64,000 nucleotides of DNA, taken from Escherichia coli. Its GTDB lineage: Bacteria > Pseudomonadota > Gammaproteobacteria > Enterobacterales > Enterobacteriaceae. Shown here piece after piece: positions 1 to 64,000 of this stretch. Location: the NCBI RefSeq assembly GCF_044324875.1, contig NZ_CP172185.1, one strand, 5' to 3'. The notes beneath the pieces were generated by a model. The model saw only the letters and a list, made by a program, of their open reading frames with translations. It ran no database searches and was not told where the DNA came from. The translations under genes were made by a program, and so were the position numbers. Positions within the stretch are counted from its first letter, which is position 1; every line of letters begins with the position of its first letter.

Positions 1-1075
1 TATCTTTGCCGTTGTCGTAGTCGTGGAAGGCCAGCAGATATTCCACCTGCGCCTGCTGGGTGAACTTATGGCTGCCCTCGAAGCTAGCGTAGACCGTGGT
101 CAGGTCGTCGGTTTTGTTGTAGACGCTGTTATCCGAGTTATCGGAGTAGCGCAGGATCACCTTGTTCACCCCTCTGTCGTTGGTGTGGCTCAGCACCAGG
201 CCGCCCTGCCAGGCTTCGAGACGCGCGTCGCTGTCCACCGCCTTCGAGTCAAAGCCGTAGTTGGCGTACACCTCGACGTCGATCGGCCCGGCCTTGATGT
301 TGTGGGTTTTGGTGGTCAGCGCGTAGTGGCCGTTGTCCCCGGTGTCGGAGCTGCCGGTACAGGTGATACGCGACGGGTTGGTCTCGTCGGCCATCACTTC
401 CGGGCTACAGGATTTCACCTGCGACACCGCCGCCACGTCGAACTGCACGCCGCCGATATCAAAGTTCTTCACCCCGGCGCCCTGGCCGTCGTGGTTCATC
501 CAGAAGTAGTCGTTGATCCCCTGTTGCGGACGCTGGTGGAAGTCGCGGCCGGCCCAGATATAGGCGTTGGGATTGGATTCCAGCACGTTGGTGACGCCGA
601 CGTAGGCCTTCTTCAGGTTAACCTCGTCGCTCCAGTGGTCGAACATGACGTTGAGATCCCAGATAGCCCCCTGCGCGCTTTTGAAGGCTTTGCTGATCTG
701 GAATTCGCCGCCGTTGCTTTCGTTGCCCAGACGGCCGATCGCCGAGGCGCCGTTATAGGAGCCGTCGACGCCGACATATTTCTGGTCGCCGGTCTGGAAA
801 TGGGCGCCATAGCGGGCATAGCCGCTGAACTTGAGGCCGAACGGAATGGCCATATCCGGCGAGGCGGCGGTGGTCTGTGGGTTGGTAATGACGTCGACCT
901 TTTTGTCGGCCGCGGCGTCAATTTTCGCCTGGCGGTCGGCCAGCGCTTTATCAACGGCTTTGGCGACGATGGCGTCGATCTGTTCCTGAGTAAATTCTTG
1001 CGCCATTACAGAGGTAAGCGGAAAAAACGCGGCGATAACCGCCATGGTTAATGGAAGTTTTTTTATCATTGTCAT
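1..1075 (-). CDS. LamB/maltoporin-family carbohydrate porin, 5' portion (3' end lies left of the window)
   Basis: Absent from the ORF track because it is open at the window edge. Manual minus-strand translation from ATG at 1075 gives MTMIKKLPLTMAVIAAFFPLTSVMAQEF (signal peptide). Further in come FSGYARYG and YIWAGRDFHQR..DYFWMNHDGQGAGVKNFDIGG, which parallel LamB HGYARSG and IWAGKRFYQR..DFYYWDISGPGAG. The 342-aa + ORF 23..1051 is its antisense shadow. Confidence 0.8.
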   Translation of the reverse strand, partial: MTMIKKLPLTMAVIAAFFPLTSVMAQEFTQEQIDAIVAKAVDKALADRQAKIDAAADKKVDVITNPQTTAASPDMAIPFGLKFSGYARYGAHFQTGDQKYVGVDGSYNGASAIGRLGNESNGGEFQISKAFKSAQGAIWDLNVMFDHWSDEVNLKKAYVGVTNVLESNPNAYIWAGRDFHQRPQQGINDYFWMNHDGQGAGVKNFDIGGVQFDVAAVSQVKSCSPEVMADETNPSRITCTGSSDTGDNGHYALTTKTHNIKAGPIDVEVYANYGFDSKAVDSDARLEAWQGGLVLSHTNDRGVNKVILRYSDNSDNSVYNKTDDLTTVYASFEGSHKFTQQAQVEYLLAFHDYDNGKD

Positions 1076-1405
1076 GAGTTTCTCAATATAGGTTAATTTT
1101 ATTCAGACAATAACCAGCCTATTCTGAGCTGACAGAATATGTCGCTATCATCAGAACAAGTTATTTTTTATTTTGTACGGTCACAGAGGCATTACACAAT
1201 TATCGCTACTCGCCCTCCCTCACTGATATTAAAAAGGTGGCACAATGGCAGAACCATCCGCGCGGCGGATTGTTCCTCTATAGACAGTCAAACAGATAGC
1301 CTTTCGGCACAGACAGCATAAATACAACACGAACAAATAAACGCTATTTCCCGGCAGCGGGCACACGGCGGAATACATGCCCCCGCAGGGGCATGTCAGC
1401 CAAAT

Positions 1406-2725
<1,320 letters not shown>

Positions 2726-3136
2726 GATGAACTCCGAAATTGAGGAAGCCGAAAATTAACAACTGTGACACATCGTGTATTCTCATCGTCGGTTGCTCAA
2801 TTACGTTATTTCACTCAGCGATTGAGAAAATGCTCAAATGTGAGCCATCTCGCAAATAAAACTATTTTAAATATCTCGCTTCGCGCGCGTATAGAGTACA
2901 CTTCCTGGGGAATTCAGGTGGGCATAGCGAATTAAAATGCCGGTTTTGTCACATTGCCTGTCTGCCAAAAAATTAGCGGCGGATGGCGGCTCAACGCAAG
3001 TGATACAGGCCTTTGCTTCGAGGATCACAGAAGTAAAAAAACATAATTACTTAATTTAAAAACGTAATAGATTCTTCCATGTCAACTGTGTCAGAAAGTG
3101 TTTCACCTACACAAAACAAACCGGAGTCTGCTTAGA

Positions 3137-4591
3137 ATGAGTAAAAACATAATGCACAGTCGGCATGATGAATATCATAAATTAACCCGTGGAGAACGAA
3201 TTGGTTATGGCATGGGCGACTTTGCGCAAAACCTGGTTTTCGGCACAATTGGGGGTTTTCTGGCTTTGCATATGCTGACGGTAAATACCATCAGCACGGC
3301 AACGGCAGGCTTTATTTTTCTTTTTGTCCGCATAATTAACGTGTTTTGGGATCCGATGGTCGGCACCTACGTGGATAAACGAACCTCGAAGGCAGGGAAA
3401 TATCGTCCGTGGCTGTTACGAGCCGGCGTGCCGCTGGTGATCCTCTCGGCATTACTGTTCGCGCCCATCCCCGGAGTGAAAGGTTCGGTGGCTTTCGCCT
3501 TTATTATTTATCTGGCGCTGGACCTGGTTTATTCCTTAGTCAATATTCCCTATGGCTCGCTGAATGCGTCGCTGACCCGCGACCCGGAATCGATCGATAA
3601 ACTGACCAGTACCCGCATGATGCTGGCCAACAGCGCCAACCTGCTGGTCTATACCCTGTTCCCGATGTTTGTGCAGATGGCGGCGCCGAAAGATCGCAGC
3701 CTGAAAGACACCGGCTTTTTTGGCCTTGAGCTGAATATGGGGAATTATGCCGATCCGTCGGCAAATTACGCCTGGTTTGGCGTGTACGCCATCTATATGA
3801 TCATCGGCGCGGTGGCTCTGTTTATCTGTTATAAATTCACCAAAGAACGCGTTGTCGCGACCGCCGAGCAGACCGCCAACGTCAAAACCACCGACCTTTT
3901 CCACGAGCTCCGACATAACCGCCCGCTGGTTATTCTGGGCATGTTCTTTATGCTGGCCTTTACCTTCATGTTCTTCATGAACACTGTTAACGGCTTCTTC
4001 AACCAGTACGTCGTCGGCCACTCCGAATGGATGGGCGCGGTGGGTCTCGTCGCGTCTATTCCCGGCATCGCCTTCCCGATTTTCTGGCCGAAACTGAAAA
4101 AAATCTTTGGTAAAAAAGGCTTCTTCCATCTGTTCCTCGCCATGTTTATCGTCGGCGAACTGCTGACCTACGTCTGGTCCCGCGAAGGGATGCACGACGC
4201 CCTGTGGCTGGCCTACATCGCCACCTTTATTAAACAGTGGGGCTTAACCTCCGCCACCGGCTTTATGTGGGCGCTGGTACCGGAAGTCATCGCGTACGGC
4301 GAATTAAAATCTGGCAAACGCAATGCCGCCATTATCAATGCCATTATGGGACTCTTCTTCAAGATCGGCTTCACCATCGGCGGCGCGATCCCGCTGTGGC
4401 TGCTGGCGGTGTATGGCTTTAATGAAAGCGGCGCCGTGCAGAGCGCCAGCGCCATCGACGGGATCATTATGACCGCGGTGTGGATCCCGATCGCGCTGGC
4501 CGCTATTTCGATGGTGATTATCCAGGTTTATCCGATCTCCGATAAACATGTTACCGACATCAACCGTCAGCTGGATGAGATCCGCGTGTAG
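3137..4591 (+). CDS. GPH (MelB/YicJ/XynT-type) glycoside-pentoside:cation symporter, probably a xyloside transporter
   Basis: ORF 3098..4591, with the start moved to ATG 3137 (GGAG about 10 nt upstream). It is a polytopic membrane protein with a GYGMGDF N-terminal motif. It sits directly upstream of a GH43 xylosidase. Confidence 0.85.
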   Translation: MSKNIMHSRHDEYHKLTRGERIGYGMGDFAQNLVFGTIGGFLALHMLTVNTISTATAGFIFLFVRIINVFWDPMVGTYVDKRTSKAGKYRPWLLRAGVPLVILSALLFAPIPGVKGSVAFAFIIYLALDLVYSLVNIPYGSLNASLTRDPESIDKLTSTRMMLANSANLLVYTLFPMFVQMAAPKDRSLKDTGFFGLELNMGNYADPSANYAWFGVYAIYMIIGAVALFICYKFTKERVVATAEQTANVKTTDLFHELRHNRPLVILGMFFMLAFTFMFFMNTVNGFFNQYVVGHSEWMGAVGLVASIPGIAFPIFWPKLKKIFGKKGFFHLFLAMFIVGELLTYVWSREGMHDALWLAYIATFIKQWGLTSATGFMWALVPEVIAYGELKSGKRNAAIINAIMGLFFKIGFTIGGAIPLWLLAVYGFNESGAVQSASAIDGIIMTAVWIPIALAAISMVIIQVYPISDKHVTDINRQLDEIRV

Positions 4592-4649
4592 TTAAAAAAA
4601 TTATAAATCAGACCGATTCGTCACTTTCCATTTTAAAAGGTGTAATGAA

Positions 4650-6329
4650 ATGTCACTTATTCAAAACCCGATATTACGCGGCTTTAATGCCGACCCCAGT
4701 ATTATTCGCGTCGAGGATACGTACTATATTGCCAACTCGACGTTTGAGTGGTTTCCGGGCGTGCGTTTACATGAGTCGAAAGACCTGAAAAACTGGAACC
4801 TGCTGCCTTCGCCGCTCTCCACCACCACCCTGCTGGACATGAAGGGCAACCCCTCCTCCGGCGGCATTTGGGCGCCGGCGCTCTCCTGGGCCGACGGGCA
4901 ATTCTGGTTGGTGTATACCGATGTGAAGGTCACCGAAGGCGCCTTCAAAGACATGACCAACTACCTGACCACCGCGAAGGATATTCGGGGCCCGTGGAGC
5001 GACCCGATCAAGCTGAACGGAGTCGGGTTTGACGCCTCGCTGTTCCATGACGACGATGGCCGGAAATATATCGTCCAGCAAACCTGGGATCACCGGGAGT
5101 ACCATCACCCCTTCGATGGCATTACCTTAACGGAGCTGGATACCAACACGCTGAAGTTAATGCCGGAAACCGCGCGCACCATCTACCGCGGCACCGCCGT
5201 AGCGCTGGTCGAGGGGCCGCACCTCTATAAACTGAACGGCTACTACTACCTGTTTGCCGCCCAGGGCGGCACCGTGTTTACCCACCAGGAGGTGGTGGCG
5301 CGGTCGAAAACCCTCGAGGCCGACAGCTTTGAAACCGAGCCGGGCGACGTGTTCTTAACCAACGTCGACACCCCGGACAGCTACATCCAGAAACAGGGCC
5401 ATGGCGCGCTGGTCTCCACCCCGGAAGGCGAATGGTATTACGCCTCGCTCTGCGCCCGGCCGTGGAATCGCCCGGGGGAATCCATCTACGACCCGCGCGG
5501 CTGGTCAACCCTCGGCCGGGAAACCGCGATCCAGAAAGTGTACTGGGATGACGAGGGCTGGCCGCGTATTGAAGGCGGTCACGGCGGGAAAACCTTCGTC
5601 GAAGGACCGAAAGACGCCATCTTCACCGAAAGCGCCAGCGATAATAGCCAGCAGGATGACTTTACGTCGCCAGCCCTCGACCCGAACTGGAATACCCTGC
5701 GGGTGCCGTTTACGGCCAAAATGGGCACCACCGGTAACGGCAAATTAACCTTAATCGGCCAGGGCTCGTTAGCCAATACGCATGATCTGTCGCTGATTGC
5801 CCGCCGCTGGCAGGCCTTCTATTTTGACGCCGCGGTGAAGGTGAAATTCGAGCCCTTCAGCTACCAGCAGATGGCCGGGTTAACGAATTACTATAACGAC
5901 CGCCACTGGAGCTTCGTCTTCCTGACCTGGAATGAAATTAACGGCAAGGTCATCGAAGTCGGCGAAAATAACCGCGGGAAATACACGTCGTACCTGAAAG
6001 ATAACGCCATCAAGGTGCCGGACGGCGTGGAATACGTCTGGTTCCGGACCAAAGTCCGCAAGCAGACCTACAGCTATGAATACAGCTTCGATGGCGTGAC
6101 GTTCACCGAGATCCCGGTCCAGCTGGATGCCGCGGTGCTGTCCGATGACTATGTGTTGCAGAGCTACGGCGGGTTCTTTACCGGGGCGTTCGTCGGCCTG
6201 GCGGCGGTAGACTACGCCGGGTACGGCACCCAGGCTGAGTTTTATCAGTTCGAGTATCAGGAGCTGGGCGATAGCTTAGCGGCCGATGGCAGCTACAGCT
6301 GGGAGGCTGGCGAGACGCGGGATAAGTAA
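4650..6329 (+). CDS. GH43 beta-xylosidase (XynB/YagH-like)
   Basis: 559-aa ORF. The N-terminus NPILRGFNADPSIIRVEDTYYIANSTFEWFPGV is typical of GH43 beta-xylosidases. A C-terminal beta-sandwich-length extension is present. Confidence 0.9.
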   Translation: MSLIQNPILRGFNADPSIIRVEDTYYIANSTFEWFPGVRLHESKDLKNWNLLPSPLSTTTLLDMKGNPSSGGIWAPALSWADGQFWLVYTDVKVTEGAFKDMTNYLTTAKDIRGPWSDPIKLNGVGFDASLFHDDDGRKYIVQQTWDHREYHHPFDGITLTELDTNTLKLMPETARTIYRGTAVALVEGPHLYKLNGYYYLFAAQGGTVFTHQEVVARSKTLEADSFETEPGDVFLTNVDTPDSYIQKQGHGALVSTPEGEWYYASLCARPWNRPGESIYDPRGWSTLGRETAIQKVYWDDEGWPRIEGGHGGKTFVEGPKDAIFTESASDNSQQDDFTSPALDPNWNTLRVPFTAKMGTTGNGKLTLIGQGSLANTHDLSLIARRWQAFYFDAAVKVKFEPFSYQQMAGLTNYYNDRHWSFVFLTWNEINGKVIEVGENNRGKYTSYLKDNAIKVPDGVEYVWFRTKVRKQTYSYEYSFDGVTFTEIPVQLDAAVLSDDYVLQSYGGFFTGAFVGLAAVDYAGYGTQAEFYQFEYQELGDSLAADGSYSWEAGETRDK

Positions 6330-6340
6330 AAGAGAGTGGG

Positions 6341-6375
6341 CCCACGCTACCGGTAAGGTAGCGTGGGGTTTGTGG
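6341..6375 (+). terminator. hairpin after the xylosidase gene
   Basis: cccacgctacc-ggtaa-ggtagcgtggg (11-bp stem), followed by gtttgtgg, starting 12 nt after the stop codon. Confidence 0.5.
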
Positions 6376-6411
6376 TGTGTTTGATGTAATTAAAGCGAGC
6401 GCTGTCGGATG

Positions 6412-7050
6412 TCAGTCTGTGGGGCGCAGCCGGGCCTTCAGCTCTTCGGGGGTAAACGGCGGATCTCGCCGGTGCAGCATCGCATGGCAGTTGGGACATA
6501 CCGGGATCAGATCGGTTTCAGGGTTCAGGCGGTAGTCCTGCTTTATCCCGGCCAGCGGGATGAGATGGTGGATATGGATAAAGCCCTGGCCGATATCGCC
6601 ATAGCGGCTGGCCATATCCAGACCGCATACCTGACACTGGCAGCCATGCAGGCGAAGCGCCGCCTGACGAGCCTGACGGTCGCGCTCATAGCGATTGACC
6701 ACCACCTGCAACGCCGCCCCTTCCACGTACTCCATGGTCGTCTGCCCCTCATCGGGGAAAAGCGCAACCTCGTCATCGCCAGCGCCCTGCGACGCGATCG
6801 TAAATCCTTGCTCCAGTAACAGACGCACGCATTTTGATTTAATCCCCCCGCTGAAATCCGCCGGGGTAAATTCCGTTCCCGTCGCAAGCGTGGCCGCTAA
6901 CCCGACGATGGCTTTTGAAGGATACCGACGCCCCTCAAACTCGATCTCATACAGACGCGCGCTTTTAAACTGATGCGCAACGCCTGCATCGTAAGCGCGA
7001 ATGGCGGCGATGATGCATTCCCTGGATAAATGGTCCGGTAGTTTTTTCAT
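6412..7050 (-). CDS. HNH endonuclease with an uncharacterised ~110-aa N-terminal domain (McrA/COG3183-like; candidate modification-dependent nuclease)
   Basis: 212-aa ORF. The C-terminus reads HGCQCQVCG..GFIHIHHLIPLAG..NPETDLIPVCPNCHAMLH (HNH with Cys pairs). The N-terminal domain carries YPSKAIVGLA..FSGG. Confidence 0.8.
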   Translation of the reverse strand: MKKLPDHLSRECIIAAIRAYDAGVAHQFKSARLYEIEFEGRRYPSKAIVGLAATLATGTEFTPADFSGGIKSKCVRLLLEQGFTIASQGAGDDEVALFPDEGQTTMEYVEGAALQVVVNRYERDRQARQAALRLHGCQCQVCGLDMASRYGDIGQGFIHIHHLIPLAGIKQDYRLNPETDLIPVCPNCHAMLHRRDPPFTPEELKARLRPTD

Positions 7051-7229
7051 AAGACATAGCTATCTGATGGCGCGAAGCTTGAGTATAAATAGAAAGCTAT
7101 GGTCTTTTCGAACAAATAACTGGCAGTGATAATTAAATCGCGATCCACGTAGAATCGCCGCATCTGGTAGGTTGATCGGCAAGGATTTTGCGAGCATCAT
7201 CGCATTTATTTAGCTGCCAATGTAACGCT

Positions 7230-8099
7230 ATGCCCTCCAGCACGACCCTGCAACACGCGATCGAGAACATCACCATCTGGCGCAAAGGCGAACAGCGTGC
7301 GCCGCATAAACCACTATTGCTGCTGTACGTCCTCTCGCAATACCAGCGCGGCCATGCGCGGATGTTCGACTACGCCTCGGAGATACGTGATGAGCTGCAT
7401 AGCCTGCTGGAACGCTTTGGCCCGCAGCGCCGCCAGTACCGGCCGGACATGCCCTTCTGGCGCCTGAAAGGCGACGGCTTCTGGGAGCTACACAACAGCG
7501 AACAGTGCTCAACCCAGGGCAGCCGACAGCCGCCCGGCAAAGAGCTGGAGCTCTGCCACGTCGCCGGCGGCTTTGATGAGCAGCATTTTGCGTTACTTAA
7601 CAGAAATAAGAAGCTGATCAATACCCTCGCCCATCAGATCCTCGAGGCGCACTTTCCGGAGAGTATTCAGGAAGAACTGGCTGAAGAGATGGGGTTTGAT
7701 CTGCTGCAGATCCGCAAAGAGCGCGACCCGCATTTTCGCCAGCAGGTGCTGCGCGCCTATAACTATGAGTGCGCTATCTGCGGCTTCAATATGCGCCATG
7801 ATAATACCTCCGTCGCCCTGGAAGCGGCCCATATCAAGTGGAAGCAGCACGGCGGCCCCTGCGAAATCCCTAACGGCCTGGCGCTCTGCGCGATTCACCA
7901 TAAGGCTTTTGATAAAGGATCCATTGGTCTGGATGAGGATATGCGCATCCAGGTTTCGCCGGCGGTGAACGGCGGAGGCATCGTTGGCAGGTTGTTCTGG
8001 GATTTTGATGGTAAGCCGATTACCTTGCCGATGGGGAAAGAATGCTATCCCCAGGAGGGGTTTGTGGCGTGGCACCGGCGGGAGGTGTTCAGGGGATGA
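7230..8099 (+). CDS. HNH (HNH_2-type) restriction endonuclease; the N-terminal domain resembles the sulfur-binding (phosphorothioate-DNA reader) domain of ScoMcrA/SprMcrA-type enzymes
   Basis: ORF 7188..8099, with the start moved to ATG 7230. The N-terminus has WRKGEQRAPHKPLLLLYVL and MPFWRLKGDGFWEL. The C-terminus has YECAICGF..EAAHIKWKQHGG..NGLALCAIHHKAFDKG. The HNH call is firm. The phosphorothioate-reader assignment is from memory only. Confidence 0.75.
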   Translation: MPSSTTLQHAIENITIWRKGEQRAPHKPLLLLYVLSQYQRGHARMFDYASEIRDELHSLLERFGPQRRQYRPDMPFWRLKGDGFWELHNSEQCSTQGSRQPPGKELELCHVAGGFDEQHFALLNRNKKLINTLAHQILEAHFPESIQEELAEEMGFDLLQIRKERDPHFRQQVLRAYNYECAICGFNMRHDNTSVALEAAHIKWKQHGGPCEIPNGLALCAIHHKAFDKGSIGLDEDMRIQVSPAVNGGGIVGRLFWDFDGKPITLPMGKECYPQEGFVAWHRREVFRG

Positions 8100-8499
8100 G
8101 GGGGATGGTGATAAGCGGGTTTCGATGTTGAGCGTAGGGTTTAGGGATTGGGACTGTGTTTCGGAGAGGATTTCGTGGTTGATCAATGATTGGTCGTGGC
8201 TAGGTTAAAGGACTTATTTATTGATTGTTTTGATATTGATGCGAAGGCCTGACTCAAACATGCGATTTAACCTCATGATTTAAAATTGTTAATAATAAAC
8301 AACACCATCCTATACCAACACAGATACCAACACGAAAAATCACTGGTTTTCGGCATCGAACCAGGACAATCAGGTCCTGATTGAGATACCGAGCTCTGTT
8401 ACTCGTCATCTGCCTCGACAGGCTCCATTGCATCAAGTGGTACTCGCACCATCGCGATAGATCCAATCCGGATAAAAGCATCTTCCCCATCTATATCGG

Positions 8500-8658
8500 T
8501 TAACTGATATCGCTCACTTGATGCCGGATAATTGTGTCGATTGGCAACAGTGTACTCTTTCGTACAGCCAGAATGTGGCAGACTGAGGTGGAATAGATAA
8601 CGTCCGTATGCCCGCTGACCACCTCCGGGCGGGAGAGTGTGGTATCTGACATCATCAT
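8500..8658 (-). pseudogene. 5' fragment of a DUF4942-family gene (relic of a second CP4-type island end)
   Basis: Manual translation gives MMMSDTTLSRPEVVSGHTDVIYSTSVCHILAVRKSTLLPIDTIIRHQVSDIS*. This parallels the N-terminus of the DUF4942 gene at 46983 (..NAVNGHTAVICSTSIRHILAVRKSTLLQIDTLIRQLTEIS..). Confidence 0.7.
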
Positions 8659-8727
8659 TTTTCCTTTTGGTTTATAAACGAAAACGCCAGCCGTATTCAG
8701 GCTGGCGTCAGGGTAATGAAGCGTGGT

Positions 8728-8822
8728 GAGTGATATTCACCGGTTCTGGTGCAGAAGCTGCAGATGACGCAGGGTACGGACATCCTCTCTGGCCTGTTCG
8801 ATACAGGGCAACAGTGCTGCCG
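8728..8822 (-). pseudogene. 3' fragment of a yeeW/DUF5983-like gene plus its hairpin
   Basis: The minus strand reads ..[28 protein letters not shown]. It is followed by hairpin acgccagcc..ggctggcgt (8684-8708) and is near-identical in layout to 46810-46950. Confidence 0.65.
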
Positions 8823-9301
8823 ATGTCAGTAGGCTATTTCCGGTTGATATACCCTGCCCGTAAATTACAGGGCAGGAATAGTATTATTAATTTCGGGAGA
8901 AGCTTAAGGTTGCCACATCGACAGTTTCATCACACAGGTTTTTGTCCTGAAATACTTTCTTATTTTTGACTTTAGCTAGCCATTGCCCGACATGAAGGGA
9001 GGGTACAGTGATGATACCGTCCTCATTACTTACAAAGGTAAGTTCTGCTTTATGAGCCGAATGTTTATGCTCTGCCGCATGAGTATGGCGGGATGATTTC
9101 AGATAACTGACAGAGTCAAGCTCCAGAGTGGCTCCGGCAAGCGGGGAAGTTTTATACAGAACTTTCAGCTTCACATCTTCACCGAAACGACTGATATCGG
9201 ATAACGGAATTAGACTGGCCCCCTGAATCTCCAGACAACCAGTATCACTTAAATAAGTGATAGTCTTAATACTAGTTTTTAGACTAGTCATTGGAGAACA
9301 G

Positions 9302-9667
9302 ATGATTGATGTCTTAGGGCCGGAGAAACGCAGACGGCGTACCACACAGGAAAAGATCGCAATTGTTCAGCAGAGCTTTGAACCGGGGATGACGGTCTCC
9401 CTCGTTGCCCGGCAACATGGTGTAGCAGCCAGCCAGTTATTTCTCTGGCGTAAGCAATACCAGGAAGGAAGTCTTACTGCTGTCGCCGCCGGAGAACAGG
9501 TTGTTCCTGCCTCTGAACTTGCTGCCGCCATGAAGCAGATTAAAGAACTCCAGCGCCTGCTCGGCAAGAAAACGATGGAAAATGAACTCCTCAAAGAAGC
9601 CGTTGAATATGGACGGGCAAAAAAGTGGATAGCGCACGCGCCCTTATTGCCCGGGGATGGGGAGTAA
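9302..9667 (+). CDS. insC: IS2 OrfA (InsC)
   Basis: [56 protein letters not shown].., 121 aa. Confidence 0.95.
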
Positions 9668-10530
9668 GCTTAGTCAGCCGTTGTCTCCGGGTGTCGCGTG
9701 CGCAGTTGCACGTCATTCTCAGACGAACCGATGACTGGATGGATGGCCGCCGCAGTCGTCACACTGATGATACGGATGTGCTTCTCCGTATACACCATGT
9801 TATCGGAGAGCTGCCAACGTATGGTTATCGTCGGGTATGGGCGCTGCTTCGCAGACAGGCAGAACTTGATGGTATGCCTGCGATCAATGCCAAACGTGTT
9901 TACCGGATCATGCGCCAGAATGCGCTGTTGCTTGAGCGAAAACCTGCTGTACCGCCATCGAAACGGGCACATACAGGCAGAGTGGCTGTGAAAGAAAGTA
10001 ATCAGCGATGGTGCTCTGACGGGTTCGAGTTCCGCTGTGATAACGGAGAAAAACTGCGAGTCACGTTCGCGCTGGACTGCTGTGACCGTGAGGCACTGCA
10101 CTGGGCGGTCACTACGGGCGGCTTCAACAGTGAAACAGTACAGGACGTCATGCTGGGAGCGGTGGAACGCCGCTTCGGCAACGAGCTTCCGGCGTCTCCA
10201 GTAGAGTGGCTGACGGATAATGGTTCATGCTACCGGGCTAATGAAACACGGCAGTTTGCCCGGATGTTGGGGCTTGAACCGAAGAGCACGGCGGTGCGGA
10301 GTCCGGAGAGTAACGGCATAGCAGAGAGCTTCGTGAAAACGATAAAGCGTGACTACATCAGTGTCATGCCCAAACCAGACGGGTTAACGGCAGCAAAGAA
10401 CCTTGCAGAGGCGTTCGAGCATTATAACGAATGGCATCCGCATAGTGCACTGGGTTATCGCTCGCCACGGGAATATCTACGGCAGCAAGCCAGTAATGGG
10501 TTAAGTGATAACAGGTGTCTGGAAATATAG
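9625..10530 (+). CDS. insD: IS2 OrfB (InsD) DDE transposase, normally made as an OrfAB frameshift fusion
   Basis: 301-aa ORF overlapping insC in the -1 frame. It contains ..[42 protein letters not shown]... Confidence 0.95.
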
Positions 10531-11032
10531 GGGCAAATCCAGGAATGATTTCAAGCTCATCCCCTATTGGATACTGATAGAGTTGTGCTGGCATCTGCTG
10601 TTCACCAGGAATAAAAGATTTTGCATATTTAGTCACAAACTCACAGTATGCCACATCATTTCTGCCCTCCCGGCTGACAGGCTTCCATCCTGACGAGGTT
10701 CTCGACCAGTATCCCGGTTTCATTTTCGTTGACAGAACGTAGCTATTACCGTTGCCTGCAGTCTCAATTTTATAGACATAATCCGTGGATGTTGGCTTCA
10801 GCGTTATTGTCTCTTTCCCGTTATAAAGCCGGGGAGTTTCAAAGAAATCCCTTCTGTCAGGAATCGTGCCCTTTGAGGGGAAATTATGACCATAACCAAT
10901 CTCTGCGATAACGTTGTTCTCTGCCTGTTTGCCGGTAATCCAGACATCATGGGCCAGGACATGCCCCGATGCTGTCAGACAAAGAGCTAAGATATAGCCT
11001 GTATTTTTCATCATGATTTATTTCCTGAGAGG

Positions 11033-13003
11033 TTACCACTGATAACGGGTATAAAGACTGACAGTTCGGCCTGAAAGCGGCACACCTTTGCCATTCATGG
11101 CAAGCTTGTTGAAGGCATTATCCAGAGTTACTGACGCCTCAAAGCCTTTAACACTTACAGGCTTATAAGACAGTGAAAAGGAATGTATGGCATAGCCAGC
11201 CTGATAGGAGTCGCCTTTTTTCACATGCGTGGCTGATGCTGAAAGTTCAGCACGCCATCCGGCATAAACGCCTCTATGACCAACAGGTATGCTGATGTCA
11301 CTGATAAGTGTGTCAGGATTGCCGGAGCCCAGCCATTCCCTGCTGCTGGCATCCATACTTTCCGTCCGGTTATAAGAAAGCACCCAGTCAACATAATCAG
11401 ACTGGTAATTTCCCTGCATATCCCATCCCCAGATACGGGCCCGGGATACATTATAAGAATAAGAACGCATCCGTTTCATATCCACGCGTGTGGCAATATA
11501 GTTTCTGGCATCCGTTCCGAAATATCCGCCTTTTAACTGCAGCCGGTCATTGTCTGTAAGCAGGCCATCCAGTTGAATACCTGCGCCAATCTCACGGGTG
11601 ATGTTATTTTCTGGTTTCAGATTAAGGTTAGGAACCCAGTAATTGGGTTTACCCTTGCGGTAAAAATGTACATCATCCCTGTACATTTCTGCCATTGTGG
11701 GCGCTCGGAATGCAGAGGATATGGAGCCGTACATCATCAGCCAGTCTGTCGGTGAGACTGAAATCGCCGCCCTTGGGGACAGGCGTTCGGCTTTCAGTTC
11801 TCCGGCACGGGGATTGAAGCTCTTGTACCGGTCATAGCGGGAACCGACGATAATGTTAACAGGGTAGCTTTTCATTGTCATTTCATCCTGGAAATACAAC
11901 GATGTAAAGTCAATATTTCCTTCCGGATATAGTGTGGCAGAGCCTTCTGGCTTCTGCTGCTGACGGTAATATTCAGCGCCATAACTTAACTGATGGGCTC
12001 CCGGAAAAATCAGAGTATGACTCCTGTTGACAACATTAACACCGGAGGTTCTGTTGTTTCTCCATTCTGCCGTTTTGTTGTGACCGTTTGTCTTGATAGT
12101 GATATCACTGAGATATAACGTTGACTGTACATTGATGAGGCTGTTATCCACAGGAGCGTACTGGTACCAGAACTGTACGTCATTTTGTACTGTTTTTCTG
12201 TCACGCAGGCCGCTGTCACCATGTGTCTGAGTGGGATTGCCCGGTTCAGTGGTGTTATTCCGGTAGAGACGCAAGCTGGCACCTGCTTTGTTACTGTCTG
12301 TTATACCGACAGAGCCTTTCGCAAACAGGGCTGCAGGTTTTTCCTTGTTAGGTGCGCGCTCACCATCACTTTGATAGATATTACCTCTTTTACGCATAAT
12401 GACAGAAAGGAGCGCATCTGTTTTTCCGGTTTTACCGAACCAGGTGAGCCCCGAGCCTGTGCTGTGGTCACCACTGGCAATATTTCCCCACAGACTTAAA
12501 CCGTTTGTCTCTCCGGGGGGAAGGAAATCTGCTGCATCGGCAGTTCTGAAGTCCACTACACCTCCCAGCCCGCCACTGCCGTACAGACTGGAGTTTGGCC
12601 CGCGGACAACTTCGATACGTTTGACAAGAGCCGGATCCAGATAAGTGCCACTGCTTTTTGCCATGTCACTAAGTTGGCGGACGCCGTCAACAAGAACAAG
12701 TACCCCGCTTTTGTCATAGCCGCGTAGATTAAAGGTCTGCCCATTGGTCCGTCCTGCACCAGTCTGGCTGAGACCGGCAACACCTTTCAGCATGCCGGCC
12801 GATGTAACCGCATTCTGACTCCACGGTGTGTCATTCGTGACGACACTGACCATCGACGGCGTTTCAAATACCGTGTTCTGATTTCCTGTCGCGACAATGG
12901 TGATTGTATCTTTAGCCATAGAAGAATGACTGGTCGCTGCCTGTAGTCCCACCGGGACTATAATTAATGTACAAATGACAGTTCTGATTACATTCATATA
13001 CAT
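11033..13003 (-). CDS. TonB-dependent haem/haemoglobin outer-membrane receptor (ChuA/Hma-like)
   Basis: 656-aa ORF colinear with ChuA as I remember it. Shared segments include the plug region LRGYDKSGVLVLVDGVRQ and EVVRGPNSSLYGSGGLGGVV, the haem-receptor boxes SAFRAPTMAEMY (FRAP) and YWVPNLNLKPE (NPNL-like), and the terminal ..YTRYQW. Confidence 0.85.
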   Translation of the reverse strand: MYMNVIRTVICTLIIVPVGLQAATSHSSMAKDTITIVATGNQNTVFETPSMVSVVTNDTPWSQNAVTSAGMLKGVAGLSQTGAGRTNGQTFNLRGYDKSGVLVLVDGVRQLSDMAKSSGTYLDPALVKRIEVVRGPNSSLYGSGGLGGVVDFRTADAADFLPPGETNGLSLWGNIASGDHSTGSGLTWFGKTGKTDALLSVIMRKRGNIYQSDGERAPNKEKPAALFAKGSVGITDSNKAGASLRLYRNNTTEPGNPTQTHGDSGLRDRKTVQNDVQFWYQYAPVDNSLINVQSTLYLSDITIKTNGHNKTAEWRNNRTSGVNVVNRSHTLIFPGAHQLSYGAEYYRQQQKPEGSATLYPEGNIDFTSLYFQDEMTMKSYPVNIIVGSRYDRYKSFNPRAGELKAERLSPRAAISVSPTDWLMMYGSISSAFRAPTMAEMYRDDVHFYRKGKPNYWVPNLNLKPENNITREIGAGIQLDGLLTDNDRLQLKGGYFGTDARNYIATRVDMKRMRSYSYNVSRARIWGWDMQGNYQSDYVDWVLSYNRTESMDASSREWLGSGNPDTLISDISIPVGHRGVYAGWRAELSASATHVKKGDSYQAGYAIHSFSLSYKPVSVKGFEASVTLDNAFNKLAMNGKGVPLSGRTVSLYTRYQW

Positions 13004-13010
13004 TCATATA
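12991..13010. repeat. 10-bp tandem duplication (cattcatata x2) across the receptor start codon
   Basis: The minus strand reads ATGTATATGA ATGTATATGA ATG. This gives ATGs at 13013, 13007, 13003, 12997 and 12993, of which only 13003 and 12997 are in the receptor frame. Confidence 0.9.
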
Positions 13011-13034
13011 CATCCGAAAACATATGTCGGTATT

Positions 13035-13057
13035 AAAATGTTATAACATAACATTTT
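13035..13057. promoter_or_regulatory. AT-rich perfect palindrome upstream of the haem receptor (possible Fur-type operator)
   Basis: AAAATGTTAT-AAC-ATAACATTTT has 10-bp perfect arms and lies 32-54 nt upstream of ATG 13003. Haem receptors are classically Fur-regulated, but the match to the Fur box is only loose. Confidence 0.3.
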
Positions 13058-13809
13058 ATTTATGCAACTCTGATTATGTAGCGTTCAGTGATGAACTGTT
13101 AATAATATTCTGTCGATCCGCTAAGTGTCAGTGTATGCGGTAAGCCTGCCCTTGAGTCACTGTTTGGCAACTGCTACATCTAAGGTGACGTTATCCGCTG
13201 ACATCGATATTCCCGTGGTGAGAGATAACCTAACGCACTATGCGGGTGGTTCTCATTGTAATTCTCGAACGCCTATGCAAGGTTATGCAATGCCGTTATT
13301 ACATTCGGTTTCTGTATGAACGCAATGTAGTCTTCCTTCATCGTTTTCACTAACCTTTCTGCCATTCCATTACTCTGAGAGCTGCTGATTGCCGTTGTGC
13401 AGGGCTCCAGATCCAACTCTCTGGCGAACTGCCGTGTTTCATGCGCTCTATACGCTGAACCGTTATCTGTCAACCACCGGATGGACTGTTCCGGTACTTT
13501 ATCGCCAAAGAGTTTTTCTATCGCTCCTAACATCACATCCTGCACTGTCGCTTTATTGTAACCTCCCGTATTGGATGCCCAGTCGATAGCTTCACGATCG
13601 CAACAGTCCAGAGCGAACGTAACCCGGACTTTTTCGCCATCATCGCAACCGAACTCAAAGCCATCAGAACATCAACGCTGGTCGCTTTCCTTACCGATAT
13701 TCGGCCTTTATGTTCCCGCTGCGGTCGTGATGGTTTGTCATGTAACAACAGGATATTTTCGCTCATTATCCGGTAAACGGTAAGCGTCAACGGAGCACCG
13801 TATTGACGC

Positions 13810-15423
13810 TTATTTATTGGTGAGTACTACGTTCCATGGCAGGAGTTCATCAACTCGGTTGGAAGGCCATTCCGGCAGTACGCTCAGGATATGGCGCAGA
13901 TACGCTTCCGGATCGATACCGTTCAGACGGCAGGTGCCGATCAGCCCGTACAACAGTGCTCCACGCTCGCCGCCGTGATCGCTGCCAAAGAACATAAAGT
14001 TTTTCTTTCCGAGACAGACTGCACGAAGCGCTCTTTCCGCAGCATTATTATCCGCCTCCGCCAGACCGTCATCACTGTAATAACAGAGGGCATCCCACTG
14101 ATTCAGTACATAGCTGAACGCTTCGCCCAGTCTGGATTTTTTCGACAGCGTACCATTCTTCTCCACCATCCATTCATGCAGCGACGTCAGTAACACTTTG
14201 CTTCGCTGCTGCCTGACGGCAAGACGCTCTGACTCCGCTAATCCCCGTATTTCATCCTCGATGGCGTACAGTTCACTGATTCGCTTCAGGGCTTCTTCTG
14301 CCGTCGCACTTTTGCTGCTGATGTATACATCGTGGATTTTTCGCCGGGCATGGGCCCAGCACGCAACTTCTGTCAGTGCACCACCTTCACGTTCTGCACT
14401 GAACAACCTGTCGTAACCTGTGAACGCATCCGCCTGCAGGATACCCCGGAAGGGGCGGAGGTGTTGCTCCGGGTGTTTCCCCTGCCGGTTCGGCGAGTAC
14501 GCGAACCAGACCGCTGGAGGAGATGACGAACCCACATTGCGATCATCCCGGACATACGTCCAGATACGCCCTGTTTTCGCCTTTTTCTGACCCGGTGCCA
14601 GTACCTTTACCGGTGTGTCATCAGTGTGAACCTTGCGGGTGTTCATTACATAACGGTACAGGGCATCATTCACCGGTGTCATTAACTGGCAGCACGCGTC
14701 AACCCAGTTGGAGAGTAAGGCCCGGCTCAGTTCGACACCCTGGCGGGCAAAGATTTCACTCTGACGATACAGTGGCAGATGTTCGCAGTATTTTCCCGTT
14801 AACACGCGGGCAAGTAATCCGGGGCCCGCGATACCACGCTCTATCGGGCGGGACGACGCCGGTGCTTCAACAATACAGTCACATTTTGTACAGGCTTTTT
14901 TTACCCGTTCTGTGCGGATCACTTTCAGGGCACTGCTCACCAGTTCCAGCTGTTCAGCGCTGACTTCCCCCAGATAATCCAGCTCACCGCCACACTCCGG
15001 GCAACAGCTTTCTTCTGGCTCCAGGCGGTGTATTTCACGGGGAAGGTGTGCCGGTAACGGACGACGATGGCGCGACTGTCGCAACTGGCGGGGAACCTGA
15101 GGATCGTCTTCCCGCCCACTGTAACGATCGCTGTCCTGTTCACGTTGTTTCAGCAGAGCCTCAGCCAGTTCAACTTCACGACGCAGTTTTTCAGAACGGG
15201 GACCGAACAGCATCCGGAGCAGTTTTTCTATCTGAGCCCGCAGATGTTCTATTTCCCGTTCATCTTCTTCGATCTTTTCTTCGGCACGTGTCAGTGCAGA
15301 GCGCAGGAAGGCTTCCCTCTCTTCAACCAGACTCAGTTGCTGGTCTTTCTGACGGAGGGCTTCAGCCTGCTCAGAGAGCAATCTTTCCAGCTCTGCGATG
15401 CGAATGAGGTATTTCTGACTCAT
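13810..15423 (-). CDS. IS66-family transposase (TnpC)
   Basis: 537 aa with an N-terminal coiled coil, a CPECGG zinc motif, and LPLYRQSEIFARQG..TDDTPVKVLAPG... Confidence 0.92.
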   Translation of the reverse strand: MSQKYLIRIAELERLLSEQAEALRQKDQQLSLVEEREAFLRSALTRAEEKIEEDEREIEHLRAQIEKLLRMLFGPRSEKLRREVELAEALLKQREQDSDRYSGREDDPQVPRQLRQSRHRRPLPAHLPREIHRLEPEESCCPECGGELDYLGEVSAEQLELVSSALKVIRTERVKKACTKCDCIVEAPASSRPIERGIAGPGLLARVLTGKYCEHLPLYRQSEIFARQGVELSRALLSNWVDACCQLMTPVNDALYRYVMNTRKVHTDDTPVKVLAPGQKKAKTGRIWTYVRDDRNVGSSSPPAVWFAYSPNRQGKHPEQHLRPFRGILQADAFTGYDRLFSAEREGGALTEVACWAHARRKIHDVYISSKSATAEEALKRISELYAIEDEIRGLAESERLAVRQQRSKVLLTSLHEWMVEKNGTLSKKSRLGEAFSYVLNQWDALCYYSDDGLAEADNNAAERALRAVCLGKKNFMFFGSDHGGERGALLYGLIGTCRLNGIDPEAYLRHILSVLPEWPSNRVDELLPWNVVLTNK

Positions 15424-15453
15424 GACCGTTTTTATAATGCGGTCAGGAGTTTT

Positions 15454-15804
15454 TTACAACATTGTCAGTGAGTTACGGCTGGATGTTTTTGGCTGACGCC
15501 AGTCCAGCTTATCGAGGAGCATTGCCAGTTGCGAGCGGGTAATGGATACCTTGCCGTCACGTACCGCAGGCCAGATAAACTGGCCTTCCTCCAGGCGTTT
15601 GGTGAACAGGCACAGACCATCAGCATCAGCCCAAAGAATTTTGACGGTGTCACCCCGTCGGCCACGGAAGATAAACAGGTGACCGGAGAAGGGATTATCA
15701 TTCAGCACATGTTGTACCTGTTCTCCCAGTCCGTTGAAGGATTTACGCATATCGGTAACGCCGGCAACGAGCCAGATACGGGTACCTGATGGGAGTGAGA
15801 TCAT
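15454..15804 (-). CDS. IS66 accessory protein TnpB (Orf2)
   Basis: 116 aa: MISLPSGTRIWLVAGVTDMRKSFNGLG..LFIFRGRRGDTVKILWADADGLCLFTKRLE. Confidence 0.92.
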   Translation of the reverse strand: MISLPSGTRIWLVAGVTDMRKSFNGLGEQVQHVLNDNPFSGHLFIFRGRRGDTVKILWADADGLCLFTKRLEEGQFIWPAVRDGKVSITRSQLAMLLDKLDWRQPKTSSRNSLTML

Positions 15805-16226
15805 CTTCCCCTCCCGGTCAGTTCACGGATCAACACCGTGAGCAGCTCTGGCGATGGATTTTCCAGCGTCATGTTACCGTGACGGAATTCCACCTTGCAG
15901 GAACTGGCACTGACTCTGGTCTGAGTGGAAGTGGATAAAGACGGCGCAATGGCCGCCACAGGTTCTTTCTGCTCATCCGGCGTTATTTCTACAGGTAATA
16001 ATTCAACGCCAGTGTCAGAAGAGGTCGTTACCGGAAGACGCCGCGAAACACGCCCTTCGTTCTGCCAGAGCCTGAGCCATTTGAAAATAACATTATCATT
16101 GACGCCATTTTCACGTGCAATCTGTGCAACACAAGCTCCAGGTTGTGATGCCAGTTCCACCATACGAAGTTTGAATTCATTCGAATAGTTTTTACGAGGT
16201 TCTTTTCGCCAGTCCTGTAATTCCAT
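15801..16226 (-). CDS. IS66 accessory protein TnpA (Orf1)
   Basis: 141 aa with an HTH-like segment, NYSNEFKLRMVELASQPGACVAQIARENGVNDNVIFKWLRLWQNEG. It overlaps tnpB by 4 nt. Confidence 0.9.
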   Translation of the reverse strand: MELQDWRKEPRKNYSNEFKLRMVELASQPGACVAQIARENGVNDNVIFKWLRLWQNEGRVSRRLPVTTSSDTGVELLPVEITPDEQKEPVAAIAPSLSTSTQTRVSASSCKVEFRHGNMTLENPSPELLTVLIRELTGRGR

Positions 16227-17424
16227 ACTTAGATGTCCGTCTATATCAGATGGGCGTCTAAGTTACCAATTCTCGTCTGATGGCTACATACGGCGGTCAG
16301 TTTACGCTTACGGTAAACGCGCTTTGCATTCACTAACGGTAGTCCTTCATTTAGGGACTGCCGCCTGAGTATCGCCCAGAACACGGCTTACCGGGGCTAT
16401 TCCTTGTCCGAAGGTAACAAGGGCACATGCGCTATCCATTTTCGCGATTGCGCATACTCCACCACTTCTTTGAGGATCTAAACTTCCATGGTTTTTTACC
16501 CAGCAAGAGCTGTAACTCTTTTATTTGTTTTATAGCGGCAGGCAGTTCTGAGGCAGGAACGACACCCTCTCCTGAAGCAACAGCAGTGAGACTTCCTTCC
16601 AGAGATTGTTTTTCCACTTAAACAACAGGCAGGGCTGAATACAACGCAAACGCGCCACATGTGACACCGCCATGCCAGGCTCCATTGTCTGCTGAATAAT
16701 GCCAATTTTTTCCTGAGGAGTTTTACGTTTACGAAGCTACAGCCCCGGCAAAGTTCCAGTCATCTCAAAATTAGAACCAGTGTCAGACATATATCCAAGC
16801 CTGTCTCTTATTTTAAGATACATCCACTATCTGGCGTTTCAAGGGGCTGGTCCAGCTACAAATATTATTGAAAGAAATTTTTATGAAAACGAAGCTTTTT
16901 ACGATTTCTATCGGCATTGATGTAATATAGAAGAGTTATATAAATTATTCAAATCAAATTTTCTATTGAATATTTTCATTCACAGAGTGAGAAAGATGTA
17001 AAATAAAAATACAGGCTCATATATTATTACTTAACCTTACATGGATATCCTGAAATGACATTAATTATTAAGATAATAACGTTTTCATCGGTAGTAGTAG
17101 AAATAAACAAAATTTTAATTTCAAAAACTGCTTGTTTCTCGTAGTGAGGTACTTGTCTTTACTGATTCGGGTAACAGGAAAACATTTAAAATCATTCTGT
17201 TGCGCTCTTTCTGAGAGGCTGATTGCAAAATGGCATCTGAATCGATCGCAGTTGTATGACTCAGCGAGTAAGGCCAGGGAGGTGTTACCCACGAAAATAT
17301 GTACGGCCCAGAACGCGCTGGAACTCTTTTGATGCTCCAGCAAGAACTTAACCGAATGCCATTGGTACGCTGCCCCACAGAAAATTCCGTCACTAATGGC
17401 GGTAGCCGACAGATTCACATGGCG

Positions 17425-17763
17425 TTACCGCAGTAAACCAAGATGGATCTTGATTGCGTCCTCAACAGACAACATATCTGCTTTGGACAACGAGCCAATA
17501 TGTGTTTTGAGACAGGACTTATCCGCCGCCATAATCTGCTCTACAATCGCTTTGCTGCTCTGACACCTACGGTCACAACAGCCTCACTTGGATACACTCG
17601 CTCTGTGTTACTGGTCAGAGGAACGACGACTACTCGAGCGAGGTTCCTGTTTGCTGCGTCATTGCTCACGATCACTGCCGGACATGTCTTGCGGATTTCA
17701 CTGTCAACAGCAGGATCAAATTCAATCCACCACGTCTCACCTGTGCCGTCACTGCTCTGTCAT
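17425..17763 (-). pseudogene. PemK/MazF-family type II toxin gene, frameshifted, with no antitoxin gene
   Basis: Manual translation gives GETWWIEFDPAVDSEIRKTCPAVIVSNDAANRNLARVVVVPLTSNTERVYPSEAVVTVG, then a stop. The C-terminus continues in another frame (SKAIVEQIMAADKSCLKTHIGSLSKADMLSVEDAIKIHLGLLR*). The ATG frame stops after 4 codons. Only about 130 bp separate it from ugpB. Confidence 0.7.
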
Positions 17764-17896
17764 CTTTCTAACACTTTACTGTCTAACACATGTAATAAAA
17801 AAGTTATTTTTCTGCAATTCGGGCATGATATTTAATCCCACGAGCATGAAACGTGTGAATTCGCTCATCAGGTACAACAAGCAAGAGAGATAAACG

Positions 17897-19213
17897 ATGA
17901 AACCGTTACATTATACAGCTTCAGCACTGGTGCTCGGACTGACGTTAATGGGGAATGCACAGGCAGTGACGACCATTCCGTTCTGGCACTCTATGGAAGG
18001 GGAACTGGGTAAAGAGGTGAATTCTCTGGTCCAACGTTTTAACGCCGAAAACCCGGATTACAAAATTATACCGACTTATAAAGGCAACTACGAAGAGAGT
18101 TTAAGTGCGGGGATCGCAGCATTTCGTACCGGTAACGCTCCGGCTATTTTGCAGGTTTATGAAGTTGGCACCGCCACCATGATGGCGTCGAAAGCCATTA
18201 AACCGGTGTATGACGTGTTTAAAGAGGCGGGGATTAACTTTGATGAGTCGCAGTTTGTGCCGACGGTTTCAGGCTACTACTCCGACAGCAAAACGGGACA
18301 CTTACTCTCCCAGCCGTTCAACAGCTCGACTCCTGTTCTCTATTACAACAAAGATGCTTTCAAGAAAGCAGGATTAGACCCGGAACAGCCGCCGAAAACC
18401 TGGCAGGATCTGGCGGACTATGCCGCGAAACTGAAAGCCTCCGGTATGAAGTGCGGCTACGCCAGCGGCTGGCAGGGCTGGATCCAACTGGAAAACTTTA
18501 GCGCCTGGAACGGTCTGCCGTTTGCCAGCAAAAACAACGGCTTTGACGGCACAGATGCGGTGCTGGAGTTCAACAAGCCGGAGCAGGTGAAACACATCGC
18601 CATGCTCGAAGAGATGAACAAGAAAGGCGATTTCAGCTACGTCGGGCGTAAGGATGAATCCACCGAGAAGTTCTATAACGGTGATTGCGCAATGACGACT
18701 GCCTCTTCTGGTTCTCTTGCCAGCATTCGCGAGTACGCCAAATTCAACTACGGCGTAGGCATGATGCCTTACGACGCTGACGCGAAAGATGCACCACAAA
18801 ACGCCATTATCGGCGGAGCCAGCCTGTGGGTGATGCAGGGCAAAGATAAAGAAACGTATACCGGCGTGGCGAAGTTCCTCGACTTCCTCGCGAAGCCAGA
18901 AAATGCTGCCGAGTGGCATCAGAAAACCGGTTATCTGCCAATCACCAAAGCGGCGTATGACCTGACCCGTGAGCAGGGCTTTTATGAGAAAAACCCAGGG
19001 GCGGATATCGCGACACGTCAGATGCTGAACAAACCGTCGTTACCGTTCACCAAAGGACTACGTCTGGGCAACATGCCGCAGATCAGAGCGATTGTGGATG
19101 AAGAGCTTGAGAGCGTGTGGACCGGTAAGAAGACGCCACAGCAGGCGCTGGATACCGCCGTTGAGCGTGGGAATCAGTTACTACGCCGCTTTGAGAAATC
19201 GACGAAGTCTTAA
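17897..19213 (+). CDS. ugpB: sn-glycerol-3-phosphate/glycerophosphodiester ABC transporter periplasmic binding protein (island-borne copy)
   Basis: 438 aa, near-identical to UgpB ([28 protein letters not shown]..) with scattered substitutions. No ugpA, ugpE or ugpC follows it. Confidence 0.9.
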
Positions 19214-19337
19214 CCAGTGTAATGTCGGATACGTTTCGCCTATCTGAGCTAACATCGCGTGTAGGCCGATGTGATTGACATCTTCCTCCTTACGGCATCA
19301 ACGTTCCAGACTGAGATGTACCCAGTTCCCTGGTGGA

Positions 19338-20349
19338 GAAGTCAGTCATGAATATTAATCGTATTGGTTTCGATCTTGCCGAAAAATGTTTTTCAAATCC
19401 ACGGCGTTGATCACAATGAATAGTGGTACGGAGAAAAACGCTGAGCCCTCCCCACATGATGACGTTTTTCTCCGGGCTTTCTCCCTGCCTCATCAGCATC
19501 GAAGTCTGTGGCTCTTCCCATTCTGGGCACGGGAACTCATTCCGTATGGGGCCTACCGTGCGCATTATTCCGTAGAAACTTGTCAAATCTTATCTCAAAG
19601 GTAACAAAAACGACGCTAATAATGCAGCTGCCATCTGTGAGGCCGTCAGCAGGCCCGGCATGCGATTTGTTGTTTTCATATCGGAATCCCAGCAGACGTT
19701 ACAGGAAGAATACCGGGTCCGGGCCAGAATCATCCGCGAGCGAACGGCGTTGCGTAATGAAATCCGGGGGCTGTTGAGTGAATTTGGTCTGCTGCTGCCT
19801 GTGGGGATAAGGCACGTGCGTAAAATCCAGCAGGGAATACTGCCCAGGGGCAGTGGAATGACCCTTCATCCGTTTGTTGTGCGAACTGTCAGAGTAAAAT
19901 GAACTCATATCGTCTCATGACCACCGTCTTCATGAGGCTGCAAGGGATGATATCCGTATTAAACAGCTGATGGAGCTAAAAGGAGTTGGTCCCACAACAG
20001 CCTGTGCGCTGGTTGCCTGTATCGGTAATGCACATGATTTTAAAAAGGGACGGCAACTGGCAGCCTGGCTGGGCTGACGCTATCACAATACCGCAGCGGC
20101 TGAATGTCGAAGCTGGGCAGGATAACAAAAGCCGGTGATTCGTATCTGCGAATGCTTCTGGTTCAGGGGGCTCGTTCAGTACTGATTGGTGCTGAGAAAA
20201 GGACTGACTCATTCAGTCGTTGGGTCTGTTCACTGGTTGAACGCAGAGAATACTGACGCGCTGTTGTGGCCATCGCCGCCAGAAAGGTAAGGCTGTGCTG
20301 GGCATCATGTCATTACGGTGATGATTTCAGGCTGTATTCAGCCAGCTAA
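19338..20349 (+). pseudogene. IS110-family transposase gene, multiply frameshifted
   Basis: Fragments across three frames: MNINRIGFDLAEK.., ..YLKGNKNDANNAAAICEAVSRPGMRFV.., ..IIRERTALRNEIRGLLSEFGLLLP.., ..GVGPTTACALVACIGNAHDFKKGRQLAAWLG.. and a terminal ..HYGDDFRLYSAS*. No intact ORF remains. Confidence 0.75.
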
Positions 20350-20707
20350 AGCACGCAGCAACCGTATGACTATCTGATCTGCAACTCGTTGATGATAAAG
20401 TGTTAGACCCCGTGAGGTATATCTGATTATTGTACAGGATATACGTATCCGCTTAACGAACAAGAGCCTCACTCGCGTCTTTCATCTGGGCCGAATAGAT
20501 GAGATTCATCATGGTTGTTTATAGTACCGTCGTCTCTCCCCTTTATTTTTACAGAAAAGCAAACAGAAACCATAAATACCGGCGTTGACATGGCGGGGAA
20601 GCCGGCAACGGCTATCCCTACCGTAATCATAATATTTCTGTCATTTCTGCTCCCTACAATGACGTTAGTTTTACTTCTGGGCGATAACAACGAAAGGAGA
20701 GTATGAC

Positions 20708-22051
20708 ATGCACAACTCCAAAATCCGGCTGGCTATACTGGTTGGCTGCATGGCTCTGAGCGCCAACCTGTGGGCCAAAGCGCAGCCGGTGCAGGCAACG
20801 CTGGCCGGGCATGCAATTCTGCCGGCAAAATCCGCTGTTTCAACACCGAAGGATGCGCCGGGCGATTTGCAACAGAGCGGCAAATACACCAGCGGCAAAC
20901 GCGTCACCGAGCTGGGCAGCGTGGCGGGCAAATCCGCAGAACGCCTGACAGGACTCAGCCTGCCGATCAATGGTCAGCCGTTGCAGGGCCACTCAGGTAT
21001 CAAACACATGCCCGACGGTACCTATTGGGTGCTGACTGACAATGGCTTCGGCAGCAAAGCCAACTCCCCGGACGCCATGCTGTACCTCAACCAATACAAG
21101 ATAGATTTCAAAGACGGCTCGGTAGTACCGATGAAGACGCTGTTCCTGCATGATCCGGATAAAAAGGTGCCGTTCCACATCATCAACGAGAGCACCGAAC
21201 TACGCTATCTGACCGGCAGCGATTTTGATCCGGAAAGCTTCCAGTTTTCCGACGATGCCTTATGGATCGGTGATGAGTTCGGTCCTTACCTGATCAAGAC
21301 CGACCTGAACGGCAAGGTGCTGGCGGTGTTCGACACAGAAGTGGACGGTAAGGTGGTTAAATCGCCGGACAACCCGACGCTGACTCTACCTAGCGCTCCG
21401 GACGGTAAGCTGAACTTCCAGGTGGCGCGTTCCAAAGGCTTTGAAGGCATGGCCATCTCGCCGGACGGCAGTAAGCTGTATCCGCTGCTGGAAGGGGCAT
21501 TGTGGGACGGTGAGCAGTTCGAGAACGTTGACGGAAAACGCTACCTGCGTGTGCTGGAGTTCGATGCCAAACAGCAGGCCTGGACTGGTCGCAGCTGGCA
21601 GTACGTGCTGGAAGACAACCAGAACGCCATCGGCGACTTCAATATGATAGATGATACCCACGGACTGGTGATCGAGCGTGATAACGGCGAAGGCACGGCG
21701 GATAAAGCCTGCGTCGCCGGCGCGCCGACCAACAACTGCTTCAGTCAAGTAGCCAGGTTCAAACGGGTGTATAAAATTGCTTTCTCGGACACTAACGTCG
21801 GAAAACCTGTCGAAAAACTGGGCTATATTGACCTGATGAAGATTCAGGATCCGAACAAGCTGGCACGCAAGCCGCTGAACGACGGTGTGCTGACCTTCCC
21901 GTTCTTCACCATCGAGAACGTGGATGTGGTTGACACTAACCACATCATCGTAGGCAACGATAATAACTTCCCGTTTTCCTCCAGCCGCTGGCCTAATATG
22001 GCGGATGACAACGAGTTTATTCTACTGGATGTGAAGGATTTTCTGAAGTAG
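20708..22051 (+). CDS. secreted 'esterase-like activity of phytase' family protein (PF13449-like)
   Basis: 447 aa with a signal peptide (MHNSKIRLAILVGCMALSANLWA). The beta-propeller-like body carries SKGFEGMAISPDGSKLYPLLEGAL. An AGGAG RBS precedes the start. Confidence 0.6.
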   Translation: MHNSKIRLAILVGCMALSANLWAKAQPVQATLAGHAILPAKSAVSTPKDAPGDLQQSGKYTSGKRVTELGSVAGKSAERLTGLSLPINGQPLQGHSGIKHMPDGTYWVLTDNGFGSKANSPDAMLYLNQYKIDFKDGSVVPMKTLFLHDPDKKVPFHIINESTELRYLTGSDFDPESFQFSDDALWIGDEFGPYLIKTDLNGKVLAVFDTEVDGKVVKSPDNPTLTLPSAPDGKLNFQVARSKGFEGMAISPDGSKLYPLLEGALWDGEQFENVDGKRYLRVLEFDAKQQAWTGRSWQYVLEDNQNAIGDFNMIDDTHGLVIERDNGEGTADKACVAGAPTNNCFSQVARFKRVYKIAFSDTNVGKPVEKLGYIDLMKIQDPNKLARKPLNDGVLTFPFFTIENVDVVDTNHIIVGNDNNFPFSSSRWPNMADDNEFILLDVKDFLK

Positions 22052-22093
22052 GGGGAAGAGCATCTTACGATACTCCTCGCTAATTTAAAAACG

Positions 22094-22115
22094 AACGGTG
22101 CTGAGCACCGTTTTT
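22094..22115 (+). terminator. intrinsic terminator after the phytase-like gene
   Basis: aacggtgc-tga-gcaccgtt followed by ttttt. Confidence 0.8.
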
Positions 22116-22207
22116 AATCACCTCGCCAGAACCTACCAGAATATGATGTTGGTTTATTATCACTGATTCATGGGGAGCACCCAGCGCTTCGGCGGTTTTT
22201 TATGTCT

Positions 22208-23032
22208 TTAAAGCAGTAGCGGTAGGGTCGCGCTGGCTGTTTTCTGGCTCACCTCGCTGTACTGGTCATCCAGCGCAATCAGCGATGTGGTGAGTAGCTC
22301 TACCAACAGCATCACTCCCACTTTGGCAGTCAGCGCGCCGGCACTCAAGGGTCCTTCCGGTTTGGCCGCGACCAGTTGAATATCACTCAGCGAAGCTAAC
22401 GGACTGCGCGGTGTATTACTCAGCGCCAGTACACGCACACCTTGCTTACGCGCTAGTTTTACGACATGCAGCAGATCGCGCGTGGATCCAGAACTGGAAA
22501 TCGCCACCACGAACGTGTTTTTACTAAGTGTTGTGGCGTTCATGGCAGCACGATGCATATCGCTGAACAATTGTGCGGGTTTCCCCAGACGCAGGAGTTT
22601 ATAATGTAAATACTCCCCCAGAATGGCACTGGCTGCTACGCCATAAATCTGCACTGACTGAGCCTGATGCAGTGCAAGCGCGGCTGCTTCCAGCAAGGCT
22701 CTGTCGAGTAATTTTGCTGTGTCCTGTATTGCTTGCACGGATTCATTGACCACATTGTCAATCTCATCACCGCCGTGCTCTACAAACTGTACTTGTCGGA
22801 GATCGAGTGCCAGCGCCATTTTGAATTCGTTATAGCCCTTACACCCAAGCGTTCGGCACAGACGTGTGACGCTAGCCTCGCTGGTGCCGCTTTCACGCGC
22901 AAGTTCGGTAATCGTCAGGTAGACAACTTTTGCCGGATCGCTAAGTACAAACTCTCCCAGCTTCTGTTGTGTTCGGCTATATCCATCAACGCTCTGGCGC
23001 AATCTCAGCAGCAGGTTTTCATTTTCTGACAT
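22208..23032 (-). CDS. MurR/RpiR-family transcriptional regulator (HTH + SIS)
   Basis: 274 aa with the N-terminal HTH_6-like segment LTITELARESGTSEASVTRLCRTLGCKGYNEFK, followed by a SIS-domain-length body. It is divergent from the PTS gene. Confidence 0.85.
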   Translation of the reverse strand: MSENENLLLRLRQSVDGYSRTQQKLGEFVLSDPAKVVYLTITELARESGTSEASVTRLCRTLGCKGYNEFKMALALDLRQVQFVEHGGDEIDNVVNESVQAIQDTAKLLDRALLEAAALALHQAQSVQIYGVAASAILGEYLHYKLLRLGKPAQLFSDMHRAAMNATTLSKNTFVVAISSSGSTRDLLHVVKLARKQGVRVLALSNTPRSPLASLSDIQLVAAKPEGPLSAGALTAKVGVMLLVELLTTSLIALDDQYSEVSQKTASATLPLLL

Positions 23033-23197
23033 GTAAAATCCTTAATGCGTTTATCTGTTGATAGTGTGACGGAAAGGAGGGGATTGATGCCAGACATTTT
23101 AAAAAAGTATGATCGACTTCTTAGATTTTGATGGTGATTTTTATTTATAAGAATAATTATGGTAAAAATTTTCATCAAAAATCGAGGAGATGATAAA

Positions 23198-24754
23198 ATG
23201 ATGCAAATGTTTAGCGGCGCTTCATCGGGGGGATGGTTTGAAAAAGCGCAGCGGTTCGGAAAATCCTTCATGCTGCCGATTGCGGTATTGCCCGCAGCAG
23301 GGCTGTTATTAGGGATTGGTGGCGCGTTGTCAAATCCAAACACGTTGACGGCTTATCCGTTTTTAGATGCCGACTGGTTGCAGGCAATATTCACAATCAT
23401 GACCAGCGCAGGTTCTATTGTGTTTGCCAACCTGTCGGTACTCTTTGCAGTCGGCGTCGCCGTGGGGCTGGCGAAATCGGATAAAGGCACTGCCGGGCTT
23501 GCGTCATTGCTGGCGTTTCTGGTGATGAATGCCACCATCAACGCCTTATTAACGCTCAACGGAACGCTGGCGCACAAGAACCCCGCTTCAGTTGGCCAGG
23601 GGATGACGCTTGGTATTCAGACACTGGAAACTGGTGTGTTTGGTGGGGTGGTGATTGGTCTCGTCACCTGCACTTTACATAGCCGTTTCAATAAAGTCTC
23701 ACTACCTCAGTTTCTCGGTTTTTTTAGTGGTTCTCGTTTTGTACCCATTATCAGCTCCCTTGCCGCGATAGTAGTGGGTGCGGTTATGACGGTGGTGTGG
23801 CCGCATTTCCAGAAACTCATTTTTGGACTGGGCGACCTGGTGGATGCGACGGGCTATCTGGGGACGCTGTTGTACGGCTTCATCCTGCGTATGCTCGGTC
23901 CACTGGGTTTACACCATATCTTTTATTTGCCGTTCTGGACGACGGCGCTGGGCGGCAGTGAAATCGTCAACGGCCAGTTGGTTGAAGGTACGCAGCGGAT
24001 TTTCTTTGCCCAACTTGCCGATCCGAATACGCAGCAGTTCTACGCGGGTACCGCTCGCTTTATGTCCGGGCGCTTTATCACCATGATGTTTGGCCTGCTT
24101 GGCGCATGTCTGGCAATGTACCATACTGCAAAGCCGGAGAATAGAAAGGTTGTCGCCGGACTACTTTTGTCGGCAGCCCTGACCTCTTTCCTGACGGGAA
24201 TCACTGAGCCTGTTGAGTTCTCCTTCCTGTTTGTCGCGCCCGTATTATACGTAATTCACGCCTTCTTCGATGGTCTGGCGTTTATGGTCGCCCATATTTT
24301 ACATATCACTATTGGGCAAACCTTTTCGGGCGGGCTTATCGATTTCCTTCTCTTCGGCGTGTTGCAGGGGGAAGCTAAAACAAACTGGATGTATGTCCCC
24401 ATAGTGGGAATACCGTGGTTCTTCCTTTACTACTTTACTTTCCGCTATTTGATTAACCGCTTTGGCTGGCTGACGCCGGGGCGTGAGAACGTAACCCAGG
24501 TTGAATCCGGCCAGCCTCAGAGTGAACGCGCAGCGGCAGTCATTGCCGGGCTGGGAGGCAAAGAGAATCTGGAAGAGGTGGACTGTTGCGCCACGCGCCT
24601 GCGCGTGACGGTTAAAGAGAGCAGTAAGGTAGATGAAGCTGCGCTGAAAGTGGCCGGAGCGCGTGGCGTGATTATTCGCGGCAACGGCGTTCAGGTGATT
24701 TATGGCCCTCATGTCACCATCATTAAAAACGAAGTCGAAGAGATTTTATCGTAA
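23198..24754 (+). CDS. PTS glucose-superfamily EIICB component (possibly specific for ManNAc or another amino sugar)
   Basis: ORF 23159..24754, with the start moved to ATG 23198 (GAGGAG 8 nt upstream). It has the EIIC motif [15 protein letters not shown] and a C-terminal EIIB with CCATRLRV. Confidence 0.85.
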
Positions 24755-25443
24755 TGAAAACTGTACTGGATTCCCTGAAAGGTAAATTAATCGTCTCCTG
24801 TCAGGCTCTGGAAAATGAGCCTCTACATAGTCCGTTTATTATGTCACGTATGGCGCTGGCGGCAGCACAAGGTGGTGCTGCAGGTATCCGTGCCAACAGC
24901 GTGGCGGATATTAGTGCTATCAAAGAGATTGTCTCCCTTCCGATGATAGGGATTATCAAACGCGATTACCCTGGCAGTGAGGTGTTTATCACGGCCACTC
25001 TCCGGGAAGTGGATGAGCTGATGACCGTTGAGCCGGAAATTATTGCCCTGGATGCTACTGCGCGCCCGCGCCCTGGTGGTCAGACGCTGGAAGAACTGGT
25101 CACGCAGATCCGCGCTCGCTACCCGTCCATACTTCTGATGGCAGATATAGCAACAGTAGAAGAGGCAGTGACAGCTGAACGTCTGGGTTTTGACTGTGTG
25201 GGCACTACGCTCTACGGCTATACCGCAGAAACTGCCAGGCATGTGCTGGCGGAAAATGACTGTGGATTCTTACGTGAGGTCCTGAAAGCGGTCAGCGTTC
25301 CGGTCGTGGCGGAAGGGAATGTCGACACCCCGGAGTGCGCCGCACGTTGCCTGACATTAGGCGCTCATACCGTGGTGGTTGGGGGGGCAATCACTCGTCC
25401 GCAGCAGATAACGACACGCTTTATTGCAGCGATCGCCTCGTAA
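24754..25443 (+). CDS. nanE: N-acetylmannosamine-6-phosphate 2-epimerase paralogue
   Basis: 229 aa. It aligns by eye with NanE (..[50 protein letters not shown]). Its start codon overlaps the PTS gene stop codon. Confidence 0.8.
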
Positions 25444-25550
25444 AGCACCGATGAGGCATGATATTTTGCTGGGAATAAGCGATAATTATCGCTTATTCCA
25501 TATTGAGAGTGCTATGCAGTTCCCGATTAGCTCGGCAGGGGCTAAATCAT

Positions 25551-25700
25551 GGTTATCCGGTCATGCTGCGCATGGATAATCGCTCGGAATTTAACACTCT
25601 CGCGCTGACACTGGCTGAATGGGCATAGATACTCGCAGTAAAACGAGAGCTCAGCCAGCCTGGTCGAGTTACCCCTGATAGAGGAATACTGATCCTACCC
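25551..25700 (+). pseudogene. short IS3-family integrase-core fragment
   Basis: GYPVMLRMDNRSEFNTLALTLAEWA*ILAVKRELSQPGRVTP resembles the ..DNG.EF....W......SQPG.P.. segment of DDE transposases. It contains an in-frame stop. Confidence 0.45.
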
Positions 25701-25947
25701 CATGTAATGTGGACACAAGCCTAAGTGATGTTCTGGTTTTCAAATTGTTCCGTACTGAGACCACCACACCAGCTGTGCCCTAACAGGCACAGTTTCAGCA
25801 CTCCTAAGCAACCGTAAAATGGCACCAGTTTCACAAGCAATTGTGCTCATTATTATTGCTATAACAAAAACCTTTTTTTCTGATGAATGAATTATTAATA
25901 TAATTCTGATCAAACACCTGTTTTTTTAACCTACAGAAGGAGTTATT

Positions 25948-26286
25948 ATGAAAAAATACTCTTCTCCCGTCCTTGCACTCATTCTTGTTAGCAACAGTAT
26001 GGTATCCTCCGCTGCCACAAAAGAAATCTCAAAAACAGCTTATGTCTGTAATGGAAATAAGACAATGGAGGTGGTCTATATCAACACCACTGCTGGGAAC
26101 TCATATGCAGTGATTAATCAGATGGATGAGATGATACCTATGCAGCTAATGAAAATGGCCTCCGGAGCCAATTACGAAGCCATCAATAAAAGATACTCAT
26201 ATAAACTGTACACAAAAGGTAAAAAAGCCAATCTGGTGGAAGGGAATGATAATCCTGTCTTAAGCAACTGTTCATCGGCCGAATGA
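25948..26286 (+). CDS. periplasmic MliC/PliC-like lysozyme-inhibitor family protein
   Basis: 112 aa with a signal peptide, two Cys (YVCNG.. and ..LSNC) and the central MASGANYEA (SGAxY-type motif). Confidence 0.5.
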   Translation: MKKYSSPVLALILVSNSMVSSAATKEISKTAYVCNGNKTMEVVYINTTAGNSYAVINQMDEMIPMQLMKMASGANYEAINKRYSYKLYTKGKKANLVEGNDNPVLSNCSSAE

Positions 26287-26435
26287 CAGCCAGAGCCTGT
26301 CAGTAATTCTGTGTAAATGCCTTTTCTTTAAAGTGACCGTCAGGACGGTCACTGATTACCCATTCTGAATTCAGTGCAGAATTAAAACATGTGTGCAAAA
26401 TAATTTAATTCAGACAGCTTTTTATTTCACTATGG

Positions 26436-26531
26436 CTATCCCAGAACAACCAGTACAAATAATAAAAGACATATCACAGCAACACTCCACACTGACAGCG
26501 CAAAAATAAATGCCGCCTTTGTTATCTTCAT
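26436..26531 (-). CDS. possible 31-aa hydrophobic peptide (below the ORF-track cutoff)
   Basis: Manual translation gives MKITKAAFIFALSVWSVAVICLLLFVLVVLG*. It is a single TM-like segment on the same strand as, and 112 nt downstream of, the LuxR-type gene. The RBS is weak. Confidence 0.2.
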   Translation of the reverse strand: MKITKAAFIFALSVWSVAVICLLLFVLVVLG

Positions 26532-26642
26532 ATACAAGCAACCTGTCCTGATAATCACCAGCTCATGTTTTATTCTTAACCATTCGTCACAAATACAACA
26601 AAAAATAACAGCAGCAGCACCGATATCACAATATAAGATACA

Positions 26643-27098
26643 TTATTCAACACCTGAATCCCCCGCCGCTTCTCTCCCCTTTATAAAACGCCCCTTCCGG
26701 AATCCAGACCGCTGCAGTGCACGACGAAGATGACCGTATACCGTCTTGTCATTCTGCCCCGTCTCTTCTGTAATCTCCGCAATACTTAAACCTCTGTAAT
26801 ACCGGTTCAGTACCGCTCTGCGCTCTTCCAGCGTCAACACACCTCCGGCCGCTCTCAGATTCAGCATCGACTTATTCAGAATACAGCAGGCCTCTCCGGT
26901 AAAAAGAATACGAACAATATCTGTATACTCATCATCACAGAATACAAAATAATATCTGAATGACCTGCCTGACTGCACCCTTCTTCTGTCTGATATGGCA
27001 TCTTCTATATATCTGATTCGACTGCTTACGGTTCCAAATATCTCTCGCAGGGCTTTTTCAAAATAAATATCTCTCGTCGCCAGGATTATATCCAGCAT
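26643..27098 (-). CDS. LuxR/GerE-type HTH transcriptional regulator
   Basis: 151 aa with the C-terminal LTLEERRAVLNRYYRGLSIAEITEETGQNDKTVYGHLRRALQR. No recognisable receiver aspartate pocket is present. Confidence 0.75.
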   Translation of the reverse strand: MLDIILATRDIYFEKALREIFGTVSSRIRYIEDAISDRRRVQSGRSFRYYFVFCDDEYTDIVRILFTGEACCILNKSMLNLRAAGGVLTLEERRAVLNRYYRGLSIAEITEETGQNDKTVYGHLRRALQRSGFRKGRFIKGREAAGDSGVE

Positions 27099-27159
27099 CT
27101 CTGTACCTCATTATATCCCGGGGGACTCCCCCCGGGACAGATATCTAAATCCTGACCTG

Positions 27160-28419
27160 TCAGAACTCAAAATTCACACCAGCATTCCACGATGCGGATG
27201 ACCCACCTGCAGCAACTGCAACTTTTCCTGCCACATTCTCTGTGAAACGGTAGCCCACGCCCACCGCAATGGCCTGCTCATCACGGTAACCACCAACGGC
27301 TGCTGTCGCGTTAAATTTTCCAACACTGTATGGCTGGAAAAGACCTGCCAGTGCCGCGCTCTGGGCTGCACTCTCCCTTAACTCCTTCCGGTTCTCTTTA
27401 ATCTGCTCCTGCATATTATTCATTCTCTCTGTCGCCATCTTCTGCCAGGCTTCCGTCAAATCCAGACGATGACTGTTATTCCTTATCGCTGCTGTATTTG
27501 AGGCTATTGCTGCATCCGTCTGCGCCCTGTTCTTCACAAGCACATCGCTGAGATGTTCTGCCTGGCTTTTCGCTTCTTTACGGGCATCCCGTACACTTTT
27601 ATCTGTATAAGCCCGGGAAACCTGAACTGTTTCATCCGCTTTTTCTTTTATTTCATCCTGAAGAGCAAGAGAAGATGCATCCGTATACGCCACCGCTGCC
27701 GATGTGCCTGCAATAATATCCCTGCTGAGTTCATCACGTACTGCTGTAACCTGACTGTCAGTATGAGCACGGGCATCTCTGTATACACCGCCTATCTCAC
27801 CGCGCAGACTGTCTCCCTCTGCCTTCAGTTCATCACGTACTGCTGTGACCTGACTGTCAGTATGAGAAACAGCATCACGGTAGACAGCTCCTATCTCACC
27901 GCGCAGGGCATCCCCCGACACCCGTACAGCACCTGCAATGGCGTTGTCCATCTGTCCTTTTGTGGCCGCATCACTATCCTTAACACCATCTGAAACATTT
28001 ATAATCCGGCGGGTTTCCGGTGCACCATCAACTGAAAATCCATATCCTGAAGGACCGGCCCCTACAGAAAGTACATTGCTTTCTCCATTCACCTGAGAGC
28101 CATACCCCAGAGCGACACTGTTGTCTGCATTAAAAACAGCTGTCTTATTTCCTGTTGCCATGGATTTATCCGCATCCCAAATTATTGCATCGGAACCAAC
28201 AGCAAAGTTTTTTCCAGTAACACTACCACCATCGTTAGCATTTCCATTTCTGTCAATCACACTTGCACTTTCAAGTGACTGAGTGCCATTATCAATCCAG
28301 ATAATACCCGCCGTTGAATCAGTAATTGTTTTATGAGCCAAAGCCTGAGATGAGAGCAGCAGGGCCACACTCACTGCCAGCGCGCTTTTCTTTAAAAAAG
28401 CATCACGTCTTTTAAGCAT
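27160..28419 (-). CDS. trimeric autotransporter adhesin (YadA-like anchor; Eib/UpaG-type small TAA)
   Basis: ORF 27160..28473, with the start moved to ATG 28419 (AGGAG 8 nt upstream). It has a signal peptide, [28 protein letters not shown]. The C-terminal anchor is [27 protein letters not shown]. Confidence 0.85.
27729..27926. repeat. 99-bp (33-codon) tandem repeat x2 inside the adhesin stalk
   Basis: gttcatcacgtactgctgt(a/g)acctgactgtcagtatgag.. recurs at 27729 and 27828. The protein repeat is ..[24 protein letters not shown]... Confidence 0.85.
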
Positions 28420-28852
28420 TCTGTTATTCTCCTGTATTATTACTTCACCAGCCAGAACGGTAGTGCGGAGCAAAAATACAGTGATAAGAATCCTCTTTTA
28501 TTAATTTAATAATGCCAGGAATATTATTGTGTATAATATGCGACCTCAATTTAAGCAGCAGAAAACGACTGGCATTAAAATCCTTAAATTATAAACACAT
28601 ACAACTTTGTAAAGGTGGTTATAATAAACCTGATTACTTTAATGTCTGTATACCTGCACTGCTGATATCACAAAACAATAAAAATCCTGGGTAATATCTC
28701 TGATGATTGAATGAGAAATTCACGATGTCTGGTGAGAATTCTGTTCAAAACGAGGAATGCAGACGTACACGTGGCAGGTATGGACTTCCACCGATTTAAC
28801 TTTTTTCCTTCCTTGTATTTACACATCACACATTTTGCGCTACAAAAATTTC

Positions 28853-28939
28853 ACGTGGCACGCACCACGTGATCCGTAGAAAAGCCTCTTGTTACGAATT
28901 TCGTAAACCGCACGTCTGTCTGGTCGTGCGGATTTTTTA
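28853..28939 (+). ncRNA. candidate small structured RNA: three consecutive hairpins ending in an intrinsic terminator
   Basis: SL1 is CACGTGG-cacgca-CCACGTG (28852-28871). SL2 is GTTACGAA-t-TTCGTAAC (28891-28907). SL3 is CCGCACG-10 nt-CGTGCGG plus T6 (28908-28939). A possible promoter is TTTACA (28818) - 17 nt - TACAAA (28841). No convincing ORF is present. Confidence 0.3.
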
Positions 28940-29158
28940 TCCGTCAACTTCACATGAAACCCGCCAGAGCACTGTTTCCGGATTCAGACATCAGGCATAT
29001 TATTATCCACGATGTCGTGAACAAGATCACACTTTTGCAATTCCTTTATTGATCGAAAGCAGTTAATCACGGAAATTAATTACCGGAGTGAAAGCATTTG
29101 CTATATAAACATTCCCAGAAGACATCTTCATGTTGAATATTATTCCCTTATTGACTAG

Positions 29159-29190
29159 CCCCTCTGACAGAATTTCAGAGGGGGTTTTTT
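29159..29190 (+). terminator. strong intrinsic terminator (orphan)
   Basis: CCCCTCTGA-cagaatt-TCAGAGGGG followed by TTTTTT. No credible + strand gene lies upstream (the 85-aa ORF 29130..29387 reads through it). Confidence 0.7.
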
Positions 29191-29229
29191 ATCAGTTTCA
29201 CCATCCAACCCTGTACGCCAGAATGGTTT

Positions 29230-29527
29230 CACTGTCACTCAGTTCTGCTATTGCCTTTTTCATCTCCCTTTACCTTACGTTCTGCCAGAGTCTGAGCCAT
29301 TTGAACAGGAGGTTATCATTGATATCGTGTTCCCGGGCAATACGGGCAACAGAGGCTCCTGGTTGCAAAACCAGTTTAACCATTTGAAGTTTAACTCATT
29401 TGAAAATGATCTGCGGGGTTCTGCGGATAATGTTTTTGCTCCATAACAGGCGTCCACCAGTTTGAAAAGGTGGGCACCTACGTTACCAATACTGGCTTAA
29501 TGGCTACATACGGCGGTCGGTTCTTAC
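29230..29527 (-). mobile_element. truncated IS66-family end (Orf1 5' part plus terminal repeat)
   Basis: 29278-29527 parallels 16060-16311 of the intact copy (..ctgccagag.ctgagccatttgaa.. and ..ttaccaat..tggctacatacggcggtc.gtt..ttac). It ends at 29527 next to ggtaaaacg. Confidence 0.65.
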
Positions 29528-29645
29528 GGTAAAACGACACAACCAAACGCTTCTTATCCTGCAATGAACTGCTTTATTACCGAGTTTAGTGACCGCACAG
29601 ACACTCACTTTTAAGAAAAACAGAATGGTAAACAAACTCCATGAA

Positions 29646-30599
29646 TTACAATAGCTCTCTGGCTGCCGCCACAATATCTTGCGCGGTTAACCCGTACTCT
29701 CTCTGTAAAAAGTCCTGAGTTCCAACCTGGCCATACCGCTCTTTAACCCCCACCCGACGCATGGGCACAGGACAAGTTTCTACAAGCACTTCAGCAACCG
29801 CTGAACCTAATCCATTATGAATACTATGGTTTTCACATGTTACGATCCGTCCTGTTTTTTCGGCATAATTTTTAATTAACATCCGATCAACGGGTTTGAG
29901 CGTAAACATATCAATCACCGCTACACTTACCCCAGCCAGCTCAAGTTGACGTGCGGCCTCCAGGGCTTCCACCACCATAATGCCATTAGCAATTAAGGTG
30001 ACATCCGTACCTTCACGTAATACCTGCCCTTTGCCAATTGTAAAGGTTGTACCTGGTGCGTAAATACTCGCTGCTTGCTTCCGAATGGTACGAATCCAAT
30101 AAAATCCTTCCAGTGCAACGAGTTGACGCAAGATATCGCTGAACATTACGGCATCTGTCATCTCCATCACCACCGAATGCGCCAGCCCGCGCACAATTCC
30201 CATATCTTCAAATGACATATGTGTTCCGCCATTGTGGCAAGCAGCAACACCCGCATCAGAAGCTATAACTTTGACGTTAGCGCCCTGGTAATCAAGCGAC
30301 ATAAAGAGTTGATCAAAACAGCGACGACTGGCAAATGCGGTAAAGGTATGCACGAATGGCTTGCGCCCGGTTAAGGCCAGCCCTGCAGCTGTGCCGATAA
30401 CATTGGCTTCCATAATGCCGCAATTAATGACGTGATCTGGATAATCCTGCGCCACGCTGTCCATTGCCATGGAACTCATTAAATCAGCCTCAAGAGCAAT
30501 GACAGAACTGACGTTTTTACTCTGTTGCGCGATAAAATCTGCATAAACTTTGCGCATTTCAATGCTGTCTTTTTGTCCTGCCGGTGCGAGATTAATCAT
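29646..30599 (-). CDS. transketolase, C-terminal (pyrimidine-binding) subunit
   Basis: 317 aa. It follows and overlaps the N-terminal subunit gene by 8 nt, the typical split-transketolase arrangement. Confidence 0.88.
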   Translation of the reverse strand: MINLAPAGQKDSIEMRKVYADFIAQQSKNVSSVIALEADLMSSMAMDSVAQDYPDHVINCGIMEANVIGTAAGLALTGRKPFVHTFTAFASRRCFDQLFMSLDYQGANVKVIASDAGVAACHNGGTHMSFEDMGIVRGLAHSVVMEMTDAVMFSDILRQLVALEGFYWIRTIRKQAASIYAPGTTFTIGKGQVLREGTDVTLIANGIMVVEALEAARQLELAGVSVAVIDMFTLKPVDRMLIKNYAEKTGRIVTCENHSIHNGLGSAVAEVLVETCPVPMRRVGVKERYGQVGTQDFLQREYGLTAQDIVAAARELL

Positions 30600-31422
30600 G
30601 CATATCCTCCAGTTGGCGAATTGTTTCGTTTAGCGTCCCCTTCATCTCTTCTGTGAGGCGTAAGTGATGAGAATTACTGAGTTGCTCGAGACACGGCACC
30701 CCCTGCCCTTTAATGCTATCGAGAATGACCACTCTCGGTCTGGCCTCAGCTGGCAGGACAGGTTTAACTACATTCAACAAGCCCTCAATATCATCGCCCT
30801 TCACTGTCACGACATCAAAACCGAAAGCCCGGAATTTTCCTTCCAAATCAAATGGATTAATAATTTCATCCAGTTGACCATCAAGCTGCTGTTTGTTCCA
30901 GTCCACAAACACAGTGAGGTTATTCAAACGATGATGCGCGATAAACTGGAAAGCTTCCCAACATTGGCCTTCATTAAGTTCGCCATCGCCGACAATACAA
31001 AAAACCCGATTCTTGCGCCCCGCCAGTTTATGCGACAGCGCCATCCCTCCGGCAATGGATATCCCCTGCCCCAGCGATCCTGTGGTGCTATCAACACCAC
31101 ACGTTTTTAGCCGATCCGGATGACTTGGTAAGCGGGTTCCGTTCTGATTTAAGGTGCTTAATTCTTCCAGTGGAAAGTAGCCTTTCAGCGCCAGAGTACT
31201 GTAGAGAGCAGGTCCGGCATGTCCTTTGGACAGGATAAAATAGTCACGCTCAGGCCAGTCGGGAGCAGCAGGATCAATTTTCATTACAGCGCCATAAAGC
31301 ACTGCCAGCGTTTCCACAACCGACATGCTGCCACCATAATGACCGAAGCCGAGATGAGTTAATGATTTAAGCGTCTGGATACGTATATCCCGTGCAAATT
31401 GAGTCAATTCTTTAACATTCAT
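30592..31422 (-). CDS. transketolase, N-terminal (TPP-binding) subunit
   Basis: 276 aa with GHYGGSMS, SKGHAGPALY and the TPP motif GDGELNEGQCWEA. Confidence 0.88.
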   Translation of the reverse strand: MNVKELTQFARDIRIQTLKSLTHLGFGHYGGSMSVVETLAVLYGAVMKIDPAAPDWPERDYFILSKGHAGPALYSTLALKGYFPLEELSTLNQNGTRLPSHPDRLKTCGVDSTTGSLGQGISIAGGMALSHKLAGRKNRVFCIVGDGELNEGQCWEAFQFIAHHRLNNLTVFVDWNKQQLDGQLDEIINPFDLEGKFRAFGFDVVTVKGDDIEGLLNVVKPVLPAEARPRVVILDSIKGQGVPCLEQLSNSHHLRLTEEMKGTLNETIRQLEDMHD

Positions 31423-32813
31423 GATTTGGCTCCGCTCTTCTTCTGCGCTTTGGCAGCGATTTTGTTACTGGCGAAAATGTTCCAGGCAACCAGCAGCACA
31501 AATAGCGCTACTACAAGTCCGGTGATGGCAAAAGGTGAGAGATAACGTGCCAGGTTTCCGAGGACGATGCCGACAGCACCAAAATCTGCATCGGAAAAGG
31601 TCGTATTAGCAAAGCCTATCGCCCCAAGAACCGGCAATAACAGTACTGGCAGGAAGGTAATCAATAAGCCATTCGCAAAAGCACCAATCATTGCGCCACG
31701 ACGTCCCCCCGTAGCGTTACCAAATACGCCAGCAGCCGCCCCGGTAAAAAAGTGAGGAACGACACCCGGAAGAATCAACACCAGTTTCATCTGTCCCAAC
31801 AAAAATAGCCCTACCAGACCGCCAAAAAAGCTAAACAAGAAACCAACTAACACTGCGTTTGGCGCATACGGATACACAACCGGGCAATCGAGGGCCGGAC
31901 GGGCATTCGGCACCAGCTTTTCTGAAAACCCGGTAAATGCCGGAACTATTTCAGCAAGGATTAAACGCACGCCTTGCAGAATAATAAATACACCAGCAGC
32001 GAAGGTGATGGCCATTATGATGGCGTAGACAAGGTAGTTTTGACCACCACTGAACTGGCTTTCAACGAACTCACGACCAGCACTGATCGCCATGATCAGA
32101 TAAATCACCATCATCGTAAGAGAAATAGAGATGGAACTGTCGCGCAGGAAGCTCAGATTTTTGGGCAAATTCATCTCTTCGGTGGAGCGGGAACCTTTAC
32201 CGCACACGCTGCCAATCCAGCCAGAAAGTACATATCCCAGAGTGCCAAAGTGACCAAAAGCAATGTCATCATTCCCCGTAATACGCTTCATATAGCGTTG
32301 TGCTAATGCCGGGAAAAATGCCATCACAAGTCCCAGAATAAGAGAACCGGTAAAGACCAGTGATATACCTTCAAAACCAGCCACTGTCAGAATCACACCA
32401 ATCATGCAGGCCATGTAAAATGTGTGGTGTCCGGTCAGGAAGATATATTTAAGGCGGGTAAAGCGGGCAACAATAATATTCGCCACCATACCAAATGCCA
32501 TAATAAGGGCCGTCGATGCGCCATATTTTTCCAGCGCAATAGAAACAATAGCCTCATTATTCGGAATGATGCCCTGAATATTAAAGGCATGTTCAAACAT
32601 ACTCCCAAGAGGATTTAACGAACCAACCAAAACAGTGGCACCACCGCCCAGTACAATAAAGCCGAGAATAGTTTTAATTGTACCTTTAACAACATCTGAA
32701 AAAGATTTTTTCTGGGCAACCAGACCAATTAAGGCAATCAAGCCGACCAGTATCGCGGGCACTTTAAGTATATCAACAACAAAATTCAGCGTTTCAAGGA
32801 TAAACATATCCAC
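31419..32813 (-). CDS. PTS ascorbate-family EIIC (UlaA/SgaT-like)
   Basis: 464-aa polytopic membrane protein. It is translationally coupled (4-nt overlap) to the transketolase gene and preceded by EIIB and EIIA genes. Confidence 0.85.
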   Translation of the reverse strand: MDMFILETLNFVVDILKVPAILVGLIALIGLVAQKKSFSDVVKGTIKTILGFIVLGGGATVLVGSLNPLGSMFEHAFNIQGIIPNNEAIVSIALEKYGASTALIMAFGMVANIIVARFTRLKYIFLTGHHTFYMACMIGVILTVAGFEGISLVFTGSLILGLVMAFFPALAQRYMKRITGNDDIAFGHFGTLGYVLSGWIGSVCGKGSRSTEEMNLPKNLSFLRDSSISISLTMMVIYLIMAISAGREFVESQFSGGQNYLVYAIIMAITFAAGVFIILQGVRLILAEIVPAFTGFSEKLVPNARPALDCPVVYPYAPNAVLVGFLFSFFGGLVGLFLLGQMKLVLILPGVVPHFFTGAAAGVFGNATGGRRGAMIGAFANGLLITFLPVLLLPVLGAIGFANTTFSDADFGAVGIVLGNLARYLSPFAITGLVVALFVLLVAWNIFASNKIAAKAQKKSGAKS

Positions 32814-32829
32814 CTCGCTTCAATTAAGG

Positions 32830-33102
32830 TTATTGTTTTGCTAACCAGTTACGCAGTTGCGTTTCGAGTTCATTAATATCAATGATGTTGTTGATAACCA
32901 CCAACTGACTTTCCGGTACGCTGGCACTGGCAGCAATATCTTTGGCCATCACAAATAAATCGGCAGCCCCTGGCGTTGCTGATGAGAGATCGGAATGTTC
33001 CACTTCCGCCTCTATATCCATTTTTTTCAGAACTTTTTTAATATTCATTTCGACCATAAAACTACTACCAAGCCCTGAGCCACAAATAGCCATAATTTTC
33101 AT
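32830..33102 (-). CDS. PTS EIIB (UlaB-like)
   Basis: ORF 32830..33150, with the start moved to ATG 33102. MKIMAICGSGLGSSFM contains the phospho-Cys loop. Confidence 0.8.
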   Translation of the reverse strand: MKIMAICGSGLGSSFMVEMNIKKVLKKMDIEAEVEHSDLSSATPGAADLFVMAKDIAASASVPESQLVVINNIIDINELETQLRNWLAKQ

Positions 33103-33180
33103 TATATTCACCATTTTAAGTTGAAGAAGTCCCATCACGCAACGGCGCAATGTTGTGAAAAGACTGAATTTATAATGTAA

Positions 33181-33630
33181 TCAGAACCGTGAAATTATCT
33201 TTTTTATTTCCTCCACATTGCGAGCCTGATGCAATTCATGTAAATCTTTTTCGCTGGAGAATAACTCAGCCAGTGCAGATATCATTTCGATATGACTGTG
33301 TTTGTCTGGTGCGGCAAGTAAAATGATAACATCTACAGGATCAAATTCCTCTGTATGAAAACTGACACCTTCTTCAAGTTTTAATAATGATAAACCTAAT
33401 CCTTTTGCCCCTTCTTCTGGTCGGGCATGCGGCATGGCCAGCCCGGGTGCCAGGACATAATAAGGCCCCAGTTTTTCATGTTGTGTCTTTATCGCACTGA
33501 GATAATCCGTCGTAATTATCTCTGCATCCAGTAACGGTCTGGCACAGATATCTAATGCCTGCTGCCAGGTTGCGGCATTCTTTCGTAATGCGATTGTTGA
33601 ATCAGAAAGCCAGATATTAAGCACTCCCAC
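33181..33630 (-). CDS. PTS EIIA (PTS_EIIA_2, UlaC/mannitol-fructose type)
   Basis: 149 aa with the active-site region GLAMPHARPEEG. Confidence 0.85.
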   Translation of the reverse strand: MGVLNIWLSDSTIALRKNAATWQQALDICARPLLDAEIITTDYLSAIKTQHEKLGPYYVLAPGLAMPHARPEEGAKGLGLSLLKLEEGVSFHTEEFDPVDVIILLAAPDKHSHIEMISALAELFSSEKDLHELHQARNVEEIKKIISRF

Positions 33631-33881
33631 CCCCTAATTTCTTATTTATATGACCAGAATGTATTCAAGTAACGACGGTATATCTGCGATCAATATCACA
33701 AAGATAGCGCTATCAGGAGGTATTGTTCGAATTTGTGATAGCGCTATCAAAATAGATTTCACTGATTAAATCCAGACTTATGGCAGATATTAAGAGGTAT
33801 ACTCTGCTACTGGCAGTGCAGGAAGCCGTTGATGATAAGTAATAAAAGATCTCCATATGTAGTCGCTGAGCAGGATTTTGT

Positions 33882-34901
33882 ATGGCAATAACCCGAAAAC
33901 GTCGTAGTACAGGTAAAGTCACTATTGCTGATGTCGCGCAACTCGCGGGAGTTGGCACAATGACTGTATCCAGAGCGTTACGCACTCCCGAACAAGTTTC
34001 AGATAAATTGAGGGAGAAGATTGAAGCCGCAGTTAATGAATTAGGGTATATGCCCAACCTCACTGCAAGCGCACTGGCATCGGCATCTTCACACACGATC
34101 GCAATGGTCGTGCCAAACCTGGCTGAAGCGGGATGCACGGAAATGTTTGCCGGGCTGCAACATGTGCTACAACCAGCGGGGTATCAAATAATCCTGGCTG
34201 AGTCACGCCATCGTCTGGAACAAGAAGAAAAACTGCTGGAAACCCTGCTGGCTTCTAATATCGCTGCAGCAATTTTGCTTAGTGTTGAGCATAATAGTAC
34301 CGTGCGTCACTTGCTCAAAAATGCCTCGATTCCTGTTATAGAAATCGGTGCCATTCGTACTGATCCGATAGATATCAACATTGGTATTGATAATGTTGCA
34401 GCAATGTTCGAGCTGACGGATATGCTGGTACAACGTGGTTATCAGAATATCGGTTTGCTATGCGCTAACCAGGAACAGTGGATCTTTCAGCAGCATTTAC
34501 AGGGATGGTATAAAGCTATGTTACGCCATCATATGTCTCCCAACCGTGTTATTAACGCTGCTCTGCCACCTGTTTTTTCCACCGGAGCATCACAACTACC
34601 GGAATTTTTGCTCGCATGGCCGGAACTGGATGCCCTGGTATGTGTGTCAGATGAGTTAGCCTGCGGTGTTCTCTATGAATGTCAACGAAGACGGATCAAA
34701 GTTCCAGACGAGCTCGCCGTAGTAGGATTTGGTGACAGTGACGTCAGCAAAGTTTGCCAACCATCATTAACAACAATGGCCGTTCCTCACAGGAAAATTG
34801 GTCTGGAAGCAGGAAATGTTTTGCTGGAACGAATTAAAGAAGGTAACTGGAGCAATCAGATATTCATTGAGCCCTGTTTATGTTTACGTGAAAGCTGCTG
34901 A
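33882..34901 (+). CDS. LacI-family transcriptional regulator
   Basis: 339 aa with the N-terminal HTH VTIADVAQLAGVGTMTVSRALR and a periplasmic-binding-protein-like body. It is divergent from the PTS/transketolase operon. Confidence 0.9.
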   Translation: MAITRKRRSTGKVTIADVAQLAGVGTMTVSRALRTPEQVSDKLREKIEAAVNELGYMPNLTASALASASSHTIAMVVPNLAEAGCTEMFAGLQHVLQPAGYQIILAESRHRLEQEEKLLETLLASNIAAAILLSVEHNSTVRHLLKNASIPVIEIGAIRTDPIDINIGIDNVAAMFELTDMLVQRGYQNIGLLCANQEQWIFQQHLQGWYKAMLRHHMSPNRVINAALPPVFSTGASQLPEFLLAWPELDALVCVSDELACGVLYECQRRRIKVPDELAVVGFGDSDVSKVCQPSLTTMAVPHRKIGLEAGNVLLERIKEGNWSNQIFIEPCLCLRESC

Positions 34902-34981
34902 AGCTGGGGGACTGGTATCTTTCAGCTCACTGATTTTGTTGCTGAACCTGATATATCCTTCGGTTTTCCACAACCAGGGGA

Positions 34982-35012
34982 AGGGTGTCATCATAAGGCG
35001 TGATGACACCCT
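34982..35012. terminator. perfect 12-bp-stem hairpin downstream of the LacI-family gene
   Basis: AGGGTGTCATCA-taaggcg-TGATGACACCCT. No T-run follows, so its function is uncertain (terminator-like or REP-like). Confidence 0.35.
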
Positions 35013-35493
35013 GAATTCCCATCCTGTATCTGCAGAAAATTTTTCGTAAATAAATTAATTTAATAACTAAAAAGAAAATACAATAAGCAAAATATCAATT
35101 ACAGCATGTTCGTTTGTTTAAAGAACCTGCTGGTCCTGCCATTAATATTACCTGCTGATTGCTTCACATCCGGATTCCTCGCACTGCGCGCGGGTTATTG
35201 TTTCGTTTTCGGCCACGGGGTCGCCAGGGCTCTGTTTGCAGGCCATGATGGCCTGACCTGTACTGTTTCTCAGGCACTGAGATGTCCGTTTACGCCATTT
35301 GTTCCCGGATATCCTTAACCTCTGACGTTTGTTCCCTGCCCCTCTGTCTGATAACGAATACGCTCACAACGCACAGTACTGAACAATACCGACAACAACA
35401 TGTCTTACATGAAATTCGCTGTAACATCCACCGGAAAACATTTTCAGATATCGGATGAGGTACTACTTCCATTGACAGCGCGAGGTAACAAAA

Positions 35494-36005
35494 TTGATGG
35501 TAACTCTGACCATTAACCGTAAACCGCAGGGTATTTTCAGTAAATCACCGGCAACGCCGCTGCAGGATAAAACGGACACAGCATACAAAATGAAGGCCGG
35601 TGACCAGATACCACAGTTGAACGATAAACAGAAACCTGCTGATAAAACACCGTGGCGACATGACAAAACGCCAGAGCAAAAACCGTAAGCGCATTATTCG
35701 TCTTGTGGAACTCTGGCCTGAGTCATTCAACCGGGAAAAAAACAAAACCACTTAAAGTGGGGATACCTGACGACCTGATACAGGATATCGCCATCCGAGA
35801 ACTGGCGTTTGGCGCTGGTACATTACATGCAGCAGTGGCGTCTTATGTGCAGTCTCCGTGCTATTACCGTGCGTTAATAGCAGGTGGCGCCCGTTACAAC
35901 CTGAACGGTCAGCCGTGCGGGGAAGTGACACCACAGGAACAGAAAGAGGCAGAGACCCGTTTAATGATGCTGAATGACCGACGAAAAGACAGAAAACCTC
36001 GTTGA
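35494..36005 (+). pseudogene. ProQ/FinO-domain RNA-chaperone gene, disrupted by frameshifts
   Basis: Three frames carry consecutive FinO-like pieces. The first is MMVTLTINRKPQG.. (compare FinO PVLTLKRKTEG). The second is ..KRKRIIRLVELWPESFNREKNKTT*. The third is ..KPLKVGIPDDLIQDIA..YVQSPCYYRALIAGGARYNLNGQPCGEVTPQE (compare ProQ RPLKIGIFQDL..RVDLDGNPCGEL). The second frame switch coincides with an A7 run at 35736-35742. Confidence 0.7.
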
Positions 36006-36022
36006 CTGCACAACAGCGCTGT

Positions 36023-36619
36023 TCACTGAGCTGTAATCAATGTACAGCGCTGTACCGGGCGATGGGTAATACCGGTCACAACCGGTAACCCCAGAGACAA
36101 TGCAACTGTTTTTAACGCAATATACTGGCCGGATGTATCACCCCGGGCAGCCTGAAAACACCTTTCCACCCGGCATTGTCCGTCAGCACTTATCACCCGC
36201 CATGTCTGTTGCAATAAATCCACCCGTTGCGAACATTCTTCATCAACCGTGGCACTGACCCGTGGATGGCAAATGCTCGTCTGGCTGAGCAGCAACAGGC
36301 ATCGCATTGTTGCTCCTCCATGTTGTTCCCGCAACCAGCGTAATACCACCGGTGGTGCTGGACTGGCCGTGTGATTACGTTCAGTAATACGCTCGTGCAC
36401 CTGTCGGTAAAAGGAAGTACAGAATGCATGAATCTGTTGTCCGTTGATGTTTCCTTCTGCCGAATGGAGCGTGAAGTGAAATGCCAACAGATTTGGCCAG
36501 TGGTCCACCGCCTGCTGAACAAAACGCCGGATTTCCCCCGGCGCTGAAAGTAAGGCTTCGGTTATTTGCACTATTTTATCCCCGTTGAATTTTGTTAAGC
36601 CGGTGCAGACCAGACACAC
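36023..36619 (-). CDS. YagK/YfjJ-family (inovirus Gp2-like) protein, paralogue 3
   Basis: 198-aa maximal ORF. It has no ATG start, so GTG at 36619 or GTG at 36571 (after GGGGA) is likely. It resembles the other two paralogues in the ..LLAFHFTLH.. block. Confidence 0.6.
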   Translation of the reverse strand: MCLVCTGLTKFNGDKIVQITEALLSAPGEIRRFVQQAVDHWPNLLAFHFTLHSAEGNINGQQIHAFCTSFYRQVHERITERNHTASPAPPVVLRWLREQHGGATMRCLLLLSQTSICHPRVSATVDEECSQRVDLLQQTWRVISADGQCRVERCFQAARGDTSGQYIALKTVALSLGLPVVTGITHRPVQRCTLITAQ

Positions 36620-36848
36620 GGAAAGCGCACATCGACACCGGCACGGTACGATACAAACACCAGTGACTGGCGGGACGAAGGGAATGACGAATCAGTCAGG
36701 AAATGATGACAAACAGTTGGCTGGCCAGAGGGTGCCAGCAGAAAGATGAGCGGGAGTTGTCAGCGCCAGCACCAGGGACAGGGCTGATTTCCACAATACC
36801 AGCGCCGGCATTTCGCACATTGCCAGCGTACTGGCATTACAACACGTT

Positions 36849-37085
36849 TCATGCTGCTGCTCCTCGTGATTCCTCAATTCGCTGCTGCATCCACTGCTCC
36901 ACTTCACTTTTGTACCAGCGGCTGCTGCGCCCCAGTTTGATGGGTTTAGGGAAATGGCCTTCACTGATCAGCTTGTAAAACCATTTGTCGGTCATACCAG
37001 TGAAGCTGGTGATGTAGTTCATGTCGATCAGGGGATCGTCGGCACGCAGCAATACGCTGTCGTGACCTGTCATTGAGGTCAACAT
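36849..37085 (-). CDS. alpA: AlpA-family phage/island regulatory protein (MerR-like HTH)
   Basis: 78 aa. ..LIDMNYITSFTGMTDKWFYKLISEGHFPKPIKLGRSSRWYKSEVEQWM.. has the typical AlpA-family layout. The start may be the internal ATG at 37073. Confidence 0.8.
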   Translation of the reverse strand: MLTSMTGHDSVLLRADDPLIDMNYITSFTGMTDKWFYKLISEGHFPKPIKLGRSSRWYKSEVEQWMQQRIEESRGAAA

Positions 37086-37153
37086 GGTCAGAATGTCCTC
37101 TGTGAGATTTATGAATGTTGGGCAAATGCGGGTGAATCTGCTGAGCTGAGCTT

Positions 37154-37756
37154 TCAGAGCTGGCCTGCTACGGGATACCAGGGATTACCGGCGAGGTAAC
37201 GGGCTTCCGGATCGCGCACACCACGACGATCGCGGGCGAAATCACTGAACGCCCATATCAGCTCTTTGAGTCTCTCTTCGCAGTCCGGTGAACAACTGTC
37301 CAGCACCACATCCCGGGTTATCTGTTTCTGGTACGGTGCTGCTTCACCCGGTGACGCGAAGCCCAGTACGTTGCTCCAGGCATCCAGAATCAACCGGTCC
37401 AGCTCAGGGCCGTCGAAATATTCCTGTCTGACGCACAGCACCACGTGGTATTCCGGTTTTTCAGGATGACGGGTCAGGAGCCAGCAGAGGTCGCGTCCGG
37501 GGGTTGCATTCATCAGCGCACTGACGGTTTCGATAAAGGCCATACCGAACCAGGTTTTTCTGTCGCTGAAGATGTTGCCATGTTCCCCCGGCAGACGAAG
37601 CAGGATCCGCCGTATCCTGGAGCCGGACTGCTCGCGCAACACACGGTTGAGAACGCCGATGATTTTGTTCTGATAAGATGGCCAGAAGGGCGCCATGCTA
37701 TAGTCGAAATAAGGGATAGCATTCATAAGATATGTTCCGTTATACGCAGCCCACAA
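37154..37756 (-). CDS. YagK/YfjJ-family (inovirus Gp2-like) protein, paralogue 2
   Basis: 200-aa ORF from a non-ATG start. ATG at 37726 (MNAIPYFDY..) is the more likely start. It contains ..IRRILLRLPGEHG.. and ..PEYHVVLCVRQEYF... Confidence 0.65.
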   Translation of the reverse strand: MWAAYNGTYLMNAIPYFDYSMAPFWPSYQNKIIGVLNRVLREQSGSRIRRILLRLPGEHGNIFSDRKTWFGMAFIETVSALMNATPGRDLCWLLTRHPEKPEYHVVLCVRQEYFDGPELDRLILDAWSNVLGFASPGEAAPYQKQITRDVVLDSCSPDCEERLKELIWAFSDFARDRRGVRDPEARYLAGNPWYPVAGQL

Positions 37757-38082
37757 CGCGTCCTGCCCGTGGATGCGCTGACGTGTTATGGCTTGCGTAT
37801 GGGGTTGATGGAATAAGTGAAAAACCGCGGCAGAACGGGAAGATCAGGTAACCGACAAGGGACAGAACACCGGATGCAGGTTCAGAATGAATGATCTCCG
37901 TTGACTTCGGTTCACATCATTAAGCAGGACAGTAAGGTTTTACCGACGGAGTGTTTCCAGGAGCGAAAGCAGAGAAAAATACCGTTGCATGACTTCAGGA
38001 CGACTTTTTCAGAAAACGAGCTAAGGGCGTCAGCCAACGTCCTGTAGCATAAGCTCAGGCACCGGATGTCGTTTTACAGGGC

Positions 38083-38814
38083 TCACCTGCCATCCAGCAG
38101 ACGCCCCGGCCCACGACTGCAACCATAATTACGTTGCCCGGAACCGTCATGCTGCTTCGTCTCATATTTCACGAGATAACTGGCTCTGTTCCGGGCTTTC
38201 TGCAGCGCTTCCACATCACCACGCTTGATCCAGAGAACAGCGGCTTCACCCGGCTTTTTTTCTGAAGCCTTCCTGGTATCAGAACATCCACCCGACAAAG
38301 GCGTGTCATCGGAAGAAGGGCGAGCATCAGACGATGCTGGTTTACGGGAAGGCGTCCACCTGGAAAAATGGACCAGGCCATCGCCTTGCCAGGCCTCAAG
38401 ATGCAGGGCGCTGCACCATGCCTCCAGGATCATCGTCGCCAGCGAAGATGGTTCGCTGAAATCCCCTGGCGAGCACCAGGTATCTTTGTTGAGCAGCAAT
38501 ATCACGTGATAATGTTTCCTGCCTTTTTCCTTGCCAAACTCCCGACACCAGAAATAACGCAGAGTGGTTGCACGCACACGCTTGTTGGCACGTCGTTTTT
38601 TCCGCTGGTAAGCCTGGATTTTGGCTTTCAGGGATTCGAAAAAACGAGAAATCACCGCTGAATCCGGATCGGGATCCATGATGGTGACAGGCATATACTC
38701 AGGGAAACGTAAATCCACCCGGATTAACGAGACGGCACGGTGCTGCGACAGGGCACTGTCGAGAAGGCTGTCAAAACGGGATAACCAGTAAGCATTGTGT
38801 ATTGGTTGATTCAT
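38083..38814 (-). CDS. YagK/YfjJ-family (inovirus Gp2-like) protein, paralogue 1; it retains an H-Y-H (HUH-type) motif
   Basis: 243 aa with GGAG 8 nt upstream. It has ..VSLIRVDLRFPE.., GRKHYHVILLLNKD (H101-Y-H103, DNA 38506-38514) and the C-terminal RASYLVKYETKQ. Confidence 0.8.
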   Translation of the reverse strand: MNQPIHNAYWLSRFDSLLDSALSQHRAVSLIRVDLRFPEYMPVTIMDPDPDSAVISRFFESLKAKIQAYQRKKRRANKRVRATTLRYFWCREFGKEKGRKHYHVILLLNKDTWCSPGDFSEPSSLATMILEAWCSALHLEAWQGDGLVHFSRWTPSRKPASSDARPSSDDTPLSGGCSDTRKASEKKPGEAAVLWIKRGDVEALQKARNRASYLVKYETKQHDGSGQRNYGCSRGPGRLLDGR

Positions 38815-40397
38815 GATGAGAGATCTCCGTTGATTTGGATTGACTTCACATCATTAATCACCGCGGTAAAACTTTACGGCATCATGTCATTAAGCAATGC
38901 TACAACTCTCTGATTAAGAGTGATTGAAACGGAACAAACCATCCCGGAACGAAAAGATAATCCTGCACACAGCAGCAAAACACGCAACAACAGCATGAAT
39001 GGATTTAAAAACGACATGGACGACGAGAAAAGCCTGAAGGGAAAAGGATCCACAGAACATTCGAACAAAACACCAGAAACGCAACCAGAACGCTTCCTGG
39101 CAATGCAAATCAACAACAACGCCAAAACCTACAGCTTAATCACACAACTCAATCACGAATGCGAATGACACGTTTAAAACCTGTTTACAGATAACGCCGT
39201 AACACGATCATCCCCATCACCATCAGAATCGATTTTCTCATCCCGAAAATGTTACGTTTCACTACGCACCATAAAAACGATTAACCATCGATAACGTAAA
39301 TCTCATCTGAATCAAAAAACCAAAACCAATCATCACACTTTCGCAATGCAAGAAGAAAAACCACATCATGACGAAAACAATGACCTTACATGAAAAAGCA
39401 AAACGTCAGGAATCGTTAATGCCTCAATCTGATTGTTATCAAAACATCCAGAAAGTCGTTTAACAGAATCGTCGTAAGCACATCGAAAAGAACGTCAGAT
39501 CACCTCAGGAAAGTTCGGGTTGATTTAGCGTAAAGATACTTTTCTCAGCTTAACGTCGAAACACAAACCAAAAACCACAAACAACCAAAGCTCAGGAAAG
39601 GTTAAACGTCACATCAGTAAAATCGAATAGCAGATTGATTGCTTAAACAGGAAAGATTGTTTTACAGCAGCATTAAACTGATTTAGTTAACGTAAAATCA
39701 GAACTGACAGGTTTACTAACTTGGATGTGTATCAGTTCAAAAATGTGTACAGCAATGCGTAATGAAACACATTTAAAGGAGATTAATGGGAAAAGTGTGT
39801 AAATGCGTAAACATGCACTAATGAATCACTGAAGGAATACATACAAAACGACTTAATGAAAACATAAAAGGACCTAATGGAAAAGGTGTATATAATACCA
39901 TATCCGACATTCTCAACATCTTAAGACATCCATGCAGACTGAATGTTGGTTTCAGTTTTTCACGGTAAGCATGAATCTTTTCTGTTCAAAAGCAGAGCAG
40001 ATTTACTCTGGAATTATTTTTCTTACTCCGTATTCTGTACAGCAAAAACTTGTGCTAACTTTACAGCAAACCATCATAATCAGCGTCTGTAGTCCCATCG
40101 CTTTACCCCATGAAAGTGAATCCATATGATGTGAGAGAGATAAGTCATCGTATCCGGTAAACACTGCTTACTATAACATAAGATCATTCAGTCAGTTTTA
40201 TCTCTGAACTGACGATTATGGCATGCTCATTTATATGGCTCACAGAGGAGTGTTATTATCCGTAAGCTTTAATCATCAAATCACATGACCATACCAAACT
40301 GGCGCTATATCAGCTCATTTGACGCTCATTCCCTTTAGATTTCTTTATGTGTTTTTTGTCGATAATTAAAATGTAATATAAATTTAATATTTTCACA
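38815..40397. other. 1.58-kb ORF-poor tract with strong strand composition skew and recurring short words
   Basis: The only track ORFs are 38874-39168 (three overlapping, low-complexity) and a 65-aa one at 39932. The + strand of about 38,900-39,720 is conspicuously A/C-rich. See the findings for word positions. Confidence 0.6.
39760..39883 (+). repeat. five spaced TAATG(A/G)(A/G)A words
   Basis: TAATG starts at 39760, 39784, 39819, 39854 and 39875, giving spacings of 24, 35, 35 and 21 nt. The contexts are cgTAATGAAAC, atTAATGGGAA, acTAATGAATC, ctTAATGAAAA and ccTAATGGAAA. Confidence 0.5.
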
Positions 40398-41621
40398 TCA
40401 TAAACACCATTTAAAACCATCATCCTGAACATCATACAACAATATATTTTTACTAAAGCATGAATTGTATATTTCTATTAATTCAGGAAAATTATCAGGA
40501 TTCACCTTTAAATTCAACTGAATGTTACACTTAATTTCACTCAGCAGTTCTTCATGCGTGGATTTTATTATCCCTTTATCATAATCTATAAATACACACA
40601 TGTTTTTCATGAATTCAAACCCTTTTCCTGTATACAGTTTGATGAATGCCACAAGAGCAAACATTTCAAGATGCAGCCATAATGCCACGTGAGTTTTTCG
40701 CAAAGTATAAAAAATTGAATTCGCCACTTTTTTACTTATTGCTCTTTTGTACTGTGAGTGCGCCAGATTCAGTAGTGGCAATTCTCTCTCGATAAATGAA
40801 AGTGAAAAAGGCGGGTAAATTGATGTCGGAAATATTTCAGGTCTTATGATATTTTCGATTTCCACCATAAATCTATCCATAGAACGAAAATCATTTTCTT
40901 TTTTTATTCTGGTATAGAGACCGCCTTTATTCCTTACTGCGACTTTTTTTCGTGCTATCCCCCCCAACATTTCCTCTAATTGTTTATTTATCTTCGTATC
41001 ATTAAATACAACCATTCTTCTTATCATCCTGGGAAGGATGATAATATCAGAGCTTGAATCACTTGAACGGCAATTATTATTGATCCATGCAACTTCAAGT
41101 TGAAGTATCGGAACATTAAATTCTCTGGGGTTAATAACTCTCTGATATTGTTTTTTGTATGCGTTTTCATTAAGATATTCTCTGCTGTAGAGAAACTTAT
41201 AGCAATATAATCTGACAATATCCTTTATGTAAGATTTAAATGAGTCACCTGTAACAGATATATTTTTTCTTCTCAGTAACTCCTGTGTATTGAGCCATTC
41301 CCGTGACCGGAGTACTCCATTATGAAGACTTTTTCTTACTTGCTTTGAATTGCGCAATTGATGTAATATTTTTGCGTCCTCAACAATTCTCTTTCCCGTT
41401 TGATTTCTTGCAGCATCTATTACTCTGTCAAATATCTCCCGGTCCAGACTTTTGTCATATTTACTGATTATACGACAAATATTCCTGACCCGACGGTTCT
41501 CTTTATTTCGTTTCCATAACTGATAATGATCATCACATAACCTCAGGGCATTTGCCTCATCAAATTCTGAAACAGGATTGCTGCATTTTTTATTCCGACA
41601 GATACCTTTGTTTTTAGCCAT
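40398..41621 (-). CDS. hypothetical 407-aa protein, AT-rich orphan with an N-terminal Cys/His cluster
   Basis: This is the only long ORF here, and its Lys/Asn/Ile-rich composition matches the very AT-rich DNA. The N-terminus is MAKNKGICRNKKCSNPVSEFDEANALRLCDDHYQLWKRNKENRR (C-x4-C-x16-C-x2-H). I recognise no family. Confidence 0.7.
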   Translation of the reverse strand: MAKNKGICRNKKCSNPVSEFDEANALRLCDDHYQLWKRNKENRRVRNICRIISKYDKSLDREIFDRVIDAARNQTGKRIVEDAKILHQLRNSKQVRKSLHNGVLRSREWLNTQELLRRKNISVTGDSFKSYIKDIVRLYCYKFLYSREYLNENAYKKQYQRVINPREFNVPILQLEVAWINNNCRSSDSSSDIIILPRMIRRMVVFNDTKINKQLEEMLGGIARKKVAVRNKGGLYTRIKKENDFRSMDRFMVEIENIIRPEIFPTSIYPPFSLSFIERELPLLNLAHSQYKRAISKKVANSIFYTLRKTHVALWLHLEMFALVAFIKLYTGKGFEFMKNMCVFIDYDKGIIKSTHEELLSEIKCNIQLNLKVNPDNFPELIEIYNSCFSKNILLYDVQDDGFKWCL

Positions 41622-41721
41622 ACTCTTCTTCCCGTCAATGGAAAAATTTTCACGTCCATATTACCTGACTGAGAGGCCGGATTAATGTGATCCGGTTCAG
41701 TGAAATCAACAGGATAACGGT

Positions 41722-42606
41722 ATGTCATTCAGCCATTCTTCCCTCTCCGCACACGTAAAGTCACATCTGACCTTTCTTCCTGAAGAAATTCGCCAGAAAA
41801 TCCTTGAACATCTTCGCAGCGTCATTCAGTACGAACCCGTTATTGGCATTATGGGTAAATCCGGTGCCGGAAAAAGCAGCCTGTGCAATGCCATTTTTCA
41901 GTCCCGTGTCTGCGCCACGCATCCGCTGAACGGCTGCACCCGTCAGGCTCATCGTCTTACCTTTCAGCCCGGTGAACGAAGAATGACGCTGGTCGATCTG
42001 CCCGGCACTGGCGAAACACCACAGCATGATCAGGAATACCGGGCACTTTACAGTCAGTTACTGCCCGAACTGGATCTGATTATCTGGATCCTGCGGGCTG
42101 ATGAACGTGCGTATGCTGCCGACATCGCCATGCATCAGTTTTTACTGAATGAAGGTGCCGATCCCTCGCGTTTTCTGTTTGTTCTCAGCCATGCCGATCG
42201 CATCCACCCGGCTGAAGAATGGAACAACCAGAGCAGCACGCCATCCCGTCAGCAGGAACTCTCACTGGCGACGGTGACAGCCCGGGTGGCAACCCTGTTC
42301 CCTTCATCATTTCCGGTACTCCCCATAGCCGCTCCTGCCGGCTGGAATCTTCCGGCATTTGTGTCTCTGATGATCCACGCCCTGCCACCACAGGCAACCA
42401 GCGCGGTTTATTCGCATATCCGGAATGAAAAGCGCACTGCGCAGGATCAGCAACACGCACAGCAGGCTTTTGGTGACGCCATCGGCCAGAGTTTTGACGC
42501 TGCCATTGCCCGGTTCAGCTTTCCGGCCTGGATGCTGCAGCTTCTGCGCAAAGCCCGTGATCGCATTATCCGCCTGCTGATCACACTGTGGGATCGCCTG
42601 TTCTGA
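41722..42606 (+). CDS. YeeP/YkfA/YfjP-family island GTPase
   Basis: 294 aa with P-loop GIMGKSGAGKSSL and G3 motif DLPGTGE. It occupies the first position of the CP4-type conserved module. Confidence 0.85.
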   Translation: MSFSHSSLSAHVKSHLTFLPEEIRQKILEHLRSVIQYEPVIGIMGKSGAGKSSLCNAIFQSRVCATHPLNGCTRQAHRLTFQPGERRMTLVDLPGTGETPQHDQEYRALYSQLLPELDLIIWILRADERAYAADIAMHQFLLNEGADPSRFLFVLSHADRIHPAEEWNNQSSTPSRQQELSLATVTARVATLFPSSFPVLPIAAPAGWNLPAFVSLMIHALPPQATSAVYSHIRNEKRTAQDQQHAQQAFGDAIGQSFDAAIARFSFPAWMLQLLRKARDRIIRLLITLWDRLF

Positions 42607-42716
42607 ATGTCCCCGCTTTTTGACCGGCCCCGGCGATAACCAGGAAACGCATTTCCGGTTGCGTCACCACAATGCTGAAGGGCTTCGGTAAACCCTCATT
42701 CATTTCATCCATCAGG

Positions 42717-42746
42717 CCGCGTCTTCTCCGTGAGACGCGGCTTTTT
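42717..42746 (+). terminator. intrinsic terminator between the GTPase and DUF932 genes
   Basis: CCGCGTCT-8 nt-AGACGCGG followed by cTTTTT. Confidence 0.7.
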
Positions 42747-42791
42747 CATTGATTACGTCATTCAGTCTTAACCACTGATAAGGAGCAAAGT

Positions 42792-43610
42792 ATGCGATTA
42801 GCCAGTCGTTTTGGTTATGCGAACCAGATACGCCGTGACCGTCCGCTGACCCGTGAAGAGCTGATGCACCATGTGCCCGGGATTTTCGGGGAAGATAAAC
42901 ACACCTCCCGGAGCCGGAACTATACATACATCCCCACCATCACCGTGCTGGAAAGCCTGCAGCGGGAAGGCTTTCAGCCATTCTTCGCCTGCCAGACCCG
43001 CGTACGTGACCCGGGTCGCCGGGGGTATACCAAACACATGCTGCGTCTGCGCCGTGACGGGGAGATAAACGGACAACATGTCCCTGAAATTATTCTGCTC
43101 AACTCTCATGACGGTACCTCCAGCTACCAGATGCTGCCGGGTTACTTCAGGTTCGTCTGCCAGAACGGATGCGTCTGCGGTCAGTCTCGGGGGGAAGTGC
43201 GTGTTCCGCACCGGGGAAATGTGGTGGACAGAGTCATTGAAGGGGCTTACGAGGTGGTGGGCGTGTTTGACCGGATAGAGGAGAAGCGTGATGCCATGCA
43301 GTCGCTGGTCCTGCCGCCACCGGCACGCCAGGCGCTGGCACAGGCGGCACTGACTTACCGTTATGGTGACGAACATCAGCCCGTCACCACCGCCGACATT
43401 CTGACACCACGACGCCGGGAGGATTACGGTAAGGACCTGTGGAGTGCTTATCAGACCATCCAGGAGAATATGCTGAAAGGCGGGATTTCCGGTCGCAGTG
43501 CAAAAGGAAAACGTATCCATACCCGGGCCATTCACAGCATTGATACCGATATAAAACTCAACCGCGCATTGTGGGTGATGGCAGAAACGCTGCTGGAGAG
43601 CATGCGCTGA
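42792..43610 (+). CDS. DUF932 protein (YfjQ/YafZ family)
   Basis: 272 aa: MRLASRFG..RPLTREELMHHVPGIFGEDKH..YTYIPT..LLNSHDGTSSYQ... Confidence 0.85.
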   Translation: MRLASRFGYANQIRRDRPLTREELMHHVPGIFGEDKHTSRSRNYTYIPTITVLESLQREGFQPFFACQTRVRDPGRRGYTKHMLRLRRDGEINGQHVPEIILLNSHDGTSSYQMLPGYFRFVCQNGCVCGQSRGEVRVPHRGNVVDRVIEGAYEVVGVFDRIEEKRDAMQSLVLPPPARQALAQAALTYRYGDEHQPVTTADILTPRRREDYGKDLWSAYQTIQENMLKGGISGRSAKGKRIHTRAIHSIDTDIKLNRALWVMAETLLESMR

Positions 43611-43691
43611 TGCCGTTTCCCTGAGTGAGGGAATCATTCAGCTTTCGTTCCTGAAAAACACACATTTATTTGTTATTTAAGGCGTTATCTC

Positions 43692-44171
43692 ATGAAAACC
43701 GTTTCTCAGAATACCCCCACAATTTATTCAGCTACAACACCAGAGAATAATCCGCCTCAGTTGGTTGCCAGCCTCGTCCCTGATGAACAGCGCATCAGCT
43801 TCTGGCCGCAGCATTTTGGCCTCATTCCACAGTGGGTGACCCTGGAGCCCCGTGTCTTCGGCTGGATGGACCGTCTGTGCGAAGACTACTGCGGTGGTAT
43901 CTGGAATCTGTACACCCTGAACAACGGCGGGGCATTTATGGCCCCCGAACCGGATGATGATGATGACGAAACATGGGTACTGTTCAATGCCATGAACGGT
44001 AACCGCGCTGAAATGAGCCCGGAAGCCGCCGGCATTGCCGCCTGTCTGATGACGTACAGTCATCACGCCTGCCGTACGGAGTGTTATGCCATGACGGTTC
44101 ATTATTACCGTCTGCGGGATTACGCCCTGCAGCATCCGGAATGCAGCGCCATTATGCGCATCATTGACTGA
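43692..44171 (+). CDS. antirestriction protein (YfjX/YafX family)
   Basis: 159 aa with ..RISFWPQHFG..WMDRLCEDYCGGIWNLYTLNNGGAFMAP... Confidence 0.8.
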   Translation: MKTVSQNTPTIYSATTPENNPPQLVASLVPDEQRISFWPQHFGLIPQWVTLEPRVFGWMDRLCEDYCGGIWNLYTLNNGGAFMAPEPDDDDDETWVLFNAMNGNRAEMSPEAAGIAACLMTYSHHACRTECYAMTVHYYRLRDYALQHPECSAIMRIID

Positions 44172-44186
44172 AAGGGGGCCGGAACA

Positions 44187-44663
44187 ATGCAACAGATTTC
44201 CTTTCTGCCCGGAGAAATGACAACCAGAGAGCGCAGCCTCATTCAGCGGGCCCTGAAAGCCCTGGACCGCCATCTTCATGAACCCGGCGTGGCCTTCACC
44301 TCCACGCATGCGGCACGGGAATGGCTGATTCTGAACATGGCGGGACTGGAGCGTGAAGAATTCCGGGTGCTGTATCTGAATAACCAGAATCAGCTGATTG
44401 CCGGTGAAACCCTCTTCACCGGCACCATCAACCGCACGGAAGTCCATCCCCGGGAAGTGATTAAACGCGCCCTGTACCACAATGCCGCTGCCGTGGTGCT
44501 GGCGCACAATCACCCGTCCGGTGAAGTCACACCCAGCAAGGCAGACCGCCTTATCACGGAACGTCTGGTACAGGCGCTGGCCCTGGTGGATATCCGGGTG
44601 CCGGACCATCTGATAGTCGGTGGCAGCCAGGTTTTCTCCTTTGCCGAACATGGTCTGCTTTAA
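44187..44663 (+). CDS. RadC-like JAB-domain protein (YeeS/YkfG/YfjY family)
   Basis: 158 aa with the JAMM motif LAHNHPSGEVTPSKADRLIT. Confidence 0.88.
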   Translation: MQQISFLPGEMTTRERSLIQRALKALDRHLHEPGVAFTSTHAAREWLILNMAGLEREEFRVLYLNNQNQLIAGETLFTGTINRTEVHPREVIKRALYHNAAAVVLAHNHPSGEVTPSKADRLITERLVQALALVDIRVPDHLIVGGSQVFSFAEHGLL

Positions 44664-44725
44664 CCCGTCACAACCACATCACACCTGTTTTCACTTTTAT
44701 CTTCTGTCTTCAGAGGTATCCCATT

Positions 44726-44947
44726 ATGAAAATCATCACCCGTGGTGAAGCCATGCGTATTCACCAACAGCATCCTGCATCCCGTCTTTTTCCGTTCTGT
44801 ACCGGCAAATACCGCTGGCACGGCAGCACTGAAACGTATACCGGTCGTGAAGTGCAGGATATTCCCGGTGTGCTGGCTGTGTTTGCAGAACGTCGTAAGG
44901 ACAGTTTTGGCCCGTATGTCCGGCTGATGAGCGTCACCCTGAACTGA
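44726..44947 (+). CDS. DUF987 protein (YeeT/YkfH family)
   Basis: 73 aa: MKIITRGEAMRIHQQHPASRLFPFCTGKYRWHGS... Confidence 0.8.
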   Translation: MKIITRGEAMRIHQQHPASRLFPFCTGKYRWHGSTETYTGREVQDIPGVLAVFAERRKDSFGPYVRLMSVTLN

Positions 44948-44961
44948 GTCAGGGCATTCTG

Positions 44962-45594
44962 ATGAGCAGAATTATCACCATCACAGTGTATACGCTGGAT
45001 GAACTTTCCTGCCCGGCACGGGAAAAAGCCCGCGACGGGTACCGTCAGCATCATGCTGACAGCAACTGGTATGAAAACGTGTATGAGGACGTCAGGGAGG
45101 TCTGTGGCATTTTCGGAATTGACCTCTGCCAGCGTGTTATCCGTCTCAGCAACGGCAGGTTTATGGAAGAGCCGTGCATCTGGTTCAGCGGATTCTGCAG
45201 CCAGGGACGGAGCCTGTTTTGAAGGACGCTGGCACTGGCAGTCAGCAACAACCAGGAGAGTCCGGGAGTATGCCCCGCAGAACCGTGAGCTTCATCGTAT
45301 CGCGGATGCCCTGCAGGCGGTGCAGAAACGTAACTTCTGGCAACTGCAGGCTGAAATCCACCACCGGGGACGTTACTGCCATCCGTTATCACTGTTACCC
45401 GGAACAGTCCGACTGGTCAGGCTATGACAGCCGATGCGGAAGCCGCTGTCAGCGAAGCCCTGCGCGACCTGGCCTTCTGGCTGTACCGTCAACTGGAAAA
45501 CGAGTACGACCAGATGACCTCAGACGCCGCTGTGGATGAGGCCATTCTCATCAATGCATACATCTTCACCGAAACCGGTCAGCGCACCGGCTGA
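44962..45594 (+). pseudogene. 'antitoxin of TA stability system, N-terminal domain' family gene, with two frameshifts
   Basis: Three consecutive frame pieces: MSRIITITVYTLDELSCPAREKARD..CIWFSGFCSQG, then EGRWHWQSATTRRVREYAPQNRELHRIADALQAVQKRNFWQL.., then MTADAEAAVSEALRDLAFWLYRQLENEYDQMTSD..TGQRTG*. Confidence 0.7.
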
Positions 45595-45643
45595 CCTGTC
45601 ATCGTTAAACCATTCTTAACCACTTTTCAGAGAGGATTTTATC

Positions 45644-46012
45644 GTGTCAGACACACTCTCCGGGATAACTCATCCCGACGACAATCACGACCGCCCCTGG
45701 TGGGGGCTTCCCTGCACAGTGAGGCCCTGTTTTGGCGCCCGTCTGGTGCAGGAGGGTAACCGCCTGCATTACCTTGCCGACCGCGCCGGCATCAGAGGCC
45801 GGTTCAGCGATGCGGATGCATACCATCTGGACCAGGCCTTTCCGCTGCTGATGAAACAACTGGAACTCATGCTCACCAGCGGTGAACTGAATCCCCGCCA
45901 TCAGCATACCGTGACACTGTATGCGAAGGGGCTGACCTGCGAAGCCGACACCCTCGGCAGTTGTGGTTACGTTTATCTGGCTGTTTATCCGACGCCCGAA
46001 ACGAAAAAGTAA
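45644..46012 (+). CDS. cbeA: CbeA/YeeU-family type IV antitoxin
   Basis: 122 aa, near-identical to YeeU (MSDTL..DDNHDRPWWGLPCTV.PCFGARLVQEGNRLHYLADRAGIRG..). Confidence 0.9.
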   Translation: MSDTLSGITHPDDNHDRPWWGLPCTVRPCFGARLVQEGNRLHYLADRAGIRGRFSDADAYHLDQAFPLLMKQLELMLTSGELNPRHQHTVTLYAKGLTCEADTLGSCGYVYLAVYPTPETKK

Positions 46013-46102
46013 ACCACCGGAATAACCTTCTGCTCCGGCCAGGTGTTTTCACCACGCCACTCTCCCCATAATTTAATCTCTCATATCAGGAAAATCTTCA
46101 GT

Positions 46103-46513
46103 ATGAAATTATTACCCGACACACATGTACGGGAGGCATCGTGCTGCCCGTCTCCCGTCACCATCTGGCAGACACTGCTCATCCGTCTGCTGGACCAGCA
46201 CTATGGCCTCACACTGAATGACACACCGTTCGCTGATGAACGTGTGATTGAGCAGCATATTGAGGCCGGCATTTCACTGTGCGATGCGGTGAACTTTCTC
46301 GTTGAAAAATACGCACTGGTACGTACCGACCAGCCGGGATTCAGCGCAGGAGCCCCGTCGCAGTTAATCAACAGCATCGATATTCTCCGGGCCCGCCGGG
46401 CAACAGGCCTGATGACACGTAATAACTACAGAATGGTAAATAACATTACCCTGGGTAGCATCCGGGGGCGAAACGATGAAACTTTCCCTGACGCTGGAAG
46501 CCGACAGCATTAA
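46103..46513 (+). CDS. cbtA: CbtA/YeeV-family toxin (cytoskeleton-binding), with a C-terminal extension
   Basis: ORF 46043..46513, with the start moved to ATG 46103. It contains ..[52 protein letters not shown]... The last ~14 aa differ from K-12 CbtA, and the gene overlaps the next gene by 38 nt. Confidence 0.88.
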
Positions 46514-46898
46514 CGTGCAGGCACTGAACATGGGGCGCATTGTCGTTGACATTGATGGTGTAAATCTCGCTGAACTGATTAACAAGGTCGCTGAATACGG
46601 TTATTCACTCCGCGTGGTGGATGAACGTGACGCTACCGAAACACCGGCGACTTCTGCCAGCTCTCATCAGTTGCCGGAAGACAATACAGTGATACAGAGC
46701 GTGATGCCATTAACCACTGAAACAGCGCTGGATATCCTCATTGCGTGGCTGCAGGACAATATCGACTGCGGGTCCGGAATTATTTTCGACAACGATGAGG
46801 ATAAAACGGATTCGGCAGCACTGCTGCCCTGTATTGAACAGGCCAGGGAGGATATCCGTACCCTGCACCAACTGCAACTTCTGCACCAGAACCGGTGA
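46476..46898 (+). CDS. YeeW-like/DUF5983 protein
   Basis: 140 aa. It occupies the conserved position after cbtA, and its hairpin acgccagcc..ggctggcgt follows. Confidence 0.7.
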
Positions 46899-46982
46899 AT
46901 CTCACTCACCAGACTTCATTCTCCTGACGCCAGCCTGAACAGAGCTGGCGTTTTCGTTTATAAACAGAAAGGAAACCCCATA

Positions 46983-47824
46983 ATGTCATATATCACAATC
47001 CCCCACCCGAACGCGGTCAACGGACATACAGCCGTTATCTGTTCCACAAGTATCAGACACATCCTGGCTGTACGAAAGAGTACACTGCTGCAAATCGACA
47101 CGCTTATCCGGCAACTGACAGAAATCTCAGCACTGACGGAAAGTATTGGCGGTAAAGCCGCCCCGGACTGGGCCATGAAACAGGATTTTCGCTGTGGCTG
47201 CTGGCTGAAGGAGAAACAGGAAACCGCAATGAAAGCCATTACCCGGAATCTTGACCGCGAAATCTGGCGTAACCTGATGCAGCGTTCCGGGATGCTTTCC
47301 TTAATGGATGCACAGGCACGTGATACATGGTACAGGTCACTGGAATATGATAATTTTCCGGAAATCAGTGAAGCGAACATTCTGAGCACATTTGAACAAC
47401 TGCACCAGAATAAGGATGAAGTGTTTGAGCGGGGGGTGATCAACCTCTTCAAAGGGCTGAGCTGGGATTACAAAACCAACTCACCCTGTAAATTTGGCAG
47501 TAAAATTATCGTCAACAATCTGGTGAGGTGGGACCAGTGGGGATTTCATCTTATCAGTGGAATGCAGGCAGATCGCCTGGCTGACCTGGAAAGAATGTTG
47601 CATCTGCTCAGCGGTAAACCGATCCCCGACAACCGGGGAATATCACCATTAATCTGGATGACCACATACAGTCCGTTCAGGGTAAAGGACGCTATGAAGA
47701 TGAGATGTTCATCATTAAATACTTTAAGAAGGGAGCTGCACACATCACTTTCAAAAGGCTGGAGCTGATTGACAGAATTAACGATATAATAGCCAGGCAC
47801 TTTCCTTCTGTGCTCTCAGCCTGA
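46983..47824 (+). pseudogene. DUF4942 gene with an apparent 1-nt deletion near 47634-47638
   Basis: The 261-aa ORF ends at 47768 with an implausible tail. Shifting frame at the cgggg run gives ..NITINLDDHIQSVQGKGRYEDEMFIIKYFKKGAAHITFKRLELIDRINDIIARHFPSVLSA*, ending at 47824. The total length of 842 nt equals 3n-1. Confidence 0.65.
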
Positions 47825-47934
47825 CCCCGAGTTTGATTCCCTTTCGATATCAAAAGGGACTGCGGGTACAAAAGAGGGTACATCTTTCACCAAACCAAAC
47901 AAAATAAACCAATATCAACACGATAGAAGCATTC

Positions 47935-47956
47935 TTCGATTCCGAGTCCGGCACCA
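47935..47956 (+). repeat. attR: partial copy of the tRNA-Phe 3' end (island boundary)
   Basis: ttcgattccgagtccggcacca compared with the tRNA-Phe 3' end TTCGATTCCGAGTCCGGGCACCA (one G missing). No D-arm or anticodon arm lies upstream. Confidence 0.85.
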
Positions 47957-47966
47957 AATTCATATA

Positions 47967-47994
47967 AACGGACCTCCACGGAGGTCCGTTTTTC
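47967..47994 (+). terminator. tRNA-Phe (pheU) intrinsic terminator
   Basis: aacggacctcc-ac-ggaggtccgtt followed by ttt, starting 11 nt after the CCA. Confidence 0.8.
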
Positions 47995-48139
47995 GTTTCA
48001 GGACGCCACAATTTAAGCGTTCTGCCTAAAAATCATTTCTACCGAACTCAACCAGATTCTCCCCACATCACCAGCAATTTGCGGGCATATCCCAATTCGG
48101 GGAAATGTGTTCCTGAGCTATAGCACTGACTGACGTGAA

Positions 48140-48240
48140 ATGTCGTGCGGCCCCGTGATGCTGTTGAACGTCAAATGACGTCATCAGGAGCGTAACGCAT
48201 CCATAAAGCACAACATCGGGCAGAACGCCGACTGATGAGA
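48140..48240 (+). pseudogene. short relic of a P4-type integrase C-terminus (yjdQ-like)
   Basis: The broken frames read ..RDAVERQMT.. and ..HQERNASIKHNIGQNAD.., reminiscent of ..IERQLAH.ERN.V..AYN... The evidence is weak. Confidence 0.35.
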
Positions 48241-48572
48241 TTTTCTGAATGAGAACAAAGAGAAATGTATCAGTCCGCTTGCTCATGCAAAGACTAACAA
48301 TCCATAAAAATAGTAAGCGCTCCGGGCAATTTTCCATGGATTATTTTCTGAACATTTTTCTTTGGCAAAGATGATGAATTTTGATGGTAAGGAATATTAC
48401 TTCTGGTTCTCAGTAAAATCCTTTCGTAATACTATGTGATCAAGAAGTTTATGGCTGGTAAAAATAACGTCTTGCATTCACCAATAATATGTAAATAAAC
48501 CCATCTATAGATGGTAAAAATAGGTTGTGGCAATTATCATTGCATCATTCCCTTTTCGAATGAGTTTCTATT

Positions 48573-50111
48573 ATGCAACAACCTGTAGTTCGCGTTGGCG
48601 AATGGCTTGTTACTCCGTCCATAAACCAAATTAGCCGCAATGGGCGTCAACTTACCCTTGAGCCGAGATTAATCGATCTTCTGGTTTTCTTTGCTCAACA
48701 CAGTGGCGAAGTACTTAGCAGGGATGAACTTATCGATAATGTCTGGAAGAGAAGTATTGTCACCAATCACGTTGTGACGCAGAGTATCTCAGAACTACGT
48801 AAGTCATTAAAAGATAATGATGAAGATAGTCCTGTCTATATCGCTACTGTACCAAAGCGCGGCTATAAATTAATGGTGCCGGTTATCTGGTACAGCGAAG
48901 AAGAGGGAGAGGAAATAATGCTATCTTCGCCTCCCCCTATACCAGAGGCGGTTCCTGACACAGATTCTCCCTCCCACAGTCTTAACATTCAAAACACCGC
49001 AACACCACCTGAACAATCCCCTGTTAAAAGCAAACGATTCACTACCTTTTGGGTATGGTTTTTTTTCCTGTTGTCGTTAGGTATCTGTGTAGCACTGGTA
49101 GCGTTTTCAAGTCTTGATACACGTCTTCCGATGAGCAAATCGCGTATTTTGCTCAATCCACGCGATATTGACATTAATATGGTAAATAAAAGTTGTAACA
49201 GCTGGAGTTCCCCGTATCAGCTCTCTTACGCGATAGGCGTGGGTGATTTGGTGGCGACATCACTTAACACCTTCTCCACCTTTATGGTGCATGACAAAAT
49301 CAACTACAACATTGATGAACCGAGCAGTTCCGGTAAAACATTATCTATTGCGTTTGTTAATCAGCGCCAATACCGTGCTCAACAATGCTTTATGTCGGTA
49401 AAATTGGTAGACAATGCAGATGGTTCAACCATGCTGGATAAACGTTATGTCATCACTAACGGTAATCAGCTGGCGATTCAAAATGATTTACTCCAGAGTT
49501 TATCAAAAGCGTTAAACCAACCGTGGCCACAACGAATGCAGGAGATGCTCCAGCAAATTTTGCCTCATCGTGGTGCGTTATTAACTAATTTTTATCAGGC
49601 TCATGATTATTTACTGCATGGCGATGATAAATCATTGAACCGTGCCAGTGAATTACTAGGTGAGATTGTTCAATCATCCCCCGAATTTACCTACGCGAGA
49701 GCAGAAAAAGCATTAGTTGATATCGTGCGCCATTCTCAACATCCTTTGGATGAAAAACAATTAGCAGCACTGAACACAGAAATAAATAACATTGTTACAC
49801 TACCGGAATTGAATAACCTGTCCATTATATATCAAATAAAAGCGGTCAGTGCTCTGGTAAAAGGTAAAACAGATGAGTCTTACCAGGCGATAAATACTGG
49901 CATTGATCTTGAAATGTCCTGGCTAAATTATGTGTTGCTTGGCAAGGTTTATGAAATGAAGGGGATGAACCGGGAAGCAGCTGATGCATATCTCACCGCC
50001 TTTAATTTACGCCCAGGGGCAAACACCCTTTACTGGATTGAAAATGGTATATTCCAGACTTCTGTTCCTTATGTTGTACCTTATCTCGACAAATTTCTCG
50101 CTTCAGAATAA
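48573..50111 (+). CDS. cadC: ToxR-like membrane-integrated activator of the cad operon
   Basis: 512 aa, matching CadC as remembered. Confidence 0.97.
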   Translation: MQQPVVRVGEWLVTPSINQISRNGRQLTLEPRLIDLLVFFAQHSGEVLSRDELIDNVWKRSIVTNHVVTQSISELRKSLKDNDEDSPVYIATVPKRGYKLMVPVIWYSEEEGEEIMLSSPPPIPEAVPDTDSPSHSLNIQNTATPPEQSPVKSKRFTTFWVWFFFLLSLGICVALVAFSSLDTRLPMSKSRILLNPRDIDINMVNKSCNSWSSPYQLSYAIGVGDLVATSLNTFSTFMVHDKINYNIDEPSSSGKTLSIAFVNQRQYRAQQCFMSVKLVDNADGSTMLDKRYVITNGNQLAIQNDLLQSLSKALNQPWPQRMQEMLQQILPHRGALLTNFYQAHDYLLHGDDKSLNRASELLGEIVQSSPEFTYARAEKALVDIVRHSQHPLDEKQLAALNTEINNIVTLPELNNLSIIYQIKAVSALVKGKTDESYQAINTGIDLEMSWLNYVLLGKVYEMKGMNREAADAYLTAFNLRPGANTLYWIENGIFQTSVPYVVPYLDKFLASE

Positions 50112-50476
50112 GTAACTCCCGGGTTGATTTATGCTCGGGAATATTTGTTGTTGAGTTTTTGTATGTTCCTGTTGGTATAATATGTTGCGGCAATTTATTT
50201 GCCGCATAATTTTTATCACATAAATTTAACCAGGAAATATCCCGCAATCCATTGTAAACATTGAATGTTTATCTTTTCATGATATCAACTTGCGATCCTG
50301 ATGTGTTAATAAAAAACCTCAAGTTCTCACTTACAGAAACTTTTGTGTTATTTCACCTAATCTTTAGGATTAATCCTTTTTTCGTGAGTATTCTTAGCGC
50401 CAGTTTGGTCTGGTCAGGAAATAGTTATACATCATGACCCGGACTCCAAATTCAAAAATGAAATTAGGAGAAGAGC
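50112..50476 (+). promoter_or_regulatory. cadC-cadB intergenic region containing Pcad and the CadC binding sites
   Basis: The position is equivalent to the K-12 Pcad region. The individual Cad1 and Cad2 sites were not mapped here. Confidence 0.6.
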
Positions 50477-51811
50477 ATGAGTTCTGCCAAGAAGATCGGG
50501 CTATTTGCCTGTACCGGTGTTGTTGCCGGTAATATGATGGGGAGCGGTATTGCATTATTACCTGCGAACCTAGCAAGTATCGGTGGTATTGCTATCTGGG
50601 GTTGGATTATCTCTATTATTGGTGCAATGTCGCTGGCGTATGTATATGCCCGACTGGCAACAAAAAACCCGCAACAAGGTGGCCCAATTGCTTATGCCGG
50701 AGAAATTTCCCCTGCATTTGGTTTTCAGACAGGTGTTCTTTATTACCATGCTAACTGGATTGGTAACCTGGCGATTGGTATTACCGCTGTATCTTATCTT
50801 TCCACCTTCTTCCCAGTATTAAATGATCCTGTTCCGGCGGGTATCGCCTGTATTGCTATCGTCTGGGTATTTACCTTTGTAAATATGCTCGGCGGTACCT
50901 GGGTAAGCCGTTTAACCACTATTGGTCTGGTGCTGGTTCTTATTCCTGTGGTAATGACTGCTATTGTTGGCTGGCATTGGTTTGATGCTGCGACTTATGC
51001 TGCTAACTGGAATACTGCGGATACCACCGATGGTCATGCGATCATTAAAAGTATTCTGCTCTGCCTGTGGGCCTTCGTGGGTGTTGAATCCGCAGCTGTA
51101 AGTACTGGTATGGTTAAAAACCCGAAACGTACCGTTCCGCTGGCAACCATGCTGGGTACTGGTTTAGCAGGTATTGTTTATATCGCTGCGACTCAGGTGC
51201 TTTCCGGTATGTATCCGTCTTCTGTAATGGCAGCTTCCGGTGCTCCGTTTGCAATCAGTGCTTCAACTATCCTCGGTAATTGGGCTGCGCCGCTGGTTTC
51301 TGCATTCACCGCCTTTGCGTGCCTGACCTCTCTGGGCTCCTGGATGATGTTGGTAGGCCAGGCAGGTGTACGTGCCGCTAACGACGGTAACTTCCCGAAA
51401 GTTTATGGTGAAGTCGACAGCAACGGTATTCCGAAAAAAGGTCTGCTGCTGGCTGCAGTGAAAATGACTGCCCTGATGATCCTCATCACTCTGATGAACT
51501 CTGCCGGTGGTAAAGCATCTGACCTGTTCGGTGAACTGACCGGTATCGCAGTACTGCTGACTATGCTGCCGTACTTCTACTCTTGCGTTGACCTGATTCG
51601 TTTTGAAGGCGTTAACATCCGCAACTTTGTCAGCCTGATCTGCTCTGTACTGGGTTGCGTGTTCTGCTTCATCGCGCTGATGGGCGCAAGCTCCTTCGAG
51701 CTGGCAGGTACCTTCATCGTCAGCCTGATTATCCTGATGTTCTACGCTCGCAAAATGCACGAGCGCCAGAGCCACTCAATGGATAACCACACAGCGTCTA
51801 ACGCACATTAA
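50477..51811 (+). CDS. cadB: lysine:cadaverine antiporter
   Basis: 444 aa: MSSAKKIGLFACTGVVAGNMMGSGIALLPANLA... Confidence 0.97.
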   Translation: MSSAKKIGLFACTGVVAGNMMGSGIALLPANLASIGGIAIWGWIISIIGAMSLAYVYARLATKNPQQGGPIAYAGEISPAFGFQTGVLYYHANWIGNLAIGITAVSYLSTFFPVLNDPVPAGIACIAIVWVFTFVNMLGGTWVSRLTTIGLVLVLIPVVMTAIVGWHWFDAATYAANWNTADTTDGHAIIKSILLCLWAFVGVESAAVSTGMVKNPKRTVPLATMLGTGLAGIVYIAATQVLSGMYPSSVMAASGAPFAISASTILGNWAAPLVSAFTAFACLTSLGSWMMLVGQAGVRAANDGNFPKVYGEVDSNGIPKKGLLLAAVKMTALMILITLMNSAGGKASDLFGELTGIAVLLTMLPYFYSCVDLIRFEGVNIRNFVSLICSVLGCVFCFIALMGASSFELAGTFIVSLIILMFYARKMHERQSHSMDNHTASNAH

Positions 51812-51890
51812 TTAAAAGTATTTTCCGAGGCTCCTCCTTTCATTTTGTCCCATGTGTTGGGAGGGGCCTTTTTTACCTGGAGATATGACT

Positions 51891-54038
51891 ATGAACGTTA
51901 TTGCAATATTGAATCACATGGGGGTTTATTTTAAAGAAGAACCCATCCGTGAACTTCATCGCGCGCTTGAACGTCTGAACTTCCAGATTGTTTACCCGAA
52001 CGACCGTGACGACTTATTAAAACTGATCGAAAACAATGCGCGTCTGTGCGGCGTTATTTTTGACTGGGATAAATATAATCTCGAGCTGTGCGAAGAAATT
52101 AGCAAAATGAACGAGAACCTGCCGTTGTACGCGTTCGCTAATACGTATTCCACTCTCGATGTAAGCCTGAATGACCTGCGTTTACAGATTAGCTTCTTTG
52201 AGTATGCGCTGGGTGCTGCTGAAGATATTGCTAATAAGATCAAGCAGACCACTGACGAATATATCAACACTATTCTGCCTCCGCTGACTAAAGCACTGTT
52301 TAAATATGTTCGTGAAGGTAAATATACTTTCTGTACTCCTGGTCACATGGGCGGTACTGCATTCCAGAAAAGCCCGGTAGGTAGCCTGTTCTATGATTTC
52401 TTTGGTCCGAACACCATGAAATCTGATATTTCCATTTCAGTATCTGAACTGGGTTCTCTGCTGGATCACAGTGGTCCACACAAAGAAGCAGAACAGTATA
52501 TCGCTCGCGTCTTTAACGCAGACCGCAGCTACATGGTGACCAACGGTACTTCCACTGCGAACAAAATTGTTGGTATGTACTCTGCTCCGGCAGGCAGCAC
52601 CATTCTGATTGACCGTAACTGCCACAAATCGCTGACCCACCTGATGATGATGAGCGATGTTACGCCAATCTATTTCCGCCCGACCCGTAACGCTTACGGT
52701 ATTCTTGGTGGTATCCCACAGAGTGAATTCCAGCACGCTACCATTGCTAAGCGTGTGAAAGAAACACCAAACGCAACCTGGCCGGTACATGCCGTAATTA
52801 CTAACTCTACCTATGATGGTCTGCTGTACAACACCGACTTCATCAAGAAAACACTGGATGTGAAATCCATCCACTTTGACTCCGCGTGGGTGCCTTACAC
52901 CAACTTCTCACCGATTTACGAAGGTAAATGCGGTATGAGCGGTGGCCGTGTAGAAGGGAAAGTGATTTACGAAACCCAGTCCACTCACAAACTGCTGGCG
53001 GCGTTCTCTCAGGCTTCCATGATCCACGTTAAAGGTGACGTAAACGAAGAAACCTTTAACGAAGCCTACATGATGCACACCACCACTTCTCCGCACTACG
53101 GTATCGTGGCGTCCACTGAAACCGCTGCGGCGATGATGAAAGGTAATGCTGGTAAGCGTCTGATCAACGGTTCCATTGAACGTGCGATCAAATTCCGTAA
53201 AGAGATCAAACGCCTGAGAACGGAATCTGATGGCTGGTTCTTTGATGTATGGCAGCCGGATCATATCGATACGACTGAATGCTGGCCGCTGCGTTCTGAC
53301 AGCACCTGGCACGGCTTCAAAAACATCGATAACGAGCACATGTATCTTGACCCGATCAAAGTCACCCTGCTGACTCCGGGGATGGAAAAAGACGGCACCA
53401 TGAGCGACTTTGGTATTCCGGCCAGCATCGTGGCGAAATACCTCGACGAACATGGCATCGTTGTTGAGAAAACCGGTCCGTATAACCTGCTGTTCCTGTT
53501 CAGCATCGGTATCGATAAGACCAAAGCACTGAGCCTGCTGCGTGCTCTGACAGACTTCAAACGTGCGTTCGATCTGAACCTGCGTGTGAAAAACATGCTG
53601 CCGTCTCTGTATCGTGAAGATCCTGAATTCTATGAAAACATGCGTATTCAGGAACTGGCTCAGAATATCCACAAACTGATTGTTCACCACAATCTGCCGG
53701 ATCTGATGTATCGCGCATTTGAAGTTCTGCCGACCATGGTAATGACTCCGTATGCTGCGTTCCAGAAAGAGCTGCACGGTATGACCGAAGAAGTTTACCT
53801 CGACGAAATGGTAGGTCGTATTAACGCCAATATGATCCTTCCGTATCCGCCGGGAGTTCCTCTGGTAATGCCGGGTGAAATGATCACCGAAGAAAGCCGT
53901 CCGGTTCTGGAGTTCCTGCAGATGCTGTGTGAAATCGGCGCTCACTATCCGGGCTTTGAAACCGATATTCACGGTGCATACCGTCAGGCTGATGGCCGCT
54001 ATACCGTTAAGGTATTGAAAGAAGAAAGCAAAAAATAA
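51891..54038 (+). CDS. cadA: inducible lysine decarboxylase
   Basis: ORF 51852..54038, with the start moved to MNVIAILNHMGVYFKEEPIREL (715 aa). Confidence 0.97.
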   Translation: MNVIAILNHMGVYFKEEPIRELHRALERLNFQIVYPNDRDDLLKLIENNARLCGVIFDWDKYNLELCEEISKMNENLPLYAFANTYSTLDVSLNDLRLQISFFEYALGAAEDIANKIKQTTDEYINTILPPLTKALFKYVREGKYTFCTPGHMGGTAFQKSPVGSLFYDFFGPNTMKSDISISVSELGSLLDHSGPHKEAEQYIARVFNADRSYMVTNGTSTANKIVGMYSAPAGSTILIDRNCHKSLTHLMMMSDVTPIYFRPTRNAYGILGGIPQSEFQHATIAKRVKETPNATWPVHAVITNSTYDGLLYNTDFIKKTLDVKSIHFDSAWVPYTNFSPIYEGKCGMSGGRVEGKVIYETQSTHKLLAAFSQASMIHVKGDVNEETFNEAYMMHTTTSPHYGIVASTETAAAMMKGNAGKRLINGSIERAIKFRKEIKRLRTESDGWFFDVWQPDHIDTTECWPLRSDSTWHGFKNIDNEHMYLDPIKVTLLTPGMEKDGTMSDFGIPASIVAKYLDEHGIVVEKTGPYNLLFLFSIGIDKTKALSLLRALTDFKRAFDLNLRVKNMLPSLYREDPEFYENMRIQELAQNIHKLIVHHNLPDLMYRAFEVLPTMVMTPYAAFQKELHGMTEEVYLDEMVGRINANMILPYPPGVPLVMPGEMITEESRPVLEFLQMLCEIGAHYPGFETDIHGAYRQADGRYTVKVLKEESKK

Positions 54039-54049
54039 TTAGCTCGTAC

Positions 54050-54079
54050 AAGGGAAGTGGCTTGCCACTTCCCTTTTTT
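54050..54079 (+). terminator. cadBA terminator
   Basis: aagggaagtgg-cttg-ccacttccctt followed by tttt. Confidence 0.85.
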
Positions 54080-54096
54080 GCTCATAAGGAGAACAC

Positions 54097-55554
54097 ATGA
54101 AAACACCCTCACAGCCGCGCGCGATATACTATATCGTGGCGATCCAAATCTGGGAGTACTTCAGTTTTTACGGCATGCGTGCCTTACTCATTCTCTATCT
54201 CACCCATCAGCTTGGTTTTGATGATAACCATGCCATCAGCCTGTTCAGCGCATATGCATCTCTGGTTTACGTTACCCCTATTCTCGGCGGCTGGCTTGCC
54301 GACCGCCTGCTCGGCAACCGCACTGCAGTGATTGCCGGCGCGCTGTTAATGACCCTTGGCCATGTGGTGCTGGGCATTGATACAAATTCAACTTTTAGCC
54401 TGTATCTGGCGCTGGCAATCATTATTTGTGGCTACGGTTTATTCAAATCAAACATCAGCTGTTTGCTTGGCGAGCTCTACGACGAGAACGATCATCGACG
54501 TGATGGCGGTTTTTCGCTGCTGTATGCTGCGGGCAATATCGGTTCTATCGCAGCCCCAATCGCCTGCGGCCTGGCTGCTCAGTGGTATGGATGGCATGTT
54601 GGCTTTGCCCTTGCGGGTGGCGGCATGTTTATCGGTTTGTTGATTTTCTTAAGCGGTCATCGTCATTTCCAGTCCACGCGTAGTATGGATAAAAAAGCTC
54701 TAACAAGCGTTAAATTTGCCTTACCAGTATGGAGCTGGTTAGTGGTGATGCTCTGTTTAGCCCCTGTATTTTTTACCCTGCTGCTGGAGAACGACTGGTC
54801 AGGATATTTGCTGGCGATCGTTTGCCTCATTGCCGCACAAATCATTGCCCGCATGATGATCAAATTCCCCGAACACCGCCGTGCTCTTTGGCAAATTGTA
54901 TTGTTGATGTTTGTCGGGACATTGTTCTGGGTACTGGCACAACAGGGCGGCAGTACCATCAGCCTGTTTATCGATCGATTTGTGAATCGTCAGGCATTCA
55001 ATATTGAAGTACCTACTGCACTATTCCAGTCGGTGAACGCAATTGCGGTGATGCTCGCTGGGGTTGTACTTGCCTGGCTGGCATCGCCAGAAAGCCACGG
55101 TAACTCAACATTGCGCGTCTGGCTGAAGTTTGCCTTTGGTTTACTGCTGATGGCTTGTGGCTTTATGTTGCTGGCATTTGATGCCCGACATGCAGCGGCT
55201 GACGGTCAAGCGTCAATGGGCGTGATGATATCCGGGCTGGCGCTAATGGGCTTTGCCGAACTCTTTATTGACCCGGTGGCGATTGCGCAAATCACGCGTC
55301 TGAAAATGTCTGGCGTATTAACCGGTATTTATATGCTGGCAACAGGCGCGGTCGCCAACTGGCTGGCAGGCGTCGTGGCACAGCAGACGACAGAGTCGCA
55401 AATTAGCGGTATGGCAATTGCCGCTTACCAGCGATTCTTTTCTCAAATGGGAGAGTGGACGTTGGCTTGTGTCGCGATCATCGTGGTATTGGCCTTTGCT
55501 GCCCGTTTTCTGTTTAGCACGCCGACAAATATGATACAGGAGAGCAACGATTAA
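54097..55554 (+). CDS. dtpC: dipeptide/tripeptide:H+ permease (POT family)
   Basis: 485 aa: [35 protein letters not shown]... Confidence 0.95.
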
Positions 55555-55790
55555 CTGTCGTAAAAACAATTGGTTATGAATAAATTAACTTTCAGTTTAT
55601 CACACTAGCAAATCGAGATTAATAAGTCATTTAAACCATTTTTATGGTTATTTATTAGTGATATCAACTTGAGGTAAGCGTTAGTTTCGATAAGATAAAC
55701 TGAGTTATTAATAGTCGAGGCAGATAATACAGTGTACCGATCTGTCTCTTTATCTACGCTAAATTGAAAGCTGGATTTAGAGGAACCAAA

Positions 55791-57308
55791 ATGTCTGAAC
55801 GAGAAACACGGGGAGCCAATGAGGCTATTGATTTTAACGATGAACTGAGAAATCGCCGCGAAAAACTGGCGGCACTACGTCAGCAAGGTGTGGCGTTTCC
55901 CAATGATTTTCGCCGCGACCATACCTCTGACAAGTTGCACGAAGAGTTTGATGCGAAGGATAACCAGGAACTGGAATCCTTAAACATTGAAGTCTCGGTT
56001 GCTGGCCGAATGATGACCCGTCGTATCATGGGGAAAGCCTCCTTTGTAACGTTGCAGGATGTCGGTGGCCGTATTCAACTGTACGTTGCAAGAGATAGCC
56101 TGCCAGAAGGTGTTTATAACGATCAGTTTAAAAAATGGGATCTGGGTGACATTATCGGTGCCCGCGGTACGCTGTTTAAGACGCAAACCGGTGAGCTTTC
56201 CATTCACTGTACTGAGCTGCGCCTGCTGACTAAAGCACTACGTCCTTTACCAGATAAATTCCATGGTCTGCAGGATCAGGAAGTCCGTTATCGTCAACGT
56301 TATCTGGACCTCATCGCTAACGATAAATCCCGTCAAACGTTTGTTGTCCGTTCAAAAATTCTGGCCGCTATCCGTCAGTTCATGGTCGCGCGCGGCTTTA
56401 TGGAAGTAGAAACCCCGATGATGCAGGTAATTCCAGGTGGGGCATCTGCTCGCCCGTTTATTACCCATCATAACGCTCTGGATTTAGATATGTACCTGCG
56501 TATCGCGCCGGAGCTGTATCTGAAACGTCTGGTTGTAGGCGGTTTTGAACGGGTATTCGAAATCAACCGTAACTTCCGTAATGAAGGTATTTCTGTTCGC
56601 CATAATCCTGAGTTCACAATGATGGAACTCTACATGGCGTATGCGGATTACCACGATTTGATTGAACTGACGGAGTCCCTGTTCCGCACCCTGGCACAAG
56701 AGGTTCTTGGTACCACTAAAGTCACTTATGGCGAGCATGTGTTTGATTTCGGCAAACCGTTTGAAAAACTCACCATGCGCGAAGCAATCAAAAAATATCG
56801 TCCAGAAACCGATATGGCCGACCTGGATAATTTTGATGCTGCTAAAGCATTAGCTGAATCTATCGGAATTACGGTAGAGAAAAGCTGGGGTCTGGGACGT
56901 ATTGTTACGGAGATCTTTGATGAAGTGGCAGAAGCACATCTGATTCAGCCAACCTTTATTACGGAATATCCGGCAGAAGTGTCCCCGCTGGCGCGCCGTA
57001 ATGATGTTAACCCGGAAATCACCGACCGTTTTGAATTCTTCATCGGTGGTCGTGAAATCGGTAATGGTTTTAGCGAATTAAACGACGCAGAAGATCAGGC
57101 TGAACGTTTCCAGGAACAGGTTAACGCTAAAGCTGCAGGTGACGACGAAGCCATGTTCTATGACGAAGATTACGTGACTGCGCTGGAATATGGTCTGCCG
57201 CCAACCGCTGGTCTGGGTATTGGTATCGACCGAATGATTATGCTGTTTACAAACAGTCATACTATTCGCGACGTTATTCTCTTCCCGGCGATGCGCCCAC
57301 AGAAATAA
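55791..57308 (+). CDS. lysU: lysyl-tRNA synthetase, heat-inducible
   Basis: ORF 55764..57308, with the start moved to [27 protein letters not shown] (505 aa). Confidence 0.95.
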
Positions 57309-57321
57309 ATTTCACTTAAAT

Positions 57322-57351
57322 GAACGAAGCAGTCAGGCGACTGCTTCGTTC
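57322..57351. terminator. 13-bp-stem hairpin between the convergent lysU and ghoT genes
   Basis: gaacgaagcagtc-aggc-gactgcttcgttc. Confidence 0.6.
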
Positions 57352-57426
57352 GTCGTTCCGCAAATCCAGTTATGAGGAGAGACGCTTCGTTTCAAGATAA
57401 CCAGCGGGTCCACTCAACTACAGCTC

Positions 57427-57600
57427 CTAAAAGAGAGAAAAAAGTAATGCCACAGGCAGACTCATTGGCCAGGTTATTCCGACCAGGAATGCACTAAGTA
57501 AACGAATATGTGTTTTCTCATGTGAGATAAACCAGATAATGACAAAGGATATGTTCACACCAATCACATAAAAAATTAATATTTTAGAGAATAGTGCCAT
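57427..57600 (-). CDS. ghoT: type V TA system membrane toxin
   Basis: Below the ORF-track cutoff. Manual translation gives MALFSKILIFYVIGVNISFVIIWFISHEKTHIRLLSAFLVGITWPMSLPVALLFSLF* (57 aa), directly downstream of ghoS. Confidence 0.9.
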   Translation of the reverse strand: MALFSKILIFYVIGVNISFVIIWFISHEKTHIRLLSAFLVGITWPMSLPVALLFSLF

Positions 57601-57627
57601 TTTTTATGTTCTTCTTATCCTTCCTGG

Positions 57628-57924
57628 CTACTTGTAAAACTGACGGAAATAGTCATCAACGGTCATAATGTTGAGGTCAAAATCAATATCCGGTAAGTCT
57701 AAGCATTTGAGCCTGATTAAATCTTCGATTTCACTTGCGGCTAATGATGTCGTTATTGCGAAGGAATTTTCATTCAATTGTCGTGGTATCCCATATTCAT
57801 CAGCCACGATAGAGGAGAAATTCATATCATACATCAATGATCTTAACCTTAAGAACACTGAGGAATAAGATGATGGATAATCAAAAGAAACAACATAAGT
57901 ATTGAACTTGTTTTTACCTTCCAT
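57628..57924 (-). CDS. ghoS: type V TA system antitoxin (endoribonuclease)
   Basis: 98 aa: MEGKNKFNTYVVSFDYPSSYSSVFLRLRSLMYDMNFSS... Confidence 0.93.
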   Translation of the reverse strand: MEGKNKFNTYVVSFDYPSSYSSVFLRLRSLMYDMNFSSIVADEYGIPRQLNENSFAITTSLAASEIEDLIRLKCLDLPDIDFDLNIMTVDDYFRQFYK

Positions 57925-58151
57925 AATATGACTCCTATCAATTTTAAACGCTCTGGGGACGCAAAACTTATTAACCCCAATCGATGATTCTCATATAGGA
58001 GATATTCTTTTTTTTTGCTCAGTAAAGGGGATGACTTGGGACAAAAAAACGCTCTCTCTGCCCATTCTTTGTGCATCCCCCTACCCTTCAGATGCTCTCC
58101 TGCATCACACCGCGGAGAGCATGAAAAATATCGTGACTCTGTACTCTCCCA

Positions 58152-58424
58152 TCAACTGCGAATATCATCATACTCCCGCGTTTTATCAAATTCGTGTTTC
58201 GCAAATGGGCATAGTGGGATAATTTTTCGTTTTTCCCGACGCATTTTTTCCACGACTTTCGCAACCAGCTGTTTACCAATCCCCTGCCCTTTCAGGCTTT
58301 CATCGACATCGGTATGTTCGATAATCGCTAAATTCTCTCCGGTCGGCACAAAGACAATTTCAGCGATTTGCTTGCCTTGTTCGTCATTAATGTAAAATTT
58401 ATTGTGGCCTTCGCGTATTTCCAT
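58152..58424 (-). CDS. yjdJ: GNAT-family acetyltransferase
   Basis: 90 aa: [40 protein letters not shown]... Confidence 0.9.
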
Positions 58425-58435
58425 TTTACCCTCGC

Positions 58436-58666
58436 TTATTTATGACGGTATTTCAGCGCGCCGCTCGGGCACGTATCAATCACTTTAACCACAGTGGTGA
58501 CGTCAACTTCATCCGGCATGATCCACGGCTTTCGTTTGAGATTAAATAACTTGCCGTTGCCACGTACGCAATTGCCAGAATGCTGACATATCGCAGTGTT
58601 GAACCAGACATCGATCTTTTCGCCGGTATAGCAGCGATAACCACCGTCCAGTAGATCCTGATCCAT
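58436..58666 (-). CDS. yjdI: small Cys-rich (Fe-S-like) protein
   Basis: ORF 58436..58723, with the start moved to [34 protein letters not shown] (76 aa). Confidence 0.85.
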
Positions 58667-58845
58667 GACCTTCCCCCTCTCATCAGTATGGTTTTCGCAA
58701 TAAGCATAGCCCGGAATCTTCATACCGCACCGGCAGTTTCAGTTTCCTGAGCCTCTTCCCCTATATAGCCAATCATTCTTACTCCCTTTGAATTACCCGC
58801 CTCATCAGAGATAATGCTTAAGAAATTTGTCACACAAGGAAGCTG

Positions 58846-60477
58846 ATGAGACATTCATTGCCCTACCGCATGTTACGCAAACGTCCGATGAAATTGAGTA
58901 CCACAGTGATCTTAATGGTCAGCGCGGTACTGTTCTCGGTGCTATTGGTGGTGCATCTGATTTACTTCTCGCAAATCAGTGATATGACGCGAGACGGGCT
59001 AGCCAACAAGGCACTGGCGGTGGCGCGTACCCTCGCCGACTCGCCGGAAATCCGTCAGGGCTTGCAGAAAAAACCGCAGGAGAGCGGCATCCAGGCCATC
59101 GCGGAAGCCGTGCGCAAACGCAACGATCTGCTGTTTATTGTCGTTACCGATATGCAAAGTCTTCGCTACTCGCATCCTGAAGCCCAGCGTATTGGTCAGC
59201 CATTTAAAGGTGATGACATCCTTAAAGCGCTGAATGGCGAAGAAAATGTCGCTATCAATCGCGGTTTTCTGGCGCAGGCTTTACGCGTATTTACCCCCAT
59301 CTACGATGAAAATCATAAACAAATTGGCGTGGTGGCGATCGGCCTTGAGTTAAGTCGCGTGACCCAACAGATCAATGACAGTCGCTGGAGCATTATCTGG
59401 TCGGTATTATTTGGCATGCTGGTCGGACTGATCGGCACCTGCATTCTGGTTAAAGTACTGAAAAAAATTCTTTTTGGCCTGGAACCCTACGAAATCTCCA
59501 CGCTGTTTGAGCAACGCCAGGCCATGTTGCAGTCTATCAAAGAAGGCGTCGTTGCCGTGGACGATCGCGGCGAAGTCACGCTGATCAACGATGCCGCACA
59601 AGAATTGCTGAATTACCGTAAGTCGCAGGACGATGAGAAACTGTCGACGCTAAGCCACTCGTGGTCACAGGTAGTAGATGTCTCGGAAGTGTTACGCGAC
59701 GGTACCCCGCGCCGCGACGAAGAGATTACGATTAAAGACCGGCTATTACTGATCAACACCGTTCCGGTGCGCAGTAATGGCGTTATCATCGGTGCCATTT
59801 CAACCTTCAGAGACAAAACTGAAGTACGTAAACTGATGCAGCGACTCGACGGTCTGGTCAACTATGCTGACGCACTTCGTGAACGATCCCACGAATTTAT
59901 GAATAAATTGCACGTGATTCTCGGATTATTGCATCTGAAGAGTTATAAGCAGTTGGAAGATTACATTCTCAAAACAGCCAATAACTATCAGGAAGAGATT
60001 GGCTCTCTGCTGGGTAAGATCAAATCTCCGGTTATAGCTGGTTTTTTAATCAGCAAGATTAACCGCGCGACCGATTTAGGCCATACGCTGATTTTAAACA
60101 GTGAAAGCCAGCTGCCAGACAGCGGCAGTGAAGACCAGGTCGCGACGCTGATTACCACGTTGGGAAATCTGATAGAAAACGCGCTGGAAGCATTAGGGCC
60201 GGAACCCGGAGGCGAAATTAGCGTAACATTGCACTACCGTCACGGCTGGCTGCACTGTGAAGTTAATGATGATGGACCGGGGATCGCACCCGATAAAATC
60301 GATCACATTTTTGACAAAGGTGTCTCGACAAAAGGAAGCGAGCGAGGCGTCGGTTTAGCACTTGTCAAACAACAGGTAGAAAATCTCGGCGGCAGCATCG
60401 CCGTGGAATCGGAACCCGGGATTTTCACACAATTTTTTGTCCAGATACCCTGGGACGGGGAGAGGTCGAACAGATGA
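58846..60477 (+). CDS. dcuS: C4-dicarboxylate sensor histidine kinase
   Basis: 543 aa, matching DcuS. Confidence 0.97.
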   Translation: MRHSLPYRMLRKRPMKLSTTVILMVSAVLFSVLLVVHLIYFSQISDMTRDGLANKALAVARTLADSPEIRQGLQKKPQESGIQAIAEAVRKRNDLLFIVVTDMQSLRYSHPEAQRIGQPFKGDDILKALNGEENVAINRGFLAQALRVFTPIYDENHKQIGVVAIGLELSRVTQQINDSRWSIIWSVLFGMLVGLIGTCILVKVLKKILFGLEPYEISTLFEQRQAMLQSIKEGVVAVDDRGEVTLINDAAQELLNYRKSQDDEKLSTLSHSWSQVVDVSEVLRDGTPRRDEEITIKDRLLLINTVPVRSNGVIIGAISTFRDKTEVRKLMQRLDGLVNYADALRERSHEFMNKLHVILGLLHLKSYKQLEDYILKTANNYQEEIGSLLGKIKSPVIAGFLISKINRATDLGHTLILNSESQLPDSGSEDQVATLITTLGNLIENALEALGPEPGGEISVTLHYRHGWLHCEVNDDGPGIAPDKIDHIFDKGVSTKGSERGVGLALVKQQVENLGGSIAVESEPGIFTQFFVQIPWDGERSNR

Positions 60478-61193
60478 TCAATGTATTAATTATCGATGAC
60501 GACGCAATGGTCGCGGAGCTGAATCGCCGATACGTAGCACAAATCCCAGGCTTTCAATGCTGTGGAACAGCCTCGACGCTGGAGAAAGCCAAAGAGATTA
60601 TCTTCAATAGCGATACGCCTATCGACCTGATATTGCTCGATATCTATATGCAAAAAGAGAACGGGCTCGATTTACTGCCTGTCCTGCATAACGCGCGTTG
60701 CAAAAGTGATGTGATTGTCATCTCCTCCGCAGCCGATGCGGCAACCATTAAAGATTCGCTGCATTACGGTGTCGTGGATTACCTGATCAAACCCTTCCAG
60801 GCTTCCCGCTTTGAAGAGGCGCTCACCGGCTGGCGGCAAAAGAAAATGGCGCTGGAAAAACATCAGTATTATGACCAGGCCGAGCTTGATCAGCTAATCC
60901 ACGGCAGCAGCTCCAACGAGCAGGATCCTCGTCGCTTGCCAAAAGGCTTAACGCCGCAGACGTTACGCACGCTGTGCCAGTGGATTGACGCGCATCAGGA
61001 CTATGAGTTTTCAACCGACGAGCTGGCTAACGAGGTTAACATTTCGCGTGTTTCCTGCCGTAAATACCTCATCTGGCTGGTCAACTGCCACATCTTGTTC
61101 ACCAGTATCCATTATGGCGTCACGGGGCGTCCGGTTTACCGTTACCGTATTCAGGCAGAACACTACTCACTGCTGAAACAATATTGCCAATAA
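60474..61193 (+). CDS. dcuR: C4-dicarboxylate response regulator
   Basis: 239 aa, with a 4-nt overlap with dcuS. Confidence 0.97.
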   Translation: MINVLIIDDDAMVAELNRRYVAQIPGFQCCGTASTLEKAKEIIFNSDTPIDLILLDIYMQKENGLDLLPVLHNARCKSDVIVISSAADAATIKDSLHYGVVDYLIKPFQASRFEEALTGWRQKKMALEKHQYYDQAELDQLIHGSSSNEQDPRRLPKGLTPQTLRTLCQWIDAHQDYEFSTDELANEVNISRVSCRKYLIWLVNCHILFTSIHYGVTGRPVYRYRIQAEHYSLLKQYCQ

Positions 61194-61763
61194 CGGATCG
61201 CTGGTTATCTGTAAGTAATAATTATTACTGTAATGCAAAATATTCCTGGCACAAGTTACATTCTTCATCAGTAAAACTTGTGCCAGATCAAATATAATTA
61301 TCCCTCCATCATCGTTAAAAATTAATATCTCTTCAGATGAACGGTGTTTTTAATTTCAAAACGCTAACAAAAGTTAATTAACTATTATGTCACCCGCATT
61401 ATGTGTATTTTTACCCACAAATGGGTAGATCAGATTAATCTATAAACCTAATGATATCTGCCCTGAGAACAAAAAATAGACCGATAAATATCAATAAGAT
61501 AACAGCAAACAAAACATTAACATCTGCGCAGTACAAACTATAAACCCATCGCCAGAGAGTTTTTCTCTCTGAAAAAGCCGCTTATCACAGTGCATAAATT
61601 TGCCGCTGCTTTAATCAGCCAATATTCACTGTGAGGTATTTGCTAAAGCCGGTAACGACCAAACGGATATTTAGTCAGGCTCTGAAAACAGTTCATACAA
61701 AACAGAACGTGACTGTGATCTATTCAGCAAAAATTTAAATAGGATTATCGCGAGGGTTCACAC

Positions 61764-63104
61764 ATGTTATTTACTATCCAACTTATCATAATACTGATAT
61801 GTCTGTTTTATGGTGCCAGAAAGGGTGGTATCGCGCTGGGTTTATTAGGCGGTATCGGTCTGGTCATTCTGGTCTTCGTCTTCCACCTTCAGCCAGGTAA
61901 ACCACCGGTTGATGTCATGCTGGTTATCATTGCGGTGGTGGCGGCATCGGCGACCTTGCAAGCTTCGGGCGGTCTTGATGTCATGCTGCAAATTGCCGAG
62001 AAGCTGCTGCGCCGCAACCCGAAATATGTCTCAATTGTCGCGCCGTTTGTGACCTGTACGCTGACCATTCTTTGCGGTACGGGTCATGTGGTTTACACCA
62101 TTCTGCCGATCATCTACGACGTCGCCATTAAGAACAACATCCGTCCGGAACGCCCGATGGCGGCAAGTTCTATCGGTGCACAGATGGGGATTATCGCCAG
62201 TCCGGTGTCGGTTGCAGTCGTGTCTCTGGTTGCGATGCTGGGTAATGTCACCTTTGATGGTCGCCATCTTGAGTTCCTCGACCTGCTGGCAATCACCATT
62301 CCATCGACGTTAATCGGTATCCTGGCGATCGGTATCTTCAGCTGGTTCCGCGGTAAAGATCTGGATAAAGACGAAGAGTTCCAGAAATTCATCTCCGTAC
62401 CGGAAAACCGTGAGTATGTTTACGGTGATACCGCGACGTTGCTGGATAAAAAACTGCCGAAAAGCAACTGGCTGGCAATGTGGATCTTCCTCGGGGCAAT
62501 CGCTGTAGTCGCACTTCTTGGTGCTGATTCGGACCTGCGTCCATCCTTCGGTGGCAAACCGCTGTCGATGGTACTGGTTATTCAGATGTTTATGCTGCTT
62601 ACCGGGGCGCTGATTATTATCCTGACCAAAACCAATCCCGCGTCTATCTCAAAAAACGAAGTCTTCCGTTCCGGTATGATCGCCATCGTGGCGGTGTACG
62701 GTATCGCATGGATGGCTGAAACCATGTTCGGTGCGCATATGTCTGAAATTCAGGGCGTACTGGGTGAAATGGTGAAAGAGTATCCGTGGGCCTATGCCAT
62801 TGTTCTGCTGCTGGTTTCCAAGTTTGTAAACTCTCAGGCTGCGGCGCTGGCGGCGATTGTTCCGGTCGCGCTGGCGATCGGCGTTGATCCGGCATACATC
62901 GTGGCTTCAGCACCGGCTTGCTACGGTTATTACATCCTGCCGACTTATCCGAGCGATCTGGCAGCGATTCAGTTTGACCGTTCCGGCACCACCCACATCG
63001 GTCGCTTCGTCATCAACCACAGCTTTATTCTGCCGGGGTTGATTGGTGTGAGCGTATCGTGCGTCTTCGGCTGGATCTTCGCCGCGATGTACGGGTTCTT
63101 ATAA
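61764..63104 (+). CDS. dcuB: anaerobic C4-dicarboxylate transporter
   Basis: 446 aa: [30 protein letters not shown]... Confidence 0.97.
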
Positions 63105-63113
63105 ATGCACTTT

Positions 63114-63147
63114 GCGTGCCGCCCGTGACTACGCGGCACGCCATTTT
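63114..63147 (+). terminator. hairpin after dcuB
   Basis: gcgtgccgc-10 nt-gcggcacgc followed by cattttcg. Confidence 0.55.
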
Positions 63148-63181
63148 CGAATAACAAATACAGAGTTACAGGCTGGAAGCT

Positions 63182-64000
63182 ATGTCAAACAAACCCTTTA
63201 TCTACCAGGCACCTTTCCCGATGGGGAAAGACAATACCGAATACTATCTACTCACTTCCGATTACGTTAGCGTTGCCGACTTCGACGGCGAAACCATCCT
63301 GAAAGTGGAACCAGAAGCCCTGACTCTGCTGGCGCAGCAAGCCTTTCACGACGCTTCTTTCATGCTCCGTCCGGCACACCAAAAACAGGTCGCGGCTATT
63401 CTTCACGATCCAGAAGCCAGCGAAAACGACAAGTACGTGGCGCTGCAATTCTTAAGAAACTCCGAAATCGCCGCCAAAGGCGTGCTGCCGACCTGCCAGG
63501 ATACCGGCACCGCGATCATCGTCGGTAAAAAAGGTCAGCGCGTGTGGACCGGTGGCGGTGATGAAGAAGCACTGTCGAAAGGCGTCTATAACACCTATAT
63601 CGAAGATAACCTGCGCTATTCACAGAACGCGCCGCTGGACATGTATAAAGAGGTCAACACCGGCACGAACCTGCCTGCGCAAATCGACCTGTACGCGGTA
63701 GATGGCGATGAGTACAAATTCCTTTGCGTTGCGAAAGGCGGCGGCTCTGCCAACAAAACCTATCTCTACCAGGAAACCAAAGCCCTGCTGACTCCCGGCA
63801 AACTGAAAAACTTCCTCGTTGAGAAAATGCGTACCCTCGGTACTGCAGCCTGCCCGCCGTACCATATCGCGTTTGTGATTGGCGGTACGTCTGCGGAAAC
63901 CAACCTGAAAACCGTCAAGTTAGCAAGCGCTCACTATTACGATGAACTGCCGACGGAAGGGAACGAACATGGTCAGGCGTTCCGCGATGTCCAGCTGGAA
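63182..64000 (+). CDS. fumB: class I fumarate hydratase, 5' portion (continues beyond the window)
   Basis: Open at the window edge and absent from the ORF track. Manual translation gives [47 protein letters not shown]... Confidence 0.93.

Follow-up and report, generated by a model that had tools for sequence, protein, structure and literature searches.

ScoMcrA from Streptomyces coelicolor consists of four domains in the order head-SBD-SRA-HNH (PDB entry 5ZMM), of which the SBD is the sulfur-binding domain (PMC6224610). At the position of R117 in this SBD lysine is usual, the position of Y164 is variable, and the Y164M variant shows better binding (PMC6224610). SprMcrA combines an SBD with an HNH domain and cleaves in a phosphorothioate (PT)-dependent manner, requiring Mn and cutting at a variable distance (PMC7470945). 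EcoWI is likewise an SBD-HNH phosphorothioate-dependent endonuclease (Lutz et al. 2020, PMC7461809; EcoWI-seq, PMC9521924). In vivo, EcoWI by itself restricts plasmids carrying the GpsAAC modification, and in vitro the dimeric enzyme cuts at N7/N6; PT-dependent cleavage or restriction has been demonstrated for EcoWI and four homologs (PMC7461809).

The window analysed here, i.e. the whole stretch of 64,000 nucleotides from Escherichia coli (assembly GCF_044324875.1, contig NZ_CP172185.1), contains two genes, P1 and P2, whose products share domains with these enzymes. P1 (6412..7050, minus strand; RefSeq WP_045146948.1, 'HNH endonuclease') codes for a ScoMcrA_N ('head')-HNH nuclease of 212 residues, and P2 (7230..8099, plus strand; RefSeq WP_045146950.1) for a protein of 289 residues which the NCBIfam model NF045808 places in the EcoWI family, as an SBD-HNH_2 phosphorothioate-DNA restriction endonuclease. 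The ORF coordinates and strands agree with the back-to-back arrangement given in the initial annotation, with a divergent intergenic spacer of 179 bp (7051..7229). A TTG codon at 7188 would give a longer P2 reading frame, but the ATG at 7230 is taken as the start because RefSeq WP_045146950.1 and the N-termini of the homologs agree on it. The motifs by which the two nucleases had been recognised are indeed present in the translations, i.e. RAPHKPLLLLYVL, MPFWRLKGDGFWEL, HIKW and NGLALCAIHHKAFD in P2, and YPSKAIVGLA, FSGG, CQCQVC, HIHH and CPNCH in P1. Also in line with the initial annotation, the RefSeq annotation shows neither a methyltransferase nor a dnd or ssp gene in the 12 kb on either side of the pair, as read from the 100%-identical locus in E. 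coli ES1.

P2 matches NF045808, a curated model for PT-DNA restriction endonucleases, with 440.8 bits against a cutoff of 180, over profile positions 2-284 of 284; its homologs from E. coli W, integrative elements (ICE) and Salmonella score 435-441 bits. Residues 181-235 (7770..7934, plus strand) form an HNH_2 nuclease domain (Pfam PF13391, E-value 9.8e-10) with similarity to the HNH domain of TagI (6ghs). The N-terminal region, residues 11-155 (7260..7694, plus strand), is similar to the SBD of ScoMcrA (5zmo; phmmer E-value 1.3e-6) and to SprMcrA-type SBDs (7cc9, 7ccj and 7ccd; phmmer E-value 6e-5), and homologs of P2 carry the Pfam domain DNA-SBD_ScoMcrA (PF26340). In the alignment the ScoMcrA pocket residues H116, R117, Y164 and P165 correspond to H26, K27, M74 and P75 of P2. 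Since K27 and M74 fit the published determinants (PMC6224610), the pocket is counted as intact. On the basis of the family model, the SBD homology and these residues, the earlier recognition of a sulfur-binding domain is supported, and P2 is assigned to the EcoWI-family PT-DNA restriction endonucleases; the PT-dependence of this particular allele is expected from its family membership. As such P2 is nothing new in kind, as RefSeq already names it a phosphorothioate-DNA restriction endonuclease and the biochemistry of the family is known from EcoWI. SprMcrA resembles P2 in its SBD-HNH architecture, whereas it is distant in sequence and P2 groups with the enterobacterial EcoWI clade. EcoWI itself shares with P2 the two-domain architecture, the NCBIfam family, the length (290 versus 289 residues) and the HK...MP pocket motif. 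Unlike EcoWI, P2 represents another allele, which differs by approximately 21% and occupies another chromosomal site. The corresponding protein of E. coli W, which is 78.5% identical to P2 and likewise belongs to a divergent pair of this kind, is presumably EcoWI, according to the REBASE naming convention. Molecular masses are indecisive in this respect (33.36 kDa for P2, 33.31 kDa for the strain W protein and 33.4 kDa as quoted), and neither the papers nor the supplement give an accession.

The C-terminal part of P1 (residues 137-195; 6466..6642, minus strand) is an HNH domain of the McrA type. The Pfam HNH match covers residues 139-195 (E-value 2e-6), and similarity is found to EcoKMcrA (6ghc, E-value 1e-4) and to the HNH domain of ScoMcrA. 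The zinc and catalytic residues are intact, with C139, C142, H161, H162, C185, N187, C188 and H193 being invariant in 20 homologs, and the PADLOC type IV model PDLC03662 matches the protein. P1 follows the same logic as EcoKMcrA, the SRA-HNH protein TagI and the wH-HNH and Mrr_N-HNH proteins, in which a small N-terminal recognition domain precedes a C-terminal McrA-type HNH domain. Its own N-terminal domain (residues 1 to approximately 90; 6781..7050, minus strand) is homologous to the head of ScoMcrA (Pfam ScoMcrA_N, PF26345), with an identity of ∼35%, and the 1175 homologs of P1 come with precomputed Pfam matches to PF26345 and PF01844. The initial annotation had proposed a modified-DNA reader here. 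Neither an SRA, EVE, YTH or PUA fold nor a kinship with the SBD emerged from comparison at the levels of sequence and structure, so that the domain is not a recognised reader but a ScoMcrA head. In a scan of genome contigs with the full-length P1 alignment most relatives matched in the HNH domain only, leaving six loci that are informative on the head domain.

The superfamily to which the head belongs comprises ∼3400 clusters at 50% identity. Its partner domains are HNH in 40 of 86 cases, HNH_2 in 21, EVE in 13 and a McrB-type AAA_5 in seven, and further fusions involve NOV_C, SRA, AspBHI_N, MrcB_N and Mrr_N. Because the superfamily is fused to modules of type IV systems, a role of the P1 head as a sensor is plausible. 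The structural neighbours of the head are weak and winged-helix/HTH-like, which would also suit a generic DNA-binding or protein-interaction module. In that case P1 could cut DNA non-specifically or in a structure-specific manner (as a toxin-like, repair or selfish HNH protein), and only P2 would belong to type IV. Such an assignment would be in agreement with the flexible attachment of the head in ScoMcrA, where it has no assigned function, with the lack of an NCBIfam family for the domain, and with its frequent position beside a bona fide reader (EVE or SRA) in multi-domain proteins, for which an accessory role would fit. P1, however, consists of nothing but the head and the nuclease domain, and the fusion partners of the superfamily are overwhelmingly type IV effectors. 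In addition, P1 genes are present at full length in ∼1200 complete E. coli genomes (∼23%) that lack any accompanying immunity or antitoxin gene, and this tolerance argues for discrimination against self DNA. We consider it unlikely, though far from negligible, that P1 is independent of DNA modification. The feature recognised by P1 would be something other than Dam or Dcm methylation, given that 23% of the E. coli genomes have intact P1-type genes.

Compared with ScoMcrA, the pair shows related parts in a different distribution: the head and the HNH domain correspond to the N-terminus and the HNH domain of P1, and the SBD to the N-terminus of P2. In contrast to ScoMcrA, these domains are divided over two proteins with two nuclease types (HNH and HNH_2), and the identities are low. 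An SRA domain was matched in neither P1 nor P2, and the pair does not belong with the four-domain head-SBD-SRA-HNH enzymes. A search for head-SBD fusions as Rosetta-stone support yielded none among the 150 closest head-domain representatives (phmmer E-value below 10), and this fusion seems, from the sequences compared, to be confined to the ScoMcrA lineage. It may be noted that the fusion in ScoMcrA could reflect a coupling that is missed by counts of presence and absence.

The divergent P1-P2 pair is found in at least six further contexts, i.e. in K. aerogenes, Klebsiella sp. R445, C. farmeri, C. amalonaticus, the nanS-mcrCB locus of E. coli and assemblies labelled Klebsiella. The pair thus holds together in other genomes of E. 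coli, Klebsiella and Citrobacter, the neighbourhood comparison by which the initial annotation could have been refuted. The two proteins co-diverge, with identities to those of the window of 65-79% for P1 and 78-86% for P2. The spacer measures 179 bp in K. aerogenes and Klebsiella sp. R445 as in the window, 141 bp in Citrobacter and 136 bp at the E. coli nanS locus. Numerous other defence genes surround the pair (McrBC, type I RM, Wadjet, SymE and Mrr_N-HNH, the last of which adjoins the pair in K. aerogenes), as would be expected if unrelated defence genes had merely clustered in defence islands and the adjacency were coincidental. The ICE cargo points in the same direction, since P1 and P2 lie 4-6 kb apart there and their presence and absence vary independently. 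Chance clustering nevertheless appears quite improbable, as it would have to account for the same head-to-head layout, with spacers of 136-179 bp, in at least seven flanking contexts and three genera, and for three lineages in which the spacer, with its sequence diverged, has kept a length of exactly 179 bp. The retention of this layout across 20-35% protein divergence could, on the other hand, mean functional coupling.

The position of the pair in the window had been described as a defence islet at the seam between a sugar block and an island remnant. The compositional seam is real: the GC content is 0.55-0.61 across the xylA-MFS-GH43 block and the P1 and P2 genes, and falls to ∼0.46 past position 8200, in a region with pseudogene fragments, an IS3 and CP4-like island genes. 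The pair was not inserted at this seam; its GC content and synteny match the Klebsiella-like sugar block. The P2 allele of the window is carried on an imported Klebsiella-like block, at a chromosomal site different from that in E. coli W.

In many genomes only one of the two genes is present. P2 occurs without P1 in Salmonella (∼3300 assembly blocks) and in E. hormaechei, P1 without P2 in Raoultella, Pseudescherichia and others, and in E. coli W a P1 pseudogene lies beside an intact P2. At the E. coli nanS-mcrCB locus, P1 is present in 1239 of 5426 genomes, P2 in 1707 and both in 326, where ∼390 would be expected if they were independent; presence was defined here by nucleotide coverage of at least 80% of the length rather than by ORF integrity, and kinship was ignored. 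Approximately 90% of the E. coli genomes contain remnants of the cassette. The small K-12-type protein YthB is what a deletion has left of the P1 gene. In 23 metagenome loci the homology to the window stops at position 7210 and is followed by an IS256 fragment, with P1 still intact; the same boundary delimits an orphan spacer of 156 bp in 29 E. coli genomes. These P2-less loci had been considered as evidence for alternative partners of P1, but instead they represent IS256-mediated deletions of P2 with a common breakpoint at 7210.

The spacer contains sigma-70-like promoter candidates for both genes, each from a consensus scan only: TCGAAA-18-TATACT for P1 (7082..7111, minus strand), which is not conserved between pair types, and GTGATA-18-TAGAAT for P2 (7126..7155, plus strand). 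A further element on the plus strand (7172..7204, including an overlapping palindrome) consists of TTGATC (7172-7177), 17 nucleotides and CATCAT (7195-7200). All six pair types contain it unchanged, as do the solo-P2 loci of Salmonella, E. hormaechei and E. coli EC291. It occurs once in the window, where 0.01 occurrences are expected by chance, and may serve as a promoter with an operator. The idea of a shared two-way control region was discarded, since conservation is limited to this P2-proximal element, which accompanies P2 also where P2 is alone. The element overlaps with the palindrome TTGCGA-GCATCA-TCGCA (7188-7204, plus strand), which was rejected as a structured RNA or member of a known RNA family (fold z-score +1.1, no Rfam match). 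The terminator-like call at this palindrome is weak, with a stem of 5 bp and a T-tract that is not kept in Salmonella.

The initial annotation had left open whether the two proteins act independently or as a unit. If they formed an obligate two-component system, a P1-P2 hetero-oligomer would rebuild the head and SBD of ScoMcrA in trans and neither protein would restrict properly alone. Such a system would predict the combination of head and SBD in one chain of ScoMcrA, the co-divergence of the two proteins and the divergent adjacency in at least seven contexts, the window included. The consistent co-occurrence expected of an obligate two-gene system was not observed, as solo P1 (across many taxa) and solo P2 are both common. 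Moreover, EcoWI is active alone in vivo and in vitro, P1 is reduced to a pseudogene in strain W, E. coli genomes with both genes are not in excess, head-SBD fusions are absent from the 150 closest head representatives, and the sole conserved spacer element follows P2 even where P1 is missing. An obligate pair is accordingly very unlikely, and the solo genes, the strain W pseudogene and the activity of EcoWI alone lean clearly towards independent action.

The explanation that we favour, and consider reasonably probable, is that P1 and P2 are two autonomous modification-dependent (type IV/type IIM-like) HNH nucleases which are passed on jointly in the form of a compact divergent cassette and do not constitute an obligate two-component system. 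It builds on the observed gene structure, family membership and fold homology and on the recurrence of the cassette and the separability of its genes; any modification-dependence of P1 is suggested by the fusion partners of the head and the tolerance of the gene in Dam+ Dcm+ hosts. The SBD of P2 would dock the Rp sulfur of phosphorothioated DNA in the hydrophobic pocket formed by H26, K27, M74 and P75. By analogy with EcoWI, P2 is probably a homodimer, of which the HNH_2 domains would cut a few bp from the modified site, and in this way P2 would restrict plasmids and phages carrying the dnd modification, in hosts that lack it themselves. The head of P1 would most likely target the nuclease to, or sense, some feature of non-self DNA.

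The P2 allele is possibly useful as an alternative for PT-mapping tools. The population data provide a worked example of a two-gene defence cassette which erodes one gene at a time. P1-type nucleases are widespread in E. coli, Klebsiella and Citrobacter, and their head domain is a promiscuous module in type IV-like architectures. The ScoMcrA head has remained without an assigned function since its structure was determined in 2018; in P1 it is the sole non-catalytic domain of a small nuclease, such that its ligand is testable with a domain of about 95 residues. As a tentative proposal, in which our confidence falls somewhat short of even, ScoMcrA_N would be a previously unrecognised DNA sensor and the P1-type proteins a type IV family that targets a non-Dam, non-Dcm modification or a DNA structure, ancestrally paired with EcoWI-type PT nucleases in one cassette against two classes of modified invaders. 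In a stronger form of this proposal the pair may cooperate, with P1 acting, for example, on PT-DNA that is nicked or bound by P2.

The two HNH nuclease genes lie back to back exactly as the initial annotation placed them: P1 is a 212-aa ORF on the minus strand (6412-7050) and P2 a 289-aa ORF on the plus strand (7230-8099), with a divergent spacer of 179 bp (7051-7229) between them, and all motifs quoted for the two proteins are found in the translations. Pfam places an HNH domain at residues 139-195 of P1 and an HNH_2 domain at residues 181-235 of P2. Of 5426 complete E. coli genomes, 11 contain the 1.95-kb region at 99.9–100% identity, and there RefSeq names the products 'HNH endonuclease' (WP_045146948.1) and 'phosphorothioated DNA-binding restriction endonuclease' (WP_045146950.1). 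The pair had also been described as a defence islet at the seam between the GC-rich sugar block and an island remnant. A compositional step is indeed present, as the GC fraction falls to ~0.46 beyond position 8200, where pseudogene fragments, IS3 and CP4-like island genes follow. However, the GC content is 0.55–0.61 across the sugar-utilisation block and both nuclease genes, and a block of xylA, MFS, GH43, P1 and P2 also occurs in Klebsiella-labelled assemblies (four comparison loci), with a 98% identical P2 and different downstream genes. Because of this continuity and synteny, the pair is taken to form the margin of an imported, Klebsiella-like segment, rather than a separate insertion at the seam. 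The same synteny suggests that the whole GC-rich segment (window ~1-8200) was acquired horizontally by E. coli.

By its sequence, P2 belongs to a characterised family of nucleases acting on phosphorothioated (PT) DNA and already bears that family's name. NCBIfam model NF045808 (PT-DNA_restrict) matches it over its full length with 440.8 bits (cutoff 180), and its residues 11-155 can be aligned with the sulfur-binding domains (SBDs) whose structures have been solved for ScoMcrA (5zmo, 5zmm, 5zmn) and SprMcrA (7cc9, 7ccj, 7ccd). Homologs of P2 carry Pfam PF26340 (DNA-SBD_ScoMcrA), and the C-terminus is similar to the HNH domain of TagI. In the alignment, His26, Lys27, Met74 and Pro75 of P2 occupy the ScoMcrA pocket positions His116, Arg117, Tyr164 and Pro165. 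His116 and Pro165 are the most conserved pocket positions, most homologs have a lysine at Arg117 with affinity retained, and Tyr164 is variable, the Y164M variant binding better (PMC6224610). The earlier reading of the P2 N-terminus as an SBD is thus borne out by the family match, the alignment and the pocket residues. The family comprises 3323 matches and is common in Escherichia, Citrobacter, Salmonella, Enterobacter and Klebsiella. Its member in E. coli W (WP_000168572.1, 290 aa) is 78.5% identical to P2 and, by the REBASE naming convention, presumably corresponds to EcoWI, for which the papers give no accession. EcoWI is a dimer that targets GpsAAC/GpsTTC and cuts at N7/N6, and it restricts dnd+ plasmids in vivo on its own (PMC7461809).

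The N-terminal domain of P1, for which a different reader of modified DNA had been proposed, is on homology the 'head' of ScoMcrA. The match spans residues 7-86 of P1 and 6-92 of full-length ScoMcrA (E = 2.8e-8), and P1 homologs carry Pfam PF26345 (ScoMcrA_N). Given this homology, and since profile–profile comparison revealed no relationship between head and SBD (probability 0.2%), the domain is not a recognised reader. In ScoMcrA the head is small, flexibly attached and reported without an assigned function (PMC6224610), and the literature searched contains no further mention of it. An AlphaFold model of residues 1-100 is confident (pLDDT 84, pTM 0.78) and has an α-β-β-α-α-β topology. The HNH domain of P1 matches those of EcoKMcrA and ScoMcrA, and its zinc-binding and catalytic residues are invariant across homologs. 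In the PADLOC type IV model PDLC03662, P1 covers profile positions 28-91 and P2 positions 97-246; the N-terminal half of a ScoMcrA-like enzyme is therefore shared out between the two proteins. As a ScoMcrA_N-HNH protein, P1 itself is uncharacterised. About 23% of E. coli genomes have a full-length P1-type gene, with no accompanying immunity gene, and the species is normally Dam+ and Dcm+; Dam- or Dcm-methylated DNA is therefore presumably not attacked by P1.

A head-only profile retrieved 3413 cluster representatives (50% identity) among 1.84 billion proteins; these are 93–1567 aa long, and the domain in them is either N-terminal or internal. Co-resident Pfam domains were counted in 86 of the longer representatives. 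The partners are HNH (40), HNH_2 (21) and HNH_5 (7); EVE (13), SAD/SRA (3), AspBHI_N, MrcB_N and Mrr_N (1 each); and McrB-type AAA_5 (7), nSTAND3 (7), NOV_C (4), DUF3427 (3) and NUDIX (1). Such a set of partners is typical of modification-dependent restriction systems. As the head is the sole domain besides the nuclease in the 210-aa P1 architecture, a role in DNA targeting or sensing would be the most economical explanation for its presence.

P1 and P2 are neighbours in other genomes too. The divergent pair is found in K. aerogenes, beside an Mrr_N-HNH gene and type I hsdR (179-bp spacer), in Klebsiella sp. R445, beside Wadjet and SymE (179 bp), in C. farmeri, beside T6SS genes (141 bp), in C. 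amalonaticus (141 bp), in the Klebsiella-labelled assemblies sharing the xylA-MFS-GH43 block (179 bp), and between nanS and mcrCB of E. coli (136 bp). The head-to-head orientation is the same in all six settings, and the partners co-diverge, with identities to the window's proteins of 65–79% for P1 and 78–86% for P2. Among 80 metagenome loci with a near-identical or 83%-identical P1, P2 is present in 54, at exactly 179 bp in 53 of them. The K. aerogenes Mrr_N-HNH protein (219 aa; comparison locus L084, local positions 3260-3919), which belongs to no NCBIfam family, adjoins both the pair and hsdR, so that three reader-HNH genes stand in a row.

The spacers cannot be aligned across pair types, except next to P2. 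There, an element at 7172-7204 (TTGATC, a 17-nt gap and CATCAT, overlapped by the palindrome TTGCGA-GCATCA-TCGCA(A)) is invariant across pair types and also precedes solo P2 genes; it would represent a P2 promoter with an overlapping candidate operator. It occurs once in the window, and neither significant RNA structure nor an Rfam match was found for it. The perfect palindrome TTGCGA-N6-TCGCAA (7188-7204) is invariant upstream of EcoWI-family genes, whatever their neighbours, in Escherichia, Klebsiella, Citrobacter, Salmonella and Enterobacter (eight comparison loci). Where the spacer is not conserved, consensus scans pick out a single promoter-like site on each strand. The idea that the spacer controls both genes as one bidirectional region was rejected, because the conserved part lies only next to P2 and is kept with solo P2.

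Remnants of the pair are also found. YthB of the K-12-like E. coli strain 7/2 (32 aa, MNKLPAHLSR followed by QNCKIASTNLSEIIPRRAAVLK; L197, 2726-2824) is the scar of a deletion. About 10 codons at its start come from the beginning of the head-HNH gene of the nanS-mcrCB site (compare L185, 2625-3364), and the remainder from the DNA immediately downstream of that gene's stop codon, the two parts meeting in a 15-nt overlap; this origin explains a weak YthB match on residues 1-16 of P1. Adjoining it is a 5′ fragment of the SBD-HNH gene with a frameshift, followed by yjhR. Another 29 complete E. coli genomes contain, on its own, a 156-bp spacer piece (window 7055-7210; L002, 6001-6156; 96.8% identity), flanked by an IS5-like element and an IS256 pseudogene next to polysaccharide genes; it is evidently all that remains of a destroyed copy of the pair. 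In some C. amalonaticus assemblies (L191, L193, 2723-3244) the head-HNH protein is called as an N-terminally truncated 173-aa product (211 aa in L192), which may reflect further erosion of P1 beside an intact P2.

Either gene also occurs without the other. Solo P2 is found in Salmonella (about 3300 assembly blocks indexed), E. hormaechei and E. coli EC291, and solo P1 in Raoultella, Pseudescherichia, Edaphobacter, Hylemonella, Marinobacter and an Elusimicrobia MAG. Distant versions of both travel as cargo, 4–6 kb apart, in a family of E. coli ICEs, with all combinations observed (both genes, or either alone); the SBD-HNH gene is present in 43 and the head-HNH gene in 8 of 5426 genomes. These MobH/ArdC/TraG-type elements at tRNA-Leu (twelve comparison loci) hold variable defence cargo at one site (AbiE, DarTG, head-HNH, RES toxin), and at another the SBD-HNH gene adjoins a glgS-like gene. 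In 23 metagenome loci P2 was lost by an IS256-associated deletion with a shared breakpoint at window position 7210, and P1 is still a full 212-aa ORF. In E. coli W, P1 is a 105-bp pseudogene after a 571-bp deletion and the presumed EcoWI gene is intact; the latter lies between mcrB and nanS (L198, 27974-29139; NC_017635.1, 4797973-4799138). Across 5426 complete E. coli genomes, the nanS-mcrCB site has P1 in 1239, P2 in 1707 and both together in 326, against ~390 expected under independence, counting at least 80% length by nucleotide coverage rather than ORF integrity and ignoring kinship between genomes. The cassette is thus real and widespread, yet not obligate. The separability of the genes and the experimental self-sufficiency of EcoWI favour two autonomous enzymes that share ancestry and are transferred as a cassette.

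Follow-up and report, generated by a model that had tools for sequence, protein, structure and literature searches.

The closest described relatives of the genes considered here are yagK and yfjJ of Escherichia coli K-12 (PF11726), located in the cryptic prophages CP4-6 and CP4-57; our literature searches returned no biochemical or genetic evidence of nicking, replication or transfer for any YagK/YfjJ protein. Also comparable are the rolling-circle initiators of ssDNA phages (PF23343), such as microvirus VP4 and phiX174 gpA, the latter of which uses two tyrosines, and the solved HUH domains of parvovirus NS1, AAV Rep and SIRV1 ORF119. Defence genes abound in the cargo of CP4-type islands, and the presence of AlpA is characteristic of phage satellites. 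Gp2-like genes and alpA are also reported core genes of Pseudomonas tmRNA islands, and the islands with this core carry defence systems (PMC12595487).

We have analysed a 64,000-nucleotide window of an E. coli genome (contig NZ_CP172185.1) in which three minus-strand genes, here called copies 1, 2 and 3, lie around alpA. A sequence-only reading of this window had recognized the three same-strand ORFs and alpA, and had proposed that one catalytic protein and two non-catalytic derivatives arose there by serial duplication with subfunctionalization or decay. The four genes are confirmed at the coordinates given below and the three ORFs are homologous: they are true paralogues, although very distant ones. 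Copies 2 and 3 evolve under purifying selection and are not decaying.

Three distant paralogues around alpA

Copy 1 (38083..38814, minus strand) encodes a 243-aa YagK/YfjJ ('inovirus Gp2 family') protein, copy 2 (37154..37726, minus) a 190-aa catalytically degenerate YagK/YfjJ paralogue that is annotated everywhere as 'hypothetical', and copy 3 (36023..36571, minus) a 182-aa paralogue which, like all of its close homologues, has a precomputed assignment to UCP030791 (PF27752), a family without known function. Both degenerate copies had been thought to lack an ATG start; this holds for copy 3, which begins with a GTG at 36571 behind a GGGGA Shine–Dalgarno sequence, but copy 2 starts at an ATG at 37726 (MNAIPYFDY...) that is used by the RefSeq annotation and kept in all homologues.

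At the protein level, copies 2 and 3 share only about 20% identity with copy 1, and direct BLASTP comparison between copies gives weak matches (E = 0.003 and 0.023); the paralogy is visible only when profiles are compared with profiles and sequences of other bacteria serve as intermediates. With such intermediates, hhalign relates copy 1 to copy 2 with 98.1% probability (E = 7e-14) and to copy 3 with 95.9% probability (E = 6e-9). Against PF11726, whose curated gathering threshold is 25.8 bits, copy 1 is a full-length member at 128.3 bits, copy 2 falls below threshold (11.5 bits, E = 0.3) and copy 3 has no direct match. Copy 2 is linked by a bridging protein (P0316) that matches both the copy 2 profile (E = 1.3e-18) and PF11726 (41.8 bits), and copy 3-like intermediates reach 20–23 bits (E = 7e-5 to 7e-4). 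RefSeq names reflect the link between UCP030791 and PF11726 only intermittently, as 'YagK/YfjJ domain-containing', 'inovirus-type Gp2' or 'hypothetical'.

Between copies 2 and 3 lies alpA (36849..37085, minus), encoding a 78-aa helix–turn–helix regulator of the AlpA family (PF05930, E = 2e-10). Its stop codon is overlapped (ATGA) by the ATG of a 30-aa zinc-ribbon ORF (36760..36852, minus) of the form CxxC...CxxC. This ORF has no significant match in Pfam and is probably what remains of the pair of DUF7828/Zn_ribbon_11 genes found at the corresponding place in other Enterobacterales; one fusion protein (P0217) carries PF11682 and PF27752 on a single chain. The complete set of a Gp2-like gene, alpA, two zinc-ribbon genes and a copy 3-like gene is found at six loci, in Hafnia, Tenebrionibacter, Siccibacter, Apirhabdus, Superficieibacter and Enterobacter; five of these have full-length copy 3-like ORFs, and in the other (L016) the ORF is split. 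Of 80 loci in other species, most have alpA and a Gp2-like gene side by side in the same orientation, and tandem pairs of active and inactive copies are present at three loci (L022, L026 and L036). Other Enterobacterales also have the trio together with alpA, and so does one metagenomic contig, on which alpA is accompanied by copy 2-like and copy 3-like genes and by an active-type Rep-like gene with HAH and YLAK motifs. In E. coli itself, 2199 of 5426 complete genomes (about 40%) carry the module, often in several copies.

The surroundings are those of a CP4-type island, with GTPase, DUF932, antirestriction, RadC-like and toxin–antitoxin genes in addition to alpA, and copy 1 lies outside any filamentous-phage genome. 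A tblastn search of 50,697 phage records found a relative encoded on only one, unverified, contig of 4.4 kb. Of the genes that characterize P4-like satellites and CP4-57-type elements (an integrase, alpA and a P4 alpha-type primase–helicase, which is YfjI/DUF3987 in K-12), alpA is present, but neither the window nor the related E. coli loci have a DUF3987 or primase–helicase gene next to it, whereas yfjJ of K-12 follows yfjI (DUF3987). The island is interrupted by IS elements, and the region studied yielded no integrase.

Catalytic motifs and predicted folds

The HUH motif and the SYLVKYETK sequence noted previously in copy 1 are present at residues 98–111 (GRKHYHVILLLNKD) and 212–220 respectively. 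H101-Y-H103 is followed by VILLL, a pattern invariant across divergent clades, and a YxxK motif lies C-terminal to it (Y213-LVK216...K220); both motifs are invariant in the family. Y213 is the sole family-conserved tyrosine of the C-terminal motif; Y217 varies. Also present are D34 and E92, and R32, D34, W89, E92, H101, H103, Y213, K216 and K220 are invariant among K-12 YagK and YfjJ, the 188-aa subtype found in E. coli and a relative from a metagenome. Copy 1 shares with the K-12 proteins the RxD, WxxE, HUH and YxxKxxxK signature, as well as island type and alpA association; it differs from them in a disordered insert of about 41 aa (approximately residues 152–192), which distant relatives do not have, and in its partners, as K-12 has no counterpart of copy 2 or copy 3.

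Copy 1 also matches PF23343 (REP_ORF2-G2P) at 41.3 bits, above the curated cut-off of 27.8, and is weakly matched by PHROG replication-initiation families. It is predicted to adopt an alpha/beta fold in which a central antiparallel sheet carries the HUH motif, and the best matches to this predicted fold are solved HUH nucleases; its named structural neighbours in BFVD are microvirus replication initiators. Sequence-profile searches gave no match to any PDB chain, solved HUH proteins included, and identity to the parvovirus NS1, AAV Rep and SIRV1 ORF119 domains is only 9–15%. Copy 1 lacks a helicase domain, and while the HUH motif with its hydrophobic residues and the YxxK motif are common to copy 1 and the VP4 and phiX174 gpA initiators, copy 1 is much smaller, has one conserved tyrosine and is not in a phage genome. 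Sequence signature and predicted fold together support the assignment of copy 1 as an HUH nuclease of the Rep/relaxase type that is apparently active. Frameshifted 214-aa versions without Y213 are found in many E. coli strains, and the catalytic copy is therefore dispensable in the chromosome.

In copy 2 only the second histidine of the HUH motif is kept (E92-Y-H94; C-Y-H or F-Y-H in relatives), L42 stands in the place of D34, and the tyrosine position is occupied by WAFSDFARD, which contains no tyrosine and is invariant in the copy 2 clade. The degenerate motif ascribed to copy 3 by the sequence-only reading, LAFHFTLHS, aligns with strand beta-1 of copy 1 (LIRVDLRFP); the true equivalent is ATMRCLLLLS (T88-M-R90), for which relatives have E-Y-K, E-C-K or E-R-K. 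Copy 3 also has H32 for D34 and S159 for Y213, but keeps E82, the counterpart of E92. PF23343 matches neither copy. In an AlphaFold2 model of copy 3, the secondary-structure elements follow one another in the same order as in copy 1. Together with the hhalign paralogy, these losses at the HUH and tyrosine positions support the view that both degenerate copies derive from the fold family to which copy 1 belongs and are non-catalytic. Their dN/dS values are 0.07–0.26 (copy 2) and 0.30–0.51 (copy 3), and in thousands of genomes both are intact ORFs whose start is conserved. Occasional frameshifted variants exist.

A leader shared by copies 1 and 2

A leader motif, TTAATGATGTGAA...TCAACGGAGATC, had been noted upstream of two of the copies; it occurs exactly twice, on the minus strand at 38822–38857 and 37893–37923, with none expected in 100 shuffles. 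The likeness extends over about 65 nt (37881–37943 versus 38810–38877) at about 77% identity, or about 100 nt if an indel is allowed. The copy 1 leader (38815..38897, minus) includes a short palindrome, GTAAAgtTTTAC, a 15-mer, TGATTAATGATGTGA (38860–38846), and TCAACGGAGATC with the Shine–Dalgarno sequence (38833–38822); the copy 2 leader (37881..37965, minus) has the palindrome CGGTAAAACCTTAC, the 15-mer TGCTTAATGATGTGA (37926–37912) and TCAACGGAGATC (37904–37893). A further 15-mer in the copy 1 leader (38896–38882) is poorly conserved, even in comparison with the closest relative, and an inverted copy spans the copy 1 ATG (38807–38821), such that three direct and one inverted 15-mers lie around the two starts, compared with 0.38 expected. 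Pairing of the 15-mer with the start-codon region in a hairpin is weak and not significant (RNA fold z-score −1.6), and a simple sigma-70 scan of the leader found no promoter.

The end of the copy 2 leader is separated from the copy 2 ATG by 166 nt of non-coding spacer in which stop codon positions vary between islands. Of the 5426 complete genomes of E. coli, 1876 have this leader, in every case within DNA that carries no annotation, and its core is invariant across islands although synonymous divergence in the adjacent gene reaches 0.48. It is absent outside E. coli-type islands and also upstream of K-12 yagK and yfjJ, and its copies are 77–100% identical. The leader always precedes copy 2, but precedes copy 1 only in the minority subtype present here, because most E. 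coli islands have as copy 1 a different subtype, 188 aa long, whose leader is of another kind. The leader is therefore a cis-element that is either shared or recently copied, and not a relic of ancient duplication. The proposal that serial duplication generated it is not supported: the trio predates E. coli and its proteins are about 20% identical, whereas the leader is E. coli-specific and 77–100% identical.

Possible roles of the module

We consider it an even chance that these genes form a control and DNA-processing module of CP4-type islands, in which copy 1 is an HUH nickase acting with non-cutting copies 2 and 3 and with AlpA. Copy 1, copy 2, alpA, the zinc-ribbon relic and copy 3 probably constitute one transcription unit, and the shared 65–100-nt leader may be a cis-acting element that places copy 1 and the copy 2–alpA–copy 3 segment under common control. 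As a single-tyrosine HUH nuclease, copy 1 would most likely nick island DNA at a specific site in a metal-dependent reaction and become joined to the 5' end through Y213, and the nick could lead to rolling-circle replication or single-strand transfer of the island once excised, excision itself being triggered by AlpA via the integrase. Counting against a nickase, no nick site or origin was identified. Copies 2 and 3, as ancient paralogues that appear to have kept the fold but lost metal-binding and tyrosine residues while being selectively maintained, are most likely non-cutting DNA-binding partners or regulators acting in site recognition, inhibition or titration. The origin-binding domains of papillomavirus E1 and SV40 large T antigen, which are catalytically dead HUH folds, offer an analogy for such putative DNA binding, although theirs are helicase domains in eukaryotic viruses, and copies 2 and 3 are free-standing proteins of 180–190 aa beside an active-type paralogue. 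More tentatively, the three proteins could form a DNA-processing machine under AlpA control, a small HUH nickase with two dead paralogues for site recognition or regulation, driving island replication or single-strand transfer; this we regard as possible but doubtful.

Somewhat less probable still is that copy 1 is a mobilization relaxase, or an enzyme resembling single-strand transposases, in place of a replication initiator, so that a nick at an island origin of transfer would allow a co-resident conjugative plasmid or phage to move the island, with copies 2 and 3 as accessory factors of the relaxosome type; against this, replication initiators (PF23343, the PHROG families, microvirus VP4 and parvovirus NS1) are the strongest neighbours of copy 1 in sequence and structure, and neither an origin of transfer nor a partner coupling protein was found. 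The tight linkage to alpA, the excess of 15-mers, which could serve as operators, and the stable maintenance of catalytically dead members would also suit a family acting mainly as sequence-specific DNA-binding regulators of genes on the island, for example of alpA and the integrase, in which copy 1 keeps its HUH and tyrosine residues for binding. We think this improbable, since invariance of D34, E92, H101, H103, Y213 and K216 across clades only about 20% identical is hard to explain without catalysis, and the third 15-mer is not conserved.

On the decay side of the sequence-only proposal, a recent serial duplication of copy 1 would have left copies 2 and 3 as remnants now in decay, with the leader as a leftover; this is already largely refuted and retains very little probability. 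Loss of catalytic residues in both, the change of ATG to CTG in the leader copy ahead of copy 2 and the frameshifted variants would fit such a history, but dN/dS is well below 1, reading frames and starts are conserved, orthologues of both copies occur with the same synteny in other genera, the proteins are far more divergent than the leader, and in most islands the copy 1 that accompanies copy 2 and its leader is of another subtype. It is equally hard to credit that the module serves in phage interference or defence, for instance by nicking or hijacking the genome of a helper or invading phage instead of replicating its own island; the defence cargo of CP4-type islands and the association of AlpA with satellites favour this, as do the defence systems of Pseudomonas islands with the same core genes (PMC12595487), but PADLOC has no match for any of the three proteins, and the module sits among backbone genes and not in the variable cargo.

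CP4-type islands carry virulence, defence and toxin–antitoxin cargo, and the backbone of the island described here appears to include one intact HUH nuclease gene and two conserved pseudo-enzyme paralogues, one of them known only as 'hypothetical'. Their grouping with the excision regulator AlpA provides a testable handle on island replication and movement, and the trio would offer a clear-cut case, from bacteria, of HUH enzymes recycled into non-catalytic partners. If the three proteins do act as one machine, they would represent a previously unrecognized driver for the commonest family of genomic islands in E. coli and other enterobacteria.

Gene order and paralogy

On the minus strand at 36023-38897, the leader is followed by copy 1, a spacer, copy 2, alpA, a 30-aa ORF and copy 3, and this region has 95-99% identity to chromosomal islands in many E. 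coli strains. There, copy 1 (38083-38814, minus strand, 243 aa) is annotated as an 'inovirus Gp2 family protein', copy 2 as a 'hypothetical protein' and alpA (37085-36849, minus strand) as a 'helix-turn-helix transcriptional regulator', while copy 3 is variously a 'hypothetical', 'YagK/YfjJ domain-containing' or 'UCP030791 family' protein. Copy 2 had been thought to lack an ATG start, but a conserved ATG at 37726 is the start in RefSeq and in each of the 61 homologous clusters, giving a 190-aa product that ends at 37154 (minus strand); copy 3 (182 aa) runs from a GTG at 36571 to 36023 on the same strand. The 30-aa ORF, MKRVVMPVRWQCAKCRRWYCGNQPCPWCWR (36852-36760, minus strand), has two pairs of CxxC and begins with an ATG that overlaps the stop codon of alpA (ATGA). 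It has no significant Pfam match, and looks like either a relic of, or a mini zinc ribbon retained from, the two ~140-aa DUF7828 and Zn_ribbon_11 genes that occupy this slot in several other Enterobacterales, in which the order is Gp2-like gene, alpA, the two zinc-ribbon genes and a copy 3-like gene. A 100-aa ProQ/FinO-family ORF fragment (35703-36005, plus strand) is convergent with copy 3; its orthologue is annotated as frameshifted in related genomes, and this RNA chaperone gene, whose position is conserved, may belong to the island backbone. The neighbouring GTPase, DUF932, antirestriction, RadC-like and toxin-antitoxin genes are those of the CP4-type backbone. Searches for tRNA genes and Rfam families found none in the window.

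The family assignment of copy 1 is already present in Pfam and RefSeq, and direct evidence that the other two copies are its paralogues is barely there. BLASTP aligns copy 1 with copy 2 at E = 0.003 and with copy 3 at E = 0.023, each over ~50 residues; Pfam PF11726 scores 128 bits with copy 1, 11.5 bits with copy 2 and does not match copy 3, and neither copy 2 nor copy 3 gave anything usable when scanned directly against Pfam and NCBIfam. Using E. coli-only alignments, hhalign relates copy 1 to copy 2 with 77% probability and to copy 3 with 10%. The link between copies 1 and 3 was settled by adding intermediates from other genera. When the copy 1 family was run against a single genome from each species, 80 loci were recovered, six of which (in Hafnia, Tenebrionibacter, Siccibacter, Apirhabdus, Superficieibacter and Enterobacter) have an ORF 3' of alpA that matches both the copy 1 and copy 3 profiles, full-length in five and split in the sixth (L016). 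These ORFs match PF11726 at E = 7e-5 to 7e-4, and with them included the copy 1-copy 3 comparison rises to 95.9% probability (E = 6e-9, 142 columns). Two distant relatives of copy 2, both full-length, came from an exhaustive profile search covering 1.84 billion representatives, and adding them gave 98.1% probability (E = 6.9e-14) for copies 1 and 2, and 79% for copies 2 and 3; one of the two, P0316, has E = 1.3e-18 against the copy 2 profile and, with 41.8 bits, exceeds the PF11726 cut-off. AlphaFold2 models of copies 1 and 3 (pLDDT 77 and 67) have an identical order of helices and strands. The copy 3 family corresponds to the recent Pfam entry PF27752 (UCP030791), of unknown function, and copy 2 is 'hypothetical' everywhere.

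Catalytic residues and maintenance of the inactive copies

The peptide and leader motifs noted from the sequence alone were all found where they had been placed. In an alignment of copy 1 with K-12 YagK and YfjJ, the 188-aa E. coli subtype, a metagenomic relative and proteins of Brenneria and Providencia, the residues R32, D34, W89, E92, H101, H103, Y213, K216, K220, G226, G231 and C232 are invariant, defining a signature of an RxD strand, WxxE, HUH and YxxKxxxK. Y217 is not conserved, and the family is therefore of the one-tyrosine HUH type. Aligned to copy 1, copy 2 has L42 at the position of D34, E92-Y93-H94 at H-Y-H and an invariant WAFSDFARD segment that lacks the tyrosine; the tyrosine is also missing from its distant relatives, in which the motif reads C-Y-H or F-Y-H. 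Copy 3 has H32 at D34, T88-M-R90 at H-Y-H and S159 at Y213, and in other genera its relatives lack the tyrosine and show E-Y-K, E-C-K or E-R-K; the peptide LAFHFTLHS, previously taken for its degenerate HUH motif, aligns instead with strand beta-1 of copy 1 (LIRVDLRFP).

Copy 1 passes PF23343 (REP_ORF2-G2P) with 41 bits, and weak matches to four PHROG 'replication initiation' families fall around its HUH region. Its few named matches in BFVD are microvirus replication initiators with low TM-scores, and the family profile has no match among solved structures at E <= 10. The copy 3 model gives generic RRM/palm matches, with SIRV1 ORF119 ranked second, which are compatible with an HUH fold but not diagnostic of one. 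Copy 1 also carries a disordered Ser/Pro/Asp-rich insert of ~41 aa (residues about 152-192; 38239-38361, minus strand; pLDDT below 50) that is missing from its 189-200-aa relatives, and many E. coli alleles are frameshifted within it, yielding 214-aa proteins without the catalytic tyrosine. The 'inovirus Gp2' name is misleading here, as the locus is not set in a filamentous phage and essentially lacks homologues among phages: tblastn against 50,697 phage records gave one match, to an unverified contig without annotation.

Decay of the degenerate copies, one of the two fates that the sequence-only reading had suggested, is essentially excluded as a sole explanation: the gene set is old, and between divergent E. 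coli islands copies 2 and 3 have pairwise dN/dS values of 0.07-0.26 and 0.30-0.51, respectively (0.02-0.25 for alpA). Most of the 80 loci have alpA within 5 kb of the Gp2-like gene on the same strand, usually about 100-150 bp downstream. Active-type and inactive-type copies occur as tandem pairs in three loci (L022, L026 and L036), and on one metagenomic contig alpA is accompanied by an active-type HAH/YLAK Rep-like gene, a gene resembling copy 2 and a PF27752 gene resembling copy 3. Of 5426 complete E. coli genomes, 2199 contain the copy 2 region, with a median of two occurrences each. The slot 5' of copy 2 is filled in most E. coli islands by the 188-aa 'HAH' subtype, 19% identical to copy 1 of the window; comparison of the window with three other E. 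coli islands (L086-L088) finds either this type or the 243-aa HYH type (YagK/YfjJ-like) upstream of copy 2, each with its own leader. The alternation of two unrelated-looking, apparently active HUH clades at one slot suggests cassette-like replacement, in which the catalytic gene may be swapped while its inactive partners and alpA stay.

The leader and the upstream DNA

The leader lies at 38815-38897 before copy 1 and at 37881-37965 before copy 2 (minus strand), and its bipartite pattern occurs exactly twice in 64 kb, where none is expected; the two elements are similar over about 65 nt ungapped, or about 100 nt with one 49-nt indel. The leader is built from a short CGGTAAA-N-TTTACCG-like palindrome; a 15-mer, TGMTTAATGAYRTGA, of which there are three direct copies and one inverted copy across the copy 1 ATG (0.38 expected); and TCAACGGAGATC, which supplies the copy 1 Shine-Dalgarno sequence. 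The leader is always present with copy 2 and is found in 1876 complete E. coli genomes, always in unannotated DNA; the 188-aa HAH subtype has an unrelated leader, and the element precedes neither K-12 yagK and yfjJ nor the Gp2-like genes of 79 loci in other genera. Its core does not vary between islands, even where the adjacent gene has diverged by up to 0.48 at synonymous sites. Since the paralogues are only ~20% identical and predate E. coli, the leader cannot have survived as a neutral remnant of their duplication, which leaves two options, a constrained cis-element or a recent copy placed before the window's copy 1 subtype. Conservation of the third direct 15-mer does not extend to the closest relative, leader RNA folding is not significant (z = -1.6, +0.7 and +0.2), leaving a hairpin that would occlude the copy 1 start codon without statistical support, and a sigma-70 scan of the leader predicts no promoter. 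We can therefore only infer its function: it may place copy 1 under common regulation with the copy 2-alpA-copy 3 genes, or may serve as a protein-binding or nick site.

The 356-nt spacer between copies 1 and 2 (minus strand), which holds the second leader, was considered as the relic of a deleted gene, but it has no homology to copy 1 outside the leader and its reading frames are stopped at differing places among islands; a possible upstream ORF is interrupted by a 1-nt indel in L086. When the 350 nt 5' of Gp2-like genes were compared among loci of other genera (L009-L085), about a quarter were found to contain a TGGTATAGT(ATTA) element, resembling an extended -10, together with a TAATATCAGAGT motif; K-12 yagK and yfjJ have similar GGTAxTATATA sequences. 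This element is an upstream signal distinct from, and more widespread than, the E. coli leader.

Upstream of copy 1 lies a 1.6 kb AT-rich tract (38815-40397, GC 0.34-0.43) with no convincing ORF and extreme strand asymmetry on the plus strand (AT skew reaching +0.46 and GC skew falling to -0.43). Iteron-like CTTTCCTGA-type motifs are weakly repeated within it, at 39505, 39592 and 39647, and it could be a regulatory or origin region; an AT-rich gap also precedes Gp2-like genes in other genera, with a median of about 450 nt. Between the tract and a YeeP/YfjP-like GTPase gene is a 407-aa ORF (40398-41621, minus strand, GC about 0.33), a RefSeq hypothetical with no Pfam, NCBIfam, PADLOC or PDB sequence match.

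A candidate DNA-processing module

The best-supported reading is that these genes constitute a DNA-processing and control module. AlpA is an established trigger of excision for CP4-57, and here too it would trigger excision of the island; the copy 1 HUH enzyme would then nick the island's DNA and so initiate either rolling-circle replication or transfer as a single strand. The origin-binding domains of E1 and large T antigen are inactivated HUH folds, and by analogy copies 2 and 3 would be partners that bind DNA or regulate. The leading alternative is that copy 1 acts as a relaxase or in a transposase-like role rather than as a Rep protein. A purely regulatory role or a defence role is less likely, both fitting less well with the invariance of the catalytic residues and the absence of PADLOC matches.

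We found no paper that characterizes YagK/YfjJ proteins or describes the trio; the nearest report lists Gp2-like genes and alpA in the core gene set of Pseudomonas islands that a jumbo phage moves (PMC12595487). What appears to be novel in the DNA-processing module is the association, within an AlpA module, of a probable HUH initiator or relaxase with two conserved paralogues that would be pseudo-enzymes.

Follow-up and report, generated by a model that had tools for sequence, protein, structure and literature searches.

The shared part of the ORF-free tract at 38815-40397, extending from 38815 to about 40035, is best read as the cis-regulatory region and the unusually long untranslated leader (roughly 1.07 kb) of a minus-strand operon that comprises a Rep-like HUH nuclease gene, a paralogue of it and an AlpA gene and that occurs in a common family of genomic islands in E. 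coli. Judged from sequence and comparative evidence, we give this reading a probability of about 55%. All coordinates refer to the window, the whole 64,000-nt stretch of DNA that was analysed. The tract is bounded by the start of a 243-aa YagK/YfjJ (Inovirus Gp2) gene, whose protein carries a HYH (HUH) motif, and by the stop of a 407-aa ORF. The proposed operon begins with this YagK/YfjJ-type HUH nuclease gene (38083..38814, minus strand) and continues on the same strand with its degenerate paralogue (37154..37756) and an AlpA-family regulator gene (36849..37085) that encodes a 78-aa PF05930 protein. The Gp2-AlpA gene order is conserved among the family loci, 50 of 53 full-tract copies have an intact Gp2-like gene, and independent islands keep the order Gp2 gene, ORF-free tract of 1.5-1.75 kb, variable cargo and divergent GTPase gene. 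A single-protein scan of genome contigs returned two close copies and nothing else.

The first-pass annotation had described a 1.58-kb stretch without credible coding capacity, and comparison confirms it: no ORF of stable length is common to 35 non-redundant copies, and only some copies keep intact the 82-aa ORF that RefSeq annotates at 38920..39168 (plus strand). Neither a conserved frame nor period-3 power nor similarity to the neighbouring families marks the tract as a protein-coding gene or pseudogene, and the indels that separate island variants are not multiples of three. A decayed yfjI-, yagL- or yagM-like gene was rejected, since tblastn of the tract with YfjI, YfjJ, YagK, YagL and YagM gave no signal and codon periodicity is absent.

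The tract is made of two units. Homology between island variants stops at about 40035, and the remaining segment (40035..40397, no strand assigned) is an island-specific 3' flank of the 407-aa gene, confined to loci that also have that gene. Conservation among homologous islands, proposed earlier as a check, therefore holds for 38815 to about 40035 but not for these last ~360 nt, and even the shared core is near neutral. The inverted repeat noticed at about 40187-40217 lies in this flank, outside the shared tract; it is real at 40190-40217, with a 7-bp stem, but is broken in a sister lineage without compensation. The shared part is matched in 1877 of 5426 complete E. coli genomes, about a quarter of which keep the proximal part only (query 1-187). 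K-12 has no copy, CP4-57 and CP4-6 both being negative, and was thus unusable as a reference; the K-12 gene named yagJ is unrelated. A search for homology to plasmid leading regions or phages yielded just four E. coli plasmid matches, all of them island fragments, and no phage matches.

Evidence for a regulatory role comes from two short motifs at the distal end of the shared part. Motif B, ATGTCGGATATGGTATTATATA at 39910-39889, is unique in the window. Together with a -35-like hexamer it forms a putative sigma-70 promoter (39889..39916, minus strand), with TTGAGA at 39916-39911, a 16-nt spacer and TATATA at 39894-39889, which on the sense strand falls within the 15-18-nt spacing of sigma-70 hexamers. 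The hexamers are imperfect and the spacer is 15 nt in most lineages; a stricter promoter scan leaves out TTGAGA-16-TATATA because the final base of its -10 element is A. Motif B is retained at 20 of 22 positions in L080, a Providencia-type locus with a protein of 39% identity; it aligns with GATGTTGGATAGGTATTATATA upstream of K-12 yagK, and GGTAATATA is found exactly in yfjJ, L078 and L084. At yagK in CP4-6 of K-12, Shimada et al. (2014, PMC3946193) reported a genomic-SELEX RNA polymerase sigma-70 site, TTTAGA-16-TATAAT, flagged as H-NS-associated. Motif B coincides with this published promoter, the SELEX site being that of a paralogous gene and not of the present locus. Minus-strand transcription would accordingly start at about 39882, as placed from the hexamers.

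Motif A, ATAATTCCAGAGTAA at 40003..40017 (minus strand), is a conserved upstream element found 50-107 nt upstream of motif B. It recurs on the sense strand of yagK (13/15), yfjJ (12/15), L078 (13/15), L080 (13/15), L084 (14/15) and L082 (12/15), always sense-oriented and each time with a shuffle P <= 0.043, and the best local alignments with three distant upstream regions land on it. Upstream of YagK/YfjJ-family genes the two motifs keep one order and lie in the sense orientation, both in K-12 (yagK and yfjJ) and at five other loci, one of them from Providencia. In these relatives the distance from the start codon to motif A, motif B and the repeats is 79-343 nt, with one case of 828 nt; in the window the module stands about 1,096 nt away. 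As the relatives carry it near the start codon, the lineage of the window appears to have the same module with an extra leader inserted. No further copies of motif A, motif B or the array word described below occur within the 64-kb window, and a gapped scan of viral contigs for motif A followed by motif B was too unspecific for use. Motif B (GTCG-N5-GGTA) also resembles GGGACG-N5-GGTA, where GGGACG is the ABE that the Q-like AlpA antitermination system of Pseudomonas aeruginosa has between -35 and -10; we take this as coincidence because the AlpA proteins differ. The AlpA of P. aeruginosa has an eight-helix, 21Q-like fold with DNA contacts at residues 128-142, and that of the window is a 78-aa PF05930 protein; an antitermination analogy was rejected for these unrelated proteins.

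Directly downstream of motif B lies a degenerate tandem array of 12-13-nt units (39725..39888, no strand assigned). On the plus strand the unit reads TTA(A/G)T(G/A)AAA(A)YAC, with (A/C)GTGTAT in between, and on the sense strand it appears as a GTGTTTT-type unit; the repeat families are spaced 13, 24-25 and 50 nt. The copy number differs between lineages, ranging from about 4 to 11 with unit-sized indels (27 distinct variants), and the array is the least conserved part of the shared tract (identity 0.48-0.55, gaps 26-31%). A similar cluster of ATGTGTTT repeats follows motif B in L080.

This array contains one of the three sets of recurring words that had been noted by eye. TAATGRRA is present at 39760, 39784, 39854 and 39875, while the copy proposed at 39819 reads TAATGAAT and does not match RRA. 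AACGT was located at 39402, 39491, 39552, 39605 and 39689, four of the occurrences being AACGTC, with the one given as 39294 actually at 39293, and the 8-mer CAGGAAAG is found at 39506, 39593 and 39648 as described. Their density had been thought to exceed chance, and in the comparison with shuffles suggested at the time the words chosen by eye do exceed dinucleotide shuffles; the choice was post hoc, however, and an unbiased k-mer test of the tract is null. In that test the commonest 8-mer occurs 3 times, where shuffles average 3.0, three 8-mers occur at least three times against 1.9 in shuffles (P = 0.27), and repeated 6-7-mers show a slight general excess. The excess claimed for AACGT and CAGGAAAG is therefore not upheld. 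The spacing of these words is irregular (89, 61, 53 nt), and in the diverged third of the homologous copies AACGT drops to 1-3 occurrences, AACGTC to 0 and CAGGAAAG to 0-1. Self-alignment of the tract peaks at 23.7 bits, inside the null range (22.0 +/- 2.5), and an ancient internal duplication was rejected on this ground. AACGT and CAGGAAAG most likely behave as drifting sequence and not as conserved signals; the TAATG block alone holds up, as part of the variable-copy array. The idea of operator arrays for AlpA or another island regulator is consequently plausible for the TAATG block, just downstream of the promoter-like motif, but not for the drifting words.

Between array and gene lies a spacer (38900..39720, minus strand) that is lineage-specific, evolves at a near-neutral rate and holds the AACGT and CAGGAAAG words. 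Its A/C-rich plus strand, remarked on in the first reading, is real (A 0.41, C 0.235, G 0.156, T 0.199), with an A+C content of 0.646 that no other 820-nt window of the 64 kb exceeds (mean 0.506, sd 0.034; about +4 SD); the sense strand is U/G-rich and C-poor. TA, ATA and TAT are strongly depleted (TAT 1 observed versus 13 expected), and both the extreme skew and the TAT/ATA depletion are at flux equilibrium and not decaying. Ongoing strand-biased deamination was rejected as the source, since polarised transitions are strand-symmetric (G>A 0.35 vs C>T 0.32 per site). A C-poor, U-rich skew is also seen in the leader of L080; the leaders of most relatives have no strand skew. Variable columns make up 55% of the spacer versus 46% at third codon positions, with transition fractions of 0.68 and 0.71, respectively, so that it evolves at about or above the synonymous rate and could be filler without function. 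Neither a 3-nt nor a 10.5-nt periodicity was detected, and A-tract phasing or curved DNA was rejected for want of the latter. Within the spacer, one conserved island (39255..39322, no strand assigned; …CCATAAAAACGATTAACCATCGATAACGTAAA…ATCTGAATCAAAA) has near-invariant column runs of 32 and 18 and is identical in five E. coli island variants; as these variants came from a whole-tract megablast, the identity is free of anchor bias. A long hairpin at 39215-39340, suggested by a single-sequence z of -2.3, was rejected because compensatory pairs are lacking.

At the RNA level, a long structured 5' leader controlling the YfjJ-like genes had been one of three options offered, and a leader does fit best among them, but it is not globally structured: folding over 38815-39720 gives z +1.5 for the sense and +0.7 for the antisense strand, not below shuffles, and the supported structures lie at the 3' end only. 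In place of a long structured RNA, two local hairpins stand out. The proximal one (38804..38862, minus strand) covers the translation-initiation region and pairs from the Shine-Dalgarno GGAG (38828-38825) through to the AUG start codon (38814-38812) of the Gp2-like gene; at -19.6 kcal/mol (z -3.5) it was equalled in stability by none of 200 shuffles. Its sequence is invariant in the 35 non-redundant copies (pairwise identity 0.99 for 38815-38854), so the support for pairing comes from thermodynamics and analogy. In 8 of 10 family members the ribosome-binding site or start codon is paired in the minimum-free-energy fold, and in 7 of 10 the window around translation initiation reaches z <= -1.8. 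Sequestration of the ribosome-binding site is accordingly predicted from folding and from these relatives. The hairpin extends into an ultra-conserved proximal 5' UTR (38815..38894, minus strand) with pairwise identities of 0.99 and 0.90 versus 0.894 at third codon positions of the gene, which makes it better conserved than the adjoining coding sequence; a sigma-70 promoter scan of this proximal segment gave no matches.

The second hairpin is terminator- or attenuator-like (39062..39101, minus strand), located about 250 nt upstream of the start codon, and consists of a stem at 39101-39072 followed by UGUUUUGUU. It was picked up by a minus-strand terminator scan (dG -12.7, z -2.7) and has the hairpin and U tract of an intrinsic terminator or attenuator, with a weak stem. 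Because it includes three G-U pairs, it is specific to RNA of the minus strand. Across 15 distinct sequences 96.7% of cells are paired, and a single pair covaries, GC<->AU in 6 and 7 sequences, a result reached by 1 of 500 shuffles. The covariation check suggested initially thus found one pair here but none in 39897-40030 or 39215-39340.

Taken as an operon leader, these parts suggest the following course. Transcription would begin at the distal sigma-70 promoter in motif B, with motif A as an upstream element, and the first ~150 transcribed bases would consist of the variable-copy array, a putative operator or roadblock for an island regulator such as AlpA, the HUH protein or H-NS; that island regulators bind motif A and the array is our inference. 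RNA polymerase would next traverse the unstructured, C-poor and U/G-rich spacer of about 850 nt, whose strand skew may protect the untranslated sense RNA from Rho and leave antisense RNA open to it. It would then encounter the weak terminator-like hairpin before the leader ended in the invariant hairpin that may mask the ribosome-binding site and start codon. With promoter, attenuator-like hairpin and ribosome-binding-site hairpin, the Rep-like gene would be restrained at three levels, namely promoter, elongation and translation.

The neutral character of the spacer makes mostly functionless filler the first alternative to be weighed. An old skewed insertion or expansion would have parted the promoter module from its gene and would now drift, persisting because it hitch-hikes with an island that is itself successful. 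The distal module may then be a relic, and read-through or an unrecognised proximal promoter may drive the gene. The divergence and substitution spectrum of 38900-39720, the decay of AACGT and CAGGAAAG, the absence of periodicity, structure and internal duplication, the sufficiency of 79-343-nt leaders in relatives and the existence of tract copies with insertions or deletions (L009, L076, L023) all agree with it. Bacterial genomes have a deletion bias, and the length has nevertheless been held at ~1.0-1.1 kb in the 35 non-redundant copies despite ~10% synonymous divergence. Intact motifs at the distal end, conserved islands and a covarying hairpin inside the tract, and a skew and trinucleotide depletion at equilibrium and not in decay also speak against filler, which we regard as somewhat unlikely. 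An independent ncRNA gene within the tract, on either strand, is highly improbable. Conservation of the segment 39895-40030 is moderate, and in the window a terminator-like hairpin on the plus strand closes it, but 39897-40030 has neither a consensus structure nor compensatory pairs, the hairpin is lost in other lineages, and a plus-strand sRNA at 39900-40030 was rejected for lack of conserved structure. Global folds match shuffles, and the long ncRNA envisaged in the first-pass annotation is no known one: the whole window has no Rfam match at gathering score, permissive scans found nothing real, and the sub-threshold STnc550 (19.6 bits vs 48) and HtrA matches were dismissed as alignment artefacts. 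No RfaH ops/JUMPstart element was found in the tract.

The nature of the adjacent protein invites another explanation, in which the tract holds an origin or nicking site for the HUH protein, with motif B as the nick locus and the array as Rep-binding iterons. Rolling-circle plasmid origins have nic and bind loci. The excised island circle could then replicate or be mobilised as single-stranded DNA, which is compatible with a promoter role. The Gp2-like protein carries Rep motif 1 (RVDLRFP), HUH (HYHVILLL) and a conserved Tyr (YLxK..TK) and matches Pfam REP_ORF2-G2P as well as PHROG replication-initiation families, and its top PDB fold matches are the nuclease domains of parvovirus NS1 and AAV Rep, although these are weak and reach E ~1e-2 only. 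A conserved motif adjoins lineage-variable repeats immediately upstream of a rep-like gene, a placement like that of the intergenic region ahead of inovirus gene II. The iteron-like origin proposed earlier thus retains its HUH-like neighbour and an array of 12-13-nt units beside a conserved motif, but not the AACGT and CAGGAAAG words, which are lost in diverged copies. Against an origin, DNA folds of 39700-40040 (z -0.2 and -0.46 for the two strands) show no hairpin or cruciform potential at the motif, and the palindromes around motif B are of 4 bp only, short of a rolling-circle nick hairpin. In yagK motif B falls on a sigma-70 promoter, DnaA-box and AT-rich unwinding features are absent beyond the promoter, and a literature search gave no report of replication by such islands. 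An origin or nicking function is therefore judged unlikely. The bolder version, that motif B and the array are the nic and bind origin of the YagK/YfjJ HUH protein and that excised CP4-type islands are rolling-circle replicons or single-strand-mobilisable, seems quite unlikely to us. If true, the very common CP4-type "cryptic prophage" islands of Enterobacteria would form, with their cis site, a class of island replicon that has gone unrecognised; integrase and AlpA would excise them, and the 850-nt skew would reflect the strand asymmetry of the process.

The preferred reading of a distal promoter and long leader has a wide reach. The tract is present in about a third of complete E. coli genomes, beside an uncharacterised, mostly intact HUH-nuclease/AlpA operon, a core module of CP4-like islands that also bear virulence, defence and toxin-antitoxin cargo. 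A cis module found across genera, a probable distal promoter and attenuator-like and RBS-hiding hairpins offer handles on how a potentially dangerous nuclease may be silenced or switched. Annotators can note that drifting sequence makes up most of the 1.58 kb and takes in two of the three word sets.

Several known systems share parts of this arrangement. Rolling-circle double-strand origins such as that of pMV158 combine a conserved nic locus with replicon-specific direct repeats. Such pMV158-type origins and the intergenic region upstream of gene II in Ff inoviruses resemble the tract in being ORF-free, upstream of a HUH Rep-like gene, with a short motif beside variable direct repeats; unlike them, the tract lacks nick, packaging and minus-origin hairpins as well as a cruciform, and its conserved motif is promoter-like. 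The leaders of IncFII/IncI repA or repZ are untranslated and end in a stable hairpin over the Shine-Dalgarno sequence and start codon, as is predicted here, whereas the leader of the tract is several times longer and mostly unstructured; an antisense RNA gene, a leader peptide or a pseudoknot was not identifiable in the tract. Pseudomonas islands with intY, alpA, RadC, YqaJ and an inovirus Gp2-like gene have been described, the set being proposed as core element functions (bioRxiv 10.1101/2024.08.29.610337), and share the core of Gp2-like, AlpA and RadC with the island of the window. That paper describes genes and no non-coding tract or cis elements, and the likeness is one of gene set. The closest counterpart is the promoter region of yagK in CP4-6 of K-12 (PMC3946193), which has the same gene family downstream and the same order and orientation of motif A and motif B. 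There the module stands ~200 nt from the start codon, while here ~1,096 nt, with the array and the ~850-nt skewed spacer, lie between them.

The tract 38815-40397, between the start of the Gp2-like gene (38814) and the stop of a 407-aa gene (40398), is best explained by a distal promoter/operator module followed by a long leader that ends in an attenuator-like hairpin and a hairpin hiding the ribosome-binding site (RBS), a reading to which we give a probability of about 0.55. The window belongs to an E. coli genomic island with 99.7% identity to strain LH50-c, and both genes flanking the tract lie on the minus strand. The 243-aa Gp2-like gene (38083..38814) is annotated "inovirus Gp2 family" and matches Pfam YagK_YfjJ_C (3.6e-37) and REP_ORF2-G2P (1.9e-10). 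A sequence check bore out the extent of the tract and its lack of credible ORFs, both noted in the first-pass annotation. RefSeq places an 82-aa hypothetical protein, WP_000573215.1, at 38920-39168 (+) inside the A/C-rich part; this is probably an over-call, because island variants do not preserve the frame, whose length is 21-82 aa in 25 of the 35 copies.

Of 5426 complete E. coli genomes, 1877 have a megablast match to the tract, with up to 7 copies per genome. Nearly all copies are chromosomal, only four E. coli plasmids carry the tract, and a search of phage records gave no match. Of 53 full-tract copies, 50 have an intact Gp2-like gene, and four fetched islands share a layout in which the Gp2 gene is followed by 1.5-1.75 kb free of annotated genes, then variable cargo and the GTPase gene. 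Alignment of island variants limits the shared homology to 38815 to about 40035, the last ~360 nt being confined to islands in which the 407-aa gene is present too. The inverted repeat pointed out earlier does exist, at 40190-40217, but falls in this unshared end and is disrupted without compensation in the sister lineage. Decayed versions of the tract coexist with the intact majority; insertions interrupt two copies (L009 and L076), and a third (L023) has lost about 38787-39072, gene start included.

To follow the evolution of the tract, genome copies were combined with 64 more loci, found by scanning metagenome contigs with one 27-mer, into a set of 35 in which any two copies are below 98.5% identity; the anchoring biases conservation at 39270-39296 only. 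Mean pairwise identity ranges from 0.48 to 0.99 along the tract and is 0.935/0.958/0.894 at codon positions 1/2/3 of the Gp2 gene. The A/C-richness described for the plus strand was confirmed: 38900-39720 (A 0.41, C 0.235, G 0.156, T 0.199) has the top A+C of any 820 nt in the 64 kb (0.646 versus 0.506 +/- 0.034). This core behaves as neutrally drifting, non-coding and unstructured sequence, since 55% of its columns are variable (third codon positions, 46%), polarised transition rates are alike on the two strands (minor-allele polarisation being approximate), neither 3-nt nor 10.5-nt periodicity nor an ORF of stable length across copies was found, and its fold energy on both strands is no better than that of shuffles (z +1.5 and +0.7). 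The transition fraction is alike in the core and at third codon positions (0.68 versus 0.71). The skew is near flux equilibrium and not decaying, and TA, ATA and TAT are much rarer than expected (for TAT, 1 versus 13).

The recurring words AACGT, CAGGAAAG (an 8-mer) and TAATG(R)(R)A are present, but their supposed density beyond chance did not hold, shuffles being beaten only when the words are tested after picking by eye. When k-mers recurring in the tract were counted without bias, 8-mers proved unremarkable and 6-7-mers just mildly raised, and the best score of an internal self-alignment lies inside the null range. Occurrences of AACGT and CAGGAAAG persist among the closer two-thirds of the copies and are absent from the remainder; given this loss and the neutral-like core, these two of the three word sets do not count as conserved signals. 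The TAATG words sit at 39725-39888, the least conserved part of the tract, which, compared across lineages, consists of degenerate 12-13-nt units in tandem, TTA(A/G)T(G/A)AAA(A)YAC with (A/C)GTGTAT interspersed, present in roughly 4-11 copies through unit-sized indels. The window's TAATGRRA is one allelic flavour of TTAGTAAAA, the commoner form. The conserved elements comprise a proximal segment at 38815-38894 (identity 0.99 and 0.90, exceeding coding sequence), a sense-strand (minus) hairpin at 39101-39072 with UGUUUUGUU after it (dG -12.7, z -2.7; 96.7% of cells paired, one covarying pair GC<->AU), an island at 39255-39322, whose predicted hairpin has no covariation support, and a distal block at 39889-40030.

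When the tract was aligned to the upstream regions of K-12 yagK and yfjJ and of loci found via 37-43% identical protein homologues, the top matches to all distant regions fell inside 39889-40027. Four loci (L078, L080, L082, L084), as well as yagK and yfjJ, match motif A (ATAATTCCAGAGTAA, 40017-40003, minus strand) at 12-14 of its 15 positions, with P <= 0.043 for each match in mononucleotide shuffles of short regions. Motif B (ATGTCGGATATGGTATTATATA, 39910-39889, minus strand) is 20/22 identical in the Providencia-type locus L080 and recognisable with 1-nt indels in yagK, yfjJ, L078, L079 and L084. Motif A is always the upstream one of the pair, 50-107 nt from motif B, and lineage-specific repeats follow motif B, for example ATGTGTTT repeats in L080. 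These comparisons identify the distal block as a putative cis module of the whole YagK/YfjJ family. The gap between motif B and the start codon spans 79-343 nt for most relatives and 828 nt for L084, and for the E. coli 243-aa lineage it reaches 1,040-1,096 nt, so the window carries the same module plus about 850 nt of extra leader. Intergenic regions upstream of the family's genes, at typically 450-750 nt, are long by bacterial standards. The L084 stretch (1644-3000; protein 42% identical) is ORF-poor for ~830 nt from motif B to the start codon and lacks strand skew, so long leaders may have arisen more than once.

In the K-12 yagK-yagL spacer, genomic SELEX found a constitutive, H-NS-associated RNA polymerase sigma-70 site, TTTAGA-16-TATAAT (PMC3946193). 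These hexamers bracket motif B of yagK, and the homologous window positions read TTGAGA-16-TATATA (39916-39889, minus strand), which makes motif B probably a promoter. A scan of the proximal 5' UTR gave no promoter-like site; together with the distal promoter this implies that minus-strand transcription would begin near 39882 and that the leader, about 1,070 nt long, would start in the array. The HUH protein, the conserved motif and the variable repeats also match the look of a rolling-circle origin at motif B, an alternative that we consider improbable, since the motif is a promoter in the yagK paralogue and its surroundings lack hairpin potential. That the core is mostly filler is a somewhat less unlikely proposal, in keeping with its neutral drift, and it can hold alongside the main explanation of the two tract ends.

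Under the promoter-and-leader reading, transcription would start from the motif B promoter and the leader would run from the array to an attenuator-like hairpin and end in a hairpin hiding the RBS. The invariant 38862-38804 folds as a hairpin (-19.6 kcal/mol, z -3.5, 0/200 shuffles) predicted to pair GGAG and bases up to the AUG. Most family genes from different genera, with L075 (K-12, 37950-38230), L003 (K-12, 7396-7547) and the upstream regions of L078-L084 among those covered, resemble it in this although their sequences are unrelated: the RBS or start codon is paired in the MFE fold of 8/10 family members, and z is <= -1.8 in 7/10 translation-initiation windows. These modelled folds suggest translational restraint across the family. 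The sense RNA is C-poor and G/U-rich and the antisense C-rich, G-poor and unstructured; from what is known of Rho loading sites, we infer that the skew would let the untranslated sense transcript escape Rho and expose the antisense to it. The L080 leader has this skew too; the other relatives lack it. Within a few kb of the operon, at about 35494-36017 (+), a ProQ/FinO-family gene is broken into two ORFs, and the almost identical LH50-c record annotates it as frameshifted; this relic of an island-borne RNA chaperone could once have acted on the long leader.

The Gp2-like protein carries Rep motif 1 (RVDLRFP), HUH (HYHVILLL) and a conserved tyrosine (YLxK..TK), and its top Foldseek matches in the PDB, the parvovirus NS1 and AAV Rep nuclease domains, are weak (E about 1e-2). 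The E. coli 243-aa lineage has a ~48-aa disordered Ser/Pro/Asp-rich insertion (residues about 153-189, pLDDT < 50) that ~190-aa relatives from other genera lack; 214-aa frameshifted variants also circulate. Gp2 then AlpA is the conserved gene order in the family loci compared, and 3' of the Gp2-like gene lie, both on the minus strand, a 200-aa degenerate paralogue (37154-37756) and a 78-aa AlpA-family gene. The paralogue is remote (BLASTP E 0.003 around the HUH region) and probably misses one metal-binding histidine, as it reads EYHVVL where the Gp2-like protein has HYHVIL. On the right-hand side, the familiar CP4-type module begins with a divergent GTPase gene and has DUF932, antirestriction, RadC/JAB, DUF987 and YeeU/CbtA genes. 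The AT-rich 407-aa gene (40398-41621, minus strand, GC about 0.33) has no Pfam, PHROG or NCBIfam match and is a candidate defence-type cargo gene; it is intact in a second island lineage at ~86% amino-acid identity, and the almost identical LH50-c copy has an internal stop and an annotation as pseudogene. The 407-aa gene fills a slot of variable content, flanked by the Gp2 module and the GTPase gene; other islands have other cargo there, as does K-12 CP4-57, where abpAB and rnlAB lie between yfjJ and yfjP.

Follow-up and report, generated by a model that had tools for sequence, protein, structure and literature searches.

The window, that is, the whole 64,000-nucleotide stretch of Escherichia coli DNA analyzed here, carries an island that adjoins cadC and contains a single uninterrupted reading frame of 407 codons on the minus strand (positions 40398 to 41621), which begins with ATG and is directly preceded by GGGAAGAAGAGT. 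A preliminary description had extended this feature to position 41721; the frame itself is as described, but the additional 100 bp are an intergenic spacer (41622 to 41721). On the far side of this spacer lies a gene for a P-loop GTPase of the YfjP/YeeP/YkfA type (41722 to 42606, plus strand; Pfam MMR_HSR1, E = 2e-14), and the 100 bp reported earlier between the two divergent starts, 41621 and 41722, is correct. The GTPase, which has 294 amino acids, also matches Pfam Dynamin_N (6.7e-10) and, weakly, the PADLOC model LeoBC with its C-terminal part (residues 183 to 284; E = 3.8e-7). Its gene is the first of a DUF932-ArdB-RadC-...-CbeA/CbtA-DUF4942 array. Downstream of the 407-codon frame, the next intact gene encodes a Rep-like protein of the YagK/YfjJ type ("inovirus Gp2"; 38083 to 38814, minus strand; Pfam YagK_YfjJ_C, 3.6e-37; REP_ORF2-G2P, 1.9e-10), and an AlpA-family regulator/excisionase is encoded further downstream on the same strand (36849 to 37085; Pfam Phage_AlpA, 2e-10). 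The latter is the only AlpA gene hereabouts, and no AlpA remnant was found by tblastn in the AT-rich stretch from 38815 to 40397.

These neighbors are familiar from related elements. The backbone of CP4-57, CP4-44, and CP4-6 and the "prophage-like defensive MGEs" (bioRxiv, doi 10.1101/2025.09.15.676423) have in common with the island AlpA, YagK/YfjJ, a YfjP/YeeP/YkfA-type GTPase, DUF932, ArdB, RadC, DUF987, CbeA/CbtA, and DUF4942. That preprint describes an element class whose members have AlpA, a Rep-like HUH protein, and RadC/ArdB/CbtA "moron" modules and which is reported to deliver defense payloads; the account given there of the element class neither names nor describes the family of the 407-amino-acid protein.

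The product of the 407-codon frame (referred to as the window protein here) is identical to WP_045147348.1, which is annotated as a hypothetical protein, and is basic, with a pI of 9.6 and 72 K+R versus 47 D+E residues. Its gene had been described as far richer in AT than anything around it. The low GC content is evident (0.339, i.e., 34%, against 0.55 for the adjacent GTPase gene and 0.488 for the whole window), but it is not restricted to the reading frame, since the AT-rich block spans ∼38.8 to 41.7 kb and includes the stretch from 38815 to 40397, with a GC content of 0.373 and no open reading frame longer than 82 codons. A 176-amino-acid protein encoded in the equivalent gap of the island that carries the common E. 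coli allele (L016) is absent from the window.

The gene is genuine and under purifying selection. Among 5,426 complete E. coli genomes, 974 have it, nearly always at full length: in about 967 of these 974, a copy spans 80% or more of the gene, and net indels are lacking in 58 of 60 genomic copies sampled. Compared with the common E. coli allele, the dN/dS ratio is 0.27 at a dS of 0.24 (0.22 for the GTPase gene), and the GTPase gene has diverged in parallel with it, the E. coli alleles sharing 91% nucleotide identity in the 407-codon gene and 88% in the GTPase gene. Thus, the earlier reading of the frame as long, intact, and selected holds, and copies in related islands are not commonly pseudogenes. 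The same is true of the remark that many neighbors are broken, as the annotations of near-identical records mark several nearby backbone genes, namely, those for CbtA, an antitoxin, DUF5983, DUF4942, and ProQ/FinO, as frameshifted or truncated. The window protein had no match among 72,556 plasmid records.

No characterized family was recognized for the window protein itself, in agreement with the preliminary description. Searches against Pfam, NCBIfam, PHROGs, PADLOC, and PDB sequences returned nothing usable, the top leftovers being TetR-C_39 (E = 5.1) and phrog_1189 (E = 0.043), and no similarity to known anti-restriction or anti-CRISPR proteins was found in sequence and structure searches. 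PADLOC-DB 2.0.0 yielded no family for the window protein or for five of its relatives. The AlphaFold2 (AF2) model of the whole protein has a pLDDT of 78 and a pTM of 0.66; it showed no fold match in PDB, and a Foldseek search against the BFVD viral models gave nothing below an E value of 1. We found no paper citing WP_045147348, WP_001107219, or A0A0D8W434, and only incidental mentions of yfjP, yeeP, or ykfA. One Klebsiella homolog bears the UniRef name "Reverse transcriptase," which we set aside, as nothing found supports it. The term "orphan" used earlier is therefore apt with regard to curated families but not with regard to homologs, which occur in several genera (see below), and sequence comparison places the window protein in a distinct family that has no Pfam or NCBIfam entry.

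Three parts can be distinguished in the window protein. At the N terminus, codons 8 to 32 (41526 to 41600, minus strand) encode a C-x4-C-x15-C-x2-H cluster, predicted to be a zinc finger on the basis of conservation and the AF2 model, which is followed by the basic stretch WKRNKENRRVRN (codons 36 to 47; 41481 to 41516, minus strand) on the post-finger helix. The presence of both was correctly described, but the spacing between the second and third cysteines is 15 residues and not 16. Cys8, Cys13, Cys29, and His32 are each at least 90% conserved among 28 family members and invariant within the subfamily of the window protein. The AF2 model has pLDDT values of 76 to 89 over residues 1 to 40 and predicts a long helix at residues 30 to 55, at the start of which Cys29 and His32 are located. 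Pfam zinc-finger models gave no match at a meaningful E value; the CCCH cluster may form a treble-clef-like zinc finger that would bind zinc and DNA or RNA, for which the pI of 9.6 and the basic post-finger helix are indirect support. A 320-amino-acid E. coli allele lacks the finger entirely, so the family can do without it.

The second part concerns the middle of the protein. Distant family members bear a clear HNH motif, LExCHxYPNSxGGxNxxxNxIIAPxxINR, and hhalign aligned the subfamily of the window protein with the HNH-bearing subfamily over 366 columns with a probability of 99.8% (E = 2e-30). When a 60-column profile of the HNH segment was compared with PDB, all 10 matches were HNH nucleases, McrA, Cas8f-HNH, and Cas9 among them, and they align on the catalytic motif. 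Against Pfam, 9 of 14 motif segments matched HNH_4 (best E = 2.9e-4) and 6 of 14 matched HNH_5, with no match to non-HNH families, although each HNH match of the relatives, taken singly, lies below curated or gathering thresholds. The full-length profile of the HNH-bearing subfamily retrieved nothing from PDB, and the window protein itself matches no HNH model of Pfam or NCBIfam. In comparison with HNH endonucleases (McrA, the HNH domain of Cas9, Cas8f-HNH; Pfam HNH_4 and HNH_5), the pattern LExxHxxPxSxGGxNxxxNxxxxxxxxN of the distant homologs matches the catalytic core residue for residue.

In the window protein, the corresponding stretch is a degenerate HNH beta-beta-alpha core at codons 173 to 204 (LQLEVAWINNNCRSSDSSSDIIILPRMIRRMV; 41010 to 41105, minus strand), as judged from hhalign, a motif table, and the AF2 model. 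The earlier statement that no catalytic motif is recognizable in the rest of the protein is accurate in that an intact motif is absent, but it overlooked the match between residues 173 to 204 and the HNH motif that distant homologs carry. Where HNH endonucleases have a general-base His in strand 1, conserved Asn residues comprising a structural one and an Asn/His metal ligand on the helix, and a GG, the window protein has Trp178 for the catalytic His, Asp192 and Arg201 for the Asn residues, and no GG. Within its clade (n = 10), the His position is occupied by W, F, Y, or K and the Asn positions by Asp and Arg, and Asp192 and Arg201 are invariant in the subfamily. The AF2 model predicts strands at residues 175 to 179 and 193 to 197 and a helix at residues 198 to 218 (pLDDT 82 to 92), that is, a beta-beta-alpha unit like that of HNH endonucleases in the same aligned place. 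Taken together, the profile comparisons indicate descent of the window protein from HNH nucleases, and the model predicts that the beta-beta-alpha unit was kept despite the loss of the catalytic residues. The third part is a helical C-terminal domain (codons 281 to 407; 40401 to 40781, minus strand) defined by invariant columns and the AF2 model (pLDDT 81 to 95), with the signature LPLxxLA ... LExFA ... YNSxFS and no fold match in PDB or among viral models.

The slot is filled by relatives at 20 to 37% identity in Citrobacter, Klebsiella, Salmonella, Atlantibacter, and Providencia. On six IMG/VR contigs as well, the family gene is in this relative position. The slot order common to the relatives is AlpA, the family gene, and then GTPase/DUF932/ArdB/RadC, with the AlpA gene as a constant neighbor in other genera. 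The relatives from Citrobacter, Klebsiella, and Salmonella (30 to 37% identity to the window protein) and one further contig repeat the arrangement of GTPase gene, spacer of 93 to 100 bp, family gene, AlpA, and YagK/YfjJ, while in Atlantibacter, where the order is GTPase gene, family gene, and AlpA, the gap is ∼145 bp by tblastn. This pairing bears out the proposed link between the gene and the divergent GTPase gene. Co-occurrence holds in several genera but is not constant: a GTPase gene is missing beside the family gene in two loci (L013 and L014) and is not recognizable in Providencia. Members with an intact HNH motif occur in Providencia and on IMG/VR contigs, with the gene directly after AlpA and upstream of the GTPase and/or DUF932-ArdB-RadC genes, the full chain being present on no single contig. 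The HNH-intact representative P0029 had no match among 50,697 phage records. A genome scan with the window subfamily, which covered one genome per species, yielded three loci in all, E. coli not being among them, and the E. coli representative genome is thus one without a pattern match.

The AT-richness of the gene had been taken as a sign of separate, recent acquisition, which the homologs contradict. Every Enterobacteriaceae homolog examined has a GC content of 28 to 36% beside a GTPase gene of 45 to 59%, suggesting that AT-richness is an old, retained property of the gene. At the same loci, identities are 30 to 35% for the family protein versus 52 to 73% for GTPase, DUF932, and ArdB. Many residues outside the HNH core are nonetheless invariant across relatives at 30% identity, and the nuclease-dead clade has been kept in five genera. 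From these comparisons, the family gene appears to be a conserved but very fast-evolving backbone position of the island across genera.

The same slot is also variable among E. coli islands. In a blastn comparison of the window with two islands that carry other family alleles (L026 and L025), positions 36764 to 40020 were 91.6% identical and positions 41647 to 42606 were 88.9 to 89.2% identical, with nothing alignable in between. This replaceable cassette (40021 to 41646) extends from ∼377 bp beyond the 3' end of the reading frame to 25 bp beyond its 5' end, and it is the only stretch that cannot be aligned. Other E. coli islands encode proteins of 376 or 320 amino acids in the same slot, between flanks of ∼89% identity, and hhalign assigns both to the family (probability of 99.9% and 96.8%, respectively). 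Given these divergent family members between similar flanks, the gene can be regarded as a swappable cassette of deeply divergent alleles. The preliminary description had placed variable cargo here; the sequence of the slot does vary, yet every sampled occupant is a homolog of the same family. Copies of the GTPase lineage number 2,537 in E. coli, against totals of 1,066, 516, and 813 matches to the three family alleles, counted irrespective of adjacency; many of the 813 matches are partial. In copies picked from a spread sample, a family member was found upstream of the GTPase gene in 3 of 3 cases. The three islands of E. coli K-12 are not known to carry the family gene. Divergent alleles beside flanks of ∼89% identity resemble an arms-race gene more than a housekeeping island regulator, a pattern that sits uneasily with the regulatory role considered below.

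The spacer between the reading frame and the GTPase gene (41622 to 41721) is a divergent control region that, in an alignment of five genera, has an invariant GGTAATATGG in the sense of the reading frame (41656 to 41665) and a dyad, CCGGATTAATGTGATCCGG (41677 to 41695). We considered this dyad as an allele-specific operator and rejected the idea, since the dyad, CCGGATTA(A/G)TGTGATCCGG, does not differ between islands with the 407-, 376-, and 320-amino-acid alleles and varies with the GTPase lineage and not with the family allele, which argues against a simple pair of allele-specific repressor and operator. On the GTPase-sense strand of the spacer, for which RNA folds were computed, a leader hairpin (41664 to 41714) might occlude the ribosome-binding site of the GTPase gene, and no Rfam family was detected between 38700 and 41800 at an E value of 1 or lower.

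The reading that we prefer, at a probability of roughly 40%, is that the 407-codon frame represents one allele of a fast-evolving backbone protein of CP4-like, tRNA-Phe-associated elements, which would serve as a noncutting, zinc-dependent nucleic-acid-binding factor. The host elements would be those with an integrase, AlpA, a YagK/YfjJ Rep-like protein, the GTPase, DUF932, ArdB, RadC, and CbeA/CbtA, and the protein would consist of an N-terminal CCCH finger with a basic helix, a dead HNH-derived unit, and the helical C-terminal domain without a known fold. Its gene would be read from a conserved promoter back-to-back with that of the GTPase gene, and the protein would bind nucleic acid in a zinc-dependent manner, without cutting it, as part of the element's own program, either by controlling the AlpA/Rep arm and the GTPase-led operon or by handling DNA for them. 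Its ancestors, still seen directly after AlpA in Providencia and on IMG/VR contigs, were probably active HNH nickers or cutters of the same substrate. Our best reading of the window protein is that of a noncatalytic, basic backbone protein with a zinc finger, which may bind zinc and DNA and have a part in the life cycle of the island. As a mechanistic analogy, and not a homology, the Stl-type master repressors of SaPIs are likewise encoded divergently from the main operon of their element and differ extremely between otherwise similar elements, but the window protein has no HTH domain, and an allele-specific operator as in the Stl type finds no support in a spacer dyad that is identical across alleles.

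The CP4-like islands of tRNA-Phe and tRNA-Leu, which bear virulence, defense, and toxin-antitoxin genes, belong to the most frequent accessory elements in E. coli and its relatives, yet most of their backbone genes are uncharacterized. The "hypothetical protein" beside the island GTPase is neither noise nor cargo but a member of a distinct family, which now has a name and a testable biochemical hypothesis, namely, that nucleic acid is bound and not cut. A natural experiment is available in the contrast between active-looking HNH versions in Providencia and dead versions in Enterobacteriaceae and in the three deeply divergent alleles within near-identical E. coli backbones. Should island induction or host-range conflict be under the control of the gene, this would help to explain how such widespread elements move and persist.

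Alternatively, the gene could act in anti-phage defense or abortive infection, alone or in a two-gene system with the GTPase next to it. In such a system, sensing or specificity would fall to the hypervariable zinc-finger/HNH-derived subunit, and the GTPase would serve as switch or effector. Deeply divergent alleles between flanks of ∼89% identity are typical of genes in conflict with phages, and the pairing with the GTPase gene is tight and ancient. The presence of rnlAB upstream of yfjP in CP4-57 of E. coli K-12 would also fit. The weak LeoBC match of the GTPase, together with its Dynamin_N match, recalls the Eleos (LeoA/LeoBC dynamin-like) system, but no LeoA is present here, the GTPase has 294 amino acids against a model of 601 positions, and the 407-amino-acid protein has no PADLOC match. 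That this element class delivers defense payloads (bioRxiv, doi 10.1101/2025.09.15.676423) likewise counts in favor. However, the absence of PADLOC matches extends to the five relatives, and we found no other positive evidence for the defense role proposed in the preliminary description. Moreover, the gene belongs to the conserved backbone and is not one of many unrelated occupants of a slot, the GTPase heads an operon of anti-restriction or establishment-type genes (ArdB and RadC) and not of defense genes, the nuclease residues of an obvious effector have been lost, and L013 and L014 hold the gene without the GTPase. We therefore regard defense as possible but unlikely.

An anti-defense or establishment factor of the mobile element, functionally allied to ArdB and RadC, would have the protein bind or mask element DNA, for example, or inhibit a host nuclease as a nuclease mimic, and diversify with host defenses. 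The constant proximity to the DUF932-ArdB-RadC array in every genus examined, the retention of an inactivated nuclease scaffold under purifying selection, and a divergence exceeding that of GTPase, DUF932, and ArdB are consistent with such a role, but the gene lies outside the ArdB/RadC operon and is transcribed away from it, and the protein resembles no known anti-restriction or anti-CRISPR protein, making this a rather doubtful proposal. We give about as little credence to a bolder scheme, a hitherto unrecognized two-gene switch in which a hypervariable, nuclease-dead HNH/zinc-finger protein, as the sensing or specificity subunit, and a small dynamin/LeoBC-related GTPase would together provide immunity against phages or other mobile elements, or helper-sensed induction of the island, with some allele present in about one-third of E. 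coli genomes and cassettes swapped under diversifying selection.

It is considerably less probable that the gene is the remnant of a selfish HNH homing-type endonuclease, a free-standing mobile nuclease cassette that would have entered the AlpA-GTPase junction and spread by gene conversion before it became catalytically inactive and began to drift. HNH ancestry with loss of the catalytic residues, the sharp cassette edges with allelic replacement, and a composition unlike the surroundings would all be expected of such an element, but the dN/dS ratio of 0.27 over a dS of 0.24, the predominance of intact copies in E. coli, the invariant residues outside the HNH core, and the retention of the nuclease-dead clade in five genera point to continued function. 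Finally, the earlier idea of unrelated foreign cargo, recently acquired in a variable slot and silenced by H-NS, accommodates a reading frame of 34% GC within an island of ∼55% GC and the lack of a curated family match, but we consider it highly improbable, as the data on synteny and composition contradict it: the same gene is found in the same position and equally AT-rich in Citrobacter, Klebsiella, and Salmonella at 30 to 37% identity, homologs fill the slot of other E. coli islands, and the gene and its GTPase partner have diverged in parallel.

The 407-aa gene (here, the ORF) lies on the minus strand at 40398..41621 as a single uninterrupted frame, with an ATG start and a purine-rich tract directly upstream. 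The preliminary description was thus right about a long intact gene, but its end coordinate of 41721 also covers the 100 bp that separate the ORF from the divergently transcribed GTPase gene (41722..42606, MMR_HSR1 match of 2e-14). The GC content of the ORF is 0.339, compared with 0.55 for the GTPase and 0.488 for the entire window; the AT-richness noted earlier is therefore real, although the AT-rich block (∼38.8 to 41.7 kb) extends past the ORF and includes 1.58 kb on its 3′ side in which the longest ORF has at most 82 aa. The product is basic (pI 9.6) and contains the reported N-terminal Cys/His cluster with a spacing of x15 instead of x16 (C8-x4-C13-x15-C29-x2-H32), followed by WKRNKENRRVRN. 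All four ligands are at least 90% conserved among 28 sequences. As for a known family, which the preliminary description had proposed searching for, Pfam, NCBIfam, PHROGs, PADLOC, and PDB sequences gave no meaningful match.

The gene had been called an orphan, yet 974 of 5,426 complete E. coli genomes contain its DNA (in 967 cases at least 80% of it), and it has relatives in Citrobacter, Klebsiella, and Salmonella. The E. coli copies fall into one allele group with ≥99% identity (35 genomes) and another with about 91% (933 genomes); of 60 matches drawn as a spread sample, 58 are collinear and free of net indels. Compared with the common allele (WP_001107219.1, locus L016), the ORF has a dN/dS of 0.27 at a dS of 0.24 and the adjacent GTPase a dN/dS of 0.22, showing that the ORF is under purifying selection, as had been supposed, and has diverged in step with its neighbor. 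The identical allele is located beside yghD/gsp in strain E41 and beside cadC in strain AR_0085; since the window runs on into cadCBA-dtpC-lysS, the island here occupies the cadC locus. Beyond E. coli, the family is small but genuine: searching 1.84 billion representative proteins by profile gave 43 matches at an E value of ≤1e-3. Full-length relatives with 30 to 37% identity come from Citrobacter, Klebsiella, Salmonella, and further Enterobacteriaceae. Their genes all have 28 to 36% GC and adjoin GTPase genes with 45 to 59% GC, so AT-richness is an old, maintained property of the gene.

More distant full-length members (18 to 21% identity), from Providencia and IMG/VR contigs, are homologous over their whole length (hhalign probability 99.8%, E value of 2e-30, 366 columns) and carry the motif LExCHxYPNSxGGxNxxxNxIIAPxxINR. 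All 10 of the 10 PDB matches of a 60-column motif profile are HNH nucleases, including McrA, Cas8f-HNH fusions, and Cas9, with alignments that land exactly on LEvHHxxPxSxGGaxxxxN. Among 14 motif segments, nine matched Pfam HNH_4 (best E value of 2.9e-4), six matched HNH_5, and none matched a non-HNH family. Every single HNH match falls below curated thresholds, but they are jointly consistent, and from these profiles we regard the distant branch as HNH (beta-beta-alpha-metal) proteins. The corresponding segment of the window protein (residues 173 to 204, LQLEVAWINNNCRSSDSSSDIIILPRMIRRMV) has Trp178 in place of the catalytic His and Asp192 and Arg201 in place of the two conserved Asn residues, and the GG of the motif is lost. 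A loss of this kind recurs throughout the window clade (10/10 sequences) and in the intermediate clade. At this site an AlphaFold2 model built from a 17-sequence alignment (pLDDT 78, pTM 0.66) places a strand (175 to 179), a second strand (193 to 197), and a helix (198 to 218), with a pLDDT of 82 to 92. Alignment and model together suggest that the window protein has kept the HNH scaffold while the chemistry is gone. An extra CxxC...CxxxC/H element is present in the HNH-intact branch and absent from the window clade.

Two zinc-finger units are found at the N terminus of the 465-aa Salmonella Typhimurium homologue P0018 (L011 8587-9984) and also in P0056; the extra unit of P0018 (MMAKCVRRKCELPVSSVPEAKQKRLCEKHYLRFCEL) is of a type found in the intermediate subfamily (P0045), which suggests recombination between alleles. 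The UniRef label “Reverse transcriptase” on the Klebsiella michiganensis homologue P0016 was unsupported by sequence, profile, or structure analyses.

At ≥80% nucleotide identity, the GTPase lineage comprises 2,537 copies in 1,882 E. coli genomes. In three copies picked from a spread sample of these, the upstream gene encodes the 407-aa protein, a 376-aa protein (WP_000147743.1), or a 320-aa protein (WP_033878375.1), the latter two annotated “hypothetical protein.” Both align with the family profile (hhalign probability of 99.9% over 359 columns and 96.8% over 251 columns, respectively), and the zinc finger is absent from the 320-aa form. The genomic matches of the 376-aa allele (516), the 320-aa allele (813), and the 407-aa type (1,066) roughly account for the GTPase copies, as totals only, adjacency having been seen in the three sampled copies. 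The slot is thus variable in sequence, as the preliminary description had expected, but in 3/3 sampled islands its occupant is a member of the same family and not an unrelated gene, in keeping with the suggested pairing with the GTPase. Between the window and islands with other alleles, identity is 91.6% across 36764-40020 and 88.9 to 89.2% across 41647-42606, with nothing alignable in between. These conserved flanks delimit a discrete cassette (40021-41646) made up of the gene, about 377 bp of 3′ flank, and 25 bp of 5′ flank, which occurs as deeply divergent homologous alleles within a conserved backbone.

The 1.2-kb AT-rich stretch from the cassette to the Gp2-like gene (38815-40020, about 37% GC), 91.6% conserved beside the other alleles, has neither an ORF of more than 82 aa nor an Rfam match; its only RefSeq annotation is a 57-aa hypothetical protein at about 38995-39168. 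A WYL/HTH regulator, a 225-aa hypothetical protein, and DUF905 occupy the GTPase-to-DUF932 interval of islands with other alleles (L016 11210-13245, L025/L026 5886-7921, L027 5886-7924) and are absent from the window (42607-42698), as they are from E41 and AR_0085.

In the Enterobacteriaceae relatives, the homologue and an MMR_HSR1 GTPase gene are divergently transcribed from starts 93 to 98 bp apart, AlpA and a YagK/YfjJ Rep-like gene come next on the same strand as the homologue, and DUF932, ArdB, RadC, CbeA/CbtA, and DUF4942 lie past the GTPase. Genes of the HNH-intact branch directly follow AlpA, which the Providencia copy overlaps by 8 bp. They precede a GTPase and/or a DUF932-ArdB-RadC array, or are oriented divergently to an array of this kind; the exception is one contig with DUF3987 upstream and a DprA-like gene downstream. 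What stays constant across the family is therefore a location flanked by AlpA on one side and the GTPase/DUF932 array on the other. This arrangement is the core of a prophage-like class of mobile elements that carry AlpA, Rep-like HUH proteins, and RadC/ArdB/CbtA modules (bioRxiv 10.1101/2025.09.15.676423); as far as its text was searched, that preprint does not name the window protein's family. Gene order is the same at loci L013 (labeled Chryseobacterium sp. 18061) and L014 (Enterobacteriaceae bacterium RIT691), and their match statistics barely differ; AlpA and the Gp2-like gene are of the Enterobacteriaceae type, and the Chryseobacterium label is probably due to contamination or mixed culture.

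An invariant GGTAATAT(A/G)G, read in ORF sense, is present in the spacer and adjoins a dyad that varies in sequence from genus to genus. GTPase-sense RNA folds give a two-tier hairpin at 4/6 loci, its outer stem pairing with the GTPase Shine-Dalgarno sequence (plus strand in the GTPase leader at 41664-41714; minus strand at L002 9904-9975, L005 9900-9975, and L011 8491-8562). Its architecture is common to the window, Citrobacter, a further contig, and Salmonella (z-scores of −1.8, −2.2, −3.1, and −5.5, respectively), while the sequence differs, and the predicted hairpin might control translation or be a dyad to which a protein binds. Given that the dyad is identical next to all three E. coli alleles, it travels with the GTPase side and is no allele-specific operator for the window protein, which disfavors an Stl-like repressor/operator model in its simplest form.

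Our tentative reading, to which we give a probability of about 40%, is that of a nucleic acid-binding protein serving the element's own program. It would bind nucleic acid via its zinc finger, basic helix, and dead HNH scaffold and would either regulate the AlpA/Rep arm and the GTPase-led operon or handle DNA on their behalf. Ancestral forms, coexpressed with AlpA, would still have had nicking or cutting activity. Single tblastn queries of the phage and plasmid collections did not find the family. A defense module formed with the GTPase would fit the hypervariability of the gene and a weak PADLOC match of GTPase residues 183 to 284 to LeoBC of the Eleos/dynamin-like system (E value of 3.8e-7; Pfam Dynamin_N, 6.7e-10; no LeoA is present), but the protein itself has no PADLOC match and the gene belongs to the backbone, making this explanation unlikely. 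We are more doubtful still of an antidefense or establishment factor allied to ArdB/RadC, and a decaying homing-type HNH gene is improbable, being contradicted by the selection data. Separate, recently acquired cargo, as first proposed, is hardly credible for a gene whose AT-richness is old. Neither the element class nor the HNH superfamily is new; in the searchable portion of libraries and papers, we found no description of the family, its architecture, its nuclease-dead state, or its place as a hypervariable yet constant neighbor of the island GTPase. The findings offer a solid, testable lead on an abundant, uncharacterized E. coli gene family, with nothing so far that speaks for a new mechanism.

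The island in the window looks immobilized. An integrase remnant adjoins cadC, and near-identical strains (L001 and L017) carry pseudogene annotations corresponding to ∼45.0 to 47.5 kb and ∼35.3 to 36.0 kb of the window, namely, a frameshifted antitoxin, CbtA toxin, and ProQ/FinO and truncated DUF5983 and DUF4942, in agreement with the frameshifted neighbors described previously. AlpA is flanked by two minus-strand ORFs of roughly 200 aa (36023-36619 and 37154-37756), neither with a Pfam match. The 200-aa one of these shows 21 to 30% tblastn identity to YagK/YfjJ-type genes at other loci and might be a Rep-like paralogue of 38083-38814 that has diverged.
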